NCBI GenBank assembly: GCA_965261595.1
Contig: CBDHDG010000001.1
Coordinates: 96,001 to 160,000, forward strand
DNA length: 64,000 nucleotides
Direction: 5' to 3'
Origin: a bacterium
GTDB lineage: Bacteria > UBA8248 > JACPRG01 > G963555815
Part shown: one piece after another, positions 1-64,000 of the stretch
How the letters are laid out: the number at the start of each line of letters is the position of its first letter
How positions within the stretch are numbered: the first letter of the stretch is position 1
Notes under the pieces: generated by a model
Seen by the model: the letters and a program-made list of their open reading frames with translations, nothing else
The model's database searches: none
What the model was told of the DNA's origin: nothing
Translations under genes and position numbers: made by a program

Positions 1-1051
1 AGTCCGCCATTTTGGGCCGCTCGATGTGGGCCACGTGGTGGACGCCGTGAATCCCGTCTTTGATCAGGACCAGCTCGGTCTCCCCGCCGGTCTCGTCCGC
101 CACCTGCTTGAGCCCGCTCCGCCGGCATGATCGCGTCCCGCTCACCATGCAGGATGTAGTAGGGGCACTTGAGGTTTTTCAAGACCCCCGCGAGGGTGAA
201 GGATTTGAGATAGTCCGCCGCCTCATCCCAGCTCCCGGCCTTCGTCACGAACTGAAAACCGTCCTTGATGACGGCCGGCATGGCCTCCCAGTTCCTGAAG
301 TCGTAAAAGGCCCCGTAGGAAACGCACGCGCGGAAGCGCGGCTCATGGGCGGCGCAGAGCGGGGCGTAATAACCGCCCAGGCTCCTGCCCAGGACCCCCA
401 CCCGCTCTCCGTCGATCTCCGGCCGGGTCAGGAGGTGGTCCAGGACCGCAATCGCCGTCCGCTCGAAACCGGGTTGCATGGGCAGGTCGATGTGGACATC
501 TCCCTGTCCCGGACCGTCATAGGCGAAGGTGGCGATCCCCCGGCGGAGGCAAAGGTTCTCAAACAGGTAGCTTTCCTCCTTCGTGCTTTCGAGTCCGCCG
601 ATGAGGACGACGCAAGGTACCTTCGGCCGGCCGACGGGCAGCTCAGGCACCCCGGCAGGACGGTCCCTTCGTAGGGGATCTCGACCCACTCGGCGGGGGG
701 GAGCAGGAGGGGCGCCGCCCGCCTGTAGAGATTTACCTTCCGGCGCTGGGCGGCGTTTTTCTTCTCCGGGTCGTGCCAGAAGAGAAATTGGCCGTAATGG
801 ACGTGGAGGCCGGCCATCCAAAGCTCCTCCCCAGCGGTCACCCGGGCCCCGCCTTTCAGGGCCTCCTCGCCCCGGGCCTCATGCCGGTCCGCCAGCTCGC
901 ACCAGACATCGAGCCAGTCCTCCCACGTCCGGGTCTTGGACCGCATCTCAACCAGGTCGTTGTGGTTGACGCCATCGGACAAAAACCGCGCGGTGTAGTA
1001 GTCCCACAACTTGGAGGCGTCGTATTTATCCGAAACAACATATTCGACCAT
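1..1051 (-). pseudogene. alpha/beta-hydrolase, 2,6-dihydroxypseudooxynicotine hydrolase-like; two frameshifts; runs off the window edge
   Basis: N-terminus is ORF 428..1051. After a shift near 642 another frame reads VVLIGGLESTKEE...YDGPGQG...GVLGRSLGGYYA...ILHGERD. After a second shift near 115 it reads LKQVADETGGETELVLIKDGIHGVHHVAHIERPKMAD. Confidence 0.8.
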
Positions 1052-1309
1052 GCTGGATCACTCCTGAGAACGAGACACTGCCTTTCACGCGATGGATTCA
1101 CCTGCGCCGCTTTGTCTTCTCGCCGACCGCACGAAATCCACCGCCTATCTTATCCGGATTTTTTTCCCGGAGGATAACCGAAATCTTGCGTGGCTTCTCG
1201 TGTCGGGGAAATGGTGACACGTATGATTCAGCAGCGCCGTCGGCGGTTTCGCCCCCACCCACAGCATGTTTCCCCCGCTCTAGGGTTTTGTTGGACACTC
1301 GATTGATCC

Positions 1310-1723
1310 ATGATTCATGGAGAAAGGGGTGTCGTGATGAACGAACAAAAGCAAGAGGGGGCTTTGGCGGAGGGCGCCCGTAGGGCGAACGGAGCCAAGG
1401 CCCCAGGGCATCGCAGTGAGCGGGGTCGGTTCTCCTGCCAGCGCAAGCGGGAGGCGGTCCTGCGTCTTTTGCGGGGCGAGAGCCTGGAGACGCTCTGCCG
1501 CGAGTTGGGCACGACAGCGGCTCGGCTTTCCGCCTGGCGCGAGGCGTTCCTTCGCGGGGGCGAGGCGGCGCTCAAAGCCCGCCCGGCGGATGAGCGGGCC
1601 GAGGAGAACGCCCGGCTCAAGGCCAAGGTGGGCGAACTCACGATGGAGGGCGAGGTCCTGCGGGAGAAGATCGACCGCCTGGAGGCCGGCCGCCCTTTAG
1701 CCGGCAGGAGGTGGAGGCGATGA
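1310..1723 (+). CDS. IS3-family transposase OrfA (HTH plus coiled coil)
   Basis: RFSCQRKREAVLRLLRGESLETLCRELG HTH and ENARLKAKVGELTME zipper; start may be ATG 1337. Confidence 0.85.
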   Translation: MIHGERGVVMNEQKQEGALAEGARRANGAKAPGHRSERGRFSCQRKREAVLRLLRGESLETLCRELGTTAARLSAWREAFLRGGEAALKARPADERAEENARLKAKVGELTMEGEVLREKIDRLEAGRPLAGRRWRR

Positions 1724-2628
1724 GTCAGGCCCGCTTCACCTCCACGGGCAGAGCCTACGGCCTGAAGCGGGTGTGCGCCCTTTGGGGCTTGGCGCGCTCC
1801 ACGGTCTACGCGCAACGGCGGCGAGAGGCGGTCCCCGTTCATGAACGCCCCACGCCCAATAAGCGCGGCCCTGTGGGCCCGTGCACCGATGCGGAACTCC
1901 TCGGCCACATCCGGCAGGTCCTGGAGGACTCTCCCTTCCATGGCGAGGGCTACCGCAAGGTGTGGGCGAGGCTGCGCTTCGCGGGCATCCGCACCAGCAA
2001 GGAGCGGGTGCGTCGCCTGATGCGGGAGGCGGGGCTTCAGGCCCCCCACCGGGTGGGCAAACCCCGAGGTCCCAAGGCCCACAACGGGACCATCCGCACC
2101 GAGCGGCCCGACCGAATGTGGGGCACGCACATGACGACGACGGTGACCACCGAGGAGGGGATGGCCTCGGTGTTCGTGGCGGTGGATCACTGCTCGGTGG
2201 ACTGCGTGGGGATCCATGCGGCCAAGAGCGGCAACCGCTTCGAGGCCCTGGAGCCGATCCGGCAGGGGGTCGCCGAGCGCTTCGCCGGCTTGGAGGCGGA
2301 CGTCGCCGAGGGGCTTAAAGTTCGTCACGACCACGGCCCCGCCTATCTGTCCGATGACTTTCAGCGGGAGATCGCCTACCTGGGCATGACCAGTTCGCCC
2401 AGCTTCGTGCGGGCGCCCGAGGGAAATGGCTACTGTGAGTGGTTCATCCGCATCTTGAAGGAGAATCTCCTGTGGGTGCGCTCTTTCGCCACCGTAGAGG
2501 AACTGCGGTGGGCGCTGCTTGAGTTCAAGAACCTGTACAACCATCATTGGATTCTCGAGGGCTACGGCTACCGAACGCCGGCCCAGGCAAGGCAGGAAAA
2601 ACTCGCTCAAGTTGCGGAGGCCGCATGA
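1720..2628 (+). CDS. IS3-family transposase OrfB (rve integrase core), probably inactive
   Basis: GYRKVWARL, RHDHG, PEGNG..E, LKE motifs. ATGA overlap with orfA. The first DDE Asp position reads His (WGTHMT). Confidence 0.85.
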   Translation: MSQARFTSTGRAYGLKRVCALWGLARSTVYAQRRREAVPVHERPTPNKRGPVGPCTDAELLGHIRQVLEDSPFHGEGYRKVWARLRFAGIRTSKERVRRLMREAGLQAPHRVGKPRGPKAHNGTIRTERPDRMWGTHMTTTVTTEEGMASVFVAVDHCSVDCVGIHAAKSGNRFEALEPIRQGVAERFAGLEADVAEGLKVRHDHGPAYLSDDFQREIAYLGMTSSPSFVRAPEGNGYCEWFIRILKENLLWVRSFATVEELRWALLEFKNLYNHHWILEGYGYRTPAQARQEKLAQVAEAA

Positions 2629-2754
2629 GGTCGAATACCCTCACCCGAGTGTCCAATAACCCAGGGGCGGTCCATGTTCGACGTATGGCTGGTCTTTCTT
2701 TTCGGGTTCGCGGGGTACGTCTTCCGCAAGCTCGACTACCCCCTAGAACCCTTG

Positions 2755-3121
2755 GTCCTGGCCCACGGCGGAGGAGCGCTTCCTTTCCTGATCGGCCGCC
2801 TCAACCTGGGTTACTACGCGCCCAAATATGAATTCAATACCGACTGCCAAAAAAACATCTCGCCCCCCCCCTGGGGAGTTCATCAAACAGCTTTATTTCG
2901 ACTCACTGGTCTCCAGCGGCGAATCCCTCCGGTTCCTGGTTGAGCTCGTCGGCGCGGATCGGGTGATGCTCGGGACGGACTTTCCCTTCGAAGTCGGCGA
3001 TTCGGAAGGGAAGGTGACGCTTCCGGTCGTCAACGAAATACCCGAGGCCGATCGGGGGAAAATCCTGTCGGGAAACGCGGCGGCGCTCCTGGCGGACGCG
3101 GGCGGCGGGAATAGCCATTGA
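2755..3121 (+). pseudogene. amidohydrolase_2 (ACMSD/LigJ-like) C-terminal remnant, frameshifted
   Basis: VLAHGGGALPFLIGRL, then a shift at the A7/C9 runs (2849-2871), then LYFDSLV...GADRVMLGTDFPF...KILSGNAAALL. Confidence 0.75.
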
Positions 3122-3163
3122 CATCCACCGATTTCCCAAGCCATTATAGTTGTCAGGCCAATT
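3118..3163 (+). promoter_or_regulatory. sigma70-like promoter with overlapping FadR/PdhR-type operator
   Basis: TTGACA at 3118-3123, CATTAT 18 nt later; AGTTGTCAGGCCAATT (3148-3163) resembles the FadR-subfamily TGGT-N3-ACCA palindrome. Confidence 0.5.
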
Positions 3164-3226
3164 CTCTGAGTGCTTGGCAGGACCCCCTGTCCGCCCCAAC
3201 CGGGCGGCGCGCAAGGTGCCCTTAGC

Positions 3227-4060
3227 TTGCAGCTTCAGGAAATCAAGAAGAGCCGGGTGTACGAGACCATCGTCACGCAGGTCCAAGACCTGATTGTCCG
3301 GGGGGACCTGAAAAACGGCGACCGCCTCCCGCCCGAAAGAGACCTCGTCGCGGCCTTCGGCGTGAGCCGGGCGTCGGTGAGAGAGGGCATCTGCGTCCTG
3401 GAATCCCTGGGGCTTGTGGAAAGCCGGGCGGGCAGCGGGACGTACGTCACGACGGCCAGCGTCGAGAACCTCATCCAGCCCCTTGCGCTCACCATCCTTC
3501 AGGAGCAGGACAGCATCCGGGAGATCTTCGAGGTCCGCCGGCTCATCGAGCCTCATCTGGCGGCTCTGGCAGCCGAGCGGGCGACGGAGGACGAAAGACA
3601 GGAGCTTCGGGCCATCGTTGAGCGCCACGGCGAGATACTGGACCGCGGCGAGACCGGGGCCGAGGCCGATGGGGAATTCCACCTCGCCATCGCCCGGGCG
3701 GCCCGCAACGCCGTGTTCCTGCGGCTGATCTTCGGCGTCCATGACCTTTTGCGGAAAAGCCGGGACCCCCGGTTTCAGACCGGCGGACGGCCGAAACAAT
3801 CCCTGAACGGCCACCTGGAAGTCCTGACGGCCATTGAGCGCGGCGACAGTGAGGGCGCACGCGGCGCCATGAACGCCCACTTGGCGACTGTGGAAGAATT
3901 CGTCTGGAAAAACATGCGGAAAGAGACCTCCGTGGCCGGAGGTCGGATTGGCCGGGCGGGCGTACCCCTGGCTCGGGCGGCCTCCGGGGCTCGCGCCGGG
4001 ACCAACAGAGGCCGGACCCGAGGGAGCGGCGCTGGACCGAGAGCAAAAAGAAAGGGTTGA
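3227..4060 (+). CDS. FadR/GntR family transcriptional regulator
   Basis: GDRLPPERDL...GVSRASVRE HTH plus FCD domain (EFHLAIA, H..I..AI); TTG 3227 is the likely start within ORF 3170..4060. Confidence 0.93.
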   Translation: MQLQEIKKSRVYETIVTQVQDLIVRGDLKNGDRLPPERDLVAAFGVSRASVREGICVLESLGLVESRAGSGTYVTTASVENLIQPLALTILQEQDSIREIFEVRRLIEPHLAALAAERATEDERQELRAIVERHGEILDRGETGAEADGEFHLAIARAARNAVFLRLIFGVHDLLRKSRDPRFQTGGRPKQSLNGHLEVLTAIERGDSEGARGAMNAHLATVEEFVWKNMRKETSVAGGRIGRAGVPLARAASGARAGTNRGRTRGSGAGPRAKRKG

Positions 4061-4107
4061 ACTCAAATGTCTGATCGAAACGCGGTAGCGCAACGGGAGA
4101 AGAGAGA

Positions 4108-5253
4108 ATGAGCATCGTCGCAGTCGAGATCGTCTACCGCGGCATCTTCCAGAAGCAGCTGGCCGGTAAGCTCAGCCGCTGCCTGGTCTTCGCAGCGCGG
4201 AAGGCGGGAAAGGTCGGAATCTCTTTCGGCCGTTACGGAGACTCTCCGGAGCGGAACGGGATACCGGCCAAGCAGTTCGCTTACATCGCGGACTCGCCCG
4301 AGGAACTGGAAGAGGTGGCCGCGCAGTACGAGCCCAAGTCGGTGGACGTGTCCATCGTGGCGGATGACACCCTGTGCAAGGGCGTCGAGTGCTGGGGGTG
4401 GTACGGTCTTCAGCCCATCAACGCCCTGACGAAAGAGAACGGCGTCCTGATCGTCACCTCCAAGAAAAAGCCCGAGGAACTCGTTCCGCACATTCACAAG
4501 AAGGACACGCCCTACCAGATCTGCGTCCTGGACGGCGAAGCCAGCTTCGCGGGCCTGTGGGTCTACAAAGATGACCACACCGACGCACGGATCCTGGGCG
4601 CCTTGGCGAAGGTCTGCCCCCAGCTTGCTGGCCTGACGGCCATGGAAGAGACCATCCGCGAGAACCTCAAGGATGAGGACGCCCTGGTGGAATCGGCCCG
4701 CTCCTCCCATGAGGACGCGAGCCTGACAACGGTCGATCCCGGAGAAGGCGAGCAGGAAGAACCCTTCAAGTTCGACTTGCCCGGCTGGAAGACCATGGAG
4801 GAGGGCCTGGTGGTCCGGGGAATCGATGTCGGCGGAGGCTTCCACGGCGAAGAGGGGGGCTACCAGCCCGGCCGCAACCCCTACTTCAAGAAGTGGAGCA
4901 CGCGCACCATGCGGCCGGTGGTCAACTTCGAGACGTGCACCAAGTGCACACTGTGCTGGATCGCCTGCCCGGATTCGTGCTTCGACGTCACACCCGAGCA
5001 CTACTACGACGCCAACATGGAATCCTGCTGCGGCTGCGGCGTCTGCGAGCAGATCTGTCCGGTGAAGGATTGCATCGTGATGGTCAACGAGACGGTCTTC
5101 ACCGACCGGGACAGCCAGTTCGAGATGTTCAAGGAGAACAAGGAAGAGTACGAGACGTGGCGGGCCGATGTGGTGGACGCGGGCCGCGTCGAAAACCGCA
5201 ACCCCGTGACCGGGTTCTCGCCGGCTTTTGGAGGACTTCCCCATGGCGCCTGA
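4108..5253 (+). CDS. 2-oxoacid:ferredoxin oxidoreductase fused gamma/delta subunit (oxalate oxidoreductase delta-like)
   Basis: Gamma domain followed by 2x[4Fe-4S] ferredoxin motifs CTKCTLCWIACP and CCGCGVCEQICP. Confidence 0.9.
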   Translation: MSIVAVEIVYRGIFQKQLAGKLSRCLVFAARKAGKVGISFGRYGDSPERNGIPAKQFAYIADSPEELEEVAAQYEPKSVDVSIVADDTLCKGVECWGWYGLQPINALTKENGVLIVTSKKKPEELVPHIHKKDTPYQICVLDGEASFAGLWVYKDDHTDARILGALAKVCPQLAGLTAMEETIRENLKDEDALVESARSSHEDASLTTVDPGEGEQEEPFKFDLPGWKTMEEGLVVRGIDVGGGFHGEEGGYQPGRNPYFKKWSTRTMRPVVNFETCTKCTLCWIACPDSCFDVTPEHYYDANMESCCGCGVCEQICPVKDCIVMVNETVFTDRDSQFEMFKENKEEYETWRADVVDAGRVENRNPVTGFSPAFGGLPHGA

Positions 5254-6457
5254 GACCGCCGTCCTCGAGCGCGAGGAGCTCATCAGCGGGAGTGAAGCCA
5301 TCGCCCACGCCTGCCGCCTGGCCGACGTGGACGTCATCACCGCCTACCCCATCCGGCCCTATGACACGGTCATGCAGTGCGTCGCCAAGATGATCGCCGA
5401 CGGCGACATGGACGCCGACTACATCGTGGCCGAGAGCGAGCACTCCCAGTTCGAGATCGTCAAGCACGCATCCGCCGTCGGAGCAAGGGTCTTCACCGGC
5501 AGCAGCGGTGTGGGCTGGTTCTACGCCATGGAGGCCCTGGCCGTGACGGCGGGGCTTCGTATTCCCGTCGTCGCCATGGTGGGCAACCGCGCCCTGGACG
5601 ACCCGGGGGCCTTCGGCACCGAGCACAACGACGCCCTGGCCGTCCGGGACCTGGGGTGGATGCTGACCTGGGTGGACACCGCCCAGGAGGCCCTGGACAC
5701 CGCCCTCATGGCCTTCCGGGTGGCCGAGAGCCGGGACGTCATGCTCCCCTGCGCCATCGCCACCGACGGGGCATTTCTCACCCACAGCCAGTCGCTGGTC
5801 ATGGTGCCCGACAAGGAGTCCGTGGACAATTACCTGCCCCCCTATGACCGGGGCGAGCTCCGGCTTCATCCCGACAACCCCATCACCATCGCCCCCCAGG
5901 TCAACGAGGACTGGCTGATGGAGATGCGCAAGCAGAGCGACGAGGGGATGAAGCGGGCCCGGGGCGTCCTGGAGGCGGCCCACGCCGATCTCCGGGCCAA
6001 ATTCGGCCGGGGCGGAGAATCCCCCTATCTGGAAGAGTACATGACCGAAGACGCCGACGCCGTCCTGGTCGGCATGGGGACCCTGGCCCTGCCCGTCCGG
6101 GTGGCCGTCCGCAAGGCCCGGGAGGCCGGCAAGAAGATCGGCTTCGTCCGCGTCAAGTGGTTCCGGCCCTTCGGCACCGAGCCCATCCAGGAATGCCTGA
6201 GCAAGTTCAAGGCGGTGGGCGTCGTGGATCGGGATTATTCGTTCGGCTCTCCGAACTGCGGCGGGGTGTTGTACACCGAGATCCGCTCCGCCCTCTACGA
6301 CGCGGACGCGCGTCCTCACGTCCTGGGGTACATCGCCGGATTGGGCGGCCGAGAGGTGACGCTCGGGACAACGAATGAGATCATCAACCAGACACTGGCC
6401 GCGGCGGCCGACGGAAAGGTCGAGGAAGCCGTGCGCTGGGTCGATGTGAGGGAGTAA
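5243..6457 (+). CDS. 2-oxoacid:ferredoxin oxidoreductase alpha subunit (oxalate oxidoreductase-like)
   Basis: AYPIRP, ESEH, GARVFTGSSGVG, FRPF, GLGGR motifs; GGAGG RBS before ATG 5243. Confidence 0.92.
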   Translation: MAPETAVLEREELISGSEAIAHACRLADVDVITAYPIRPYDTVMQCVAKMIADGDMDADYIVAESEHSQFEIVKHASAVGARVFTGSSGVGWFYAMEALAVTAGLRIPVVAMVGNRALDDPGAFGTEHNDALAVRDLGWMLTWVDTAQEALDTALMAFRVAESRDVMLPCAIATDGAFLTHSQSLVMVPDKESVDNYLPPYDRGELRLHPDNPITIAPQVNEDWLMEMRKQSDEGMKRARGVLEAAHADLRAKFGRGGESPYLEEYMTEDADAVLVGMGTLALPVRVAVRKAREAGKKIGFVRVKWFRPFGTEPIQECLSKFKAVGVVDRDYSFGSPNCGGVLYTEIRSALYDADARPHVLGYIAGLGGREVTLGTTNEIINQTLAAAADGKVEEAVRWVDVRE

Positions 6458-6462
6458 AGGAA

Positions 6463-7464
6463 ATGGCGGAAGACACCGCAATCCAGGTTCTCGAACCGAT
6501 CAAGAAGCTCAAGAACATCCCCCTCAAGCTGGTGGAGGAGTATTACACTTCCGGCCACCGGACGTGCCAGGGTTGCGAGTCGGCCCTGGTGATGAAGCTC
6601 ATGGCCAAGGCCGCCGGCCCCCGGACCATCATCCTCGGGAGCACCGGCTGTATGTACGTGGCCAACACCACCTACTACTCTACGCCATGGGTGGTGCCGT
6701 GGATGCACACCCAGCTCGGCTCCTCGGGCTCGGCCGCGACGGGGACCGCCGCCGGGCTTCGCGCGCTGATGCGCAAGGGCAAGATCGCCGAGGAGCCCAT
6801 CAACGTCATCGCCTTCTGCGGCGACGGCGGGGGGATGGATATGGGCATCGCGTCCATCTCGGCCGCCCTCCAGCACACCGAGTACAACCTGCTCATCATC
6901 ATGTACGACAACGAGTCCTACGCCAACACGGACATCCAGGCGTCCGGGGCCTCCCCCTGGGGGGTGAACACCACGTTCACCCCGCCGGGAAAGAAGCACC
7001 GGATCCTCCAGACCCGCTGGAAGAAGAACATGGCCGGGATGATGGCCGTCGGACATCCGGAGTGCCGCTACGTGGCCACGGCCGACGCCTCCTATCCCAC
7101 GGACCTCATCGACAAGGTCCGCAGAGGCCTCAGCATCCCGGGGCCGGCCTTCCTCCACACCCTCGACCCCTGCCCCAAGGGGTGGGACTACGACCCTTAC
7201 TTCTCCCACGAGCTGGGGGAACTGGCCTGCGAAACGGGGATCTGGCCGCTGTTCACGTGCGAGGACGGCAAAATCACCTACCAGAAGCCCACCCGGAACC
7301 TCATCAACGGCTACAAAAAGCGCAAGCCGGTCCGGGAATACATGGAGAAACAGGGCCGCTTCGCCCACTTCACCGATGAGGATTACGACTACTTCCAGGC
7401 GAAGATCGACAAGCAGTGGGAGACGTGGACCGTTCCCGGCGCCATTCCGATCCTCAAGGATTGA
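6463..7464 (+). CDS. 2-oxoacid:ferredoxin oxidoreductase beta (TPP-binding) subunit
   Basis: GHRTCQGC, TGCMYVAN, GDGG...DNESYANT, PCPKGW. Confidence 0.92.
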   Translation: MAEDTAIQVLEPIKKLKNIPLKLVEEYYTSGHRTCQGCESALVMKLMAKAAGPRTIILGSTGCMYVANTTYYSTPWVVPWMHTQLGSSGSAATGTAAGLRALMRKGKIAEEPINVIAFCGDGGGMDMGIASISAALQHTEYNLLIIMYDNESYANTDIQASGASPWGVNTTFTPPGKKHRILQTRWKKNMAGMMAVGHPECRYVATADASYPTDLIDKVRRGLSIPGPAFLHTLDPCPKGWDYDPYFSHELGELACETGIWPLFTCEDGKITYQKPTRNLINGYKKRKPVREYMEKQGRFAHFTDEDYDYFQAKIDKQWETWTVPGAIPILKD

Positions 7465-7496
7465 GCGGGGCGGAGACCGCACACTGACGCACGCCG

Positions 7497-7532
7497 GGGC
7501 CTCCGGGAGACTTTCTCCCGGAGGCCCTTTTG
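7497..7532 (+). terminator. intrinsic terminator
   Basis: gggcctccgggaga / tctcccggaggccc stem followed by a T-run. Confidence 0.8.
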
Positions 7533-7787
7533 CTTTCAGGGCCCAAGCCGCCCGCCGCCACCTTGCAACACCCCCCTATTGTCATTCCCGCGCAGACATG
7601 CCCCGATGAAAACCGGGTATGACCAAGGGGTCCAGGTGGGCTCAGCCTCCAATCCATGAGAGAATAATTCGCGTATCGGTTCATTTCGGTTGAACCGAAC
7701 CCATCGGCGGGCAGCGCACATCCAACAGGAGAGTCCCCGGGACGCCGTAGGGCCGCGAGGGAGGGAGGGGGGGGGAGGGGAGAATCC

Positions 7788-9851
7788 GTGGCTGAAGAGA
7801 GGCAGTTGGACGATCTCGCTGTCAACACCATCCGCACACTCTCGATGGACGCCGTTCAGGAAGCGGGCTCCGGCCACCCCGGCACAGCCATGGCCCTGGC
7901 GCCCGTGGTCTATCGCCTCTGGCAGCGACACCTCCGTTTCGACCCCGCCGACCCCATCTGGCCCAACCGGGACCGCTTCGTCCTCTCCATCGGCCACGCC
8001 TCGATGCTCCTCTATTCCCTCCTTCACCTGTGCGGCGTCAAGGCCGTCAACCCCATGTACGAAACCCTCGGGGAGCCGTCGGTCACACTCGACGACATCA
8101 AGCGGTTCCGGCAGCTCGACAGCAAGTGTCCCGGCCACCCCGAATATCGCTGGACTTCCGGCGTGGAGACGACGACCGGGCCCCTCGGCCAGGGCGTGGC
8201 GACCAGCGTGGGCATGGCCGTCGCCGAAAGGTGGATGGCCGCGCACTTCAACCGGCCGGGGTTCGAGATGTTCGACTACGACGTCTACGCCCTTTGCGGC
8301 GACGGTTGCATGATGGAGGGGGTCTCGGGCGAAGCCGCGTCCCTGGCGGGCCATCTCAAGCTCTCCAACCTGTGTTGGATCTACGACAACAACAAGATCA
8401 CCATCGAGGGCCACACGGCGTGGGCCTTCTCCGAGGACGTCGCGACCCGGTTCATCGGCTACGGCTGGAACGTCACGCGCGTCGGAGACGCCAACGATCA
8501 AGAGATGCTCGGCCGGGCGTTCGAGACCTTTCGGCAAACCGGCGACCGGCCGACCCTCGTCATCGTGGACAGCCACATCGCCTACGGCTCGCCGCACAAG
8601 CAGGACACCCACGCCGCCCACGGCGAACCCCTGGGCGATGAGGAGATCCGCCTGACCAAAAAGAACTACGGCTGGCCGCAGGACGCCAAGTTCCTCGTCC
8701 CCGAAGGCGTCCGCGAGCACTTTGAAGCGGGGATCGGAAGACGCGGCGGCGCGCTCCGCGCCGCGTGGATGGCCCGGTTCGATGAATACCGCGCGCTTCA
8801 CCCCGATTTGTCCGACCATCTCTACAAGATGCAGCACCGCCGACTGCCCGACGGGTGGGACCGGAACCTGCCCGAGTTTCCGCCGGACGCCAAGGGCCTC
8901 GCCAGCCGGGAATCCTCCGGAAAGGTCCTCAACGCCCTGGCGGAAAACGTGCCGTGGCTTATCGGCGGCTCGGCGGACCTGGCCCCATCCACCAAGACCC
9001 GCCTGACGTTCGGGGGGGCGGGGGACTTCTCCGCGGATGACCGCGCCGGCCGAAACCTCCACTTCGGCGTCCGCGAACACGCGATGGCGTCCATCCTGAA
9101 CGGGCTCTCCCTCAGCAAGGTCCGCCCCTACGGGTCCGGGTTCCTGATCTTCAGCGATTACTCCCGGCCCGCGATCCGGCTGAGCGCCCTGATGGAGATC
9201 CCGGTCATCTACATCTTCACCCACGACTCCATCGGCGTCGGCGAGGACGGCCCGACACACCAGCCCGTCGAGCACCTGACTTCCCTCCGGGCCATTCCCG
9301 GGCTGATCACCCTGCGGCCGGGCGACGCCAACGAAGTCGCCGAGGCGTGGCGGGTCATCGCCGGGCTCCGCCACGAGCCGGTGGCGTTGGTCCTCTCCCG
9401 GCAAGCGCTTCCAACGCTGGACCGCTCGAAATACGCCCCGGCCGCCGGCGTGGCGAGGGGCGGATATGTGTTGGCGGACGCCGAAGACGGCCGGCCGGAG
9501 GTCCTCCTTCTCGCAAGCGGCAGCGAGGTGTCCCTTTGCGTCGAAGCCTTCGAGGAATTAAAGTCCGAAGGCGTCCGGGCCCGCGTCGTGAGCCTGCCGT
9601 CCTGGGAGCTGTTCGACCGGCAGGACGCGGCGTACCGGGAAAGCGTCCTTCCCGCCGAGGTGACCGCCCGGCTCTCCGTGGAACAGTCAGCCACGCTCGG
9701 CTGGGACCGCTACGTCGGCCTCCGCGGGCGGAGCATCGGGATGAAGACCTTCGGGGCCTCGGCGCCGCTGAAGGAATTGCAGAAAAGATTCGGATTCTCG
9801 CCCGGCCGCGTCGCCGCCGCGGCCAAAGACCTCCTGACGAAAACGGGGTAA
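7788..9851 (+). CDS. tkt: transketolase
   Basis: SGHPG, NRDRFVLSIGH, TTGPLGQG, GDGCMMEG, GEDGPTHQP. Confidence 0.97.
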   Translation: MAEERQLDDLAVNTIRTLSMDAVQEAGSGHPGTAMALAPVVYRLWQRHLRFDPADPIWPNRDRFVLSIGHASMLLYSLLHLCGVKAVNPMYETLGEPSVTLDDIKRFRQLDSKCPGHPEYRWTSGVETTTGPLGQGVATSVGMAVAERWMAAHFNRPGFEMFDYDVYALCGDGCMMEGVSGEAASLAGHLKLSNLCWIYDNNKITIEGHTAWAFSEDVATRFIGYGWNVTRVGDANDQEMLGRAFETFRQTGDRPTLVIVDSHIAYGSPHKQDTHAAHGEPLGDEEIRLTKKNYGWPQDAKFLVPEGVREHFEAGIGRRGGALRAAWMARFDEYRALHPDLSDHLYKMQHRRLPDGWDRNLPEFPPDAKGLASRESSGKVLNALAENVPWLIGGSADLAPSTKTRLTFGGAGDFSADDRAGRNLHFGVREHAMASILNGLSLSKVRPYGSGFLIFSDYSRPAIRLSALMEIPVIYIFTHDSIGVGEDGPTHQPVEHLTSLRAIPGLITLRPGDANEVAEAWRVIAGLRHEPVALVLSRQALPTLDRSKYAPAAGVARGGYVLADAEDGRPEVLLLASGSEVSLCVEAFEELKSEGVRARVVSLPSWELFDRQDAAYRESVLPAEVTARLSVEQSATLGWDRYVGLRGRSIGMKTFGASAPLKELQKRFGFSPGRVAAAAKDLLTKTG

Positions 9852-9854
9852 GAC

Positions 9855-10337
9855 ATGCGCGTCGCGATGGGAGCCGATCACGCCGGGTTCGAGCTGAAGC
9901 GGACCTTGGCCGACCATGTGCGTGGACTCGGGCATGAAGTCGAGGACCTGGGGACCGGAAGCGCCGAACCGGTGGATTATCCCGACTTCGCCGAAGCCGT
10001 GGGCGTCGCCATTCGCGAGGACCGGGCGGATCGCGGAATCCTCGTCTGCGGCAGCGGCGTGGGCGCCTCCATCACGGCCAACAAGCTCCCCGGGATTCGG
10101 GCCGGCCTGTGTCATGACGTCTATTCCGCGCGCCAGGGCGTCGAGCACGATGAAATGAACATCCTGGTGATGGGGGCGCGCGTGATCGGACCCGAGCTGG
10201 CCCGGGACCTGGTCCGCTCTTTTCTGGACACGAAGTTCACCGGAGAGGAACGCCACCGCCGGAGACTCGGGAAACTCAACGCGATTGAGAAGCGCTACGG
10301 AGGGGCCGGCTCGGGCCCGGAGGAAGAAGCGCCATGA
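9855..10337 (+). CDS. rpiB: ribose-5-phosphate isomerase B
   Basis: [25 protein letters not shown]. Confidence 0.96.
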
Positions 10338-13186
10338 ACCCTTTGAAAGCGCTGAGCGAATACGGCCAGTCCGTCTGGCTGGACTACATCCGCCGGAACC
10401 TCATCGCGACGGGCGAGCTGAAGCGTCTCATCGAGGAAGACGGCCTGGCGGGCGTCACGTCGAATCCGGCCATCTTCGAGAAGGCCATCACCGGGAGCAC
10501 GGATTACTCCGAAGACCTGGCCGCCTTGCAGGAACAGGACTTCGACCCCACGTCGGTCTTCGAGCGGCTGGCGGTCCGGGACATCCAGGACGCCGCCGAT
10601 GTCTTGAGGCCGCTCTTTGATCGAACCAACCGCCGCGACGGATTCGTCAGCCTGGAGGTCTCCCCGTACAAGGCCAACGAGACCGAGGCCACCATCGAGG
10701 AGGCGAGGCGGCTCTGGTCGGCCGTCGGGCGCGAGAACCTCATGATCAAGGTCCCGGCCACCCCGGCCGGCCTCCCCGCCATCGAGACGCTCATTGGCGA
10801 GGGGATCAACGTCAACATCACCCTCCTCTTCGCCCGGGAGGCCTACGAACGGGTCGCCGAGGCCTATCTCCGGGGACTCGAAGCCCTGAGCGCGAAGGGC
10901 GAAGACCCGGGCCGCGTGGCGAGCGTCGCCAGCTTCTTCATCAGCCGGATCGACGCCGCGATTGAAGCCATCGTCAAGGTCCGGCTCAAATCCGTCGCCG
11001 AACCGGCCGAACGGGAGCTGCTCAAAAGCCTGCCCGGCAAGGTCGCCATCGCCAACGCCAAGCTCGCCTACCGGCAATACAAGTCCATCTTCAGCGGAGA
11101 CCGCTGGCGGGCCCTGGCGGATCGGGGGGCGCGGACACAGCGACTTCTGTGGGCCAGCACGAGCGCCAAGAACCCGAGTTACCGGGACGTGATCTACGTC
11201 GAGGAGCTCATCGGCCCCGATACGGTGAACACCATTCCGCCGGCCACCCTGGACGCGTTCCGGGATCACGGCCGCCCGCGCGCGAGCCTGGAAGAGGACG
11301 TCGACGCCGCGCAGGATGCGATGGACCGCCTCGAAGCGGCGGGCATCTCGATGAAAGACGTCACCGACAAGCTTCTCGAAGACGGCGTGCGGCTCTTCGC
11401 CGAGGCCTTCGACAAATTGTTGGCCGCGGTGAACAAGCGGTGCCGGGTGGTCGTGGACGCCCAGATCAACCGCCAACGCCACTCCCTGTCGGAAGCGGAC
11501 GCCGCGCGGGTCCAGGCGACGCTCGATGACTGGAAGCTCACCGGGAAGGTCCTGAGGCTCTGGACGCGGGACGCGACCCTGTGGACAGGCATGGACGAAG
11601 GAAAATGGCTCGGGTGGCTCGGCGTCACGGAAGACCAGCTCGCCCACGGCCAACACCTGCGGGACCTGGCCGATGAGGTGAAGGCCGACGGGTTTTCCCA
11701 TGTGGCGCTGTTAGGGATGGGCGGCTCCAGCCTGTGCCCGGAAGTCCTCAGAAAGACGTTCGGCCGGATCGAGGGGTTCCCCGAGCTGCAGGTCCTCGAT
11801 TCCACCGACCCCGCCCAGGTCAAGGCGCTCGAAAACCGGATCGACCCGGCCGACACCCTGTTCATCGTGTCCAGCAAATCGGGGAGCACGCTGGAGCCCA
11901 ACATTTTCAAGCAATATTTTTTCGAGCGGGTCCGGGAGGCCATCGGCGCGGACCGGGCGGGGGACCGGTTCATCGCCGTCACCGACCCCGGATCAAAACT
12001 CGAAGCCATCGCGGAGGAGGACGGCTTCCGCCACATTTTCCACGGCGATCCGAGCATCGGCGGCCGGTACTCCGCCCTGTCGAACTTCGGGATGGTCCCG
12101 GCGGCCGCGATGGGCCTGGACGCGCTGAAGCTCCTGGACAGCGCGGACGAGATGGCCGTCTCTTCCTCCTCCTGTCTGCCCGCGGACGAGAATCCCGGCG
12201 TGGTCCTGGGAGCGGCCCTGGGCGTCCTGGCCCAGGGGGGGCGGGACAAGGTGACGCTCATCGCCTCGCCGGGCATTGAGGCTCTCGGGGCCTGGATCGA
12301 ACAGCTGATCGCCGAGTCCACCGGGAAGGATGGCCGGGGTCTCATCCCCGTGGACCGGGAGCCCCTGGGACCGCCGGATGTGTACGGCGACGACCGGATC
12401 TTCGTCTACGAACGGCTGGAATCCGCCCCGGACGCCTCCCAGGACGCGGCGGTCTCGGCCCTCGAGGAGGCCGGACATCCCGTCCTCCGGTTCTCCGTCG
12501 CCGAGCCCCATGACCTGGGGCAGGAGTTTTTCCGCTGGGAGCTCGCCACGGCCGTTGCGGGATCCATTCTCGGAATCAATCCCTTCGATCAGCCGGACGT
12601 GGAGGCCGGCAAAGCGGCGACCCGGGAGCTGATGGCGGAATACGAGAAAACGGGCGCCCTCCCTCCGGAGACCCCCATCTTCGAAGAAAAAGGCGTCAAG
12701 TTGTTCGCGGATGAGCAGAACGCCATTTCGCTCTGGACAACGGTGACCTCCCATCCATCCCTCGCCGCATATCTCGGGGCGCACCTCGACCGGATCGAGG
12801 CGGGGGATTACTTCGCGCTGCTTGCGTATATCGAGATGAAGGACGCCCACGAAGGACCGCTCCAGACAATGCGCCGGGCGGTTCGCGACCATCGCCGCGC
12901 GGCCACCTGTCTGGGATTCGGCCCGCGCTTCCTCCATTCAACCGGGCAGGCGTACAAGGGCGGTCCGAACACCGGGGTTTTCCTGCAAATCACGTGCGAC
13001 GACGCGCAAGACCTGCCGGTCCCCGGCCAGCGGTTTACTTTCGGCGCCGTGAAGGCCGCGCAGGCCCGGGGCGACTTCCAGGTTCTGGCCGAGCGGGATC
13101 GGCGCGCCCTTCGGGTCCACCTGGGCGAAGACGTAACGGCCGGGCTGGAGATTTTGCAAACCGCCATCCTCCAAACGACAGGGTAA
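10334..13186 (+). CDS. tal-pgi: bifunctional transaldolase / glucose-6-phosphate isomerase
   Basis: [27 protein letters not shown] in the N-half; [34 protein letters not shown] in the C-half. Confidence 0.95.
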
Positions 13187-13256
13187 GACAAAGCGGCGGA
13201 CCGCCCGGACCCTTTGCGGTCCCGGGTGCGGTCTCTTCCGGAAAGGAGCGGCGACG

Positions 13257-14242
<986 letters not shown>

Positions 14243-14246
<4 letters not shown>

Positions 14247-15790
14247 AGAAGATGGCGCACGGGCGGGAGACGGGCGCGGGCGAAGAACCGGCGGGAAAAA
14301 CGGCCGACCCCTGTGTCATGGTGATCTTCGGCGCGTCCGGGGACCTGACCAAGCGAAAGCTCATCCCGGCCCTCTACAACCTGGCGAGCCAGAATCTGCT
14401 CTCGGAAAACTTCGCCGTCATCGGCTTCGCCCGGCGCGAGATGAGCACGGAAGACTTCCGGGAGAAACTCAGCCGGGAGATCGGGGAGTACGCCACCGGC
14501 CCGATCGATCCTGAGCTCTGGCGACGGTGCGTCGACCGGATCCACTACTTTTGCGGCAACCTGGGGGACGCGGACGCTTACGGGCGGCTGCAAAACCTCC
14601 TTTCCGAGCTGGAGGTGAAGCACAACACCCGGGGCAACATCCTCTACTACTTGGCGACCGCGCCCGATTTCTTCTCTCCGGTGACCCGATGCCTGGGCGA
14701 CGCCGGGTTGGTCCGCGAGGAGGAGGGCGCTTGGCGGCGCGTCATCTTTGAAAAACCGTTCGGGCGGGACCTCCAATCGGCGAAGACCCTCAATCAGGAC
14801 ATCCGGCAGGTCCTGGACGAGGGCCAGATCTATCGCATCGACCATTATCTGGGCAAAGAAACCGTCCAGAACATCATGGTCTTCCGGTTCGCCAACGGCA
14901 TTTTCGAGCCCATCTGGAACCGCCGCTATATCGATCACGTCCAGATCACCGTGGCCGAGCGTTTGGGGGTCGAGCAGCGCGGCGGTTACTACGACGAGTC
15001 CGGCGCGCTTCGGGACATGGCGCCCAACCACATCTGTCAACTGATCAGTCTGACGGCCATGGAGCCCCCCATCTCCTTCGAAGCGGACGCCGTCCGGGAT
15101 GAGCAAGCCAAGATCCTACGGGCCATCCAGCCCCTGTCCTCCGAAGAAGTGCTCACCCGAACCGTCCGGGGGCAATACGGAGAAGGGACAGTGGACGGAG
15201 CGCGCGTCCCCGGGTATCGCGGCAAGGAGCGGGTGCCGGACGACTCCGGCACGGAAACCTATGTGGCGTTGAAACTGTATATCGACAACTGGCGCTGGGC
15301 CGGGGTGCCCTTTTACATCCGCACGGGGAAGAGCCTTCCCGTTCGGCGCACGGAAATCACCATCCAGTTCAAGCGCGCCCCGTTCATCCTGTTCCGGAAT
15401 ACGCCGGTCGAGACCCTGACGCCGAACCAGCTCGTCCTCCAACTCCAGCCCGACGAAGGCATCTCCTTGAGCTTCGGGGCCAAGGTCCCCGGACCGATCG
15501 TCAACGTCGGCACGGTCGACATGAGCTTTCATTACGAAGACCACTTCGGGATCACCCCCAGCACCGGGTACGAGCGGTTGCTTTACGACGGCATGCTCGG
15601 GGACGCGACGCTGTTCCAGCGCGCGGACATGGTGGAGGCCGGCTGGGCCGTGGTGGAACCGATCCTCGACGTATGGAAGGCCCTGCCACCGCGCGATTTC
15701 CCCAACTACACCGCGGGCGAATGGGGGCCGAAGGGGGCGGATGAGCTGATGGCGCGGGACGGACGTGAATGGAGGGCTTCCGACGAATGA
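14243..15790 (+). CDS. zwf: glucose-6-phosphate 1-dehydrogenase
   Basis: [30 protein letters not shown]. Confidence 0.97.
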
Positions 15791-16776
15791 TCCTGGCGGG
15801 CGACGTCGGCGGCACGAACGCGAGGCTGGCGATCTACGATGTGGAACACGGAAAACCCAAGCCCCTGGCATTGGAGGTCGTTCCCACCCGTCTCTATGGG
15901 AGCTTCCGGGAAGTCGCCGCCGGGTTCATGGAAAGACACGCCACGCCCGTTGAGCGGGCCTGCTTCGGCGTCGCCGGTCCGGTCAAGGACGGCCGGGCCG
16001 ATCCCCCGAACCTGGAGTGGGAATTCGATGAAGAACGCCTCGCGGACGAGTTGGGGTTGAAGAAGGTCTACCTGGTCAACGACCTCGTCGCCAACGCGCA
16101 CGGGATCGCCGCGCTCGAGGAGGAGGATTTCGCCCCGCTCAACGCGGGCGAGCCGCTCGAAGGGGGCGCCCGCGCCCTGATTTCCCCCGGCACCGGACTC
16201 GGCGAGGCCGGGCTGATCCGACTCGGCGGCCACCACCGGCCGTTTCCTTCCGAGGGCGGACACACCGATTTCGCGCCCCGCGATGAGCTCGAAATCGCGC
16301 TCCTCCAATTCCTCCTCACCGACCTGGAGCACGTCAGTTACGAGAGCGTCCTTTCCGGCGCCGGTCTCCACAGGATTTATCAATTCCTCCGCGAGACGGG
16401 CCGGGCGGAGGAGCCCGCGTGGCTGGCCGGCCGGATCCGGGCCGAGGACCCCGCCGCCGTCATCTCCACGGTTGCGCTGGAAGACGGTTCGGAGTTGTGC
16501 GTCCGGGCGCTGGACCTGTTCGTGTCGATCCTTGGAGCGGAGGCCGGAAACCTGGCGCTCAAGGTCTTCGCGACCGGAGGCGTATTCATCGGCGGAGGCA
16601 TCGCGCCGAAAATCCTTCCCAAGCTGAAGGCGCCGACGTTCATGAGAGCCTTCACCGCCAAGGGAAGGATGAAGGCGCTGCTCCGCTCGATACCCGTCCA
16701 TGCCATTTTGAACGACAAAACGGCCCTGTTGGGCGCGGCGCGATATGCCGGGCTGCAAGGAGCACAGCCTGAATAG
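15787..16776 (+). CDS. glk: glucokinase
   Basis: [33 protein letters not shown] overlap with zwf. Confidence 0.95.
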
Positions 16777-16888
16777 CGAAGGGTGGCGTCCCCGGCGGGG
16801 ACAGGCCCAACCGGGTCGAGTTTTAAAATGGCCCTCCGGAAGATCTCCCTTGCCTTTCCGCAACCCGCGGCAAGTGAAACGGCCATCC

Positions 16889-17653
16889 ATGTCATCCCCC
16901 GAACGAGAGATAGAGATCCTGGACGACCCCGAGGCCATGACCCGCCGGGCGGCGGCGGAATTCGTCCGTCTGGGGGAGGATGCGGTCCGGGCGAAGGGGC
17001 GGTTCACGGTCGCCCTCTCGGGCGGGTCCACCCCCAGGGCCCTCTATACACTCCTGGCAAGCGATGGGGCGCCGTATCGGTCCCGGATCCCTTGGGGGCA
17101 AACCCATTTATTCTGGGGAGATGAACGGCACGTTCCCGCCGACCATCCCGAGAGCAACTTCCGCATGGTCCATGAAGCCCTCCTGTCCCGGGCGCCCGTC
17201 CTGGCGGAAAACATCCATCGAATCCGGGCTGAAAATCCCGATGCCGAAGCGGCGGCCCGAGACTATGAAACGTCCCTCCGGGATTTTTTCGGCCTGAAGG
17301 CGGGAGAGCCGCCCCGGTTCGATCTGGTCTTGCTGGGGATGGGGGCGGATGGACACACTGCGTCGATCTTTCCGGGAACCGGCGTGATCGCCGAGGCGGA
17401 CCGTCTCGTCGCGGCCCCTTGGGTCGGAAAATTCAGCGCCCGCCGAATCACCCTGACGCCGCCCGTCCTGAACAACGCGGCCTGCGTCCTCTTTGTCGTC
17501 GGCGGAGCGGAGAAGGCGGACGCGCTGCGCGCCGTCCTGTCCGGAGCGTTCAATCCCGGCCGCTTCCCCGCCCAGATCGTCATTCCCGCAAAGGGAAGAC
17601 TTCACTGGCTGGTGGACCGGGCGGCCGCGGGCCGTTTGGAAAAAGGGGGATGA
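16889..17653 (+). CDS. pgl: 6-phosphogluconolactonase
   Basis: LSGGSTP, GDERHVP, SN, LGMGADGHTASIFP, RITLT. Confidence 0.95.
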   Translation: MSSPEREIEILDDPEAMTRRAAAEFVRLGEDAVRAKGRFTVALSGGSTPRALYTLLASDGAPYRSRIPWGQTHLFWGDERHVPADHPESNFRMVHEALLSRAPVLAENIHRIRAENPDAEAAARDYETSLRDFFGLKAGEPPRFDLVLLGMGADGHTASIFPGTGVIAEADRLVAAPWVGKFSARRITLTPPVLNNAACVLFVVGGAEKADALRAVLSGAFNPGRFPAQIVIPAKGRLHWLVDRAAAGRLEKGG

Positions 17654-17864
17654 CCCGCTCAGACGCCCTGCGATTCGCGCAAGCGCTGTAGACGCGCGGC
17701 CCGGGGTGTGGGAAAATAACGCACATGGTCGATCCAAACCTTTTCGGTCACAACACAGGAAGTGACACCGGGCGTCAGGGGCTTCTCCGTTCGTCGAGAG
17801 CCTCTTGCCTGAATTCGCGCGGGACCCCGTTGGGATTCACAATCAGCCGGAGGATGGATTCAAG

Positions 17865-18725
17865 ATGAAGCCGGCCCCTTTTGATTACGTCGCGCCCTCA
17901 TCGGTGCCGGAAGTGTTGGAGTTGTTGAAGCGGTATGGGGAGGAGGCGAAGCTTCTGGCGGGCGGGCAAAGCCTGCTGCCCATGCTCGGGATGCGTCTTC
18001 ACCAGGCGGGGGTGTTGATCGACCTCAATCGGGTCGGCGATCTGCAAGGCATCCGGCGGGAGGACGGCTTCCTCAAGGTGGGCGCCATGACCCGGCATTC
18101 GGACGTGGAACGCTCCTCCGAGGTTGCCGAGTCGGCCCCGCTGCTGTCCCAGGCGGTTCCCCTGATCGGCCACGCGGCGATCCGGAACCGGGGTACGTTG
18201 GGGGGATCGCTGGCCCACAACCATCCGGCGTCGGAGCTTCCGGCCGTGGTGGCGGCGTTAGAAGCGCGGATTGAGATCCGGAGCCCCTCTTCGACCCGCA
18301 CGCTGAGCGCCCAGGAGTTTTTCACGTCCTATCTGTCCACCGACCTCGCGGAGGACGAGCTGTTGACCGAGGTGAGTTTTCCCATTCTGGGCGAAGGCTG
18401 GCGGACGGCGTTTCTGGAGTTTTCCCGCCGGGTCGGGGATTTCGCCCTGGTCGGGGTGGCCGCGGCCGCGCGGATGGAGAACGGACAGTGCCGGGAAGCG
18501 CGGATCGCGCTGACGGGCGTCGGGGGCGTCCCCGCACGGGCGACGGAAGCGGAGGCGATTCTTCGGGATTCGCCCCTTTCGCCCGAGGTGATGGAGCGGG
18601 CGGCCGAGGCGGTGAAGGGCGAGGTCGAGCCGCTTTCGGATTTTCATGGCTCATCGGATTACCGGCGGCACTTGTGCGGCGTGTTCACGCGGCGGGCGCT
18701 GGCCCGGATTGCCGGAGGGGAGTAG
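17865..18725 (+). CDS. xanthine-oxidase-family molybdoenzyme FAD subunit (CoxM/CutM-like)
   Basis: MKPAPFDY, LAGGQSL, IRNRGTLGG, SDYRR. Confidence 0.93.
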   Translation: MKPAPFDYVAPSSVPEVLELLKRYGEEAKLLAGGQSLLPMLGMRLHQAGVLIDLNRVGDLQGIRREDGFLKVGAMTRHSDVERSSEVAESAPLLSQAVPLIGHAAIRNRGTLGGSLAHNHPASELPAVVAALEARIEIRSPSSTRTLSAQEFFTSYLSTDLAEDELLTEVSFPILGEGWRTAFLEFSRRVGDFALVGVAAAARMENGQCREARIALTGVGGVPARATEAEAILRDSPLSPEVMERAAEAVKGEVEPLSDFHGSSDYRRHLCGVFTRRALARIAGGE

Positions 18726-19223
18726 ATGGGGAAGTTGGAGCCGAAGCGGCGGTTGAACGTGCGCCTGGAGGTGAACGGCCGCCCGGCGGAGGGGGAGACC
18801 GAGGCGCGCAAGAGCCTGGCGGACTTTCTTCGCGAGGACCTGCGCCTGACGGGGACGCACGTGGGCTGCGAGCAGGGGGTGTGCGGGGCGTGCACGGTGC
18901 TGCTGGACGGCGAGCCGGTGCGCTCGTGCCTGCTGTTGGCGGCGCAGGCGGAGGGGTGCTCGGTGGAGACGGTGGAAGGTCTTGCGCCTCCGGAGGGACC
19001 GCTCCATCCGATTCAGGAGGCGTTTCACATCCATCACGCGCTCCAATGCGGGTTTTGCACGCCGGGGTTTTTGATGACGCTGAAGGCGGCGCTGTCGGAG
19101 CCGCGGACCTGGACACGGGATGAGATCCGCGAGCTGTTGTCGGGGAACATCTGCCGGTGCACGGGCTATCACCACATCGTAGACGCCGTGGAGAAGGCGG
19201 CCGAGCTCCTCCACCCGAAATGA
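18726..19223 (+). CDS. molybdoenzyme [2Fe-2S] subunit (CoxS/CutS-like)
   Basis: GCEQGVCGACTV, QCGFCTPG, CRCTGY. Confidence 0.95.
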   Translation: MGKLEPKRRLNVRLEVNGRPAEGETEARKSLADFLREDLRLTGTHVGCEQGVCGACTVLLDGEPVRSCLLLAAQAEGCSVETVEGLAPPEGPLHPIQEAFHIHHALQCGFCTPGFLMTLKAALSEPRTWTRDEIRELLSGNICRCTGYHHIVDAVEKAAELLHPK

Positions 19224-19233
19224 GAAGCGATCC

Positions 19234-21570
19234 GTGACCCCGGATTTCATGAAAAACCCTAAGTACATCGGGACCGGCATGCCGAGGTTTGAAGACCGGC
19301 GGCTTCTGACGGGCGGGGGGCGGTTTGCGGACGACATCCACTGCCCCGAGGCCCTTCACGCGGCCTTCCTGCGGTCGCCCTATGCGCATGCACGCATTTT
19401 GGAAATCGATCTCTCACGGTGCGCCGAGGCGGGGGCCGTCGCCGCGTTCACGGGCGAGGACATGGGGACCGCCGGCGAGCCCTACCCCATTCAGGCCCCT
19501 CACCCCTCCATCCGGGGGCGCAATTGGGCGCCGCTCGCCCGGGAGAAGACACGCTTTTACGGCGAGCCTGTCGCGGTCGTCGTCGCGAAGAGCCGGGCCG
19601 AAGCCGAAGACGCCGCGGAAGCCGCGCGGGTGGAATACGAAGTCCTTCCGGCTTCGCACCATCCGATCCAGGCCATGGCGCCCGGTGCCCCGCTGGTCCA
19701 GGACGAGGTTGGGGACAACCTGTGCGCTCACCTGGAATCCACGATCGGCGAGCCGGACGAGGCGCTGTCGAAGGCCCCTCACGTGGAAGAATTCGAGCTG
19801 AAAACCCAGCGCGGAGCGGCGGGCGCGATGGAGTGCCGGGCGATCCTCGCCCAGTATGATCCCCGTCTCGACCGCCTCCGGATATACAGCTCGACCCAGG
19901 TCCCCCATGGCACACGCCAGCTGGTGGCGGCGATCCTCGGGCGTTCCGAGGCGTCGGTGGAGGTGCTCGCCCACGACGTCGGAGGCGGCTTCGGGCCCAA
20001 AGGAAGGCTCTACCCGGAAGACTTGGTCATTCCCTGGCTCGCGGTGAAGCTGGAGCGGCCGGTGAAATGGACGGGGGATCGCCTGGAATTCATCCAGGCG
20101 GCGATTCAGGAGCGAGAAGGCATCCACAAAGTCACCGTGGGATTCGACGGCGAAGGCAGGATTCTGGTTTTGCGGGTGCATACGATCATGGACACCGGGG
20201 CTTATCCGGTGGCCGGGCTCATCAATTCCCAGAACGTGATCACCCACGCCGTCGGTCTTTACAAGTTCGCCCATTACGCGGCCTCTCTGGATTTGGTTTA
20301 CACCCACCGCGTCCCATGCGGGCCGGTCCGGGGGGCGAGCCGGCCCCAGGGAACGTTCATCATCGAGCGGACGATGGACCGGATCGCCGGCGTTCTGGGA
20401 CTCGACAATGCGGAGGTGAGGTTCCGGAACTTCGTCCAGCCCGGCGACATGCCCTACGTCGTCGGCCTGCCCACCTGGGGCGGACCGATGACCTATGAAA
20501 GCGGCGATTACCCGGAGTTGCTGAAGCGGACCCTGGAAAAGGTCGGATACGCGTCGTTGCAAAAGCGGGAGCGCGGGAAGGGGAACGGAAAACTCCTCGG
20601 CGTCGGCATCGCCTGCAACATCGAGATGACCGGGAGCGGTCCGTTCGAGGGGGCGAAGATGCGGATCGAGCCGAACGGCACGGTCGTCGTGGCGACAGGC
20701 TCATGTCCCCAGGGGCAGGGCCACGTATCGACCTTCGCCCAGGTCGCCGCCGACGCGATGGGGGTGACTCCGGAGGACGTGAAGGTGCTCACGGGGGACA
20801 CGAACCACATCACGTACGGCGTCGGAACCTTCGGCAGCCGGAGCACGGTGAACGCGGCGAACGCCATCGTCCTGGCGGCCCGGGTGCTGCGGGAAAAGGT
20901 GTTCGCCCTCGCAGCCGCGAAGCTCGAAGCCGGGGAGGAAGACATGGACATCGCCGACGGGAAGGTGTTCGTCAAAAGCGCCCCCGAGCGCGCCATCCCG
21001 TTGGGAGAGCTGGCCCGATACTCGATGACCGGCGCCGGGGGGCCCCCGCTCCCCAAGGGATCGAACCCGGGCCTGAACGCCGAGGAGTATTTCAGGCCGG
21101 ACGTCCCCGCCTTCGCGTGCGGAGTCCACGTGGCTCTCGTCGAGGTGGACCCGGACACCGGGTTCGTGAAAGTCCTCCATTACACCGCCGGCCATGATTG
21201 CGGCACGGTCGTCAATCCCTTGCTGGTGGACGGCCAGGTGCACGGCGGCGTGGCCCACGGGATCGGCGACGCGCTCATCGAAGACCTCGCCTTCGACGAG
21301 AACGGCACGCCCCTGGCCTCGACGCTCCTGGATTACCTCCTTCCGCTCTCGACGGACATTCCGCCGATCGACACCATCCATATGGAAAGCCCCTGCCCCA
21401 CGAATCCTCTCGGCGTCAAAGGGGCGGGCGAGGGCGGGACCATCGGATCCATCTCCGCGGTTGTTTCAGCGATTGAAGACGCGCTGAAGCCGTTGGGCGT
21501 CCGGCTGAACGAATCCCACCTCCCGCCGGCGAGGCTTCACGCCCTGATTCAGCAGGCCGGCGGGGATTAA
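19234..21570 (+). CDS. molybdopterin-binding large subunit, xanthine oxidase family (not form I CODH)
   Basis: VGGGFGPK, QGQGH, GTFGSRS, GQVHGG, GVKGAGE; active-site loop is PVRGASR rather than AYxCSFR. Confidence 0.93.
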   Translation: MTPDFMKNPKYIGTGMPRFEDRRLLTGGGRFADDIHCPEALHAAFLRSPYAHARILEIDLSRCAEAGAVAAFTGEDMGTAGEPYPIQAPHPSIRGRNWAPLAREKTRFYGEPVAVVVAKSRAEAEDAAEAARVEYEVLPASHHPIQAMAPGAPLVQDEVGDNLCAHLESTIGEPDEALSKAPHVEEFELKTQRGAAGAMECRAILAQYDPRLDRLRIYSSTQVPHGTRQLVAAILGRSEASVEVLAHDVGGGFGPKGRLYPEDLVIPWLAVKLERPVKWTGDRLEFIQAAIQEREGIHKVTVGFDGEGRILVLRVHTIMDTGAYPVAGLINSQNVITHAVGLYKFAHYAASLDLVYTHRVPCGPVRGASRPQGTFIIERTMDRIAGVLGLDNAEVRFRNFVQPGDMPYVVGLPTWGGPMTYESGDYPELLKRTLEKVGYASLQKRERGKGNGKLLGVGIACNIEMTGSGPFEGAKMRIEPNGTVVVATGSCPQGQGHVSTFAQVAADAMGVTPEDVKVLTGDTNHITYGVGTFGSRSTVNAANAIVLAARVLREKVFALAAAKLEAGEEDMDIADGKVFVKSAPERAIPLGELARYSMTGAGGPPLPKGSNPGLNAEEYFRPDVPAFACGVHVALVEVDPDTGFVKVLHYTAGHDCGTVVNPLLVDGQVHGGVAHGIGDALIEDLAFDENGTPLASTLLDYLLPLSTDIPPIDTIHMESPCPTNPLGVKGAGEGGTIGSISAVVSAIEDALKPLGVRLNESHLPPARLHALIQQAGGD

Positions 21571-21830
21571 AACGGAGCCGGGGGGGGATCGGGCGGGAGA
21601 GATGATCCACCCGCGACCCACCGGCCCGGAGGCCTGCCGTCATCCGTCCCGGCGCCCACTTCCGGCTCATCCTTTACCGAGAGAACCGATTCGTCTTATC
21701 ATGGCGCGATGAATAGGTTTGACCGTGTTCGACATGGCCCGGCGCCCCGGCGATCCGGCCCGAAAAAGACACTTCACGGGAAGCCGTGATGAGATGAAAA
21801 TCCTGACAACCTGACATGGGACCACACAAC

Positions 21831-23102
21831 ATGAATATTGACACCATCCTCGCATCCATTGATCGCAAAGAGCTCGCGGAAGTCGCCCTGGGCTTCGGAA
21901 ACGTCGGCAGCCCCACGGGCCTCGAGGGGGAGATGGGCGAGGCCCTGTTCCAGTGGCTGACCGATCAAGGCTTCTCACCCCGCAAGATGGAAGTGGCGCC
22001 CGGGCGCCACAACGTCGTGGCCGTCCTGAAAGGGACCGGCGGGGGGAAGAACCTGATCTTCAACGCCCACATCGACACCAAGTACGGAGCGCCTGAGGAC
22101 GTCTGGAGCGCCGGTGAGATGCGCCCCGAATACGTCCGGGCCTGGATGGAAGACGATCGGATCTATGGCCAGGGGGTGTTCAACGACAAGGGTCCCCTGA
22201 CGGCCACGTTGTTCGCCGCGCGGGCGATCAAGGACAGCGGTGTCCAGCTCAAGGGCGACCTCTACATCACGGCGGTGGTCGGTGAGATCGGAACGGCCCC
22301 CGTGGACGAATTCCAGGGGAGCCGCTATCTGGGCAAGGGCGTGGGGGCGCGCCACCTGGTGGACCACGGCATCAACGCCGATTTCGCCCTGGTGGCTGAA
22401 TGCACCAACTTCGCCAAGACCTGGGCCCAATGCGGGTGCGCCTATTTCCAGATCACCACGCGCGGCGCCGGGATCTACACACCCTTCATCCCGCGGCCCA
22501 CGGCGCGCACCGAGAGTCCGAACGCCATCATCAAGATGGCCCAGATCATCAACGCCCTGGAGGACTGGGCCGACCGCTACATCGAGCGCGACCAGGTCGA
22601 TTTCGGCGGCGGCGTCATCAAACCCAACGTCAGCGTGGGTGCCATCCGGGGCGGGCTCCCCTGGAAGATCGGGAACTCGGTGGGGCGGTGCAGCATCTAT
22701 CTGGACGTCCGGATCCCCCCGGGAAAAAACCCCCTATATGTTCAGCCCGAGATCGAGAAGCTCATCGCCGAAACCGGGGTCGAGGCCGAGGTTCGGCCGT
22801 ATATGACCCGGCGGGGATACATCGCCGAGGGTCACGAACCGCTCACGGACTCAATCGAAAAATCCCATCAGAAGGTCTTCGGAAATCCCACGGAGACCAT
22901 CTTCACGCCCATCACCAGCATGTGGCGGGACATGAACATCTTCAATGAGGTGGGGATCCCTTCGGCGACGTACGGGCCTTCGTACACGAAGTCCTTCTCC
23001 CAGGGAGAGGAACAGGACGCCATCCAAGTCGACGACTTGCTGAACGCCTCGAAGGTCTACGCCCAAGTCGCGATGGACATCTGCAACACGGACGCGGATT
23101 GA
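21831..23102 (+). CDS. M20/ArgE-DapE family metallo-amidohydrolase, atypical
   Basis: FNAHIDT, IYGQGVFNDKG, VVGEI, AEC, TYGP. Confidence 0.85.
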   Translation: MNIDTILASIDRKELAEVALGFGNVGSPTGLEGEMGEALFQWLTDQGFSPRKMEVAPGRHNVVAVLKGTGGGKNLIFNAHIDTKYGAPEDVWSAGEMRPEYVRAWMEDDRIYGQGVFNDKGPLTATLFAARAIKDSGVQLKGDLYITAVVGEIGTAPVDEFQGSRYLGKGVGARHLVDHGINADFALVAECTNFAKTWAQCGCAYFQITTRGAGIYTPFIPRPTARTESPNAIIKMAQIINALEDWADRYIERDQVDFGGGVIKPNVSVGAIRGGLPWKIGNSVGRCSIYLDVRIPPGKNPLYVQPEIEKLIAETGVEAEVRPYMTRRGYIAEGHEPLTDSIEKSHQKVFGNPTETIFTPITSMWRDMNIFNEVGIPSATYGPSYTKSFSQGEEQDAIQVDDLLNASKVYAQVAMDICNTDAD

Positions 23103-23178
23103 GGAAGAGCGCCGGCGGCCGAGGCTCCAGCGATTCGCCGGCTTCGTTGCGAAGGGTCATGGGGGGGGGAGAACGAAG

Positions 23179-23841
23179 ATGACGGGCGCGTTCATCGAGA
23201 AAGTCGATGAGTTGAAAGAGGGGGTTTCGAAGGTCGCCGTCGACAGCGTGGAGGAATACTTCAAGGAGCGGCCGAGCCTGCGAAGCATGCTGGCGTGGCT
23301 TGAAGTGCGGAACGAACGGGAAATCGGGGCGGCCCAGATGATCTCCCAAGCCGTGGTCAAGATCCGGGGGATTGACAAGAAGATCCTCGTCAGCCTGGGC
23401 AAGTTCATCTGGGATGAAACCCGGCATTACCGGGACCTCAGCCGGCAGATCGAGCGAATGAAGGAAGGCGCTCCCGAGGAGGAGACCGCCCGCCTGGTCG
23501 CCCCGGAGGCCGAATCCGGATGGTGGGAGACGTTGTGGCGGAACGTCGAGAAGGAACAGCTCACGCCCTTCGCGGGCTTTTACGTCTCGGAGGGATCGGC
23601 CCTGTCCATCACCGATCCGCTCGTCACGGGCTTGAGGAAGTACGGGTACAACAAGCTGGCCGACCTCTATACGAAGATCGGCAGTGATGAGGAATTTCAC
23701 GTCGCCCTCGACCGGGAAATGATAAAGCGCTATGTCATCGAATCCGGGCAACAGGACCTGGTGATGGAAACGGCGACGGACGTGGCCGAATACCTTTCCA
23801 CCGCCTGGGCGTCCATCTTCCAGCGCAAACCGTCCGGATGA
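23179..23841 (+). CDS. ferritin-like (di-iron carboxylate) protein of unknown function
   Basis: E...DETRH...SEG...DEEFH repeated ExxH pattern; helical composition; G-rich RBS. Confidence 0.75.
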   Translation: MTGAFIEKVDELKEGVSKVAVDSVEEYFKERPSLRSMLAWLEVRNEREIGAAQMISQAVVKIRGIDKKILVSLGKFIWDETRHYRDLSRQIERMKEGAPEEETARLVAPEAESGWWETLWRNVEKEQLTPFAGFYVSEGSALSITDPLVTGLRKYGYNKLADLYTKIGSDEEFHVALDREMIKRYVIESGQQDLVMETATDVAEYLSTAWASIFQRKPSG

Positions 23842-23955
23842 TCTCTCCCTCGCGCGGCCCCCTAGATTCGGCGGCGACGCGCCGCTGTTCCGAATGGGGC
23901 CGCTCCGCTCTGTTTCCATCCGAAGGGGTCCGGGCGCGGGCCCTTCGCGAACCCC

Positions 23956-24997
23956 TTGAATCATACTGGTAAGACTTTGCCGACGTTCGGCCTATCCATG
24001 GGCGTGAGCCACCGGGAGCCCATCCGCCGGGCTGTCGAGGTCGTCAAGGAGGCGGACCGCCGCGGGATCGATTGTCTGTGGCTCATCGATTCCCAGCTCA
24101 TCATGAAAGACGTCCACGTCGTCCTCGCCCTTTGCGCGGCGGAGACGGAGCGGGTACGCCTCGCCACCGGCGTCACCAACCCCCTCACCCGCCACTTGAC
24201 GGTGACGGCCGGCGCCGCCTGCGCCCTCCAAGAGGTGAGCGGCGGGCGGTTTATTCTGGACTTGGGGGCGGGCGACAGCGCGGTCTACCCGCTGGGCCTT
24301 CGGCCCGCGTCGGTCCGCCGCTGCGAGGAGAGCCTTCGCACCCTGCGGACGCTCTTTCAGGGGGAAGAGATCTCGGAGGGAAACAGCGCCTTCCGCCTCA
24401 AAACCGCGCGAGCCGCACCCCTGTTTTTCGCCACCAGCCAACCGAGGATGCTTCGCCTCGCGGGCCGGGCGGCCGACGGCGCCAACATCCTGGGGATCGC
24501 CGCCCCGGAGATTGTCAATCAGCAAATCGAGCACGTCCGCCGCGGCGCCTCGGAAGCCGGCCGGAAGCCGGCGGACGTTTTCATCGACCTGTGGCTGACG
24601 CTCTCCGTGGATGCGGACAGCGGCGCGGCGCTGGACGGCGCGCGATCCTGGGCATCCACCAAGGCGCGCTGGCTCGCTACGTGGGAATCCCCGCCCTCCA
24701 CCCCTACCGGGAGGACATCGCGCGGGCGGCCAAGGGGTATGACTTCGCCGAGCACCTCTCCGTCGGCGCGTCTCATAAGCAGACGGTCAGCGACGATTTC
24801 ACGGCGGCCGTCGCCATCGCGGGAACCCCGAAGCACGTCGCCTCGCGGCTTCAGGAGCTCGTCAAATGGACGTAGACCGAATCACTTTGACCCTCCTTTC
24901 CGGCGGGAGAATGGAGCATCTCCGCCTCCTTTGCGAGGAGGTTCTTCCCCGCGTGAACCATTCCGGCGCGGAAACCCCTGCTCCCCGAAGTGACTGA
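23956..24997 (+). pseudogene. LLM-class (luciferase-like / F420-dependent) oxidoreductase; two frameshifts
   Basis: DSQL, LATGVTNPLTRH, PRMLRLAGRAADG. After a shift near 24690 it continues PALHPYRED...AIAGTP; after a shift near 24866 it continues MDVDRITL...EEVLPRV...stop. Confidence 0.8.
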
Positions 24998-26573
24998 GCG
25001 TCAGTCCACCTCGTCCGGGCGGCGGATGATGCCTTCCCCCGGATCACAGTCTTGGCCCGGCGTGTTGCTTCGTTTTCCTGTTCCCGTCTTGGCGCTGATC
25101 CTCATGGAATGCGCCCCGGCTCTCGCGCACGGCGCGGATGAGGCCCGCTTTGCCTCGAAAATTCCGGGATGGGTCGTCCTCGCGGCGGCGGCCGCCGCCC
25201 TGGTCCTTTCATTCCTCCTGCTGAACCGCTTCAAGCCGGGAGCCCGCCCGGATTCCGCACCGTCCGCGGCCTACAGGTCCCGCGATGTCGAGCACATCCC
25301 GATCCTGGCGTGGATTGTTCAAAGCCCCGCGGTCCGGCTCTCGGCCCGGCTCATCTCCGTAGGGCTGTTCCTGCTGGTCCTGGCGACGGGGTTCTTCGGG
25401 CGCGTCCACTCCAAATACAACGCCGCTCCCGAGCTTGTATGGACTCTCTTCTGGTTCGGTCTCAGCCTCTTCTCCTTCCTCATCGGAAATCCCTGGAACG
25501 CCGTCAATCCCTGGCGGGCGATGTTTCACTGGGCGTCGAAAGCGGCCGGACGAAACCTCTCCCTCGGCCTTCGCTATCCCGCCGCCCTGGGCATCTGGCC
25601 GGCCCTGATCCTTTACGTGTCATTCATCTGGTTCGAGTTGGGCTGGTTTCAATCCGATGAGCCGCGCTCACTCGCCCTGCTGGCGGTTCTGTACTCGGCG
25701 TATCTCTGGATCGGGATGGCGTTGTTCGGGACTGTCTGGCTGGAGCGGGCGGACCCTTTCACGCGCTATTTTCAGGTCCTGGGCCTTTTCGCGCCCCTCG
25801 GGCCGGGGAAGCGGGGGGGGGAGGGAGAGAGAGAGGGGGGAATCGAGCTGCGGCCCTACGCGTCGGCGTTGCGCGGCGCCCGAATGACCGCGAGTCTGGA
25901 AGTCGCGTTCGTCATCGCGATGATGTACTCGGTCACGCATGACGGATTCATGGCGACGCGGGAATGGGTGGGAGTCACCGGGGCCCTGATGGAACAGGCC
26001 ATGCGGATGTTTCCGGACGTTCCGGTGATGGAGGGCGTTCAACTGATCTCCTTGTTGATCGGCCTGTTGATCTTTGTCGCCGCGTATTGGGGGGCCTGCG
26101 CCTGGATGAGCGCGCTGACGGATGGGAAAACGGCCTCGGAATTGGCGAGGGCCTTTGGTTTCACACTTCTGCCAATCGCCTTCGGGTATTTTCTCGCCCA
26201 CTTCTTCATGGTCATAGGCCCCCGTTTTGCGGAGCTGGCTCTGGCGCTATCGGACCCCTTCGGCGCATCCTCGCCCGCACATCCCCCACCCGCCCAGCCG
26301 CCTCTCCCGAAGGGGCCGACGTTTTGGACGACCGGGGTCATTTGGGTCTCCATGATGATCCTGATTGTTCTGGGCCACGTCCTCTCGGTCATCACCGCCC
26401 ACCACACGGCCCGAAACGTCCTGGCCGGAACAAGACGGTTCGTCGCCGCCCAGCTTCCCATGTTGGCCTTGATGGTTTTTTACACCTGGGTCAGTCTGTG
26501 GATAGCGTCCCGCCCCCTCCTCTTCAAACCCCTGGCGCCCCTGTTCAAGGAGTTGACGACCAACCCGTATTAG
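24990..26573 (+). CDS. polytopic integral membrane protein of unknown function
   Basis: 527-aa ORF with many hydrophobic helices and NPW, WPA, LLPIAFGYFLAH, GHV motifs; start uncertain. Confidence 0.7.
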   Translation: MTERQSTSSGRRMMPSPGSQSWPGVLLRFPVPVLALILMECAPALAHGADEARFASKIPGWVVLAAAAAALVLSFLLLNRFKPGARPDSAPSAAYRSRDVEHIPILAWIVQSPAVRLSARLISVGLFLLVLATGFFGRVHSKYNAAPELVWTLFWFGLSLFSFLIGNPWNAVNPWRAMFHWASKAAGRNLSLGLRYPAALGIWPALILYVSFIWFELGWFQSDEPRSLALLAVLYSAYLWIGMALFGTVWLERADPFTRYFQVLGLFAPLGPGKRGGEGEREGGIELRPYASALRGARMTASLEVAFVIAMMYSVTHDGFMATREWVGVTGALMEQAMRMFPDVPVMEGVQLISLLIGLLIFVAAYWGACAWMSALTDGKTASELARAFGFTLLPIAFGYFLAHFFMVIGPRFAELALALSDPFGASSPAHPPPAQPPLPKGPTFWTTGVIWVSMMILIVLGHVLSVITAHHTARNVLAGTRRFVAAQLPMLALMVFYTWVSLWIASRPLLFKPLAPLFKELTTNPY

Positions 26574-26848
26574 CCGGGCGCCGCATGCGGGGTTGGCGTC
26601 GGCCGGGGATTTGCGGGTGAATCAGCGCCCCGGCATCGAGAGGATTCGTTTTCCGCAATCCGTCAAGAGGAAACGTCCCGCGGCGGGACGCGGGTTGACG
26701 AATGTCAGCCCGCTTACGTAGGCTCAAACCGAATTTGAACCAAGAGGGGACGGGCCGCGAGCCTGAGCATCGCCGGTCCATCCCCTCCGAACCCCTCCTT
26801 TCCATCACGAACAACGTGGAGCGGGCTTCTCGCACCGAGGGAAAATCT

Positions 26849-28489
26849 ATGGGCAACTGGGACGTCCCCCTTCCGGAAAACTATCTGAAGATCCCCCCCG
26901 CTCTGAACATGGCCGAAGCCGTTTGCGACCGCTGGGTGGCCGAGGGCGGAGGCGGCGACACGGCCATCGTCTTCGGAACCGAACGGATCACGTTCGGAGC
27001 GCTCCACGATCGAATGCGGCGATGCGCCCGCTTTCTTCTGGACCTCGGCATCGGCCCCGGGGACACATATGTCATTCGGTCCCCCAACCATCCGGGCTAT
27101 GTCGTGGCCGTCCTGGCAGGCCTACGAATCGGCGCCGTCCCGGTCTTGAGCAATTCCCTCCTCGGGCCCAAGGAGCTGGGCCACGTCATCGACAACTCGG
27201 ACGCACGGGCGATTCTGACGACCCGGGACCGCATCGAGGCCGTCGAAGCGGTTCGTCCGGACTGCCCCCGGTTGGAGCACGTCATTCTGTTCGACGACGA
27301 GCTTCCGGGCGCCCTTCCCTTCGACCGCTTCCTCGACGCCGAGCCGGCCGAGGTCGAACGGTTTCAGACCGGTCCCGAGGATCGGGCGTTTATGCTCTAC
27401 ACCTCGGGCACGACCGGGCCGCCGAAGGGAATCGTCCACGTCCACCGGTGGATCGTCGGAACCGGCGATCCCGTCGGGAACCTGATGCTGAAACTCCGCC
27501 CCGGTGACCTCAGCTGGAACCCGGCCGAGTTCAGCTTCATGTACGCCTGGGGCCACGGACTGATGCACTGCCTGTATAAAGGGACGGCCGTGTTCATCCA
27601 CCCCGGCCGGTTCGATCCCGCGCGGGCCGTCGGCGTGATCGCCGAAAACCGGATCACCGTCTTCTCCACCGTTCCCACGGCGTACCGGATGATCCTCGCC
27701 GGAGAAGATGGGGAAGGGGAGGACGAGACGCCGGCGGCCCGCGGCCTGGACGCGCTTCGACTCTGTGTCAGCTCGGGCGAGACCCTGCCGCCGGAGACGT
27801 ATCGGGAATGGAAGAAGCGCTTCGGCTGCGACATCATCGACGGCCTCGGCGTCTCGGAGCTTCAGAAGTTCTGCTGCAACCTGGACGGCGAGCCCATCAA
27901 GCCGGGTTCGACGGGAAAAACAATCCCCGGTTACGTCATGGAGATGCATGACGACGACGGGAAACCCGTTCCCGACGGCGAGGTCGGGCGCGTCGCGCTG
28001 CGGGAGGATTGCCCCGGCCTGTTCGTCGAATACCGAAAAATGCCAGAGCGGTGGGCGGAGAACCACATCAACGGGTGGTACTACACGGGCGACCTGGGCC
28101 GGTTCGACGAGGACGGATATTTCTGGTACCTGAGCCGGAAGGACGACCTCATCAAGAGCCGCGGCTATCTGATCTCCCCCAAAGAGGTGGAAGAGACCTG
28201 CATGGAACACCCCGGGGTTCTGGAAGCCGGCGTGATCGGGCTTCCCGACCCAGAGATCGGTTTCCGGGTGAAGGCCTACGTCATCCTGAAACCCTCTTGG
28301 CCGCCGGGCGAAGCAATGGCCCGGGAAGTGCGGGACCTGCTCCGCGAGCGCATCGCGCTTTACAAAGTGCCGAAAATCATCGAATTCCTGTCCGACCTTC
28401 CGAAAACCTCGACCGGGAAGATCCGCCGGAACGTCCTGCGAGAGCGGTCCTTGAACGAGGAAGCCGGCGAACACCGCTACGATTTCTGA
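26849..28489 (+). CDS. acyl/aryl-CoA ligase (benzoate-CoA ligase-like AMP-binding enzyme)
   Basis: YTSGTTGPPKG, SSGETL, YYTGD, R.DDLIK, LPKTSTGKI. Confidence 0.92.
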   Translation: MGNWDVPLPENYLKIPPALNMAEAVCDRWVAEGGGGDTAIVFGTERITFGALHDRMRRCARFLLDLGIGPGDTYVIRSPNHPGYVVAVLAGLRIGAVPVLSNSLLGPKELGHVIDNSDARAILTTRDRIEAVEAVRPDCPRLEHVILFDDELPGALPFDRFLDAEPAEVERFQTGPEDRAFMLYTSGTTGPPKGIVHVHRWIVGTGDPVGNLMLKLRPGDLSWNPAEFSFMYAWGHGLMHCLYKGTAVFIHPGRFDPARAVGVIAENRITVFSTVPTAYRMILAGEDGEGEDETPAARGLDALRLCVSSGETLPPETYREWKKRFGCDIIDGLGVSELQKFCCNLDGEPIKPGSTGKTIPGYVMEMHDDDGKPVPDGEVGRVALREDCPGLFVEYRKMPERWAENHINGWYYTGDLGRFDEDGYFWYLSRKDDLIKSRGYLISPKEVEETCMEHPGVLEAGVIGLPDPEIGFRVKAYVILKPSWPPGEAMAREVRDLLRERIALYKVPKIIEFLSDLPKTSTGKIRRNVLRERSLNEEAGEHRYDF

Positions 28490-28542
28490 CCCTCCGCCCC
28501 ATTCGCGGGAATCAACCGATCATGAACCCGGGCAGGTTTCGG

Positions 28543-29409
28543 TTACGAAATCGCCCCTGTGTATTTGGGCCGCTCCTTGTTCAGGAACGCCCGGATGCCC
28601 TCCCGGCAATCCGGCGTGCGCGTGATCTCGAGGACCGTGTCCAGCTCGTCCTTGAATCCGGCGTCGGTCTTGTTTGAATCCCAGTAGGACTTCATCAGCC
28701 GTTTCGCCTCCCGCACGGAAATCCGGGGACCTTGGGCGATCTTGCCGGCGAGCTGGAAGGCCTCGTCCAGAAGCTTCTCATGGGGGACGACAAACTCGAC
28801 AAGGCCGATCTCCAACGCCTCCCGGGCGGTCAGGATTCTGCCGGTGAGGGTCAGCTCCATCGCCCGCCCGTATCCGACCAGCTTGGGAAGGTTCCGGCAG
28901 CCTCCGGTCTCCGGAAGGAATCCCGCGACAACGGCGACTTCGCCCATCTTGGCCTTTTCCGAAGCGACGCGCAGATCGAGCCCTGTCGTCATTTCGAGCC
29001 CGACGCCTACGGCCATGCCGTTGATGGCCGCGATCGTCACCTGGGGCAGATCCTCCAGCTTGCGGACGGCGTTCTGCATCACGACGTGGAAGACATCGTT
29101 GACGTAGTACTCCATCATCTTGGCATACGGACCTTTGAGACCCATGTCCGCGCCCCTGACCTGAAGCCCCCCGCTCTCTTCCTGAAGATCGCCGCCGGCG
29201 CAAAACCCGGGGTCCGTTCCCGTCACCACAACAACCTGGATGTCCTCCCGACGCCGGATCCGGCCGCAGAGGTAGTCCAACTCCAGACTCATCTGTGGTC
29301 CGATGGAGTTGAGCTTCTCGGGCGCGTTGAGCTTGATCAATCCGATGCATCGGTCTTCTGGATCCAGCGGGCTCGGATGGACAGACCATTCGATCTTTTC
29401 AAATTCCAT
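28543..29409 (-). CDS. enoyl-CoA hydratase/isomerase (crotonase) family
   Basis: FCAGGDL, IAAINGMAVGVGLE, EALEIGLV, EGIRAFL.K..P.Y. Confidence 0.92.
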   Translation of the reverse strand: MEFEKIEWSVHPSPLDPEDRCIGLIKLNAPEKLNSIGPQMSLELDYLCGRIRRREDIQVVVVTGTDPGFCAGGDLQEESGGLQVRGADMGLKGPYAKMMEYYVNDVFHVVMQNAVRKLEDLPQVTIAAINGMAVGVGLEMTTGLDLRVASEKAKMGEVAVVAGFLPETGGCRNLPKLVGYGRAMELTLTGRILTAREALEIGLVEFVVPHEKLLDEAFQLAGKIAQGPRISVREAKRLMKSYWDSNKTDAGFKDELDTVLEITRTPDCREGIRAFLNKERPKYTGAIS

Positions 29410-29919
29410 GCGTTTTTTCTCCTTTCAAGGGATGCAAGGATCGGATTCAACAAAAAACGCGCCGCGATTCGGCGGCGTGGAAGCGGAACGCATGAGGCTG
29501 GACGGAACCGGAGGCGTGCGCGACCCAACCCGCCCGGGCCTGACCCCATTTCTCTTCACGGCTTTGAAACCGGGAAGGGGGAGGGGGAAGCCTCACCCGA
29601 AGAAGGGCGCTGGGAGGAGAATCCGGGCGGAAGTATAGCATACCGGGCGGATCCGATAGAATCCGCCGAGCGGATCCGGCGCCCCGCTGAAATTCGTCAT
29701 CCATTCGGCCGACCGGAACAGGTAAACTACTCCTGAACCCGTATAGATAGTTGACGAGATTTTGCTTCTGTGCGAAAATAACTTGGATTCAATGAAGACA
29801 ATTTCAAAGGAAACTGGACTTAAGCGGCGTGGTCGTTGGACATTGCGCGCAGCCAGCGGATGGTGTGCGGAAGTCCTGGCAATCAATTCAATGAACCCAT
29901 GGCGTCGGAGGGAAAAGCG

Positions 29920-30960
29920 ATGACCCGGAAAAGCTGGATTACCTTGATTCTGCTGCCTACATTCTTTTTCTCCCTTTCCATTTCATCCTCTCAGGCCCAG
30001 ATGAAGCCGAAGGTGACCTTAACCGAGGATTGGATCCTCTACGGAGCACAGTTGCCTGAATTCCTGGCGGCGGCGAAAGGGTATTACGCGGCCGAAGGAT
30101 TGGAAGTCAACATCGTTCGGGGCTACGGTCCGGGAGACACCGTGAAGAAGGTCGCCTTAGGGGCTTCAGAGTTCGGTCGCTCGGCGGGTATCAGCGACAT
30201 CCTGGGCCGGGCCAGCGGGGCCAAGATCAAGATCGTTGCCGTGCCCATGCTGACCCCTCCGTTCGGCGTGGTTTTTCTCAAGAGCAGCGGAATCCGGAAC
30301 CCCAAGGACCTCGAAGGGAAAAAGCTCGGGGCCCCCGCCGCCTCGTCCGCCTTCCGTATGTTCCCGGCCTTCGCCCAAGAGACGGGAATCAACCAGTCCA
30401 AGATCACGGTTGTCAATATGGACCCCGCGGGCTTGGTCGGGAGCCTGGTGGTCAAGAGCGTGGATATATCCATCTTTTGGCCCACCGAGATGCCCGCGTA
30501 TGCCAAGGCCGCCAAACAAAGGGGCGAAGAGGTGGCCTACATGCTCTTTGCCGATTACGGCGTGAGAGACATGTACGGGAACACCTTTATCACTGCGGAT
30601 AGCACCATCGCCAAGAGTCCTAAAGTCGTTCGGGGTTTTGTCCGGGCGTCCTTGCGCGGACTCTCCTACGCAATTAACCATCCGGACGAGGCAGTGAAGG
30701 CTTTCATGAAGCACAGCCCCGTCTCGGACCCGGCCGTCATCAAGGGAGAGTGGCTCGAGACCGCGAAGCTGGCCTTCGATGACCTTTACGAAAAAAACGG
30801 GCTCGGGTTCGCGGACCCCGGGAAAATGAAGGCCTCCCTGAAGCTTGTGAGGAAATATTTCGGCGGCAAGGGAACGATCAAGCCCGAGGCGGTCTACACG
30901 AACGAATTCGTCCTGGCAACGCCGCGAAAGTGGCGAACCGCCAAGCGGCCAGCCAAGTAA
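29920..30960 (+). CDS. ABC substrate-binding protein, NMT1/THI5/SsuA-like
   Basis: Signal peptide; KGYYAAEGLEV, PKDLEGKKLG, YTNEF. Confidence 0.88.
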   Translation: MTRKSWITLILLPTFFFSLSISSSQAQMKPKVTLTEDWILYGAQLPEFLAAAKGYYAAEGLEVNIVRGYGPGDTVKKVALGASEFGRSAGISDILGRASGAKIKIVAVPMLTPPFGVVFLKSSGIRNPKDLEGKKLGAPAASSAFRMFPAFAQETGINQSKITVVNMDPAGLVGSLVVKSVDISIFWPTEMPAYAKAAKQRGEEVAYMLFADYGVRDMYGNTFITADSTIAKSPKVVRGFVRASLRGLSYAINHPDEAVKAFMKHSPVSDPAVIKGEWLETAKLAFDDLYEKNGLGFADPGKMKASLKLVRKYFGGKGTIKPEAVYTNEFVLATPRKWRTAKRPAK

Positions 30961-31164
30961 TTCGGCTTCCGCTTTTGCTGAACCTGGGAAAAGCTCCCTA
31001 AAGCCGGTGTGCCGTCCGATCGGTGCGCAAGGAAGCCTGCATTCGAGCTCCCGACCGCTTCCCAACGTCGTGACGAATCACAAGGTTTAAAGAGGATTTG
31101 GACAAAGGCGGACTGCCCGATTTCCGGGTAATACGTTGCGGCCAATACCCCGAAGGAGGCCATC

Positions 31165-32436
31165 GTGAAATCTAAACTTATCCGATCCGATGCGCCTCAG
31201 CCTGTAGCCGTTTATTCCGAGGCCATGACAGCCGGTCCCCTGGTATTCGCCGCCGGACAAATCGCCAGCGATTCCAGAACCGGGATTCCGCCCGAAGCCA
31301 GGGTGGACCCTGCCTTTCCCTATTACGGCTCCGACATCAAGCGCCAGACCGGGTATATCCTCAACAACCTCTCCAATACTTTCGAGGCGGCCGGATCCTC
31401 CCTTGACCATGTGGTCAAGGCCCAGGTGTTTCTCACCGACCTCAACCATTTCTTCGCCTTCGACGAGGTCTGGAAAGAATTCTTCAAGACACCGCCCCCC
31501 CGCACGACGGTCGGAACGACGGGCCTCCTCGCGCCGGGTTGTCTGGTCGAGATCGATCTAATCGCCTATCGTCCCCGTCAAGGATGGAAGCGCGAGGTGA
31601 TCCAATCGAAAGCGCCCCGTCCCCTCGCCAACTATTCCGAGGCCTTCCGGGTGGGAGACTTCGTCTTCGCCGCCGGACAGATCGCCAGCGACTACAAGAC
31701 TGGCATCCCGCCCAAAGCCGGGGTGGACCCTGCCTTTCCCTACTACGGCTCCGACATCAAGCGCCAGACCGATTACATCCTCAACAACCTCTCCAAAACC
31801 TTCGAGGCGGCCGGAACATCCCTCGACAATGTGGTCAAGGCCCAGGTATTTCTCACTGACCTCAACCATTTCTTCGCCTTCGACGAGGTCTGGAAAGAGT
31901 TCTTCAATACACCGCCCCCACGTACGACGGTCGGAACGACGGGCCTTTTGGCGCCCGGCTGTCTGGTCGAAATCGACCTCATTGCTTACGTCCCTCGAAA
32001 GGGGTTGAAACGCCAGGTCATCCGGTCGAAAGCGCCCCGTCCCCTCGCCAACTATTCCGAGGCCTTCCGGGTGGGAGACTTCGTCTTTGCCGCCGGACAG
32101 ATCGCCAGCGACTACAAGACCGGCATCCCGCCCGAAGCCAGGGTAGACCCTGCCTTTCCCTACTACGGCTCCGACATCAAGCGCCAGACCGAGTACATCC
32201 TCAACAACCTCTCCAAAACCTTCGAGGCGGCTGGAACCTCCCTCGACAATGTGATCAAGGCCCAGGTCTTCCTGGCCGAAGACGAGTTGGAGGCGCTTTA
32301 CGTAATGGCAGCCGCCCGGGATGAGGTCTGGCAAAGCTTCTTCAAGACACCGCCCCCGCGCACGACAGTCGGGACGACAGGTCTTTTGGCGCCTCGGTGT
32401 TTGATCGAGGTTGACCTGATTGGCCTTGTGGGGTGA
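31165..32436 (+). CDS. RidA/YjgF/UK114 family protein with three tandem Rid domains
   Basis: Three ~140-aa repeats, each with YS.A, AGQ, VVKAQVFL, PPRTT, VEIDLI. Confidence 0.93.
   Translation: MKSKLIRSDAPQPVAVYSEAMTAGPLVFAAGQIASDSRTGIPPEARVDPAFPYYGSDIKRQTGYILNNLSNTFEAAGSSLDHVVKAQVFLTDLNHFFAFDEVWKEFFKTPPPRTTVGTTGLLAPGCLVEIDLIAYRPRQGWKREVIQSKAPRPLANYSEAFRVGDFVFAAGQIASDYKTGIPPKAGVDPAFPYYGSDIKRQTDYILNNLSKTFEAAGTSLDNVVKAQVFLTDLNHFFAFDEVWKEFFNTPPPRTTVGTTGLLAPGCLVEIDLIAYVPRKGLKRQVIRSKAPRPLANYSEAFRVGDFVFAAGQIASDYKTGIPPEARVDPAFPYYGSDIKRQTEYILNNLSKTFEAAGTSLDNVIKAQVFLAEDELEALYVMAAARDEVWQSFFKTPPPRTTVGTTGLLAPRCLIEVDLIGLVG
31165..32436 (+). repeat. intragenic tandem triplication with 420-bp period
   Basis: aaagcgccccgtcccctcgccaactattccgag occurs at 31609 and 32029; tacggctccgacatcaagcgccagacc occurs in all three units. 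Confidence 0.92.
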
Positions 32437-32790
32437 GAAGAGATTCCCTCTTCGGACCTATTCGCATTTCGCTGCCTTTAGCTTTTTCGAGAAGCTTTCT
32501 CCCAGGAAGAGTACACCCTCTCTTTTTGCCCGAAAACTCTTTCTACACACAAAACGGTGCATCACCAACCCAAACAGATTCTTGACACACCCGTTCTAGA
32601 AGATGGATAATCGTGATGAGGAAGCCCTCGGGAGGGGGCTGATTTCCCGTCATCATGTGAAGCGGTCCACCAATCAAGGAGAACCCGCGGAGGGTTCTGT
32701 TGTGCGGCCCCCTTGCTACAGTTCGGGGCAAATCGGCAGGCTTTCGGTCTGCGCTCAACGCCCGGTAACCGGGTCGAAAGGGAGGGAGTG

Positions 32791-34053
32791 ATGGGAAAGG
32801 CGAAAAAACAAATTACGAGAAGGACTTTTCTGAAAAAGTCCGGCATCGCGGCCGGGGCGATCGGGGCCTCCACCCTGATCCCGGGCTATCACGTCAACGC
32901 GGCCGAGCCCATCCGAATCGGAATGACGGCGGACCTGACAGGTGTTCTGGCCGACTTCGGTTTCTGGCTCGACCGCTCCGCCAAGGCCGCCACGGCCAAG
33001 ATCAACAAAGCGGGTGGAATCGGCGGACGGGAGCTCGAGTTTATCGTCGAGGATACGGAGTCCAAGGCGCCCACCGGGGTGAGGAAGACCCGCAAGCTCA
33101 TCCAGCGGGACAAGGTGGACTTCGTCATCGGCTCCCACCACAGCGGAATCTGCCTGGCGTGCAACCCCATCTTCAAAGAGCTCAAGACCATCGGCTTCCC
33201 CAACGGGTCCTCCACGCTGATCACGGGTGCCAAGGGAAACTCCTATGTCTTCCGGATGAACGAGAGCGTCCTGCACGAGGTTTCCTCCGCGTCGGATTGG
33301 GCCATCACCCAGGGAAAGAGGTGGACCCTCCTGGGCCTCGACTACGCCTGGGGGCAGGACCAATGCAATCAGTGGGCGAAGCGGGTCGAAGCCCTCGGCG
33401 GAAAGGCCGTGGACATCATCATGGTGCCCCTGGGAACCGACAACATGGTCCCCTACCTCAGCCGAATCAAGGTGGCCCAGACGGACGTCATCTTCATGGC
33501 TTTCTTCTCGGCCAGCGCGATCGCCTTCGTCAAACAGGCGTCCAACATGGGGATCTTCAACAAGTTCAAATACGTGGGCACGTACGACAGCGTCGAAGGC
33601 CTGGACCCCTCGCCCTTCGAAGGCGCCTTCTACCACACCCCGTTCCCCCAGCGCTCCGCCGATGTCCCGGCGGCCATCAAGCCGTATGACAAGATGTTGC
33701 GCGCCACCATCGGCGTGGACGCGGAAGGAAAGGACAAAAAGCGGGGAACCCCTTCGGGCGTGGCGCATGACGCCCTCGGCTGGGAGAACATCCATCTCCT
33801 CAAGGACGCCGTCGAGGCCACCGGGTATAAGAACAGGCGGAAACACACCCGGGACGTGATCAAGTGGCTAGAGGGTCGCGAGACCAAGACCGGCTCGGGT
33901 TATCCCCAGGGCGGCAAGCTGATTCGGGCGGAGGACCACCAGGCCTTCGCGCCCATCTACATCCAGCAGGTCGTCAACGGAAACTGGAAAGTCCGGGCCA
34001 CCGTTCCCATGGAGAAGGGGTTCTATAAGGCCCAGGGGAATTGGAAAATCTAG
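32791..34053 (+). CDS. branched-chain amino-acid-type (LivK-like) ABC substrate-binding protein, Tat-exported
   Basis: ITRRTFLK twin-arginine signal; IN..GGI.GR, ED, DYAWG, R..DHQA. Confidence 0.9.
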   Translation: MGKAKKQITRRTFLKKSGIAAGAIGASTLIPGYHVNAAEPIRIGMTADLTGVLADFGFWLDRSAKAATAKINKAGGIGGRELEFIVEDTESKAPTGVRKTRKLIQRDKVDFVIGSHHSGICLACNPIFKELKTIGFPNGSSTLITGAKGNSYVFRMNESVLHEVSSASDWAITQGKRWTLLGLDYAWGQDQCNQWAKRVEALGGKAVDIIMVPLGTDNMVPYLSRIKVAQTDVIFMAFFSASAIAFVKQASNMGIFNKFKYVGTYDSVEGLDPSPFEGAFYHTPFPQRSADVPAAIKPYDKMLRATIGVDAEGKDKKRGTPSGVAHDALGWENIHLLKDAVEATGYKNRRKHTRDVIKWLEGRETKTGSGYPQGGKLIRAEDHQAFAPIYIQQVVNGNWKVRATVPMEKGFYKAQGNWKI

Positions 34054-34087
34054 CCGCCCGACCCGCGACGTCGGGGTGAGAGACAAG

Positions 34088-34124
34088 AAAAACCGCGGAG
34101 GACTTTCGTTCTCCGCGGTTTTTT
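34088..34124. terminator. bidirectional intrinsic terminator
   Basis: aaaaaccgcggag...ctccgcggtttttt between convergent genes. Confidence 0.85.
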
Positions 34125-34261
34125 TGTGGAAAGAATGACGCTTCCAGAACCCTCACAAAAGCCTTTGAAAACGAGCGGCGGCCGACCCCCGTGAGGGGAG
34201 AGGGGGGGACTCGCTTTGCCGGGTCGGTTCGGACGGCGGAGAGACGGGGGATCTTGCGCAA

Positions 34262-34957
34262 CTAATCGTCCAGGCCGATCAATCTTCCAATCGAGGCCTC
34301 GCTGGCTTCGGTGACGGTCTCCTCATGGATGATGCGGCCTTTTTCCATCACATAGACGCGGCCGCACATGGTGAGAATCATGGCCAAATCCTGTTCCACG
34401 AGCAGGATCCCCATGCCCCGCTCTCCGAAGGAACGCACGGTCCGCTCCACGGTTTCAACGGCCGAAGGCATCAGACCTTCCGTCGGCTCATCCAGGAGCA
34501 TGAGGCGCGGGTTCTTGACGAAGGCCCTCGCCATGGCAAGCATCTGGCGTTCGCCGCCGCTCAGGGTTCCCGCCATCTGGCTCATGCGTTCGTCGAGAAT
34601 CGGAAAGAGCTCGACAACGGATTTTCTCAATCGGCCGTCCAGCTCGCCGTTGGGGGAGGCGACGCGGAGGTTGTCTCGAACGGTGAATTCGGCGAAGACC
34701 GCCTGTTCCTGGGGGACCAGACTGAGCCCCAGCCGCGCCAGCTTGTGGGAGGGAACAGCGGAGAGATCCCGGCCGTCGAACTCGATCCTTCCCGAGCGAT
34801 TCTGGATCTGCCCCATGATCGTCCGCAGGAGGGTTGTCTTCCCGACGCCGTTGCGCCCGACGAGGCCGACCACCTCCCCTTCCCCGACGGCGACCGAGAC
34901 GTCGAAGAGGATGTGGCTCTTTCCGTAGAACGCATTCATCCCTTCCAGGCGCAGCAT
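34262..34957 (-). CDS. livF: ABC ATP-binding protein, LivF-like
   Basis: GRNGVGKTT, LSGGERQML, LLDEPTEGL. Confidence 0.9.
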   Translation of the reverse strand: MLRLEGMNAFYGKSHILFDVSVAVGEGEVVGLVGRNGVGKTTLLRTIMGQIQNRSGRIEFDGRDLSAVPSHKLARLGLSLVPQEQAVFAEFTVRDNLRVASPNGELDGRLRKSVVELFPILDERMSQMAGTLSGGERQMLAMARAFVKNPRLMLLDEPTEGLMPSAVETVERTVRSFGERGMGILLVEQDLAMILTMCGRVYVMEKGRIIHEETVTEASEASIGRLIGLDD

Positions 34958-34958
34958 T

Positions 34959-35720
34959 TCACACCCCCCGCGTCAGGTAAACGCGGCGCACCTCGGCGTC
35001 TCCCCGGATCTGCTCGGGCGTGCCCTCGGCAAGCATCTTGCCCTGGTGGAGGACCGAGATCGTCTCGGCCAGGCTCATGACAACGCGCATATCGTGCTCG
35101 ACGATCAGAATGGTCCGCGAGGTGGAGAGCTCCCGAATCTTGTCCGTCATCGCATGGGTCTCGCGGGCGCTCAATCCCGCCGTCGGCTCATCGAGAAGAA
35201 GAAGTTCCGGATCGGACGCGAGGGCGATTCCGATGTCCACCAACTTCTGCTCACCGTGGGCGAGCTCCGTCACTTTGACCTCCGCCCGGTCCGCCATGCC
35301 CAGCGACTCGAGGACCTCCCGGGCGCGCTCCCAGGTCTCCCGCATGCCTTTCAGATTGCGGAACGGATGGGGTTTGCCCGCCTTCCCCTGGACGCCCGCC
35401 TGAATGTTCTCCAGGACCGTCAACTGGGGAAACAAACTCGTTATTTGGAACGTGCGGCCGATTCCCAGCCGGACGATCCGATCCGCGCCCAGGCCGGTGA
35501 TGGGTTTTCCCTTGAAGGAGGCCGTTCCGTCCGTCGTCGGCAGGAAGCCGCTGAGCAGGTTGAAGAGCGTGGTCTTTCCCGCTCCATTCGGCCCGATAAC
35601 GGCCCGCAGCTCGCCTTGCCGGACATCGAGGTCCACCCCGTTCACGGCGGTGAAAACCCCGAAGCGCTTGACGAGTCCTTCCACCTTCAGGAAACCGTCG
35701 CTGTGTTGTGAAGAATTCAC
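34959..35720 (-). CDS. livG: ABC ATP-binding protein, LivG-like
   Basis: GPNGAGKTT, RTFQ, LLDEPTAG, EHDM, V..VYL. Confidence 0.9.
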   Translation of the reverse strand: MNSSQHSDGFLKVEGLVKRFGVFTAVNGVDLDVRQGELRAVIGPNGAGKTTLFNLLSGFLPTTDGTASFKGKPITGLGADRIVRLGIGRTFQITSLFPQLTVLENIQAGVQGKAGKPHPFRNLKGMRETWERAREVLESLGMADRAEVKVTELAHGEQKLVDIGIALASDPELLLLDEPTAGLSARETHAMTDKIRELSTSRTILIVEHDMRVVMSLAETISVLHQGKMLAEGTPEQIRGDAEVRRVYLTRGV

Positions 35721-35748
35721 GGAAGCCGGCTCCCCCTCCCCCTCCCCC

Positions 35749-36732
35749 TTACTCGGTCTTTTTCCGCATGTTCGCGACGATGCGCTTCGTCGTCCCGACC
35801 AATCCGGATGGCGTAAACGTCACGACGATGATGATGATCACCCCCAGGGCGATCTGATACGTATAAGCCCATTGGCTGCTCAGAGTTTCCTTCAGATAGA
35901 TCAAGATTCCCGTCCCGATGAGGGCGCCGTAAAGTGTCCCGGCCCCGCCGAACAGCGTCCAGACCACCGCCTCGGCGGAGTACAGCCAGTTGAAGAATTC
36001 CGCGCTGGCATAACTGACGTACACGGAATAGAGCACGCCCGACAGGCCGGCGATGACGCCCGCGATGGTGAAGGAAATCAGCTTATAGAGGCCGGTGTTG
36101 TATCCGACGCAACGGGCGCGGTCCTCGTTTTCCCGGATGAGCTCGAACACCCTGCCCAGCGGGGACCGCAGGATTCGGAAACAGACGAAATACGCGAGGG
36201 CCACGGAGCAGACGACGTAATAGTAGCGGGGGAGTTGTTCTGTGAGATCCAACGCCCATGGGCCGAGGGTCAGAAGCGGCCGCGTAAACACGAGGCCGTC
36301 ATCCCCGCCGGTGACGTCTTTCCAGGCATAGGCGATCAGCGTGATGATCGTCGCCCCGACGACGGTCACGATGATGAACCCGTGCCCCCGGACTTTGACG
36401 GCGAAGTACCCGAGGATTGCGGCAGCGATTGCCGAGAGCAAGAGCCCGACCAACATCGCCACCCACAACCCCGCGCCCCAATGGATGACGGCCAGGGTCA
36501 GGCCATACACGCCCAATCCGAAGAAAACGGATTGCCCCAGACTCAGGAGCCCCGTGTAGCCATAGATGAAATCGAAAGAGATCGCCAGCAACCCCCAGAT
36601 GAGGATGTCCATCGTGAAGGCCACGCCGAAATCATCCAGGACAGCGGGAAGGAGGAGGAAAACCAACAGGACGCCGAACAGCGTGTAGCCCGTCCGCCTG
36701 GAGGCCGCCCTTGGAAGCGGGGAGAACGCCAT
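35749..36732 (-). CDS. livM: ABC permease, LivM-like
   Basis: GYTGLLSLGQ, TGGDDGL, S..GR....IRENE, GG.GTLYG. Confidence 0.9.
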   Translation of the reverse strand: MAFSPLPRAASRRTGYTLFGVLLVFLLLPAVLDDFGVAFTMDILIWGLLAISFDFIYGYTGLLSLGQSVFFGLGVYGLTLAVIHWGAGLWVAMLVGLLLSAIAAAILGYFAVKVRGHGFIIVTVVGATIITLIAYAWKDVTGGDDGLVFTRPLLTLGPWALDLTEQLPRYYYVVCSVALAYFVCFRILRSPLGRVFELIRENEDRARCVGYNTGLYKLISFTIAGVIAGLSGVLYSVYVSYASAEFFNWLYSAEAVVWTLFGGAGTLYGALIGTGILIYLKETLSSQWAYTYQIALGVIIIIVVTFTPSGLVGTTKRIVANMRKKTE

Positions 36733-37601
36733 CACCTTCCCCTCCCGAAGAGTCCGTTGGGCCGAAAGAACAGAAATGATGTCACAAACAGGAGGGCGAT
36801 CACCTTGGCATAGGTCGGCTCGACGAAGATGGACATCACGTTCTCCACGAAACCGAGCATGAGTCCGGCCACCACGGCGCCGAACATATCCCCCAGCCCG
36901 CCGACGATGACTACAATGAAGGCGATGATCAGAACGTTCAAACCCATCGCTGGGAAGATGGCGATGAACGGCCCCGCCAGGACTCCCGACAACCCGGCCA
37001 ACAATCCCCCCAACCCGAACGCGAGGGTGTTGACCGACTTGACCGGAATTCCATCCGCGAGGGACAGACCCGTATTCATCCGAACGGCCCGGATCCAAAG
37101 CCCGTATTTCGTCTTCTGGAGAAAGGCCCAGAGCGCCCCCGTCACCACCATCGCCGAACCCATCACAAAGAGCCGGTAAGTGGAATAGCGATATTGGAGG
37201 ATGGGGATCGTCCCCCGGAAGGGGGGATCGAAGGTGACCCCCTGGCCCCCGATCCAACCCAGAACGACGTTCTCGATGATCAGCATGGCCCCGAAGGTCG
37301 ATAGGATGCTCATATTGGAGTTATTTCCAATCGGGCGCAAGACCACTGTCTCGAAAACCATCGATAAGGCGCAGACCATCAGCGGGGCCAGCATCAGGGC
37401 CAGCCAGTAGTTCCCTCCGGAGAGCTCCGCGGCGATGAACCAGCCGAAGACCGCCCCCAGCATATACAGCGCGCCGTGCGCCACGTTGACGATGTTGAGA
37501 AAGCCGAAGATAAGGCTGAGACCAAAGGCAATGAGGGCGTAGAGCCAACCGAAGACAATCCCGTCCAGGCCGTGCAGGATCAGGCGTGATAAAAGGTCCA
37601 T
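36732..37601 (-). CDS. livH: ABC permease, LivH-like
   Basis: YALIAFGLSLIFG, NVAHG, VVIVGGLG, RPNGLFG. Confidence 0.9.
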   Translation of the reverse strand: MDLLSRLILHGLDGIVFGWLYALIAFGLSLIFGFLNIVNVAHGALYMLGAVFGWFIAAELSGGNYWLALMLAPLMVCALSMVFETVVLRPIGNNSNMSILSTFGAMLIIENVVLGWIGGQGVTFDPPFRGTIPILQYRYSTYRLFVMGSAMVVTGALWAFLQKTKYGLWIRAVRMNTGLSLADGIPVKSVNTLAFGLGGLLAGLSGVLAGPFIAIFPAMGLNVLIIAFIVVIVGGLGDMFGAVVAGLMLGFVENVMSIFVEPTYAKVIALLFVTSFLFFRPNGLFGRGR

Positions 37602-37903
37602 CGAGTCATCCCTCGGGTTGAGGCGACCGAATTTCCCGCGACAGACGCCGGGCCGTGAGACACACCGTCCCGCCGGGAAGGGTCGCGGCAAGCGGATGAC
37701 GGACTTATCTTTTGGGGGGCGTCCGAGGACAACATTTCGGACCGTTCGATAAGGAACCGACGCCGGCTCAGGCGTCCATACGTCCTAAATCCCTCCCCCC
37801 GACACGGCGACCAAACCCGGCAATCTTATCAAACTATCGCCCGGAAAGATATTTCGCCGAACGGGGGGCGCGCCCATGGGAGCGGAACCCCCGCCGGGGC
37901 GAA

Positions 37904-38698
37904 TCACATGGCCGCGCCGGACGCCCACGCCTCCTCATCTTCATCCCCTTCCATTTCGGAGAAGTCACGGGAGAGCTGGGCGTGAAGGGAGAGAAATTCG
38001 TCGTTGTGAAGATGTCTGGGACGCGGGAGATCGATCAGGACATCCTTGAAAATCTTGGCCGGTTTGCGGCTGAGGAAGAGGATGCGGTCCGAGAGGACGG
38101 CGGCTTCACTCAGGTCGTGCGTCACAAACAGGATCGTCACCCCTGACCTTCCCCAAATTCCAATCAGGTCCCTGCGCATGCGCTTCGCCGTGATCTCGTC
38201 CAGGTGGCTGAAGGGCTCATCCATCAGCAGGATGTCGGGCTCCAGGGAAAGGGCCCGGGCAATCCCGACCCGCTGCTGCATCCCGCCCGAAAGCTGGTGG
38301 GGAAACACGTTCATAAAATCCTTCAATCCGACCATTTCCAGGTAGAAGCGGGCCAGGCGTTCGGTTTCCGCCCGGGGGCGGCCATCGTCATGCACGAATC
38401 GGACGTTGTCGATGACCCTCATCCAGGGGAGCAGCCGCGCCGCCTGGAAGACGTAACCAAACTCGACTTTTTCTTTCCCCTCCGGATGAAACAGGATCTC
38501 TCCCCCGGTTGGGGCCTCGAGACCCGTCAGGATATTGAGAAACGTGGATTTCCCGCAGCCGCTCGGGCCGATCAGGGTCGTCAACGTGTTCTTCTCGACC
38601 GTGAGGTCGATGCCGTCGAGGACAAGAAGCGGACTGCCGTCGGGCTGCTCGAACGCTTTGACCAGAGCATTAATCTCGATGAGGGGTTTTTCTGTCAT
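37904..38698 (-). CDS. ABC ATP-binding protein, NitT/TauB/SsuB-like
   Basis: GPSGCGKST, LLPW, LSGGMQQRV, MDEPF, VTHD. Confidence 0.92.
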   Translation of the reverse strand: MTEKPLIEINALVKAFEQPDGSPLLVLDGIDLTVEKNTLTTLIGPSGCGKSTFLNILTGLEAPTGGEILFHPEGKEKVEFGYVFQAARLLPWMRVIDNVRFVHDDGRPRAETERLARFYLEMVGLKDFMNVFPHQLSGGMQQRVGIARALSLEPDILLMDEPFSHLDEITAKRMRRDLIGIWGRSGVTILFVTHDLSEAAVLSDRILFLSRKPAKIFKDVLIDLPRPRHLHNDEFLSLHAQLSRDFSEMEGDEDEEAWASGAAM

Positions 38699-38704
38699 GG
38701 TCGA

Positions 38705-39568
38705 TCAGAGCTTCGCCTCCGGGCGCCAAGCGAGCACCGCCCGTTCGATGGGGCGGATCACCCCGTACTCAAGAATGAACATCAGGATGGTGAACACCAT
38801 CACCCACGCCAACACCTGTCTCATGTTGAACATGTGATACCAGTAGGAAATCATATACCCGATGCCGTTCTCGGCGCCGAAAACCTCCGCGATGATCACG
38901 ATCTTCCACGCGACGGCGAACCCGAACCGGACGGACGCGAAGAAAAACGGCATGAGGGAGGGGATGTAAATGCGGCGGATAATCTTTCCCCGCCGGACCC
39001 CGAAGGCCCGCGCCATGTCCACCAGCTCTTTATCCACATCCTTCATGCCTTCCCAGATGTTGATTGTGATGTACGGGAAGGTGATCATGAACGTGGCGAA
39101 GATGGGGGTCAGCGGCTGGATTCCGAACCACAGAACACCGATGATCGCCCAAGCCAGGCTGGGGATGGTCAGACCGATAACCACATAATCACTGAAAAAG
39201 GCCTCCCAATACTTCCGGACCCCCATGATGATCCCCATCGGAACCCCGATGATCAGGGAAATCCCGAATCCAATGACGATCCGCAGGAGACTGGACCCCA
39301 GGTGGACCAGGAATTGCCGAAAATCGTCGAACATGGTTTCGACGACCATCTCCCAGGCGACCACGTGCGGATAAGGCAGGGTCAGCGTTTCGGTCAAAAC
39401 CCAAGTTATCCAGGAGGACACGTACCACAGAGCGACAACCGAGAGGATGGCCATCACACGGGGATGGAGCAGCTTCTTCCAAAGCGAAAGTTTTTCCTTC
39501 TCCCCCTTTCTCATGGAGAGAAGCAACGCCGCCGAGTCTTCCATTTTTCCCGCGATTTCCTGCGTCAT
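38705..39568 (-). CDS. ABC permease, TauC/SsuC-like
   Basis: LPYP, SLLRI..GF, MARAFG (EAA loop), AE.FG...GIG. Confidence 0.9.
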   Translation of the reverse strand: MTQEIAGKMEDSAALLLSMRKGEKEKLSLWKKLLHPRVMAILSVVALWYVSSWITWVLTETLTLPYPHVVAWEMVVETMFDDFRQFLVHLGSSLLRIVIGFGISLIIGVPMGIIMGVRKYWEAFFSDYVVIGLTIPSLAWAIIGVLWFGIQPLTPIFATFMITFPYITINIWEGMKDVDKELVDMARAFGVRRGKIIRRIYIPSLMPFFFASVRFGFAVAWKIVIIAEVFGAENGIGYMISYWYHMFNMRQVLAWVMVFTILMFILEYGVIRPIERAVLAWRPEAKL

Positions 39569-39778
39569 CGAGGAAACCCCCTCCCTAAAATCTCGACGGA
39601 GCTCGAACGCCCAAACCCGGCCCCCCATCTCAAAAGAAGGGGACTCCCCCCTGTTTTAAACAGGGGATTCGATCCGGCGCGAATCGAAAAACCCTAACAG
39701 TTCGGCTAAAATGAGTCAATTGGAATTATGTCCGGTCCAGCGGATTCAGAACAAACCCCCTCTGAAAGGAGATCTTCC

Positions 39779-40171
39779 ATGCCGAAAAAGCGCGTCAAGA
39801 GTCCCCGCGTCCACGAGCCTCCGGCGAAAACCTTCTCCCAGGCCCTCCGGAAGGGGAATCACCTGTTCATCGCGGGCCAGACCGCGAAGGATCCCAAGGG
39901 AAAGGTCGTCGGCAAAGGGGACGCCATCCGTCAGGCCCGCCAGGTGTTCCGAAGGATTCAGGCCCTGGTCGAGGCGGCGGGCGGAACCCTGCGCGACGTC
40001 TTGAAACTGACCGTCTACATCACCGACATCCGTGACGCCGCCGGCGTCCGAGCCGTGCGAAAAGAGTTTTTCAAAGGGGATTTTCCGACTTCGACCCTTC
40101 TTTGCGTGGCGGCCCTGGCCGACCCCGATTATCTGGTCGAGATTGAAGCCGAGGCGATCTTGGACGATTGA
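39779..40171 (+). CDS. Rid family protein lacking the catalytic Arg
   Basis: FSQA, IAGQ, LKLTVY, PTSTL, LVEIEA. Confidence 0.9.
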   Translation: MPKKRVKSPRVHEPPAKTFSQALRKGNHLFIAGQTAKDPKGKVVGKGDAIRQARQVFRRIQALVEAAGGTLRDVLKLTVYITDIRDAAGVRAVRKEFFKGDFPTSTLLCVAALADPDYLVEIEAEAILDD

Positions 40172-40374
40172 TTGCCGACGGGCCCCGCATAGTTGGCGGC
40201 CGTTTCGTTTCATCGGGAGGTTGATTGACATGAGAGAATGAGATTCCACATAACGCATTCGATTCGCTGTCCAATGCGGATCGGCTCAAGCCGGTCCCCG
40301 AGGCGCGCCAAGGTCGCGCCTTTTCGAAAACCCAAAGGCCGTTTCATCAGCCCGAACACTCAGGAGGGATCACC

Positions 40375-40770
40375 ATGGCCAAGAAAGTGCGAATCAAAAG
40401 CCCCAAGGTCGCCGAGCCTCCGCCCCATTCGTGGTCCCCGGCGCTGCGCGTAGGCGACCACGTTTACATCGCCGGACAGGTGGCCGTGAATTCAAAGGGG
40501 AAATCGGTCGGAAGGGCAGACGCCCTCGCCCAGGGGAGACAGGTCTTCAGGAACATCAAGGCCCTCGTCGAGCAGGCCGGCGGGTCGATGGAGGACTTGG
40601 TCAAGATCACCGTCTACCTCACGGATATCCGCCACTCGGAAGGGGTCCGTCAGGCACGGAACGAATTCATCAAAGGGGAGCCGCCGACATCGACCCTTCT
40701 GGTCGTCACGGCCTTGGCCTCGCCGGATTTCCTGGTCGAGATCGACGCCGTAGCCGTCCTGACGGATTAG
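40375..40770 (+). CDS. Rid family protein lacking the catalytic Arg (paralogue)
   Basis: WSPA, IAGQV, VKITVY, PTSTL, LVEIDA; GGAGG RBS. Confidence 0.9.
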   Translation: MAKKVRIKSPKVAEPPPHSWSPALRVGDHVYIAGQVAVNSKGKSVGRADALAQGRQVFRNIKALVEQAGGSMEDLVKITVYLTDIRHSEGVRQARNEFIKGEPPTSTLLVVTALASPDFLVEIDAVAVLTD

Positions 40771-40842
40771 CCGACGCGTCCGATAGCGGAACTGGGTCGG
40801 TGGACCCTTGGGGAGGTTGACCATCGACCCTTCCTTCCGGAG

Positions 40843-40864
40843 GCGGCGAAGATGGCCGCCCTAC
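40843..40864 (-). repeat. GTAG-type REP-like palindrome
   Basis: GTAGGGCGGCCATCTTCGCCGC on the minus strand, similar to copies at 54074 and 54128. Confidence 0.55.
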
Positions 40865-41056
40865 CGCTTTCGGAAGTGCGGCAGGCAGGTCCTTTGGCCG
40901 CGCCAAACAGACACACGCATGGGCATCTCCCCTCCAGGCGCGGGTAAGGCCAAGCCTAAGGCTTGGCCGCAAAAAGTTTTTCAGGGGGGGCCAGGGGGGG
41001 GCGGTTTTTCAAAAAAGCCCCCCCCTGGAGAAGCCGTGGACGGCGCCGTCTTTCCT

Positions 41057-42487
41057 TTAAGGAAACTTCGGCTCGGGAGACATCTTTTCCCGCCGCTCGG
41101 CGTACCAGGCCATGGCCCCAATGACCTCCACCGCCAGGGAGGAATCGTCGAAGATCGGAACCCGGGTCGGTTGCCCGATTCCTTCCGCCTCGAGATCCCG
41201 CTTCCACTGGTCGCTGGTCCGGCCACCGAAGAACAATCCGAAGATGGGTTTGTGCGGGTTCGCGGCGGCGGCGGCGCGGAATTCCTCCGCCAATCCCTCG
41301 CAAGCCGTGCTGGGCACGCCCAAAAGGATAAAGAAGACCGCGTCGGTGCTCTCGTCATCCATGGCGGCGCGGATCGACTCTCCCTGGATGCGGAGGTTGT
41401 CACCCGTCATGGCCGGCCAGAGGTCCACGGGATTCTTCACAGGCTGCCATTCCGGCATGAGGGCCTCCATCCGCGCGTGCGTCGGCTCGTCGAAGTCGGG
41501 AAGCGTGAATCCCGCACCCGTCAGCTGGTCCGCCGCCAGGACGGCCGCCCCGCCGCTGTAGGAAACCATCCCGACCCGCCGCCCCCGAGGCAGGGGTTGA
41601 AAAGAGAAACCCTTCAGCATCGCCAGGAAGCCTTCGATGGTCCGGGCCCGGACGATTCCGTACTGCCGGCAGGCCGCATCGAAGATCCGGTCGTCCGTCG
41701 CCAGGGCGCCCGTGTGCGCGGAGGACACCCTTTCCCCGACCTTGGTCCGGCCGGGCTTGAGGACGACGATGGGCTTTACGCGCTTCACCTCCCGGGCGAT
41801 GGAGAAGAAATCCCGGGGCCGCCGAATGCTCTCCAGATAGAGACCGATGACGTCCGTTTCGGGGTCATCCCGGCAATATTCGAGAAAGTCCACTTCGTCC
41901 AGGTCGACCTTGTTGCCGACGGCGATGCTTTTGCCGATGCCCAGCCGTTGGAACTCCTGGTCCATGATCTGGTTGGCCATGCAACCGGTGAAGTTGCCCG
42001 TCTGGGCCATGATGGACACGCCGCCGACCAGCCAATCGGAGGTGGCGACGAAGGCCCCGATGAGACGGCGGTGGGCGTTGGCCATCCCGATGGTGTTGGG
42101 GCCGATGCAGCGGACCCCGCTTTTTCGGATGGCCTCTCGGAGCTCCGCGTCGTAGCGGATCCCGTCGCCCGGGACCTCGCCGAACCCCGCCGTGATGATG
42201 ACCGCCCCCTTCACGCCCTTCTTCCCGCAGTCCTCGACAATGCCGGCGACGTGCTCGCGGGGGAGCAGGAAGAAGACCAGGTCGATCTCGCCCGGAACGT
42301 CCAGGACGGAGGGGTACACCTTCCGGCCGAGGATCTCCCCGCCCCTCGGGTTGATGGGATACACCTCGCCCTCGTAACCCGAGTCCAGAATGCTCTTGAG
42401 CAGGATGTTGCCCGATTTCTTCGGGTCGGCCGAGGCACCGACCACCGCAACCGATCGGGGCTCGAGCAGAGGCTTGAATCCCGTCAC
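41057..42487 (-). CDS. acetate/acyl-CoA ligase (ADP-forming) alpha subunit, CoA-binding
   Basis: PRSVAVVGAS, IGPNTIG, GNK.D, LYLES, phospho-His SAHTGALA, NPVD. Confidence 0.9.
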   Translation of the reverse strand: MTGFKPLLEPRSVAVVGASADPKKSGNILLKSILDSGYEGEVYPINPRGGEILGRKVYPSVLDVPGEIDLVFFLLPREHVAGIVEDCGKKGVKGAVIITAGFGEVPGDGIRYDAELREAIRKSGVRCIGPNTIGMANAHRRLIGAFVATSDWLVGGVSIMAQTGNFTGCMANQIMDQEFQRLGIGKSIAVGNKVDLDEVDFLEYCRDDPETDVIGLYLESIRRPRDFFSIAREVKRVKPIVVLKPGRTKVGERVSSAHTGALATDDRIFDAACRQYGIVRARTIEGFLAMLKGFSFQPLPRGRRVGMVSYSGGAAVLAADQLTGAGFTLPDFDEPTHARMEALMPEWQPVKNPVDLWPAMTGDNLRIQGESIRAAMDDESTDAVFFILLGVPSTACEGLAEEFRAAAAANPHKPIFGLFFGGRTSDQWKRDLEAEGIGQPTRVPIFDDSSLAVEVIGAMAWYAERREKMSPEPKFP

Positions 42488-43227
42488 CGCGCGTCCCCCC
42501 CCCCCTCGTCCTCTTCCGTCCGCGCCTCGTGCAGCCGAACCAGTCCGTCCGCCGCCAGAACTCCGCCAGGCCCGGCGAACAGCGGGTTGATCTCCACCTC
42601 GGCGATGTCGTCGGCGAACGTCCAGGCCAGGTCGGAGAGGCGGAGAAGCGTCTGTCGCAGCGCGTCCCGGTCCGCCGGCGGGCCTCCCCGAAATCCGTCG
42701 AGCAGCTTCCGGCCCTTGATCTCCCCCAGCATCTCGTCCACGTCATCGGGGCCGACGGGCGCGAGGCGTAAGGCGACGTCTTCCAGGAGCTCGACCCACA
42801 CGCCTCCCAGGCCGAACGCCAGGACCGGGCCAAAGAGGGGATCCGCCGTCGCGGACGCCAGGGTTTCGACGCCCTCCGCCATCGGCTGAACCGCGAAACC
42901 CTGAAGCTCGGCATCAGGGCGTAAAGCGCGGACGCGCGAATCCATCTCCTCGGCGGCCCGTTCGACCTCCTCCGGCGTCTTGAGTCCGGCCGCCACCGCG
43001 CCGGCCTCCGTTTTGTGGGGCAAATCGGCGGAGACCATCTTCAACACGACCGGAAGGCCGACCCGCTCCGCCGCGGCGGCCGCCTCCCCGGGGTCCGCCG
43101 CCCGCTCGGTCGGCAGAACCGGAACACCCGCGGCGCGGAGGACATCAAGCGCCTCCGGCTCGCTCAACAAGATCCTGCCCTCGGCCCGGACCGCGCCGAT
43201 GACGCGGCTTATCCGTTCAACGTCCAA
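42484..43227 (-). CDS. acetate/acyl-CoA ligase (ADP-forming) beta subunit, ATP-grasp
   Basis: PVVLK, HKTEAG, DPLFGP, GLGG, EINPL. Confidence 0.9.
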   Translation of the reverse strand: MDVERISRVIGAVRAEGRILLSEPEALDVLRAAGVPVLPTERAADPGEAAAAAERVGLPVVLKMVSADLPHKTEAGAVAAGLKTPEEVERAAEEMDSRVRALRPDAELQGFAVQPMAEGVETLASATADPLFGPVLAFGLGGVWVELLEDVALRLAPVGPDDVDEMLGEIKGRKLLDGFRGGPPADRDALRQTLLRLSDLAWTFADDIAEVEINPLFAGPGGVLAADGLVRLHEARTEEDEGGGDAR

Positions 43228-43346
43228 AACCTCTCCCTTACGGCGAAAGCGCTGACATGGCCCGAAAAGGAGCCGCGCAAGCCCCCTCCCCTCCCCCGCC
43301 CGGGCGCCCGTTGATGAGAATCCGGCGAAATATTCGATGGCGTGGG

Positions 43347-44126
43347 TTAATGAAGATACATCCGGTCCGGATCGAGCTCGTTCAGGATGGCGAGCTCCTC
43401 TTCCGTCGGCGGATCGGTCACTTCCACCCGGTCCGGAACGATGGGCGTGAACCCGGTGTTCTCAAGAACGTCTTCCACCTTGACGCCGGTATGCAGGGCC
43501 TCCAGCTTCATTTGCCGGGTGTCATCATCGAAGCCGAAGATGCACAGGTCGGTGATGACCTTGTGCATACTGCCCGTGATGAGACCGGAATCCCGCCGGG
43601 TGTCGCCGCCGTCCAGATAACCGGGGCTGGTGACAAAATCCACCTTCGCGACAAACCGTTTCTTCTCATGCGGCATGGCGACAATCATCCTGGCCAGGCT
43701 GGCGATGTCGTTCCCGCCTCCGCTGCCGGGGAGCCGCACCTTGGGGTGCGCGGGGTCGCCGATGAAGGAGCTGTTGAGGTTTCCGTACTGGTCCACCTGG
43801 GCCCCGCCCATGAACCCGTAATCCACGTAACCCCGCTGGAGGAGCGCGAGGACGTCCGTCGGGCTGGGCACCATGTTGGCCTTCCGCGCGGTCCGGGACT
43901 CATTCGTGGAGGGCGGAAGCCTGCCGGGCTCGATAAAGGGCCCCACCACGCCGCCCTCGAACAGAATGGTGAGGTCGGGGGCGTGCCTGCGCTGCGCCAG
44001 GGTGGCCGCGAGAAGGGGAATCCCCACGCCCGCGAAGAGAACCTTGCCGTTCTCGAGAATCCGGGAGCTCATGACCGAAAGAAGCTCGGCCGTGGTGCAC
44101 TCGCTCCGCGTCGCCGCTTCAGTCAC
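43347..44126 (-). CDS. family I CoA-transferase beta subunit (GctB-like)
   Basis: FAGVGIP, catalytic ILFEGG, AQVDQYGNLN, LPGSGGGNDI, DFVTSPG. Confidence 0.92.
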   Translation of the reverse strand: MTEAATRSECTTAELLSVMSSRILENGKVLFAGVGIPLLAATLAQRRHAPDLTILFEGGVVGPFIEPGRLPPSTNESRTARKANMVPSPTDVLALLQRGYVDYGFMGGAQVDQYGNLNSSFIGDPAHPKVRLPGSGGGNDIASLARMIVAMPHEKKRFVAKVDFVTSPGYLDGGDTRRDSGLITGSMHKVITDLCIFGFDDDTRQMKLEALHTGVKVEDVLENTGFTPIVPDRVEVTDPPTEEELAILNELDPDRMYLH

Positions 44127-45075
44127 TGTACATCCTCCTTCCCGCCTTCGAGGCTTCCATCACTTCCGAAAGGCCGACCCGGTCCAGGAAACCGGTCCAG
44201 TCTTCGGGCTCATAGACGTATTTCTTCATGTATTCCCGGGCGCCCTCCAGCCCCTCTTTCCGCGTCACCCCGGCATATTCATCCATGTGACTGTAGAAGG
44301 GCTCATAAAGGCCTGAGCACTCATGGGGAACACTCCCGTAAGGGACTTCCACAACGGCCTCCACGCAGAAGAACGGAATCTTGGTCCGGTCGGGCGCGCG
44401 GCGGATTTGATCGTTGCTGATGATCTGCTCGGTGGTGAGGATGACCTTCTCGGCCGCCATGGCGATGTCGGCGTCCATGAACGGAAGACCGTCATACTGG
44501 GCGTTGCCGTAAGCGTCCGCCCGCTGGACGTGGATGAGGGCCACATCGGGATTCAGGGCGGGCAGCAGGGCCAGCTTGTCTCCCGTAAAGGGGCAGACCA
44601 TTTCCTTGATCTCGTCCTGAACCAGGCGGGCCATATCGGACCCCATCATCACCCGGGTCGGCATGAATGGAAGTCCCAACGCCCCCGCCCGGTACATCAT
44701 GCCGATGCTCATGTGGCTCCATTCGTCGTAACGGACCTCGCCGGACTCAACAAAATGCCTCATCACCCGGGAGACGCCCCAGATGATTCCCTGGCTGAAC
44801 CAGCTGGTCAGGTAGTGCCGCGTGCAGCCGCCGGCCAGCAACAGGTCTCCTTCCGACGAGGTGATGTTCCTGGAGATCATCAGGTCCTTCTTCTTCTGCC
44901 GGACAATCTCCCAGACCAGAGCGAAGGGCGTGCGGGAGAAGGTGTTCCCGCCGATGGCGACATGATCGCCGTCCTTCACCAACGCCACGGCCTCGGAAAG
45001 CCCCATGACCTTTTCCCTCAACCCACGGTTGCGGGATTCCAGTCGGCTTCTCAACTCGTGGTAAGAGTGGCTCAT
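44119..45075 (-). CDS. family I CoA-transferase alpha subunit (GctA-like)
   Basis: EAV..VKDGD, AGA.GLPF.P, CPFTG, PDVALIHVQRAD.YGN. Confidence 0.92.
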   Translation of the reverse strand: MSHSYHELRSRLESRNRGLREKVMGLSEAVALVKDGDHVAIGGNTFSRTPFALVWEIVRQKKKDLMISRNITSSEGDLLLAGGCTRHYLTSWFSQGIIWGVSRVMRHFVESGEVRYDEWSHMSIGMMYRAGALGLPFMPTRVMMGSDMARLVQDEIKEMVCPFTGDKLALLPALNPDVALIHVQRADAYGNAQYDGLPFMDADIAMAAEKVILTTEQIISNDQIRRAPDRTKIPFFCVEAVVEVPYGSVPHECSGLYEPFYSHMDEYAGVTRKEGLEGAREYMKKYVYEPEDWTGFLDRVGLSEVMEASKAGRRMYSD

Positions 45076-45150
45076 GGAGTCTCCCATCAATGCCGCACCC
45101 CTGGAAAGAACCCGCGGGGGGCCTCGGATCGGCCAATCGTCAAAGCCGGC

Positions 45151-45312
45151 CTAGCCTTCCAGGACGGAGAAATCCGCCTTGGTCGCGCCGCAGGTCGGGC
45201 ACACCCAATCATCCGGGATATCCTCGAAGGGCGTGTTCGGGGCGATCCCCCCATCGGCGTCCCCCTCCGCCGGGTCGTACACATAGCCACATACGCCGCA
45301 TTCATATTTCAC
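45151..45312 (-). CDS. rubredoxin (53 aa, absent from the ORF track)
   Basis: Hand translation: [53 protein letters not shown]. Confidence 0.95.
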
Positions 45313-45363
45313 TGGAAACCCCCATATCGAATGTTTCGAAAAGGTTCACGCCTTCCGGCCTCC

Positions 45364-45834
45364 TCACCCCATCAATTCAGCCAGGTGGGCCTTCCGGGCC
45401 GCAACCGGTTCCGCCCCCTCCGGAGCGTGGTATTGGATCCCCCCCGTAATGGGGAGATGAGGTTCCCTGTCCACCAGAACCTCTCCAACCTTGAACTCAT
45501 AGAGGGAGCAGCCTTTGAACGTTTCCGCGTCCTCCCGGACGACGGTCACACGTCCCTTGAGATAGTAGCTCATTTCCGGATCCACCGCGATGATCGATAT
45601 CCTGGGATCGCGGCGCATGTTTCCGGCCGTGGTGGTTCCTTTCCACAGGGCGAAGCGGATCCGACTTGCGTCGGGCGAGGCCATCTCGCGGTAAGAGAGC
45701 ATGGCCGGGTGCGGAAAACCCGATTCATCCAGGCTCAGAAGCAACATGGCCCGCCCTTCGAGGCGGGTCAGGTCCTCGGCGCAAAGCTTCTCCCGGAAAT
45801 CTTCCGGCACCCGATCGCCCAAACGTCTACTCAA
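45364..45834 (-). CDS. pyridoxamine-5'-phosphate-oxidase-like split-barrel flavin-binding protein
   Basis: SLDESGFPH, TAGNMRRDPRISI, YLKG; TTG start behind GGGAGG. Confidence 0.7.
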   Translation of the reverse strand: MSRRLGDRVPEDFREKLCAEDLTRLEGRAMLLLSLDESGFPHPAMLSYREMASPDASRIRFALWKGTTTAGNMRRDPRISIIAVDPEMSYYLKGRVTVVREDAETFKGCSLYEFKVGEVLVDREPHLPITGGIQYHAPEGAEPVAARKAHLAELMG

Positions 45835-45851
45835 CGGAAAAAGCCTCCCAG

Positions 45852-45934
45852 CCCCGAGCGACGCGCTCCCGGAGCGACGCGCCCCCCGAGCGACGCACCC
45901 GCCGGTGCAACGCACCTGCCGGAGCAACCCACCC
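45852..45934. repeat. degenerate tandem repeat, five units of 16-17 bp
   Basis: gagcgacgc at 45856, 45872 and 45888; gtgcaacgc at 45905; gagcaaccc at 45922. Confidence 0.65.
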
Positions 45935-46088
45935 TGTGTTTAGGCCTGAACCATCTCTTCACGCGCGAACCTTTTCCACCGCTTCCCGCTCGGGAACGGC
46001 CCACTCTCTAACACCAGCCCGATTCAGTGTCAACGAAGTGCGAAGGCGAAGCGGGAAGGCGACAAAAAGGGCGAAGCGGGCGGTTTGA

Positions 46089-46547
46089 TCAATTCGGACG
46101 ATCAGTCCAGTCGTTCAGAAACGCCAGCAAGAGGTCCGTTTCCGTGATCAGGCCAATCATCTCCCGGTCCCTCTCCTCGGTGACAACCGGCAGGCAGCTA
46201 ATCTTATGCTCCAGCATGAGCCGGGCCGCCTCGGAGATGGGCGCATCGGGCAAGATGGTCCTCGCGAGCGGGGTCATGATCTCCGAGACCTTGATCGACT
46301 CCTGAAACATCTCCCGGTCGGAATCGCTGTGCTCCAGCAGCGTCGTCAAAGAAGAGCGCAGCAGGTCCCGCTGGCTGACCACGCCGACCAGGAGTCCGGC
46401 CTCCACCACGGGCAGGTGGCGGATGTTACCCAACGACATGATGTCCTCGGCCAGTTTCATCGTCTCGCCCAACGGGATGGACACCACCTTCTCACTCATG
46501 TAATCCCTAACCTTGGGCTCGGAGGCCTCGTTTTTCTTTGCGGTCAT
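46089..46547 (-). CDS. CBS-domain pair protein
   Basis: VRDYM, IRHLPVV, VSEIM, ISCLPVV, GLITETDL. Confidence 0.92.
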   Translation of the reverse strand: MTAKKNEASEPKVRDYMSEKVVSIPLGETMKLAEDIMSLGNIRHLPVVEAGLLVGVVSQRDLLRSSLTTLLEHSDSDREMFQESIKVSEIMTPLARTILPDAPISEAARLMLEHKISCLPVVTEERDREMIGLITETDLLLAFLNDWTDRPN

Positions 46548-46849
46548 CGCTTTTCCGTGGTGTATAGGACTTCGTGGATTTCAAGCGCGCTCGGGCCGGC
46601 GAACATTTCCTTGGACGGGAGATCCGCGTGGACCTCCTTGAAAGCCTCGCTCCGGGTCCAGGCCTCGAAGGACGCCATGTCTTCCCAATAGGTCTTGACG
46701 ACGTAGGCATCCGCCTTAGACGGCCGGAGCAACTCGTATCGATTGAAACCGGGGCTTTTGTCCACAAACCCTTCCCGGTTCCGAAACCGTTTCTCGAATT
46801 CCTCCTCGTAACCCTCGGCCACGAAAATCCGGTTGGCAACGACAATCAT
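46544..46849 (-). CDS. ABM-domain monooxygenase, IsdG/HmoB-like heme-degrading family
   Basis: VANRI, FEKRF, PGF, TYWED, FEAW..S..F..VH; Asn/Trp/His pattern of the IsdG family. Confidence 0.8.
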   Translation of the reverse strand: MIVVANRIFVAEGYEEEFEKRFRNREGFVDKSPGFNRYELLRPSKADAYVVKTYWEDMASFEAWTRSEAFKEVHADLPSKEMFAGPSALEIHEVLYTTEKR

Positions 46850-47421
46850 ACCGTGATTCTCCAATCAATGGCGGGCTGAGCCGCAATGGGCGAACCTTCC
46901 GGGGAAACCCGCCCCAAACAGAGGCAGAATCTTACACTTTCCGGCGACAAAATTCCAAATTCCCGCGAGACCAATCCGCACCCGCTGATGGACGCCCGCG
47001 GCGAAACAGACGGGCTACGAGAAGTGCGGCCTAAGATTCGGCCAACCACTCCGGCCATCCCTGATGGGCCAACCCGGAGCTGGCGTTCAGGATGACGCCC
47101 CGGCCGCGGGAAACATCCCCTTCAAGGCCGCCCGGCACTTTATTCCCCGCCTGAGAAAACGTCTCACATCCATGTGACCTTATTCAGGAGAATCCCGGAA
47201 AAGAATTTCCGAAGGGCTCAAGCCTGCCGGACTCCCATCCGATAAGAAAGTTATTGGGACCTCAATTGGGACCAGCCCATGAGCAGTTCCTCCCCGTCCC
47301 CCCGCCGGTCGACCCCACCGGCGGGGGGATCCTCCCCTCTCTTCCAGGAAGTCCCGTTGGCGAATCCCAGCGTCCCCCGGCCAGTCCGACTCAATCGCGA
47401 TTCACACCCCTCCTCCCACGC

Positions 47422-47438
47422 TTGGCACTGGTTTTGCA
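47422..47438 (+). promoter_or_regulatory. sigma54 (-24/-12) promoter
   Basis: TTGGCACTGGTTTTGCA matches TGGCAC-N5-TTGCA exactly. Confidence 0.75.
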
Positions 47439-47524
47439 CCCTTTTAGCGGGTAATGCGAGCCTGAGGAAGGCCCTCCAGGCTCACCTGACCACCGCATGG
47501 GCGGACGGTCAACAACATTCCTCA

Positions 47525-47716
47525 ATGGGAAAAGCGAGCCAAGCAATGGAACGGGAGAAGGAAAACCTGGGAATCTCGGGACCTTGGGTCCTTCAGGAAG
47601 TCATCGACCTCCAGAACGAGTCCTATCTTCTGACGGTCGGAGGGTTCTTGGAGTTCAGCCCCAAATCACTCATTGTTTCACTAGACGCGCTGGGCTTCGT
47701 CATCACGCCGAATTGA
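47525..47716 (+). CDS. small hypothetical protein (about 56-63 aa)
   Basis: ORF directly downstream of the sigma54 site; no motif recognised. Confidence 0.4.
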   Translation: MGKASQAMEREKENLGISGPWVLQEVIDLQNESYLLTVGGFLEFSPKSLIVSLDALGFVITPN

Positions 47717-47990
47717 TCATCCCGCAGTCATAGAAAATCGGACCGGGGGCCGTCCCGATAGAGGGGCGTCCGCCGTGCATCCGCTGTCCAAATGGGCCGA
47801 GGCACACCTTCGGCCCCTTCCTTCGCTTTCATTCCTTCTGAAACAAGACCCGCCGATCGCGATCCGAAAGCGGAAATAATTTCCGGCCCCCCGTCATTTT
47901 TTCTCCAATCGGACGCACAGCCGGTCCTCATCACGCCGCCTTTTAAATCTTTTCAGGCGATCTCGACCGCTCCATGACCGGGCGGGCCGG

Positions 47991-48007
47991 TTGGCGCCGC
48001 ATGTGCA
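47991..48007 (+). promoter_or_regulatory. putative second sigma54 promoter
   Basis: TTGGCGCCGCATGTGCA with correct GG-N10-GC spacing. Confidence 0.5.
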
Positions 48008-48062
48008 TCTATCCGCAATCATATTGCCGAAACGGGTAAACACCAATCAAAGGAAAAAACCC

Positions 48063-48263
48063 ATGAAGCTCCGAGGCATCTCCCCCATGCAGCCCATCTG
48101 TGAAATCTGTGACGAGGCGCTGGACCCCGACAAAGTGGGAAGGGTCTTTCAGAACAGCTTCTACCATGATGCGTGTTTTCATCGGGACCGGGGAACGCTC
48201 GGCCAGGAACCCGCCGAGCCCGCGGGGATCCCGGCGGAAGCCGCCGTCTCGATCGTAGAATGA
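48063..48263 (+). CDS. small putative zinc-finger protein (CxxC-x18-HxxC)
   Basis: CEIC...FYHDACF; AAGGA RBS. Confidence 0.55.
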   Translation: MKLRGISPMQPICEICDEALDPDKVGRVFQNSFYHDACFHRDRGTLGQEPAEPAGIPAEAAVSIVE

Positions 48264-48378
48264 AACGCGCCTTTCACCGCGCAACCGCAGCAATCCCCGC
48301 TCGCCCATCCGGACAAGATTCCGAATTCTGAATGGATGGATTGCAACCGGCGGGAAGCACTTCCGCGAAAGGGCGCCC

Positions 48379-48903
48379 TCAATACTTGATCAGGGAAAAA
48401 ATGTCGTGATCGCCCAGGCGGTCCCTGCCTTTTAGAAACGTGAGCTCAATCAGAAACGCGAATCCGACTACATCCCCCTTCAACTTGTGGACCAAGTCCG
48501 ACGTGGCCGCGGCCGTCCCTCCGGTCGCCAGCAGGTCATCCACCAGAAGCACCCGATCCCCCTCCGAGATGGCGTCCTCGTGGATCTCCAGCTCGTCCGT
48601 GCCGTACTCCAGCTCATACAGCGTCTTGACCGTCCGGTAAGGCAACTTGCCCGTCTTGCGGATCATGATGATCCCCGCGTTGAGCTTATACGCGAGCGCG
48701 GCGCCGAAAACGAAACCGCGGGCCTCCGCGCCCACCACCAGGTCCACATTCTGGTCGATATAACGGTCTCCGATCATATCGATGGAGGTCGCAAACGCCT
48801 TGGCGTTCGACAACAGCGTGGTGATGTCCTTGAAGATGACACCCTTCTTGGGAAAATCCGGAACGTCCCGGATCATGCGCTTCAGGTCATCGATGTCCCA
48901 CAT
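48379..48903 (-). CDS. apt: adenine phosphoribosyltransferase
   Basis: PDFPKKGVIFKDIT, EARGF, YELEYG, VDDLLATGGT. Confidence 0.97.
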   Translation of the reverse strand: MWDIDDLKRMIRDVPDFPKKGVIFKDITTLLSNAKAFATSIDMIGDRYIDQNVDLVVGAEARGFVFGAALAYKLNAGIIMIRKTGKLPYRTVKTLYELEYGTDELEIHEDAISEGDRVLLVDDLLATGGTAAATSDLVHKLKGDVVGFAFLIELTFLKGRDRLGDHDIFSLIKY

Positions 48904-48938
48904 TCGGCCTTCTCCGTCTGTTTTTTCAGAACCGGCCG

Positions 48939-49724
48939 TCAAGGCAGGTAGAACAACGGATCTTTCGCCCGTGCCCGATTCCGAATCTCAAAGTGCAGAT
49001 GCGGTCCCGTTGCGCGTCCCGTGCTCCCGACCAGCGCGATCACCTCGCCCTGCTTCACCCTTTTCCCTTTCCCGGCCAGGTTCTTGCTGTTGTGCGCATA
49101 GATGGTGTGAAACCCGTTGGGATGCCGCAATATCACCATCAGCCCGTATCCCCCCGGCCCGTTATCGCTGAAAATGACCACGCCGGCCTCGGCGGCGCGC
49201 AGGGGCGTCCCGCGGGGAGCGGCGATGTCGACGCCCTGGTGTTTTCGCTTTCCGCGCTTTCCAAAAAAAGACGTGACCTTGCCCTGAAGCGGCCAGACAA
49301 AATCCACCTCCGCGGGCAGGGACACCTTGCCGACCCGCTCCCGGCGAGGGGCCGATTTTCGGGGGGGCGCGGGTTTCGCCGCGGGCGTTCGAACCTCCCG
49401 CTTTCGTCCCGGCCAAGTCGGGATCTTCGCCGAAGCGGAGCGCCCGGTGGTTCCGCGGCGAATGGGCGAGACCCGCAACCGGCGACTCGCCCCGGGAACA
49501 TAAAGCCGGGTTCCGGCGACGATCCGGCGGGCGTCGGCAATGTGATTGGCCTTGACGAGAACATCTAAATCAACACCATAGGTTCGGGCGATCCGGTACA
49601 TCGTCTCGCCCGGTTGAATCGTGTGATAGACGCCGGGGCTGCGAAAGACCCGGGCGAGCGAACATCCCCCCAGGACCAACAATAGGACGCCTAAGACCCA
49701 ACCTGTCCGGCGGGCGCATCTCAT
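48939..49724 (-). CDS. LysM plus M23 peptidase lipoprotein (NlpD-like)
   Basis: LGGC lipobox, LysM domain, HQGVD, YAH, TGPHLHFE. Confidence 0.92.
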   Translation of the reverse strand: MRCARRTGWVLGVLLLVLGGCSLARVFRSPGVYHTIQPGETMYRIARTYGVDLDVLVKANHIADARRIVAGTRLYVPGASRRLRVSPIRRGTTGRSASAKIPTWPGRKREVRTPAAKPAPPRKSAPRRERVGKVSLPAEVDFVWPLQGKVTSFFGKRGKRKHQGVDIAAPRGTPLRAAEAGVVIFSDNGPGGYGLMVILRHPNGFHTIYAHNSKNLAGKGKRVKQGEVIALVGSTGRATGPHLHFEIRNRARAKDPLFYLP

Positions 49725-49772
49725 CCGATTTCTCGCCGCCCTCCGATTTTCGGACTCAGGCGTCTCCCCCGC

Positions 49773-50243
49773 CTACCGGTCCGCACAGGCGGCAAACGCC
49801 CGGGCCACGGCCTCTTCCGGGTCCTCGACTTGAGGCGCCTCCGGTGGGGCGATCCGGCATCCGACAGCGACCAGGGGCTTGGCCATCTGCAACGCGTGGG
49901 CCAGTTCCGACAGGGTTCCAAAACTGCCGTCCAGGGCGACAATCGCCTGCGCGGTCCGGACGATGATGATGTTCCGGGCGTAGCCCATCCCGGTTACGAT
50001 CGGAACGTCCACATACCGGTTCGCTTCGGCCGCGTCCTGGCCGGGCAAAATACCGATGGTGAGCCCACCCCCCTCTTTGGCGCCCCTGCAAGCGGCCTCC
50101 ATGACGCCTCCGAGTCCTCCACAGACCACAATCCCTCCCCGCTCGGCGATGTTTCGTCCCACGGCGCGGGCCAACTCATAGCCCTCCCCGCTCGGACGGC
50201 TTGCGCCAATCACTCCGATGACGGGCTTTCCGTAAGCGATCAT
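49773..50243 (-). CDS. LOG-family protein (TIGR00725-like)
   Basis: CGGLGGVMEAA, IGILPG, ARN, GTLSE. Confidence 0.88.
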   Translation of the reverse strand: MIAYGKPVIGVIGASRPSGEGYELARAVGRNIAERGGIVVCGGLGGVMEAACRGAKEGGGLTIGILPGQDAAEANRYVDVPIVTGMGYARNIIIVRTAQAIVALDGSFGTLSELAHALQMAKPLVAVGCRIAPPEAPQVEDPEEAVARAFAACADR

Positions 50244-50503
50244 TCGGACGCCTCCTACCGGGTCCCGGAAACCGGGGGACTGGATAGAAAAAAGGGAGGA
50301 GGGAAAAGGCAGGGCCGCGGCGTGTTGATCCCCGGTTCCCGGCGCCTAGGGATGCGGGTGCATCCATCTCAACGCGCTCAAAGGAATAAAACGAATTTCC
50401 TCGAATGTCAACGAATACCGGAAGGGCCTCTCAGCGCCGCCGGCAAAAACGGAGCGGGAGGAATGCGTCGCGGGGAAAGCTTTCCTTCAATCCGGCCGGG
50501 GTT

Positions 50504-51214
50504 CTAAACCTCGGATTTGAACTTATATCCCTTACCGCGAACCGTAAAAAAGTGCCGGGGACGGGTCGGATCCGGTTCAAGCTTATTCCTGAGACGCGCA
50601 ACGTGGATGTCCACCGTCCGCGTGACCGATCCCGCTTCGTAGCCCCAGATCTCAACAAGGAGCCGGTCACGCTCCAAGGTCTCTCCATCGTGCTCCAGGA
50701 AATACCACAGAAGGCTGAATTCCATCGGAGAGAGACTGATGATATTTCCCGCCCGAGTCACCTTCCGCTTGATGGAATCACAGGTGATGTCCGCGAAACG
50801 GTGAACAAACTGCCGGGTCCAATTTTCCGACCACCTGAGCAGGGCCTTGACCCTTGCGAGCAATTCCGCCAGATTCACCGGTTTGGTCAGATAATCGTCC
50901 GCGCCCGTCTCGAACCCCTTCAACATGTCTTCTTCCGGGGATTTCGCCGTCAGAAAAAGAATCATCAGGTCGGGGCATTCCACGCGCAGCTTCCGGCACA
51001 CCTCCAAACCATCCATACCCGGCATCATGATGTCCAGAATAACCAAGTCCGGCTGGTTCTCCATCGCGGCCTGGATGCCCGTCGAGCCGTCGGCGGCCGT
51101 GTTTACGTCGTAGCCTTCCGCAACCAGATCCTTTTCGAGAATCTCCAAGAACGGGCGTTCGTCATCCACCAAAAGGATTCGGGGCCGAGTCAAGATACCC
51201 CCCTTTCCATGCAT
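50504..51214 (-). CDS. OmpR/PhoB family response regulator
   Basis: LVDDE, LDIMMP, GADDYLTKP, RTVDIHVARLR, TVRGKGY; start may be TTG 51193. Confidence 0.95.
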   Translation of the reverse strand: MHGKGGILTRPRILLVDDERPFLEILEKDLVAEGYDVNTAADGSTGIQAAMENQPDLVILDIMMPGMDGLEVCRKLRVECPDLMILFLTAKSPEEDMLKGFETGADDYLTKPVNLAELLARVKALLRWSENWTRQFVHRFADITCDSIKRKVTRAGNIISLSPMEFSLLWYFLEHDGETLERDRLLVEIWGYEAGSVTRTVDIHVARLRNKLEPDPTRPRHFFTVRGKGYKFKSEV

Positions 51215-51780
51215 GAATCAGGGCCGCACCCGGCGGACCCATCCCGGCGCGCGCTTTGGCCCTTCAACTCAGAAAGCATTCCGTGTATGAATTAGGGCCG
51301 TAACCAGCGGTCCCCATAAGATCATCGGAAATTTTCTGTATTTACTTTAGTCCTTTTTAACCGATATTTTGTATGCCTTGTCTCCGTAAGACAAGGGACC
51401 TCAGGCGACCCTTCGTATTCAGGAAGGAATCGGTCCCACTCACTTATTTTTTTAAGTCATTCATTCCATGATGGTCGACCAATCGAGTTGAAGTCAACCT
51501 TTCGGCCAGTCATTTTCGGAATGTAAACAGTATGTTGATTCTGGCATGATTATCCGAAATCCAAAGATTCGTGAAACCTCCAGGACCTCGCCGTCAGGCT
51601 CTTTTCAGGATGATCCGGAAAGTCCGATGAAAAATGTGGTTTTGGAGGGGAGAGGGGGGCATCCGCCATTCAACGCGGAATCCGACTTCGGCGACACCCC
51701 AAACACGTCTGTCGCGCCCGGGACGCCGCCGGAGATTGAGACATCGGCGGCGCGGCGCCTTTTTCCTTCTGACCCTTGCC

Positions 51781-52680
51781 CTATTTCACGAGGAGATGTC
51801 GAAGGGCCGCCTCCAATTCCGGGTGACGGAACACATAACCCGCGCCTACCAACCGGGCGGGCTCGACACGCGTGCTCGCCAGGAGAAGGGCGTCCGCCAT
51901 CTCACCCAGCGCAAGCCGGGCCGCAAAGGCGGGAAGCGGAAAGATCGTCGGACGGCGGATAACGCGCCCGAGCGTTTTGGTGAATTCCAGATTGACAACC
52001 GGTGAGGGTCCAACAGCGTTCACCGGCCCCCGGAGCGCCTCGGTGATCATCGCGTGGTGGATCGCCCCAACGACATCGTCCAGCGCAATCCAGCTCATGT
52101 ACTGGCCGCCGCCCCCGATCCTGCCGCCCAGGCCCAACCTGAAGGGGAGCAGCATCTTCGCGAGCGCCCCGCCTCGATCGCTCAGGACAATCCCGATCCG
52201 GAGCCTCACGACGCGCATCCCCGCCCGATCCGCCGGCCCGCTCGCCGCTTCCCATTCCCGGCAGACCTCGGCCAGGAATCCCGCGCCGGGGGGGCTTTCC
52301 TCGGTCAGAACCTCATCTCCCCGGTCCCCGTAATAGCCGATCGCGGAAGCGCTCACCAAAACCTCGGGCGGCCGTTCAAGACCGGCCAGGGCTTCGCAAA
52401 GCAGCCGCGCACCCCCCACCCTGCTGCTCCGTATCTTCGCTTTCCGGCCAACCGTCCATCGCCCGCCGGCGATGTTCTCGCCCGCCAGATGGACCACGGC
52501 GTCCAGCCCCTCCAATCCGTCCCGATCCACCTCACCCTTTTCAGGATCCCATCTCACCTCATCACCGTCCGGCTTCGGCCGGGCCCGCACCAGGCGGGTC
52601 ACATGGTGGCCGCCCTCGACCAGAAAAGGGATCAGAGCCGAGCCGATGAGACCGCTCGAACCTGTGATGAGAACCTTCAT
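51781..52680 (-). CDS. NAD-dependent epimerase-family oxidoreductase (TIGR01777/YfcH-like)
   Basis: ITGSSGLIG, HLAGENI, SASAIGYYG, FLAEVCREWE, MSWI. Confidence 0.92.
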   Translation of the reverse strand: MKVLITGSSGLIGSALIPFLVEGGHHVTRLVRARPKPDGDEVRWDPEKGEVDRDGLEGLDAVVHLAGENIAGGRWTVGRKAKIRSSRVGGARLLCEALAGLERPPEVLVSASAIGYYGDRGDEVLTEESPPGAGFLAEVCREWEAASGPADRAGMRVVRLRIGIVLSDRGGALAKMLLPFRLGLGGRIGGGGQYMSWIALDDVVGAIHHAMITEALRGPVNAVGPSPVVNLEFTKTLGRVIRRPTIFPLPAFAARLALGEMADALLLASTRVEPARLVGAGYVFRHPELEAALRHLLVK

Positions 52681-52889
52681 GTCCGGGCCGCCTCACACCT
52701 TTGCGTTAAACGGAAGGTTCAGGACCGTCATCCCGCGTCCGGTTCCGCAATCCCGCGCGCGCGGACGGCGACCGAACCCGCCGCGGAGCGGGTTGTCGTA
52801 GGTTGTCGTAAGATTCAGCCGGGAAACACCCATCCCGCCATTCCCAACCCGGTCTTGCTTTGCGGCCGAACGGGGATCAGCGGGATCGC

Positions 52890-54002
52890 TTACCAAACCC
52901 CGTACATGAAGTCGCGGATGGCCGTGTAGGTCTCCGGGTTCCGGAGGCCCCGCTCGCTGAGGTAGGCGGCCATGATGCGGTTGAAGAAACCGTCGGCGGC
53001 CTGACAAACGTTCATCCCCTTCCCGTTCAAGGTCCGGTGGCCGCTCAACCGGCCGTGGCGCAGGAACACCGTTTCCAGCGGCGCGTAAACGGCGTCGTAG
53101 AACCGGACTTTCGTCGGGATCCGGGCGGACAACTCCGCCGAAAGCTTCTGGTTCTCCGACACATCCTTGCGCGAATCCTTCCACCAAGACGCGTAGAATT
53201 CGTTCTCCCGGCCTTCGGCCGGCCCGGGCGCGGAAGCCGGACGGGCGGGGGAGAGAGCGGAATACGGCTCCAGGCAAGTGGCTTGCCCGTCCGGAAGCTG
53301 CCGGGCGCCCCCCTGCCCTTTGACCGTCGCGTTCGCGATCAGGTCCACCTCCTGTGCGGCCTTCCCCAGATCCTTCTCCGCGATCCCCTCGGCCCGGCCT
53401 CCCGCCTCATTGACAGAGTCGGCCAGGGCCTGGGCGGCCTCCTCCGTCCGGTTGGCGATGTAGAGCGTCCGCCCCTCGGTCGCCTCGTTCAAATAATGGG
53501 CAAGCGCCGCCGCCGCGCCTCCCGCGCCGATCAGGAGCGCGCTTGCGCCTTTGAGATCGGGCAGGAAGGCCTCATTCTCACCCGGCTGGATCTGGGTGAT
53601 GCTATCGATTCCCCCCTGGGCGTCGGTGTTGCACCCGACCAGGCGGCCGTCCGCCTCTCTCACAACGGTGTTCACCGCCCCGATGCGGGCGGCCTTGGGC
53701 TCCACCTCGTCCACCAGGGGGATGATCTTCACCTTGTAAGGGACGGTGACGTTGAATCCCAGCAATTTGGGGTGGGCGCTCAGGGCCTTGAGCAACGCGG
53801 GGAGCCGCGACTCCTCCACATCGAAGGCGACATAGAAGGCGTCGAAATCAAACTTTTTCAGCGTGGGGTTCCAGATGACCGGGCTCTTGGCGTATTGGGA
53901 AGGACGGTCCCCCACGATGCCCACAAACCACGAAACCCCCTCGACCTCTTTCGGAAGCCGGTTGGAAATACAGTCCTGAACCGCATCAAGCTCGCTGACC
54001 AT
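52890..54002 (-). CDS. shikimate dehydrogenase-like protein, atypical
   Basis: NVTVPYK, GAVNT, NTD, GAGGAA, NRT, DAVYAP.ET. Confidence 0.85.
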   Translation of the reverse strand: MVSELDAVQDCISNRLPKEVEGVSWFVGIVGDRPSQYAKSPVIWNPTLKKFDFDAFYVAFDVEESRLPALLKALSAHPKLLGFNVTVPYKVKIIPLVDEVEPKAARIGAVNTVVREADGRLVGCNTDAQGGIDSITQIQPGENEAFLPDLKGASALLIGAGGAAAALAHYLNEATEGRTLYIANRTEEAAQALADSVNEAGGRAEGIAEKDLGKAAQEVDLIANATVKGQGGARQLPDGQATCLEPYSALSPARPASAPGPAEGRENEFYASWWKDSRKDVSENQKLSAELSARIPTKVRFYDAVYAPLETVFLRHGRLSGHRTLNGKGMNVCQAADGFFNRIMAAYLSERGLRNPETYTAIRDFMYGVW

Positions 54003-54073
54003 CGCTCTCTTTCCACGTCCGCGTTCCGGTTTAGTGTCTCCAAAAAATTGACACTTCACAAACCGCAGAGACA

Positions 54074-54151
54074 GCGGGCAAGATGCCCGCCCCACCCGGT
54101 TTGAAAACACCGGCTTTCCGCCATTCGGTAGGCCGGGCATCTTGCCCGGCC
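54074..54151. repeat. pair of oppositely oriented REP-like palindromes
   Basis: GTGGGGCGGGCATCTTGCCCGC (minus strand, 54074-54095) and GTAGGCCGGGCATCTTGCCCGGCC (plus strand, 54128-54151). Confidence 0.7.
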
Positions 54152-54202
54152 GGAAAGGGGCAATTCGGGTCTCGATATGAAAACCATTTTCGAGACACTA
54201 CA

Positions 54203-55075
54203 CTAGAGGGTCTTCCCCACCACCCGCGCGATGCCCCGAAGGTCGCCCATGAGGCCGTCGAACACCTCATAGCTCAGCGCCTGGAGCGGGTCCACCGCGG
54301 CCTTCTCCGGCGTCGGGTGAACTTCCAGGATCAGACCGTCCGCGCCCGCCGCGATTGCGGCCCGGGAGATGGCCGGCACGAACTTCCGGTTGAAGGTCGC
54401 GTGACTCGGATCGATGACGATGGGCAGATGGGAGTAGCTCTGCACGGCCGGGATGGCCTGAATGTCCACGATGAACCGGGCCGTCGGCTCATGCGTATGC
54501 GCGGCCGAAACCCCCCGCTCGCACAGGACGACCTGGTTGTTCCCGTGATGGTAGAGATATTCCGCCGCCCCCAGCCAATCCCGGATGCCGCATCCGAAAT
54601 GCCGCTTGAGAAGGACAGGCTTTCCGCACCGGCCAAGTTCTTCCAACAAGGGAAAGTTCTGCATGTTTCTCGCCCCGACCTGGATCATGTCGGCCGTTTC
54701 GGCCACCTGATCGACGAGGCGGACGTCGACCACCTCGGTCACGAGGGGCAGGCCGGTTTCGTCCCGAACCCGCCGCATGAACGCGAGCCCTTCCTCGCCC
54801 AGCTCGAAGGCGGTCTCGCTCCGGTACGGGAAGGTCATGGGCTTGTAGGCCCCGCCCCGCAGGAGGACGGCCCCGCTGGCTTTGACGTGGCCCGCGATGT
54901 CCCGAAGCTGGTCCAGGTTCTCGATCGTGCAGGGGCCGGCCATGACACAGAGCTTCTCCCCGCCGATCTCGACGTCCCCGACGCGGACGATGCTCGTCTC
55001 CCCCCCCTCCCGCCCGTCGCGCCGGGAGACCAGAGGGAAATTGTTCTCGATATCCTTCGATCCGATGTCCTTCAC
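54203..55075 (-). CDS. type I-beta DAHP synthase-like aldolase, atypical, no regulatory domain
   Basis: MAGPC, RGGAYKP, QVGARNMQNF, LLKR, LCERG, DPSH, LEVH. Confidence 0.9.
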   Translation of the reverse strand: MKDIGSKDIENNFPLVSRRDGREGGETSIVRVGDVEIGGEKLCVMAGPCTIENLDQLRDIAGHVKASGAVLLRGGAYKPMTFPYRSETAFELGEEGLAFMRRVRDETGLPLVTEVVDVRLVDQVAETADMIQVGARNMQNFPLLEELGRCGKPVLLKRHFGCGIRDWLGAAEYLYHHGNNQVVLCERGVSAAHTHEPTARFIVDIQAIPAVQSYSHLPIVIDPSHATFNRKFVPAISRAAIAAGADGLILEVHPTPEKAAVDPLQALSYEVFDGLMGDLRGIARVVGKTL

Positions 55076-55109
55076 AGTCCAACCTCTCTTCCCAAGAATC
55101 GAATCACGC

Positions 55110-56126
55110 CTACAGGGGAACGGCCCGACGCTCGCGGCTGGATTCGTAAACGGCGTCCATGGTCCTGGCCAGATGCACGCCGCTGTTCACCACGCCCGCG
55201 GCGGGCGCCTTGCGGGTCTTGACCGAATCCAGAAAGGCCTCCAGCTCCATGACAACCTGATCCACGGGACTGGCCGTCCCGATCACAGGGGCGTGCCCGC
55301 CCCCGCGCACGGCCGTCCATGTGCCGTCGATCAATTCATGCCGGATCTCGTGAACCGTCAGCTCTTCCACCTCGAAATCGGCGACGATGGTGGCCTTCGT
55401 TCCCATGACCCAGAGGTCCTTGGTGGTCATGGCGTTGGGGACGACCTTTTCGATCCACCGGCCCGGCTGGATGTACCCCGACTCCACCCTCCCGATGGCC
55501 CCGCCCGGGTATTCGAGCACGACCAGGGAGGTGTCCTCGAGGCCGCGGCCGAAGTGGTCCCGGACGACCGAGGTCAGGACGGTCTCCGCCGGACCGAGAA
55601 ACCAGTTGTAGAGATCGAAGAAATGGATGGCGTCCGTGTGGGTGACGCCCACGTCGTTCCGGGCCCGCTTGAACCCCAGGAAGTTTCCGGCGATGTAGCG
55701 GATCTCGCCCAGGGCGCCCGAGTCGATCCGCTCCTTGATGAACCGGGAGATGGGATGAAACCGGTAGTAATACCCCACCTGGAGAATCTTCCCGGTCTTC
55801 TCCACCAGGGATGCGAGCGCCTCGGCTTCCTCCGTCGCGACCGTGATGGGTTTTTCGACAAAAACATCCTTGCCCGCTTCGATGGCCTCGCGGCAGAGGG
55901 GGAAGTGGCTGTCGGATGGAGTCACCACGTCCACGACATCGGCCCCGTCCAGGAATTCCCTGTAGTCGGCCGAGAAGTGATCGGGCGAAATCCCGTACCG
56001 CTTGAGCAGCTCGAAGGCCCCGGGCCTCAGGTCCGCCACGTACAGGGAATCCGCCAAACCCATCCGGGCCCAGGCCTCGATGTGGTTCTTGCCGAACCCG
56101 CCAAGGCCGATCTGCAATACCTTCAA
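55110..56126 (-). CDS. Gfo/Idh/MocA family NAD(P)-dependent oxidoreductase
   Basis: IGLGGFGKNH, TP...H, VEKP, G...RFHP, D.IH..D. Confidence 0.9.
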   Translation of the reverse strand: MKVLQIGLGGFGKNHIEAWARMGLADSLYVADLRPGAFELLKRYGISPDHFSADYREFLDGADVVDVVTPSDSHFPLCREAIEAGKDVFVEKPITVATEEAEALASLVEKTGKILQVGYYYRFHPISRFIKERIDSGALGEIRYIAGNFLGFKRARNDVGVTHTDAIHFFDLYNWFLGPAETVLTSVVRDHFGRGLEDTSLVVLEYPGGAIGRVESGYIQPGRWIEKVVPNAMTTKDLWVMGTKATIVADFEVEELTVHEIRHELIDGTWTAVRGGGHAPVIGTASPVDQVVMELEAFLDSVKTRKAPAAGVVNSGVHLARTMDAVYESSRERRAVPL

Positions 56127-56313
56127 AGAGATGCCCCTATTTCGATGGACAGGTGAGCCGATGGAGTAGGAAACGTCCAAAATTCTAGGGAAGGGACGAA
56201 AGACTGTCAACCCGACGGACCCAAGGCTCAAAATGCCTGATCGGGCATGCGGGTCGTTTGACCCTTCCCGGCGTCTCCGGCTTGGGCGGTGGGATTCCGG
56301 ACGGTTTTCGAAC

Positions 56314-56345
56314 AAAAGAAAAGGGCGGCCCCTTGCCGCCCTTTT
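56314..56345 (-). terminator. intrinsic terminator of the tRNA operon
   Basis: aaaagggcggc-ccctt-gccgccctttt. Confidence 0.8.
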
Positions 56346-56365
56346 CCACTCAACCATAAAATTTC

Positions 56366-56442
56366 TGGCGGGGTTGACGGGACTTGAACCCGCGACCTCT
56401 GGCTTGACAGGCCAGCGTTCTAACCAACTGAACTACAACCCC
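56366..56442 (-). tRNA. tRNA-Asp(GTC)
   Basis: GGGGTTGTAGTTCAGTTGGTTAGAACGCTGGCCTGTCAAGCCAGAGGTCGCGGGTTCAAGTCCCGTCAACCCCGCCA folds as a cloverleaf with encoded CCA. Confidence 0.97.
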
Positions 56443-56466
56443 GTAGTAGTCATTTTCCATTTTGGG

Positions 56467-56539
56467 TGGGCGGAACAGGGCTCGAACCTGTGACCTCCGG
56501 CTTGTAAGGCCGGCGCTCTTCCAGCTGAGCTATCCGCCC
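56467..56539 (-). tRNA. tRNA-Val(TAC)
   Basis: GGGCGGATAGCTCAGCTGGAAGAGCGCCGGCCTTACAAGCCGGAGGTCACAGGTTCGAGCCCTGTTCCGCCCA folds as a cloverleaf. Confidence 0.96.
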
Positions 56540-56557
56540 CGTCCCCGCAGCCCTCAC

Positions 56558-56587
56558 AATATATGACCACGGCGGAAATCCCGTCAA
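56558..56587 (-). promoter_or_regulatory. sigma70-like promoter of the tRNA operon
   Basis: TTGACG-N18-TATATT about 20 nt upstream of tRNA-Val. Confidence 0.55.
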
Positions 56588-56724
56588 GCTGATTTGTCCT
56601 CGCTTCCGTCCCCGGGCGCCCGGGTCACCTCGCATCATCCATGAATGGACGCCAGGGGTTCAACCCATTAAACTTGGTCCTCTGTGATTCGATCCGCTCG
56701 TTCTTCGCTCCGGACACCCGATTG

Positions 56725-57753
56725 ATGACGAAAAAATCGCTTCCATTCAGTCCGCGCGGATCCGCCGTCTTCTTTTTGATTGCCGTCTTCGGCCTCGCCG
56801 CGTATTTCCCGGCGGCCTCCCGGGCGGCCGGACGGGTTCAGGTCGCCCTGGGGCCGTCCGTAACGACGGACATGATCGCCCGGCGCCTGCGCGATTCGGG
56901 AATCCTGAAGAAATGGGGAGCGGAAGCCGGTGTGGACTTTGAGATGAAGACCACCCTCAACGCCAACCTCCGTATCGCTAAAAACCAGTCGCAGATCGTC
57001 CTGATGAGCACCATCGACATCGCCCGCTTGGTGGTGGATGACGGGTTGGAGCTGGTGATCTGGGGAAAGGATTCCACGTCGTATGAGGGCTTGTACGCGA
57101 AGGCCGGCCGGCCGGGGGAGTCGCCGGGCGATTTCAAGGGCAAGAGACTCGTCCATCCGGGCTGGAATACGCGCGCGACGAGGATTGGAAAGGTCATTCT
57201 GGCCGCGCTCTCGGGGGTGGATGCCGAAACCGATTTCGAGATCGTGACGGCCCCCTGGCGCATCGGCCCCGAGAAACTCATCGAGGACGAGGCCGATATC
57301 GCCATCAACGCCATGCCGTTCGTTTTGAAATCCCTGCTCAAGAAGAAGCTCCGGGGCGTGGGCAAGAGTTTTGCGCGTGACTGGGCCGACAGGCGGGGAG
57401 GCGGCCGGCGGCTCGGCGGGTTGTTCTGGAGCGCCTGGCAGGGCTGGCTCGATCGGGAAACGCCCAAGGCCCGCGCCCTGTTGGCCGCCTGGGCCGAGGG
57501 GATGTCGTACGCCCATCAACAAACACAGGAATGGGCGCAAAAATATCTACCCGGATCCCTGCGCGGCGCGACGCCGGAGGACATCGAATATTTCGTTCGC
57601 TGGTTCCAGGAAGAACAACCCGTCTACAAGACCCCTTACCTTTCCGCCCGGGATGTCGAGGACGAAACGGCCTTTCTGAAACTCGCGGTGCGGCAGAAAC
57701 TCGTACGAGCGCTGCCGAAAAATTCCATTTGGCGGGTGATCCGCCCTCGATAA
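56725..57753 (+). CDS. ABC substrate-binding protein, SsuA/NMT1-like
   Basis: Signal peptide; SPGDFKGKRL, EDEADIAI, A.ALLAAW..G. Confidence 0.75.
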   Translation: MTKKSLPFSPRGSAVFFLIAVFGLAAYFPAASRAAGRVQVALGPSVTTDMIARRLRDSGILKKWGAEAGVDFEMKTTLNANLRIAKNQSQIVLMSTIDIARLVVDDGLELVIWGKDSTSYEGLYAKAGRPGESPGDFKGKRLVHPGWNTRATRIGKVILAALSGVDAETDFEIVTAPWRIGPEKLIEDEADIAINAMPFVLKSLLKKKLRGVGKSFARDWADRRGGGRRLGGLFWSAWQGWLDRETPKARALLAAWAEGMSYAHQQTQEWAQKYLPGSLRGATPEDIEYFVRWFQEEQPVYKTPYLSARDVEDETAFLKLAVRQKLVRALPKNSIWRVIRPR

Positions 57754-57993
57754 CACCGGGGCTCAAGCCGATGAGGATTGCGCGCGGAGGGGGGGGGGGA
57801 TGACCCGGCCCTTCGGGAGCAGGCCCTCCGATTGACCTCTCGCGGGCCATCTGGTAGGGTCCGAAACTCAAGATCCCGGCCATCCTTTTTCGCCTGAAAT
57901 CCCGGGCTCCCGCATGGGTCCTTGAGCCGCCGGGGGTTGATTTCATCGAATGTCTTCGGTCTCGATATCGGTCTCGATAGAGGAACGGCGCCC

Positions 57994-59178
57994 ATGAAGG
58001 ATGTGGTCATCGTCGGGGGGGTGAGAACCCCCGGAGGGAAATTCGGCGGAACGCTCAAGGACACGCCCGTCCCCGAGCTCGGGGCCCTGACGGTCCATGA
58101 AGTGGTCCGCCGGACCGGGATCGACCCGAGTGCCGTGGACGAGGTGATCTTCGGCAACGGTTGGCAGGCGGGCGTCGGCCCGAACACCGCCCGGCTCGTG
58201 ACGGTCAAGGGCGGGCTTCCCGAGAAAGTCCCGGCCTTTACGGTCAACAAGCGGTGCGGATCGAGCCTGAAGACCATCATCCTCGGAGCGCAGGCCATTC
58301 GGGCCGGCGATGCCGACACCGTCCTGGTCGGCGGCGTCGAAAACACCAGCCGGGTGCCGTACGTCCTTCAGGACGCCCGGTGGGGGATGCGGCAAGGCCA
58401 CGGCGAGGTGGTGGACCTCACCCACAAGGACGGGTACGTCTGCGGCCTGATCGGCGAGATCATGGGCGCGACGGCCGAGACCCTGGCCGTCCAATTCGCC
58501 ATCAGTCGGGATGAGCAGGACGAATTCGCGCTTCAAAGCCACCAGAAGGCCCTCGCCGCCATCGACGCCTCGGTCTTCGACGACGAGGTGGTCTCCATTC
58601 CGCTCAACGGCGGACGAAAAGGCCCGGACAGCCTGGACGTGGACGAGATTCCCCGCCGGGACATCTCGCTGGAAAAGCTGGGGAGGCTCAGGCCCATCTT
58701 CAAAAAAGACGGGACGGTCACCGCCGGCAACGCCTGCGCCCAATGCGACGCGGCCTCGGCCTTGATCCTCATGTCGGCCGAGCGCGCGGCCGAGCTCGAA
58801 ATGACACCCATGGCCCGCATCGTCAGCTACGCAAGCGCGGGCGTGGACCCGAAGGTCATGGGAATCGGGCCGGTCCCGGCGGTCCGAACGGCCCTGGAAA
58901 AGGCCGGGATGACACTCGATTCGATTGACCTCATCGAGTTGAACGAGGCCTTCGCGGCCCAGGCCATCGCCGTCGAGCGCGAGCTGAAGTGGGACCGCAA
59001 CAAGGTGAACGTCCACGGCGGCGCCATCGCCCTCGGCCACCCGGTGGGCGCCACCGGCGCCAAAATCACGGTGACCCTCCTTCACGCCCTCCAGCGACAA
59101 GACAAGACCATCGGGTTGGCGACGCTTTGCATCGGAGGCGGTCTAGGGGTGGCAATCCTCTTCGAGCGGCTGAGCTGA
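57994..59178 (+). CDS. acetyl-CoA acetyltransferase (thiolase)
   Basis: RTP.G, NKRCGSS, NEAFAAQ, GGAIALGHP, LCIGGG. Confidence 0.95.
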   Translation: MKDVVIVGGVRTPGGKFGGTLKDTPVPELGALTVHEVVRRTGIDPSAVDEVIFGNGWQAGVGPNTARLVTVKGGLPEKVPAFTVNKRCGSSLKTIILGAQAIRAGDADTVLVGGVENTSRVPYVLQDARWGMRQGHGEVVDLTHKDGYVCGLIGEIMGATAETLAVQFAISRDEQDEFALQSHQKALAAIDASVFDDEVVSIPLNGGRKGPDSLDVDEIPRRDISLEKLGRLRPIFKKDGTVTAGNACAQCDAASALILMSAERAAELEMTPMARIVSYASAGVDPKVMGIGPVPAVRTALEKAGMTLDSIDLIELNEAFAAQAIAVERELKWDRNKVNVHGGAIALGHPVGATGAKITVTLLHALQRQDKTIGLATLCIGGGLGVAILFERLS

Positions 59179-59220
59179 TTGCGAGTCAATCCGGATGATT
59201 CCTGACGGAGGAAGCGCCCG

Positions 59221-60084
59221 ATGCCGGTAAAACACTTGTTCGTCGTCGGGGCGGGCCGGATGGGCGCCGGCATCGCCCAGCTCGCGGCCCAGCGGGGGAT
59301 TCAGGTCACGCTCATGGACGTGAGCGATGACCTTGTCCGGGCGGGCGTGGAGCGGACGGCCAAGTCCCTCCAGGGACGGGTGGACAAGGACAAGCTCACG
59401 CCCGAAGACCGGGAGGCCGCGCTTTCCCGGATCTCCGCCACAACCCGGCTCTCGGACGCGTCGCCGTGTGATTTCGTTCTCGAAGCGATTGTCGAAGACA
59501 TCGGAGTCAAAAGGAAGGTCTTCGGGGAGCTTGAGGAGGCGGTCGCGGACGGGGCCGTCCTGGCCAGCAACACGACGGCGCTTTCGATCAGCGAGATCGC
59601 CGCCTCGACCCGGCGTCCGGAGAGGGTCATCGGGATGCACTTTTTCAATCCGCCGGTCGTCATGAAACTGGTGGAGATCATCCCCGGCATGGCGACGTCC
59701 TCCCGGACGGTCGAGACCACGCGGGCATTGGCCGCCGATTTGGGAAAAGACCCGGTGGTCACGAACTTCGAATCCCCCGCCGGCATCGTCAGCCGGGTCC
59801 TGTCCGGCCTGCTCAATGAAGCGGTCCTGGTCTACGAGGCGGGCGTGGCTTCCGCGGAGGACGTGGACAAGGCCATGAAACTGGGGACCAACATGCCCAT
59901 GGGGCCCCTCGCCCTTTTGGACCTGATCGGCCTGGATGTCCACATGGCCAAGATGGAGACCCTCCACCGGGAGCTCGGGGACTCCCGGTACAGGACTCCC
60001 TACCTGGTCCGAAAGATGGTCAAGGCCGGGCGTCTGGGCGTGAAATCCGGCAAGGGGTTTTACGAGTATCCGGGTTCCTCCTGA
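59221..60084 (+). CDS. hbd: 3-hydroxyacyl(butyryl)-CoA dehydrogenase
   Basis: GAGRMGAG, EAIVE, ASNT, GMHFFNP, PMGPL, LGVKSGKGFY. Confidence 0.92.
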   Translation: MPVKHLFVVGAGRMGAGIAQLAAQRGIQVTLMDVSDDLVRAGVERTAKSLQGRVDKDKLTPEDREAALSRISATTRLSDASPCDFVLEAIVEDIGVKRKVFGELEEAVADGAVLASNTTALSISEIAASTRRPERVIGMHFFNPPVVMKLVEIIPGMATSSRTVETTRALAADLGKDPVVTNFESPAGIVSRVLSGLLNEAVLVYEAGVASAEDVDKAMKLGTNMPMGPLALLDLIGLDVHMAKMETLHRELGDSRYRTPYLVRKMVKAGRLGVKSGKGFYEYPGSS

Positions 60085-60143
60085 GGCCCATGAAAGGGAT
60101 ATTATAGAATTAATAAATATGAATAATATCAATAGATTATAAT

Positions 60144-61292
60144 ATGGAATTTAATCTTTCAGATGAACAAAAATCCATTCACGAAGAGATCCGCGCCTTC
60201 GTCGATGAGGTGATCGCGCCATCGGCGGCGGAAAACGCCCGCCTTCACCGCTTTCCCCGTGAGATTGTCCGGGAGCTGGCCGCCCGCGGCTTCATGGGCG
60301 GGCCGATCGCCCGCGAGTGGGGCGGACGCGGATATGATTACATCTCGCACGCGTTGGTCGCCGAGGAGATCGGCCGCGGCTGCTCTTCGATGAGGAGCAC
60401 CTTTTCCGCTCATCTCTCGCTTTGCGCGCTTCCGATCTATACTTGGGGGACGGAAGAGCAAAAGGAGCGCTATCTAAAGAAGATGGCCCGCGGCGAGTGG
60501 CTTGGCTGCATGGGCCTGACCGAAGCCGACGCGGGAAGCGACGTGGGCGCGATGCTCTCCGCCGCCGAGGACCGGGGGGATCACTATCTCCTCACCGGCC
60601 GGAAGATGTGGATCAGCAACGGCTGCGAGGCGGACCTGGCGCTCGTCTACGCCAAGACCGACAAGTCCCAGGGGACGCGGGGAATCACCGCGTTCCTGGT
60701 CGAGATGGCCTGGGCGGGCTGCTCCGCGGAAGAGATACACGGGAAACTGGGCCTGTGGTCATCCAATACGGCCGAATTGATCTTCGATCAGGCCAGGGTC
60801 CCGGCGGAGAACGTCCTGGGAGAGGTCGGGTCGGGATTCAAGGTGGCCATGTCCACGCTGGATTACGGCCGGTTCACGGTGGCGGCCGGTTGCGTGGGAT
60901 TGGCCCAGGCGTGTCTGGACGCCATTGGGGATTTCGTGAAGGAGAGCGGACCGGCGCTTCTCCGGGCCCGGCCGGAGGTTTGCGAGACGATAGGCGAGAT
61001 GGCCCGGGACATCGACGCGGGCCGCCTTCTCGTGATGCGCGTGGGACACCTGAAAAACCGGGGTGTGAGAAACACCCGGGAAACGAGCGTCGCGAAGTAT
61101 TTCACGAGCGAGCTGGCCAATCGGGCGGCGACCCAGGCCGTGCGCGTGATCGGCATGGAGGCCAACTCGGAAAGATACCCCGTCGAGCGGTACCTGCGGG
61201 ACGCGAAGGTGAACACCTTGTTCGAAGGGACGTCGCAAATTCAGAACCTGATCATCGGAAGCCTGGAGCTTGGAATTCGAGCCATCCAATAA
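60144..61292 (+). CDS. acyl-CoA dehydrogenase family protein, atypical C-terminus
   Basis: LTEADAGSD, GRKMWISN, KLG, RDAK...FEGTSQIQ. Confidence 0.9.
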   Translation: MEFNLSDEQKSIHEEIRAFVDEVIAPSAAENARLHRFPREIVRELAARGFMGGPIAREWGGRGYDYISHALVAEEIGRGCSSMRSTFSAHLSLCALPIYTWGTEEQKERYLKKMARGEWLGCMGLTEADAGSDVGAMLSAAEDRGDHYLLTGRKMWISNGCEADLALVYAKTDKSQGTRGITAFLVEMAWAGCSAEEIHGKLGLWSSNTAELIFDQARVPAENVLGEVGSGFKVAMSTLDYGRFTVAAGCVGLAQACLDAIGDFVKESGPALLRARPEVCETIGEMARDIDAGRLLVMRVGHLKNRGVRNTRETSVAKYFTSELANRAATQAVRVIGMEANSERYPVERYLRDAKVNTLFEGTSQIQNLIIGSLELGIRAIQ

Positions 61293-61403
61293 GCCGCCGC
61301 GGCCTCCTCCCCCGCCGCCGCTCGATTCGGACCCCCCGTCTGAAACCGGCCGGCCCGACGGAGAACCCCGCGCGAAAGCCCTGATGATGGAAGCGAGCCG
61401 AAA

Positions 61404-61919
61404 GTGAAAAAATCCGTCACGCTGACACTATGCATCTTATGGCTGTTGGCCGGTTGCGGATTTTTCAAGGGCACCGCATCGCGGAAGGGTGCCCCCGCGA
61501 GGAAATCGGATTCTCTTTCACGGGCCCGGAAAAAGACCGGTCCCTGCCCGTCCTTCCTGGTGATCGGCAAGAACCCTTCCCGGATTGAAGGAATCTGGCT
61601 GACGAACCGCGCCCTTCCGTATAAAATGCGTGTAGGCGGGCAGCGGCGCGTCCTCCCGGGGCTTCGCGACGTATCGGAGATCCTCCTGGTCCTGGACGAT
61701 TGGCAGACGGGCGCGTGTAAATCCAAGCTGAAATCCAACTCACGGGAGCAGGCCAAACTAGATCGGAAACTTACCCGGGTGAATGATTACCTGCGGGCCT
61801 TCACCCTGGTGCTGAGCACCCCTTACACCACGTCGGCCGAGGCGGAGGAGGAGATTCGGAAATGGGTGAAAGAGGTCCGGGACCGCCTCTTGAGAGAATT
61901 GATGCGCGGCGCACGCTGA
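61404..61919 (+). CDS. hypothetical lipoprotein
   Basis: MKK, hydrophobic stretch, LAGC lipobox. Confidence 0.65.
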   Translation: MKKSVTLTLCILWLLAGCGFFKGTASRKGAPARKSDSLSRARKKTGPCPSFLVIGKNPSRIEGIWLTNRALPYKMRVGGQRRVLPGLRDVSEILLVLDDWQTGACKSKLKSNSREQAKLDRKLTRVNDYLRAFTLVLSTPYTTSAEAEEEIRKWVKEVRDRLLRELMRGAR

Positions 61920-62434
61920 AGTCCGGGGAAGTTGAAATCAACCGGGAATCTTCCCGTGAGACCGGTCCGCGGGCGGGCGCGCGGCGCAAATGGCTGAAGG
62001 CCTTGCCGATCCTTCTTCTGATGTCGGGCCTCAGCGGGATCTCGGCGCCTTCCGTGGCGTCGGCCCAGTCCGAGGCGCTCCAAAAAGGGTTTCTCCCCAT
62101 CGTCCAATTGTGGAAGCGTGGAAAGACGGTCTGCGCCAATAAGGAGCTGCCGGCCTGCGTGGACATCACCAAAGACATCATGAAGCGGCTCGGGATTCTG
62201 CAAAAGAATCTCAAGCACGGGGCGGAAAAGGTCCTGGTCATCGGGGCGCGGGCCCTCATGGCGGCGGGCATCAACGAGGCGAGGGCCGTCGTGGCCTACC
62301 AGGTATCGGGGGCGGACACCGCTTGTAACCTCCTGGGGAATGCCCAGATAAATATGGCCAATGCGGACGACGCGCTTTCCCTTCTCCCCCCCGGAACTGG
62401 CAGGCGAACGTCAAAAGATATGTCAGCCAGATGA
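61862..62434 (+). CDS. hypothetical secreted protein (start uncertain)
   Basis: Signal-like RRKWLKALPILLLMSGL...ASA followed by a helical domain. Confidence 0.5.
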   Translation: MGERGPGPPLERIDARRTLKSGEVEINRESSRETGPRAGARRKWLKALPILLLMSGLSGISAPSVASAQSEALQKGFLPIVQLWKRGKTVCANKELPACVDITKDIMKRLGILQKNLKHGAEKVLVIGARALMAAGINEARAVVAYQVSGADTACNLLGNAQINMANADDALSLLPPGTGRRTSKDMSAR

Positions 62435-62710
62435 AGAGGATCTCCAACATCGACCGGAGGCGGTTGGGGCGCATCGTCCCGCGCGTCTGCCCGAGCAACA
62501 GGATTTTCTGAATTTCCTCCGGCGGCCCCTCCCCTTACCCCTCCCCCCCCCCCCGGCGCAAACGCTTCCGGTTGACACGGACGGGCGGGATGAGAACCGT
62601 TGGGGCGTCGTGAATCCGGTTGAAAGCCCAATGTGTTACAGTAGCTCGCGCCGGATTCGGCAAGTAACCGCCTCCGCGGTTTTCCCGGGTTCGACCTGAC
62701 GGGGGCCCGG

Positions 62711-63454
62711 GTGAAAATCCTTCTCAGCAACGACGACGGCGTGCATTCCGCCGGGTTGAAAGCCCTGCACGACGCATTGATCGATGAACACGAAGTCGTG
62801 GTCGTCGCCCCCGATCGGGAACGAAGCGCCGCCGGCCATTCCCTCACCTTGCATCACCCGTTGCGGGTCGTCGAGGTCTCCCAGGGCTGGTTCTCCGTGG
62901 ACGGGACGCCCACCGATTGCGTCCACCTCGCGCTGAACGGACTGCTCTCCGGGCCGAAACCGGACCTCTTGATGGCCGGCATCAACATGGGGGCCAACCT
63001 GGGGAGCGACGTCACCTATTCCGGAACGGTGGCGGCGGCCTTTGAAGGAACACTCTCGGGCGTTCCCTCGATCGCCGTCTCTCTGGTTTCGCGGGGCCCA
63101 TTCGAGTTCGGCCCGGCGGCCGCGTTCTCAGCGCGCCTCGTCGGCGAAGTCGCCCGCCGCGGCCTGCCCGAAGATACGTTGCTCAACGTCAACGTTCCCG
63201 ACCTGCCCGGGGACCGGATTCGCGGCATCCGCGTCACCCGCCAAGGCAAGAGCTTCTACGGAGAAGCCATCGTCGAGAAGGTGGACCCCAGGGGCCGGAA
63301 GTATTTCTGGATCGGCGGCGGCGACGCCGAATGGGCCCGGAAGGGCGATACCGATCTCGATGCCGCTCACGAAGGGTTCATCTCCGTCACGCCCCTTCAC
63401 CTCGATCTGACCAACGAAGCGGCCCATCAAGCCATGAGCGAATGGTCTTTCTAG
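62711..63454 (+). CDS. surE: 5'/3'-nucleotidase SurE
   Basis: LSNDDG, AP...RS, GTPTDCV, GIN.G.NLG, YSGTV, SVTPL. Confidence 0.97.
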   Translation: MKILLSNDDGVHSAGLKALHDALIDEHEVVVVAPDRERSAAGHSLTLHHPLRVVEVSQGWFSVDGTPTDCVHLALNGLLSGPKPDLLMAGINMGANLGSDVTYSGTVAAAFEGTLSGVPSIAVSLVSRGPFEFGPAAAFSARLVGEVARRGLPEDTLLNVNVPDLPGDRIRGIRVTRQGKSFYGEAIVEKVDPRGRKYFWIGGGDAEWARKGDTDLDAAHEGFISVTPLHLDLTNEAAHQAMSEWSF

Positions 63455-63778
63455 CGCCTGGTTGCATAGTTCCGCGTATGAATTATTCGGGTTGTTGCCC
63501 CGATCTGAGCGAAGGGCATAGCCCGAAGCGGAGATCGGGGCGCGCTTTACGCAGCCGCGATTTCCGCCGGCGGGGCGGGCAGCGGGTCGGTTGACCCCTT
63601 GCCCGCCGGCGGGCTGGAGGGTCACCGACCCGCGCCCGGCCTACCCAATCGCGGCTACAACGGGAGGGCCGCTCCACCGCTCACTGAAAGGCGCGAAGAA
63701 TTATTGCGCGGACTTCCGCAACCAACCTCCAGGCCCGTTCGCCCCGTGCGGGAACCTCCGGAGAACGGAGGCCGAACC

Positions 63779-64000
63779 TTGAAACTTCCTTTTTTGTCCA
63801 ACAACCGCCGCCGCGAAAACGGCCGGGAGGATCCCCAAGCCTACGCCAAAGAGCGCGAGCGGATGGTTCGGGACCAACTGGCTGAACGGGGGATCACGGA
63901 CATCCGCGTCCTGGACGCGATGCGCCGCGTTCCCCGCCACCTGATGGTGGAGGAGGCCCTGCGGTTTCGCGCGTATCAGGATCACCCGCTCCCCATCGGC
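63779..64000 (+). CDS. pcm: protein-L-isoaspartate O-methyltransferase (5' part, truncated by the window)
   Basis: Hand translation [30 protein letters not shown]...[10 protein letters not shown]; follows surE. Confidence 0.93.

Follow-up and report, generated by a model that had tools for sequence, protein, structure and literature searches.

A minus-strand cluster of three co-oriented genes at positions 52890..56126 of the 64,000-nucleotide stretch of bacterial DNA analysed here (the window) is probably one half of a conserved cassette, the half that forms a sugar acid; the whole cassette would yield a CMP-activated 3-deoxy-2-ulosonic acid, resembling Kdo or sialic acid, for incorporation into a surface glycan. 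The trio, already recognised in the preliminary description, encodes a Gfo/Idh/MocA oxidoreductase, a type Iβ DAHP-synthase homologue and an AroE homologue, and appears to have a promoter of its own.

The first gene (55110..56126, TTG start at 56126) encodes a 338 aa Gfo/Idh/MocA oxidoreductase (PF01408, PF02894, PF22725), the second (54203..55075, GTG start at 55075) a 290 aa type Iβ DAHP-synthase-like PEP-condensing synthase without a regulatory domain (PF00793, DAHP_synth_1), and the third (52890..54002) a 370 aa AroE-family, shikimate/quinate dehydrogenase-like NADP-type oxidoreductase (PF08501, PF01488) whose ORF opens at 54140 and for which the ATG at 54002 was taken as the start. Third-position GC (0.81-0.87) favours these minus-strand frames over the overlapping plus-strand ORFs. 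The upstream boundary (56317..56539, minus strand) is formed by tRNA-Val(tac) (56465-56539) and tRNA-Asp(gtc) (56366-56442), both found by Rfam scan, followed by a terminator hairpin (56317-56347), the one convincing site in a terminator scan whose number of sites was no higher than in shuffles. Between this hairpin and the Gfo start lies a putative sigma-70-like promoter, TTGACA-17-TAGAAT (56182..56210, minus strand), identified purely as a consensus match with 11 of 12 hexamer positions; four promoter-like sites were observed against 0.6 in shuffles. Rfam models run over 51500-56800 returned the two tRNAs alone and no riboswitch or leader. The 200-nt spacer between the synthase and AroE-like genes (54003..54202) is an inserted copy of a dispersed hairpin repeat (at least 80 blastn matches among the contigs listed; predicted fold -90 kcal/mol), and the corresponding gap is just 25-34 nt in three relatives (G003, G004 and G006).

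Downstream, across a 209-nt gap, lies a minus-strand gene for a TIGR01777/YfcH-family epimerase-like protein (51781..52680). We weighed it as a possible fourth gene of the cassette and rejected it on account of this gap and its position after the trio in only three of four related loci; it is absent from the labelled conserved neighbours in 80 loci, the window's own family excepted, and probably lies outside the cassette. The surroundings of the trio are otherwise ordinary metabolic genes, and the scanned window flanks (~36.7-63.5 kb) contain neither a cytidylyltransferase or glycosyltransferase adjoining the trio nor, in agreement with the preliminary description, aroB, aroD, aroK, aroA or aroC. 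Four marine metatranscriptome libraries contain short contigs with 95-100% matches to all three genes, and three of these contigs span the Gfo/synthase junction; these matches give a weak hint that the trio is expressed, with DNA carry-over as a possible source, and parts of the stretch left uncovered are not evidence of silence.

Altered substrate-binding motifs had been reported for both aro homologues, and comparison with the canonical proteins of the same genome bears this out. The synthase carries GGAYKPMTFPYR against GGAFKPRTSPYS in the canonical DAHP synthase, with KPMTFPYR at the place of KPRTSPY, and the AroE-like protein reads YAKSP against HSLSP in the canonical AroE. By family score the synthase would pass for a DAHP synthase, with 196 bits to PF00793 and values above both NCBIfam DAHP synthase cut-offs (NF006421, 345 against 335; TIGR01361, 303 against 268); an HMM of its own clade scores it at 454 bits and the canonical enzyme of the genome at 286. 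When the two are aligned, C49, H225, D262, R73, K78, R136, K157 and R187 appear invariant and a further aligned ligand residue, position 251, is E or D across the clade, which suggests that the metal-ligand and PEP-ligand positions are conserved, the roles being transferred by alignment from PMC6362186. That paper describes the R and T of KPRT as binding E4P in the T. maritima DAHP synthase, and gives a canonical KPRT for its metagenomic Iβ enzyme, which therefore falls outside the present clade. In the window synthase Met80 occupies the position of this E4P-binding Arg, a position that is Leu or Met in 81/81 clade members and Arg in 19 of 20 canonical controls. The Thr and Asp that also touch E4P are retained, and five residues beyond the replaced position lies R85, which is nearly invariant and might serve to bind either a phosphate or a carboxylate. 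The proposal of a separate PEP-aldol pathway acting on a substrate other than E4P fits this clade-wide replacement of the phosphate-binding Arg.

When longer proteins in which the synthase might be fused to another domain were sought, the 120 listed, of 521-680 aa and ~49-55% identical, proved to be canonical DAHP synthase fusions, since nearly all carry prephenate-dehydratase and/or ACT domains; no fusion of a clade-level synthase to a cytidylyltransferase was among the 120, a weak negative as long proteins crowd the search.

The preliminary description had called for a check for canonical counterparts elsewhere in the genome, and both exist: a DAHP synthase with KPRT and a regulatory domain (C6:413855) and an AroE (C6:970337) lie on contig C6, together with aroB and aroQ, aroC is on contig C2, and a KDO8P synthase is also present. 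Both aro homologues of the trio are thus paralogues of canonical genes, and the synthase gene stands outside any aro context and is neither the sole nor a regulated copy.

Across bacteria the synthase belongs to a monophyletic clade (81/81 tips, support 0.995) found in many phyla, all members of which have KP[LM][TS]F where 19/20 canonical controls have KPRTS, with Arg and Ser replaced by Leu/Met and Phe. The trio, too, is conserved in many phyla and was found in 58 of 80 clade-anchored loci. Neighbourhoods of these homologues had also been proposed as a check on conservation, and among the 47 loci flanked by 5 kb or more on each side the trio is present in 41, a NeuA/PseF-like CTP_transf_3 cytidylyltransferase (CTP3) in 43 and a conserved GT2 in 39, with all five genes in 36; these counts were made with HMMs on six-frame translations, with thresholds fixed after the bimodal scores had been seen, and the genomes behind them are related to one another, with many SAR11 single-cell genomes among them. 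Around 20 canonical DAHP synthase control loci there was no Gfo, CTP3 or GT2 (0/20 each) and no AroE-like gene above the 200-bit threshold (0/20, the single match reaching 158 bits). The linkage of the trio is more than chance. Anchoring on the GT2 instead, CTP3 was found in 18 of 20 full-flank metagenome loci, the clade synthase in 12, the trio in 10 and NeuB in 8. The Gfo and AroE-like proteins are fused in four loci. Most SAR11-type cassettes comprise CTP3, GT2-CTP3, Gfo, synthase and AroE-like genes with no adjacent NeuB, and common neighbours elsewhere are NeuB, DegT, epimerases and AsnB-like amidotransferases, which are typical glycan-island genes. The cytidylyltransferase is closer to PseF/NeuA than to KdsB, and no partner attained an NCBIfam equivalog cut-off (PseF, 137 against 206; NeuB, 222 against 400). 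None of the loci examined links the clade to aro genes. The cassette is present in records that carry the labels SAR11, SAR116, Prochlorococcus, Acidobacteriota, Planctomycetota and Chloroflexota and, with all five genes, in the cultured strain Denitromonas iodatirespirans IR-12 (L060).

These neighbourhoods bear on the nature of the product, for which an unusual ulosonic acid or a cyclitol had been suggested. The ulosonic acid fits the accompanying CTP_transf_3, GT2 and often NeuB genes; the cyclitol finds no support. An unregulated DAHP synthase isozyme might, with a quinate/shikimate-type dehydrogenase and the Gfo protein, feed a secondary shikimate, aminoshikimate (AHBA-like) or cyclitol pathway, as the family scores, the nearest solved relatives (unregulated Iβ DAHP synthases, e.g. 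1vs1, E 7.8e-80) and the catalytic Lys/Asp of the AroE-like protein would allow. We consider this very improbable given the lost E4P-binding Arg and the conserved cytidylyltransferases and GT2, for which such pathways have no need. Moreover, cyclisation of the DHQ-synthase type requires phosphate elimination, so a non-phosphorylated product would be barred from it, and the scanned window flanks (~36.7-63.5 kb) and the 25 commonest neighbour clusters (13 representatives Pfam-scanned, the rest by eye) yielded no recognisable DHQ-synthase-type cyclase, dehydratase or AHBA synthase. In these flanks and clusters the analogy to AHBA clusters drawn in the preliminary description thus finds no support. 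The same inspection of the 25 clusters recognised no phosphatase, which counts for the ulosonic acid, nor was an isomerase recognised among the conserved neighbours or an enzyme producing the aldose substrate identified.

In the genome of the window the cassette is split, with the trio on one contig and a NeuB-GT2-CTP3-CTP3 block, containing two cytidylyltransferases, on another (C6:324145-327671), and there is exactly one clade-level copy of each part. The block lies inside an LPS/O-antigen-like cluster with WaaA-like, Wzy_C (O-antigen-ligase-like), MurJ-like, PMT_2 and GT1 genes. The order of the window trio followed by this block is that of two colinear loci, L043 and L046, which read Gfo-synthase-AroE-like-NeuB-GT2-CTP3-CTP3. 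Within the family the trio is syntenic in 4/4 relatives that hold the synthase paralogue; the block occurs in 7/7 genomes and the trio in 5/7, which means that the block is not dependent on the trio. The linkage of a PEP synthase with CTP_transf_3 and glycosyltransferase genes that marks an ulosonic-acid pathway is found for the clade, with the partners unlinked in this genome.

The recurrence of NeuB raises the question of whether the trio acts upstream of it, supplying an unusual precursor that NeuB extends with a second PEP to a higher-carbon sugar acid, with one cytidylyltransferase activating the end product. NeuB directly follows the AroE-like gene in L043, L046 and L144, and its single clade-level copy in this genome sits beside GT2 and CTP3. 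However, only 13 of the 47 full-flank loci have NeuB within 7 kb, most SAR11-type cassettes have it in no adjacent position, and in G002 and G005 its block exists without the trio; such a route would also require extra, unseen steps because a 2-keto-3-deoxy acid is not an aldose, and we regard it as improbable.

The AroE-like protein is predicted to share the fold of its family, with a structure model (pLDDT 91.8) that matches AroE, YdiB and quinate dehydrogenase structures; in the PDB it matches reductases of shikimate, quinate and 5-ketofructose with 22-28% identity, the last of these being a precedent for a sugar ketoreductase within the AroE family. The catalytic Lys and Asp (K90 and D127) are invariant and N125-T126-D127 and N184-R185 of the NRT motif, which we take to be NADP-type, are retained. 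It scores 161 bits against TIGR00507, under the cut-off of 200, and lacks the Ser-x-Ser loop at the HSLSP position, to which we ascribe substrate binding; the replacing A[RK]SP is conserved in the clade, as is an insert of ~65 aa that is modelled as structured with a long helix at residues 266-294. The Gfo protein has the Rossmann N-domain, C-terminal α/β domain and EKP motif of the Gfo/Idh/MocA family, with E91-K92-P93 invariant, and reaches no NCBIfam equivalog or characterised-subfamily cut-off. Its glycine-rich turn and the Asp that closes β2 are presumably NAD-type. It represents type A, one of two Gfo subtypes that fill this slot of the cassette, and shares 50-85% identity with the synthase-upstream neighbour in 15 other loci and ~15-28% with the SAR11-type Gfo in the same position. 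A complex prediction for the Gfo and AroE-like proteins (alignments A4 and A5) scored 0.00, which says nothing either way.

In the pathway that we favour the DAHP-synthase-like enzyme, with its metal and PEP sites kept, would join PEP to an aldose that, unlike E4P, carries no terminal phosphate, given that Leu/Met and Phe stand where KPRTS has its Arg and Ser. As a pyranose, the product would be an oxa-analogue of quinate, one ring hydroxyl of which the NAD-type Gfo protein may oxidise, after which the NADP-type AroE-like enzyme, with its catalytic Lys/Asp, may reduce the keto intermediate; the two steps together would epimerise the sugar or leave it with a keto handle for later tailoring. The NeuA/PseF-like cytidylyltransferase would then form the CMP-sugar and the conserved GT2 pass it on, the genes for this last step presumably being those on C6, beside the NeuB homologue in the LPS/O-antigen-like cluster. 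Counting against the pathway are the two unrelated-looking Gfo subtypes in one slot, a synthase that still exceeds the DAHP synthase cut-offs and keeps the Thr, Asp and R85, an aldose substrate for which no producing enzyme was identified, and the presence of the block without the trio, beside which no cytidylyltransferase or glycosyltransferase lies. The use of a CMP-sugar by a GT2 would also be unusual.

The GT2 could instead attach the sugar acid, or its CMP ester, to a small acceptor and so yield, for instance, a compatible solute or a cofactor-like glycoside, making the pathway a soluble one. The small-molecule transferases MftF, the TIGR04283 family and glucosyl-3-phosphoglycerate synthase are its best NCBIfam matches, though all score far under their cut-offs, its stand-alone ORFs are short (213-227 aa), and the window trio sits among metabolic genes. 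We nevertheless think it unlikely, since the GT2 of this genome is inside the cluster of O-antigen-ligase-like, MurJ-like, WaaA-like, PMT_2 and GT1 genes and other loci are flanked by the glycan-island genes.

Taking the surface-glycan pathway further, it is possible, though we hold it only tentatively, that the product is a new class of ulosonic acid, neither Kdo nor a NeuB-type nonulosonic acid, made by a DAHP-synthase-derived enzyme from a non-phosphorylated aldose whose end may be deoxy or hydrophobic, and with the Gfo (NAD+) and AroE-like (NADPH) pair inverting one stereocentre of an oxa-quinate-like sugar. Given the range of records that contain the cassette, such a sugar would be abundant on the surfaces of ocean and soil bacteria and would so far have gone unnoticed. 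The favoured pathway, if right, would add a third enzyme lineage, besides KdsA and NeuB, for activated keto-acid sugars and show the AroE fold recruited to carbohydrate tailoring. Judging by record titles some of the marine groups are very abundant, and in such groups surface sugars bear on both phage recognition and grazing. Pipelines name the cassette genes '3-deoxy-7-phosphoheptulonate synthase' and 'shikimate dehydrogenase', so metabolic reconstructions would miscount aromatic amino-acid capacity and miss a glycan pathway. We found no literature description of the clade or cassette, in a search with thin coverage of subscription journals. The cultured Denitromonas strain makes the question directly testable.

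Compared with known systems, the synthase is of the same family as the unregulated type Iβ DAHP synthases (A. pernix 1vs1, P. furiosus 1zco/4c1k and the T. maritima 1rzm catalytic domain; ~45-50% identity), sharing their metal/PEP-ligand residues and lack of a regulatory domain, but differs in having KP[LM][TS]F for KPRTS followed by a 3-residue insert, an HTH insert, clade-specific RDWLGAAEY and AAVDPLQAL stretches, and a context of cytidylyltransferase and GT2 rather than aro genes. The AroE-like protein shares with shikimate/quinate dehydrogenases, including 5-ketofructose reductase (7cok), the modelled fold (TM to target ~0.8), catalytic Lys/Asp and an NRT-type motif, and departs from them in A[RK]SP for HSxSP, the insert and the score below the AroE cut-off. 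AHBA clusters comprise a type II amino-DAHP synthase, amino-DHQ synthase, amino-DHQ dehydratase and AHBA synthase; here the synthase is type Iβ, the other enzymes being unrecognised in the flanks or the 25 commonest clusters. Like the CMP-Kdo route (KdsA, KdsC, KdsB, WaaA), the cassette would combine a DAHP_synth_1-family PEP-aldose condensation with CMP activation by a CTP_transf_3 enzyme and transfer to a glycan. Unlike that route, its synthase is only ~33% identical to the genome's KDO8P synthase and lacks KANRS, there are two extra oxidoreductases and no recognised conserved phosphatase or isomerase, the transferase is a GT2 and the cytidylyltransferase is PseF/NeuA-like, not KdsB-like. 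With nonulosonic-acid pathways (NeuB/PseI/LegI and NeuA/PseF/LegF) it has in common a likely non-phosphorylated aldose, a NeuA/PseF-like cytidylyltransferase, accessory DegT, AsnB-like and epimerase genes, and often a co-located NeuB homologue, whereas the condensing enzyme of the cassette belongs to the DAHP synthase family and not to that of NeuB.

The three genes that the preliminary description had reported as co-oriented at 52890-56126 all lie on the minus strand and were assigned by Pfam and NCBIfam family as a Gfo/Idh/MocA oxidoreductase (56126, TTG start, to 55110), a DAHP_synth_1 protein of 290 aa (55075, GTG start, to 54203) and a shikimate-dehydrogenase-family (AroE-like) protein (54002, ATG start, to 52890). 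The DNA is GC-rich and also has long ORFs antisense to the three genes, but a third-position GC of 0.81-0.87 favours the frames of the trio. A search of the genome (7 contigs, 6.17 Mb, with the window at C1:96001-160000) found three DAHP_synth_1 genes, namely a 338-aa enzyme bearing the motif GGAFKPRTSPY and a regulatory domain at its N-terminus, a KDO8P synthase with KANRS and the window synthase with GGAYKPMTFPYR, together with two AroE-family genes, one with the canonical HSLSP and the window copy with YAKSP; aroB, aroQ and aroC are located elsewhere. The altered substrate-binding motifs described earlier for both aro homologues are therefore real, and as each has a canonical counterpart (the KPRT DAHP synthase and the HSLSP AroE) neither is the genome's only copy: both are paralogues of canonical genes.

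A protein search retrieved numerous relatives about 287 aa long and 61-98% identical, the named ones all labelled '3-deoxy-7-phosphoheptulonate synthase'. Aligned with the canonical enzyme, these clade synthases keep the residues corresponding to the metal ligands and the PEP-binding Arg/Lys, carry KP[LM][TS]F in place of KPRTS and, just after it, an almost invariant Arg (FPYR), and have a 3-residue insert plus the clade-specific stretches RDWLGAAEY and AAVDPLQAL. According to PMC6362186, E4P is bound in the T. maritima enzyme by the R and T of KPRT. A scan of genome contigs matched 241 stretches, 166 of them encoding a relative, and the best 80 of these 166 were used as loci; by record title they come from Acidobacteriota, Gemmatimonadota, Chloroflexota, Planctomycetota, Omnitrophota, Nitrospiraceae, Syntrophobacteraceae, Acidimicrobiia, Methylomirabilota, Pelagibacteraceae, SAR116, Rhodospirillaceae, Azospirillum, Denitromonas and Prochlorococcus single-cell genomes. 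A clade HMM scored the 80 at 458-553 bits versus 283-304 bits for 20 canonical DAHP synthase genes, and in a tree rooted on KDO8P synthase the 81 clade tips were monophyletic (support 0.995), all 81 with KP[LM][TS]F. The clade is both distinct and widespread. The closest known enzymes to the window synthase are the unregulated Iβ DAHP synthases, from which it departs in the E4P-binding Arg and in genomic role.

A lone DAHP synthase paralogue with KPTTYPVKF for KPRTSPY was seen in the same family (L112 6998-7867, on G005:C1), with a like copy at G002:C2:13983-14792; its neighbours are housekeeping genes (PCMT, FtsJ, DXP synthase) with no glycan partners, and G005 and G002 are the family's two small genomes without the trio.

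ORFs from the 80 loci were grouped into clusters, and representatives of 13 clusters were compared with Pfam. Common neighbours were Gfo, AroE-like, CTP_transf_3 cytidylyltransferase (CTP3), GT2 (often fused to a second CTP_transf_3 domain) and NeuB genes, along with epimerase/dehydratases, DegT aminotransferases, AsnB-like amidotransferases, methyltransferases and radical-SAM proteins, a gene content that marks a glycan or nonulosonic-acid island. As the choice of ORFs was unreliable where GC was high, we recounted with HMMs on six-frame translations, taking thresholds from bimodal score distributions. Gfo was found at 64 of the 80 loci, AroE-like at 67, the trio at 58, CTP3 at 57, GT2 at 53, all five at 46 and NeuB at 19, counts that overstate independence since the loci are mutually related and many are SAR11 single-cell genomes. 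Among the 47 loci with at least 5 kb on both sides the figures were Gfo 41, AroE-like 43, trio 41, CTP3 43, GT2 39, all five 36 and NeuB 13, while around 20 canonical DAHP synthase controls none of Gfo, AroE-like, CTP3, GT2 or NeuB was counted, a single AroE-like match of 158 bits falling under threshold. All 64 Gfo matches and 66 of the 67 AroE-like matches are on the strand of the synthase, with median gaps of a few bases.

The order in low-GC genomes is CTP3, GT2-CTP3, Gfo, synthase, AroE-like, and at two other loci (L043 and L046) Gfo, synthase, AroE-like, NeuB, GT2, CTP3, CTP3. Gfo and AroE-like are fused into a single polypeptide at four loci (L026, L030, L031 and L035); this fusion protein has 730 aa and joins a SAR11-like Gfo/Idh/MocA subtype to the AroE-like part (for example L035 4097-6289). 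The full cassette also occurs in a cultured strain, D. iodatirespirans IR-12 (L060). Of 41 related genomes, 5, all of the same family, encode the window synthase at high identity (77-100%), and the trio is syntenic in the four relatives examined. The trio is conserved, and it belongs to a larger cassette.

Two sister DAHP synthase-like subclades, scoring 337-351 bits on the clade HMM and carrying KPCTFPYRF, or KPLTFPYG plus an insert of about 30 aa, adjoin GT2 and CTP3 genes without Gfo or AroE-like genes on metagenome contigs (L137 6086-6937; L147, L160, L162 and L174). When metagenome contigs were instead anchored on GT2, 20 of the best 80 of 474 relatives had full flanks. Of these 20, 18 held CTP3, 12 the clade synthase, 10 the trio and 8 NeuB; 4 had both synthases and 4 had neither. 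The stable core is thus a PEP-condensing synthase, cytidylyltransferase(s) and GT2, and the Gfo/AroE-like pair accompanies the main synthase clade.

In the window's own genome the cassette is split. A whole-genome HMM search found exactly one clade-level copy of each part, with Gfo, synthase and AroE-like in the window and NeuB, GT2 and two CTP3 genes at C6:324145-327671, in the gene order of the colinear loci. This block sits within an LPS/O-antigen-like cluster (L102, C6:316001-336000) that includes a WaaA-like (Glycos_transf_N) Kdo-transferase homologue (187 bits, under all cut-offs), a Wzy_C O-antigen-ligase-like protein, a MurJ-like flippase, a PMT_2 (ArnT-like) protein, two GT1s, an epimerase, an AsnB-like amidotransferase and a DUF3090 protein. 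The NeuB-GT2-CTP3-CTP3 block is present in 7/7 genomes of the family and the trio in 5/7; the block can therefore exist without the trio, which weakens a strict one-pathway reading of the two. The first CTP_transf_3 protein of the block has a NeuA-like VIPARGGSKG loop and a Pfam score of 75 bits versus 48 for the second (L102 8142-8882), which reads LVPVQGKPLYRK and may have another substrate or be non-catalytic; at SAR11-type loci the second CTP_transf_3 domain is fused behind GT2.

The trio looks like its own transcription unit, as it is preceded on the same strand by tRNA-Val and tRNA-Asp, then a hairpin-plus-T-run terminator (56347-56317) and then a predicted near-consensus promoter (TTGACA-17-TAGAAT, 56210-56182). 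The 200-nt spacer between synthase and AroE-like gene (54003-54202) represents one instance of a dispersed repeat, some 130-175 nt long, that is predicted to form a long hairpin and gives 80 blastn rows in the genome; in three relatives (G003, G004 and G006) this copy is absent and the gap is only 25-34 nt. Among its many other sites, a second copy lies at C6:325647-325810, between GT2 and the first cytidylyltransferase of the partner block. The trio is flanked by ordinary genes (YfcH-like protein, M23 peptidase, response regulator, NMT1-like binding protein, thiolase and β-oxidation enzymes), and the scanned flanks held no aro genes, as first described, nor any glycan genes. Elsewhere in the window, two adjacent RidA/L-PSP family genes (39728-40171 and 40375-40770), unrelated to the trio, stand beside ABC-transporter and CoA-transferase/ATP-grasp genes. 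All three trio genes are matched in part, at 95-100%, by short contigs (151-345 nt) from four marine metatranscriptome libraries, and three of these contigs cross the Gfo/synthase junction, a weak hint of transcription given that matches to contigs could reflect DNA carry-over.

The AroE-like enzyme retains K90, N125-T126-D127 and N184-R185 of the NRT motif, has A[RK]SP for HSxSP in its substrate loop, and carries an insert that is modelled with confidence (model pLDDT 91.8) and contains a long helix; the structures that resemble it are those of shikimate, quinate and 5-ketofructose reductases, 22-28% identical to it. The Gfo enzyme has an EKP motif, and its β2 ends in an Asp, which we take to indicate NAD preference, as we take NRT to indicate NADP preference in the AroE-like enzyme. 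In the synthase the residues aligned to PEP and metal ligands are kept and the Arg (and Ser) holding the E4P phosphate is lost, and the conserved cassette neighbours include no recognised phosphatase. The synthase would thus condense PEP with a non-phosphorylated aldose to a 3-deoxy-2-ulosonic acid, which the two oxidoreductases would tailor before CMP activation and transfer. We consider a CMP-ulosonic acid sugar pathway, as a general reading of the cassette, more likely than not; of the original proposal the ulosonic acid gains from the CMP-sugar-type partners, and the cyclitol and the likeness to AHBA clusters are not supported. Counted against an ulosonic acid are that the synthase still scores above two NCBIfam DAHP synthase cut-offs, that its R85 might bind an anionic group, that two dissimilar Gfo subtypes occupy the same slot and that no step forming the aldose was found. 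As the pyranose of a 3-deoxy-ulosonic acid resembles quinate with a ring oxygen, Gfo could oxidise a ring hydroxyl and the AroE-like enzyme reduce the ketone from the other face, giving epimerisation or a keto handle for the aminotransferases/methyltransferases of some loci, a rather speculative scheme that we hold only tentatively.

None of the cassette partners reaches an NCBIfam equivalog cut-off, and the literature searched held no description of the synthase clade or the cassette. In its proposed function, as read from the genes, the cassette would work much as the pathways for Kdo and nonulosonic acids do, differing from them in having a synthase of another lineage and in its added AroE-fold and Gfo-fold enzymes.
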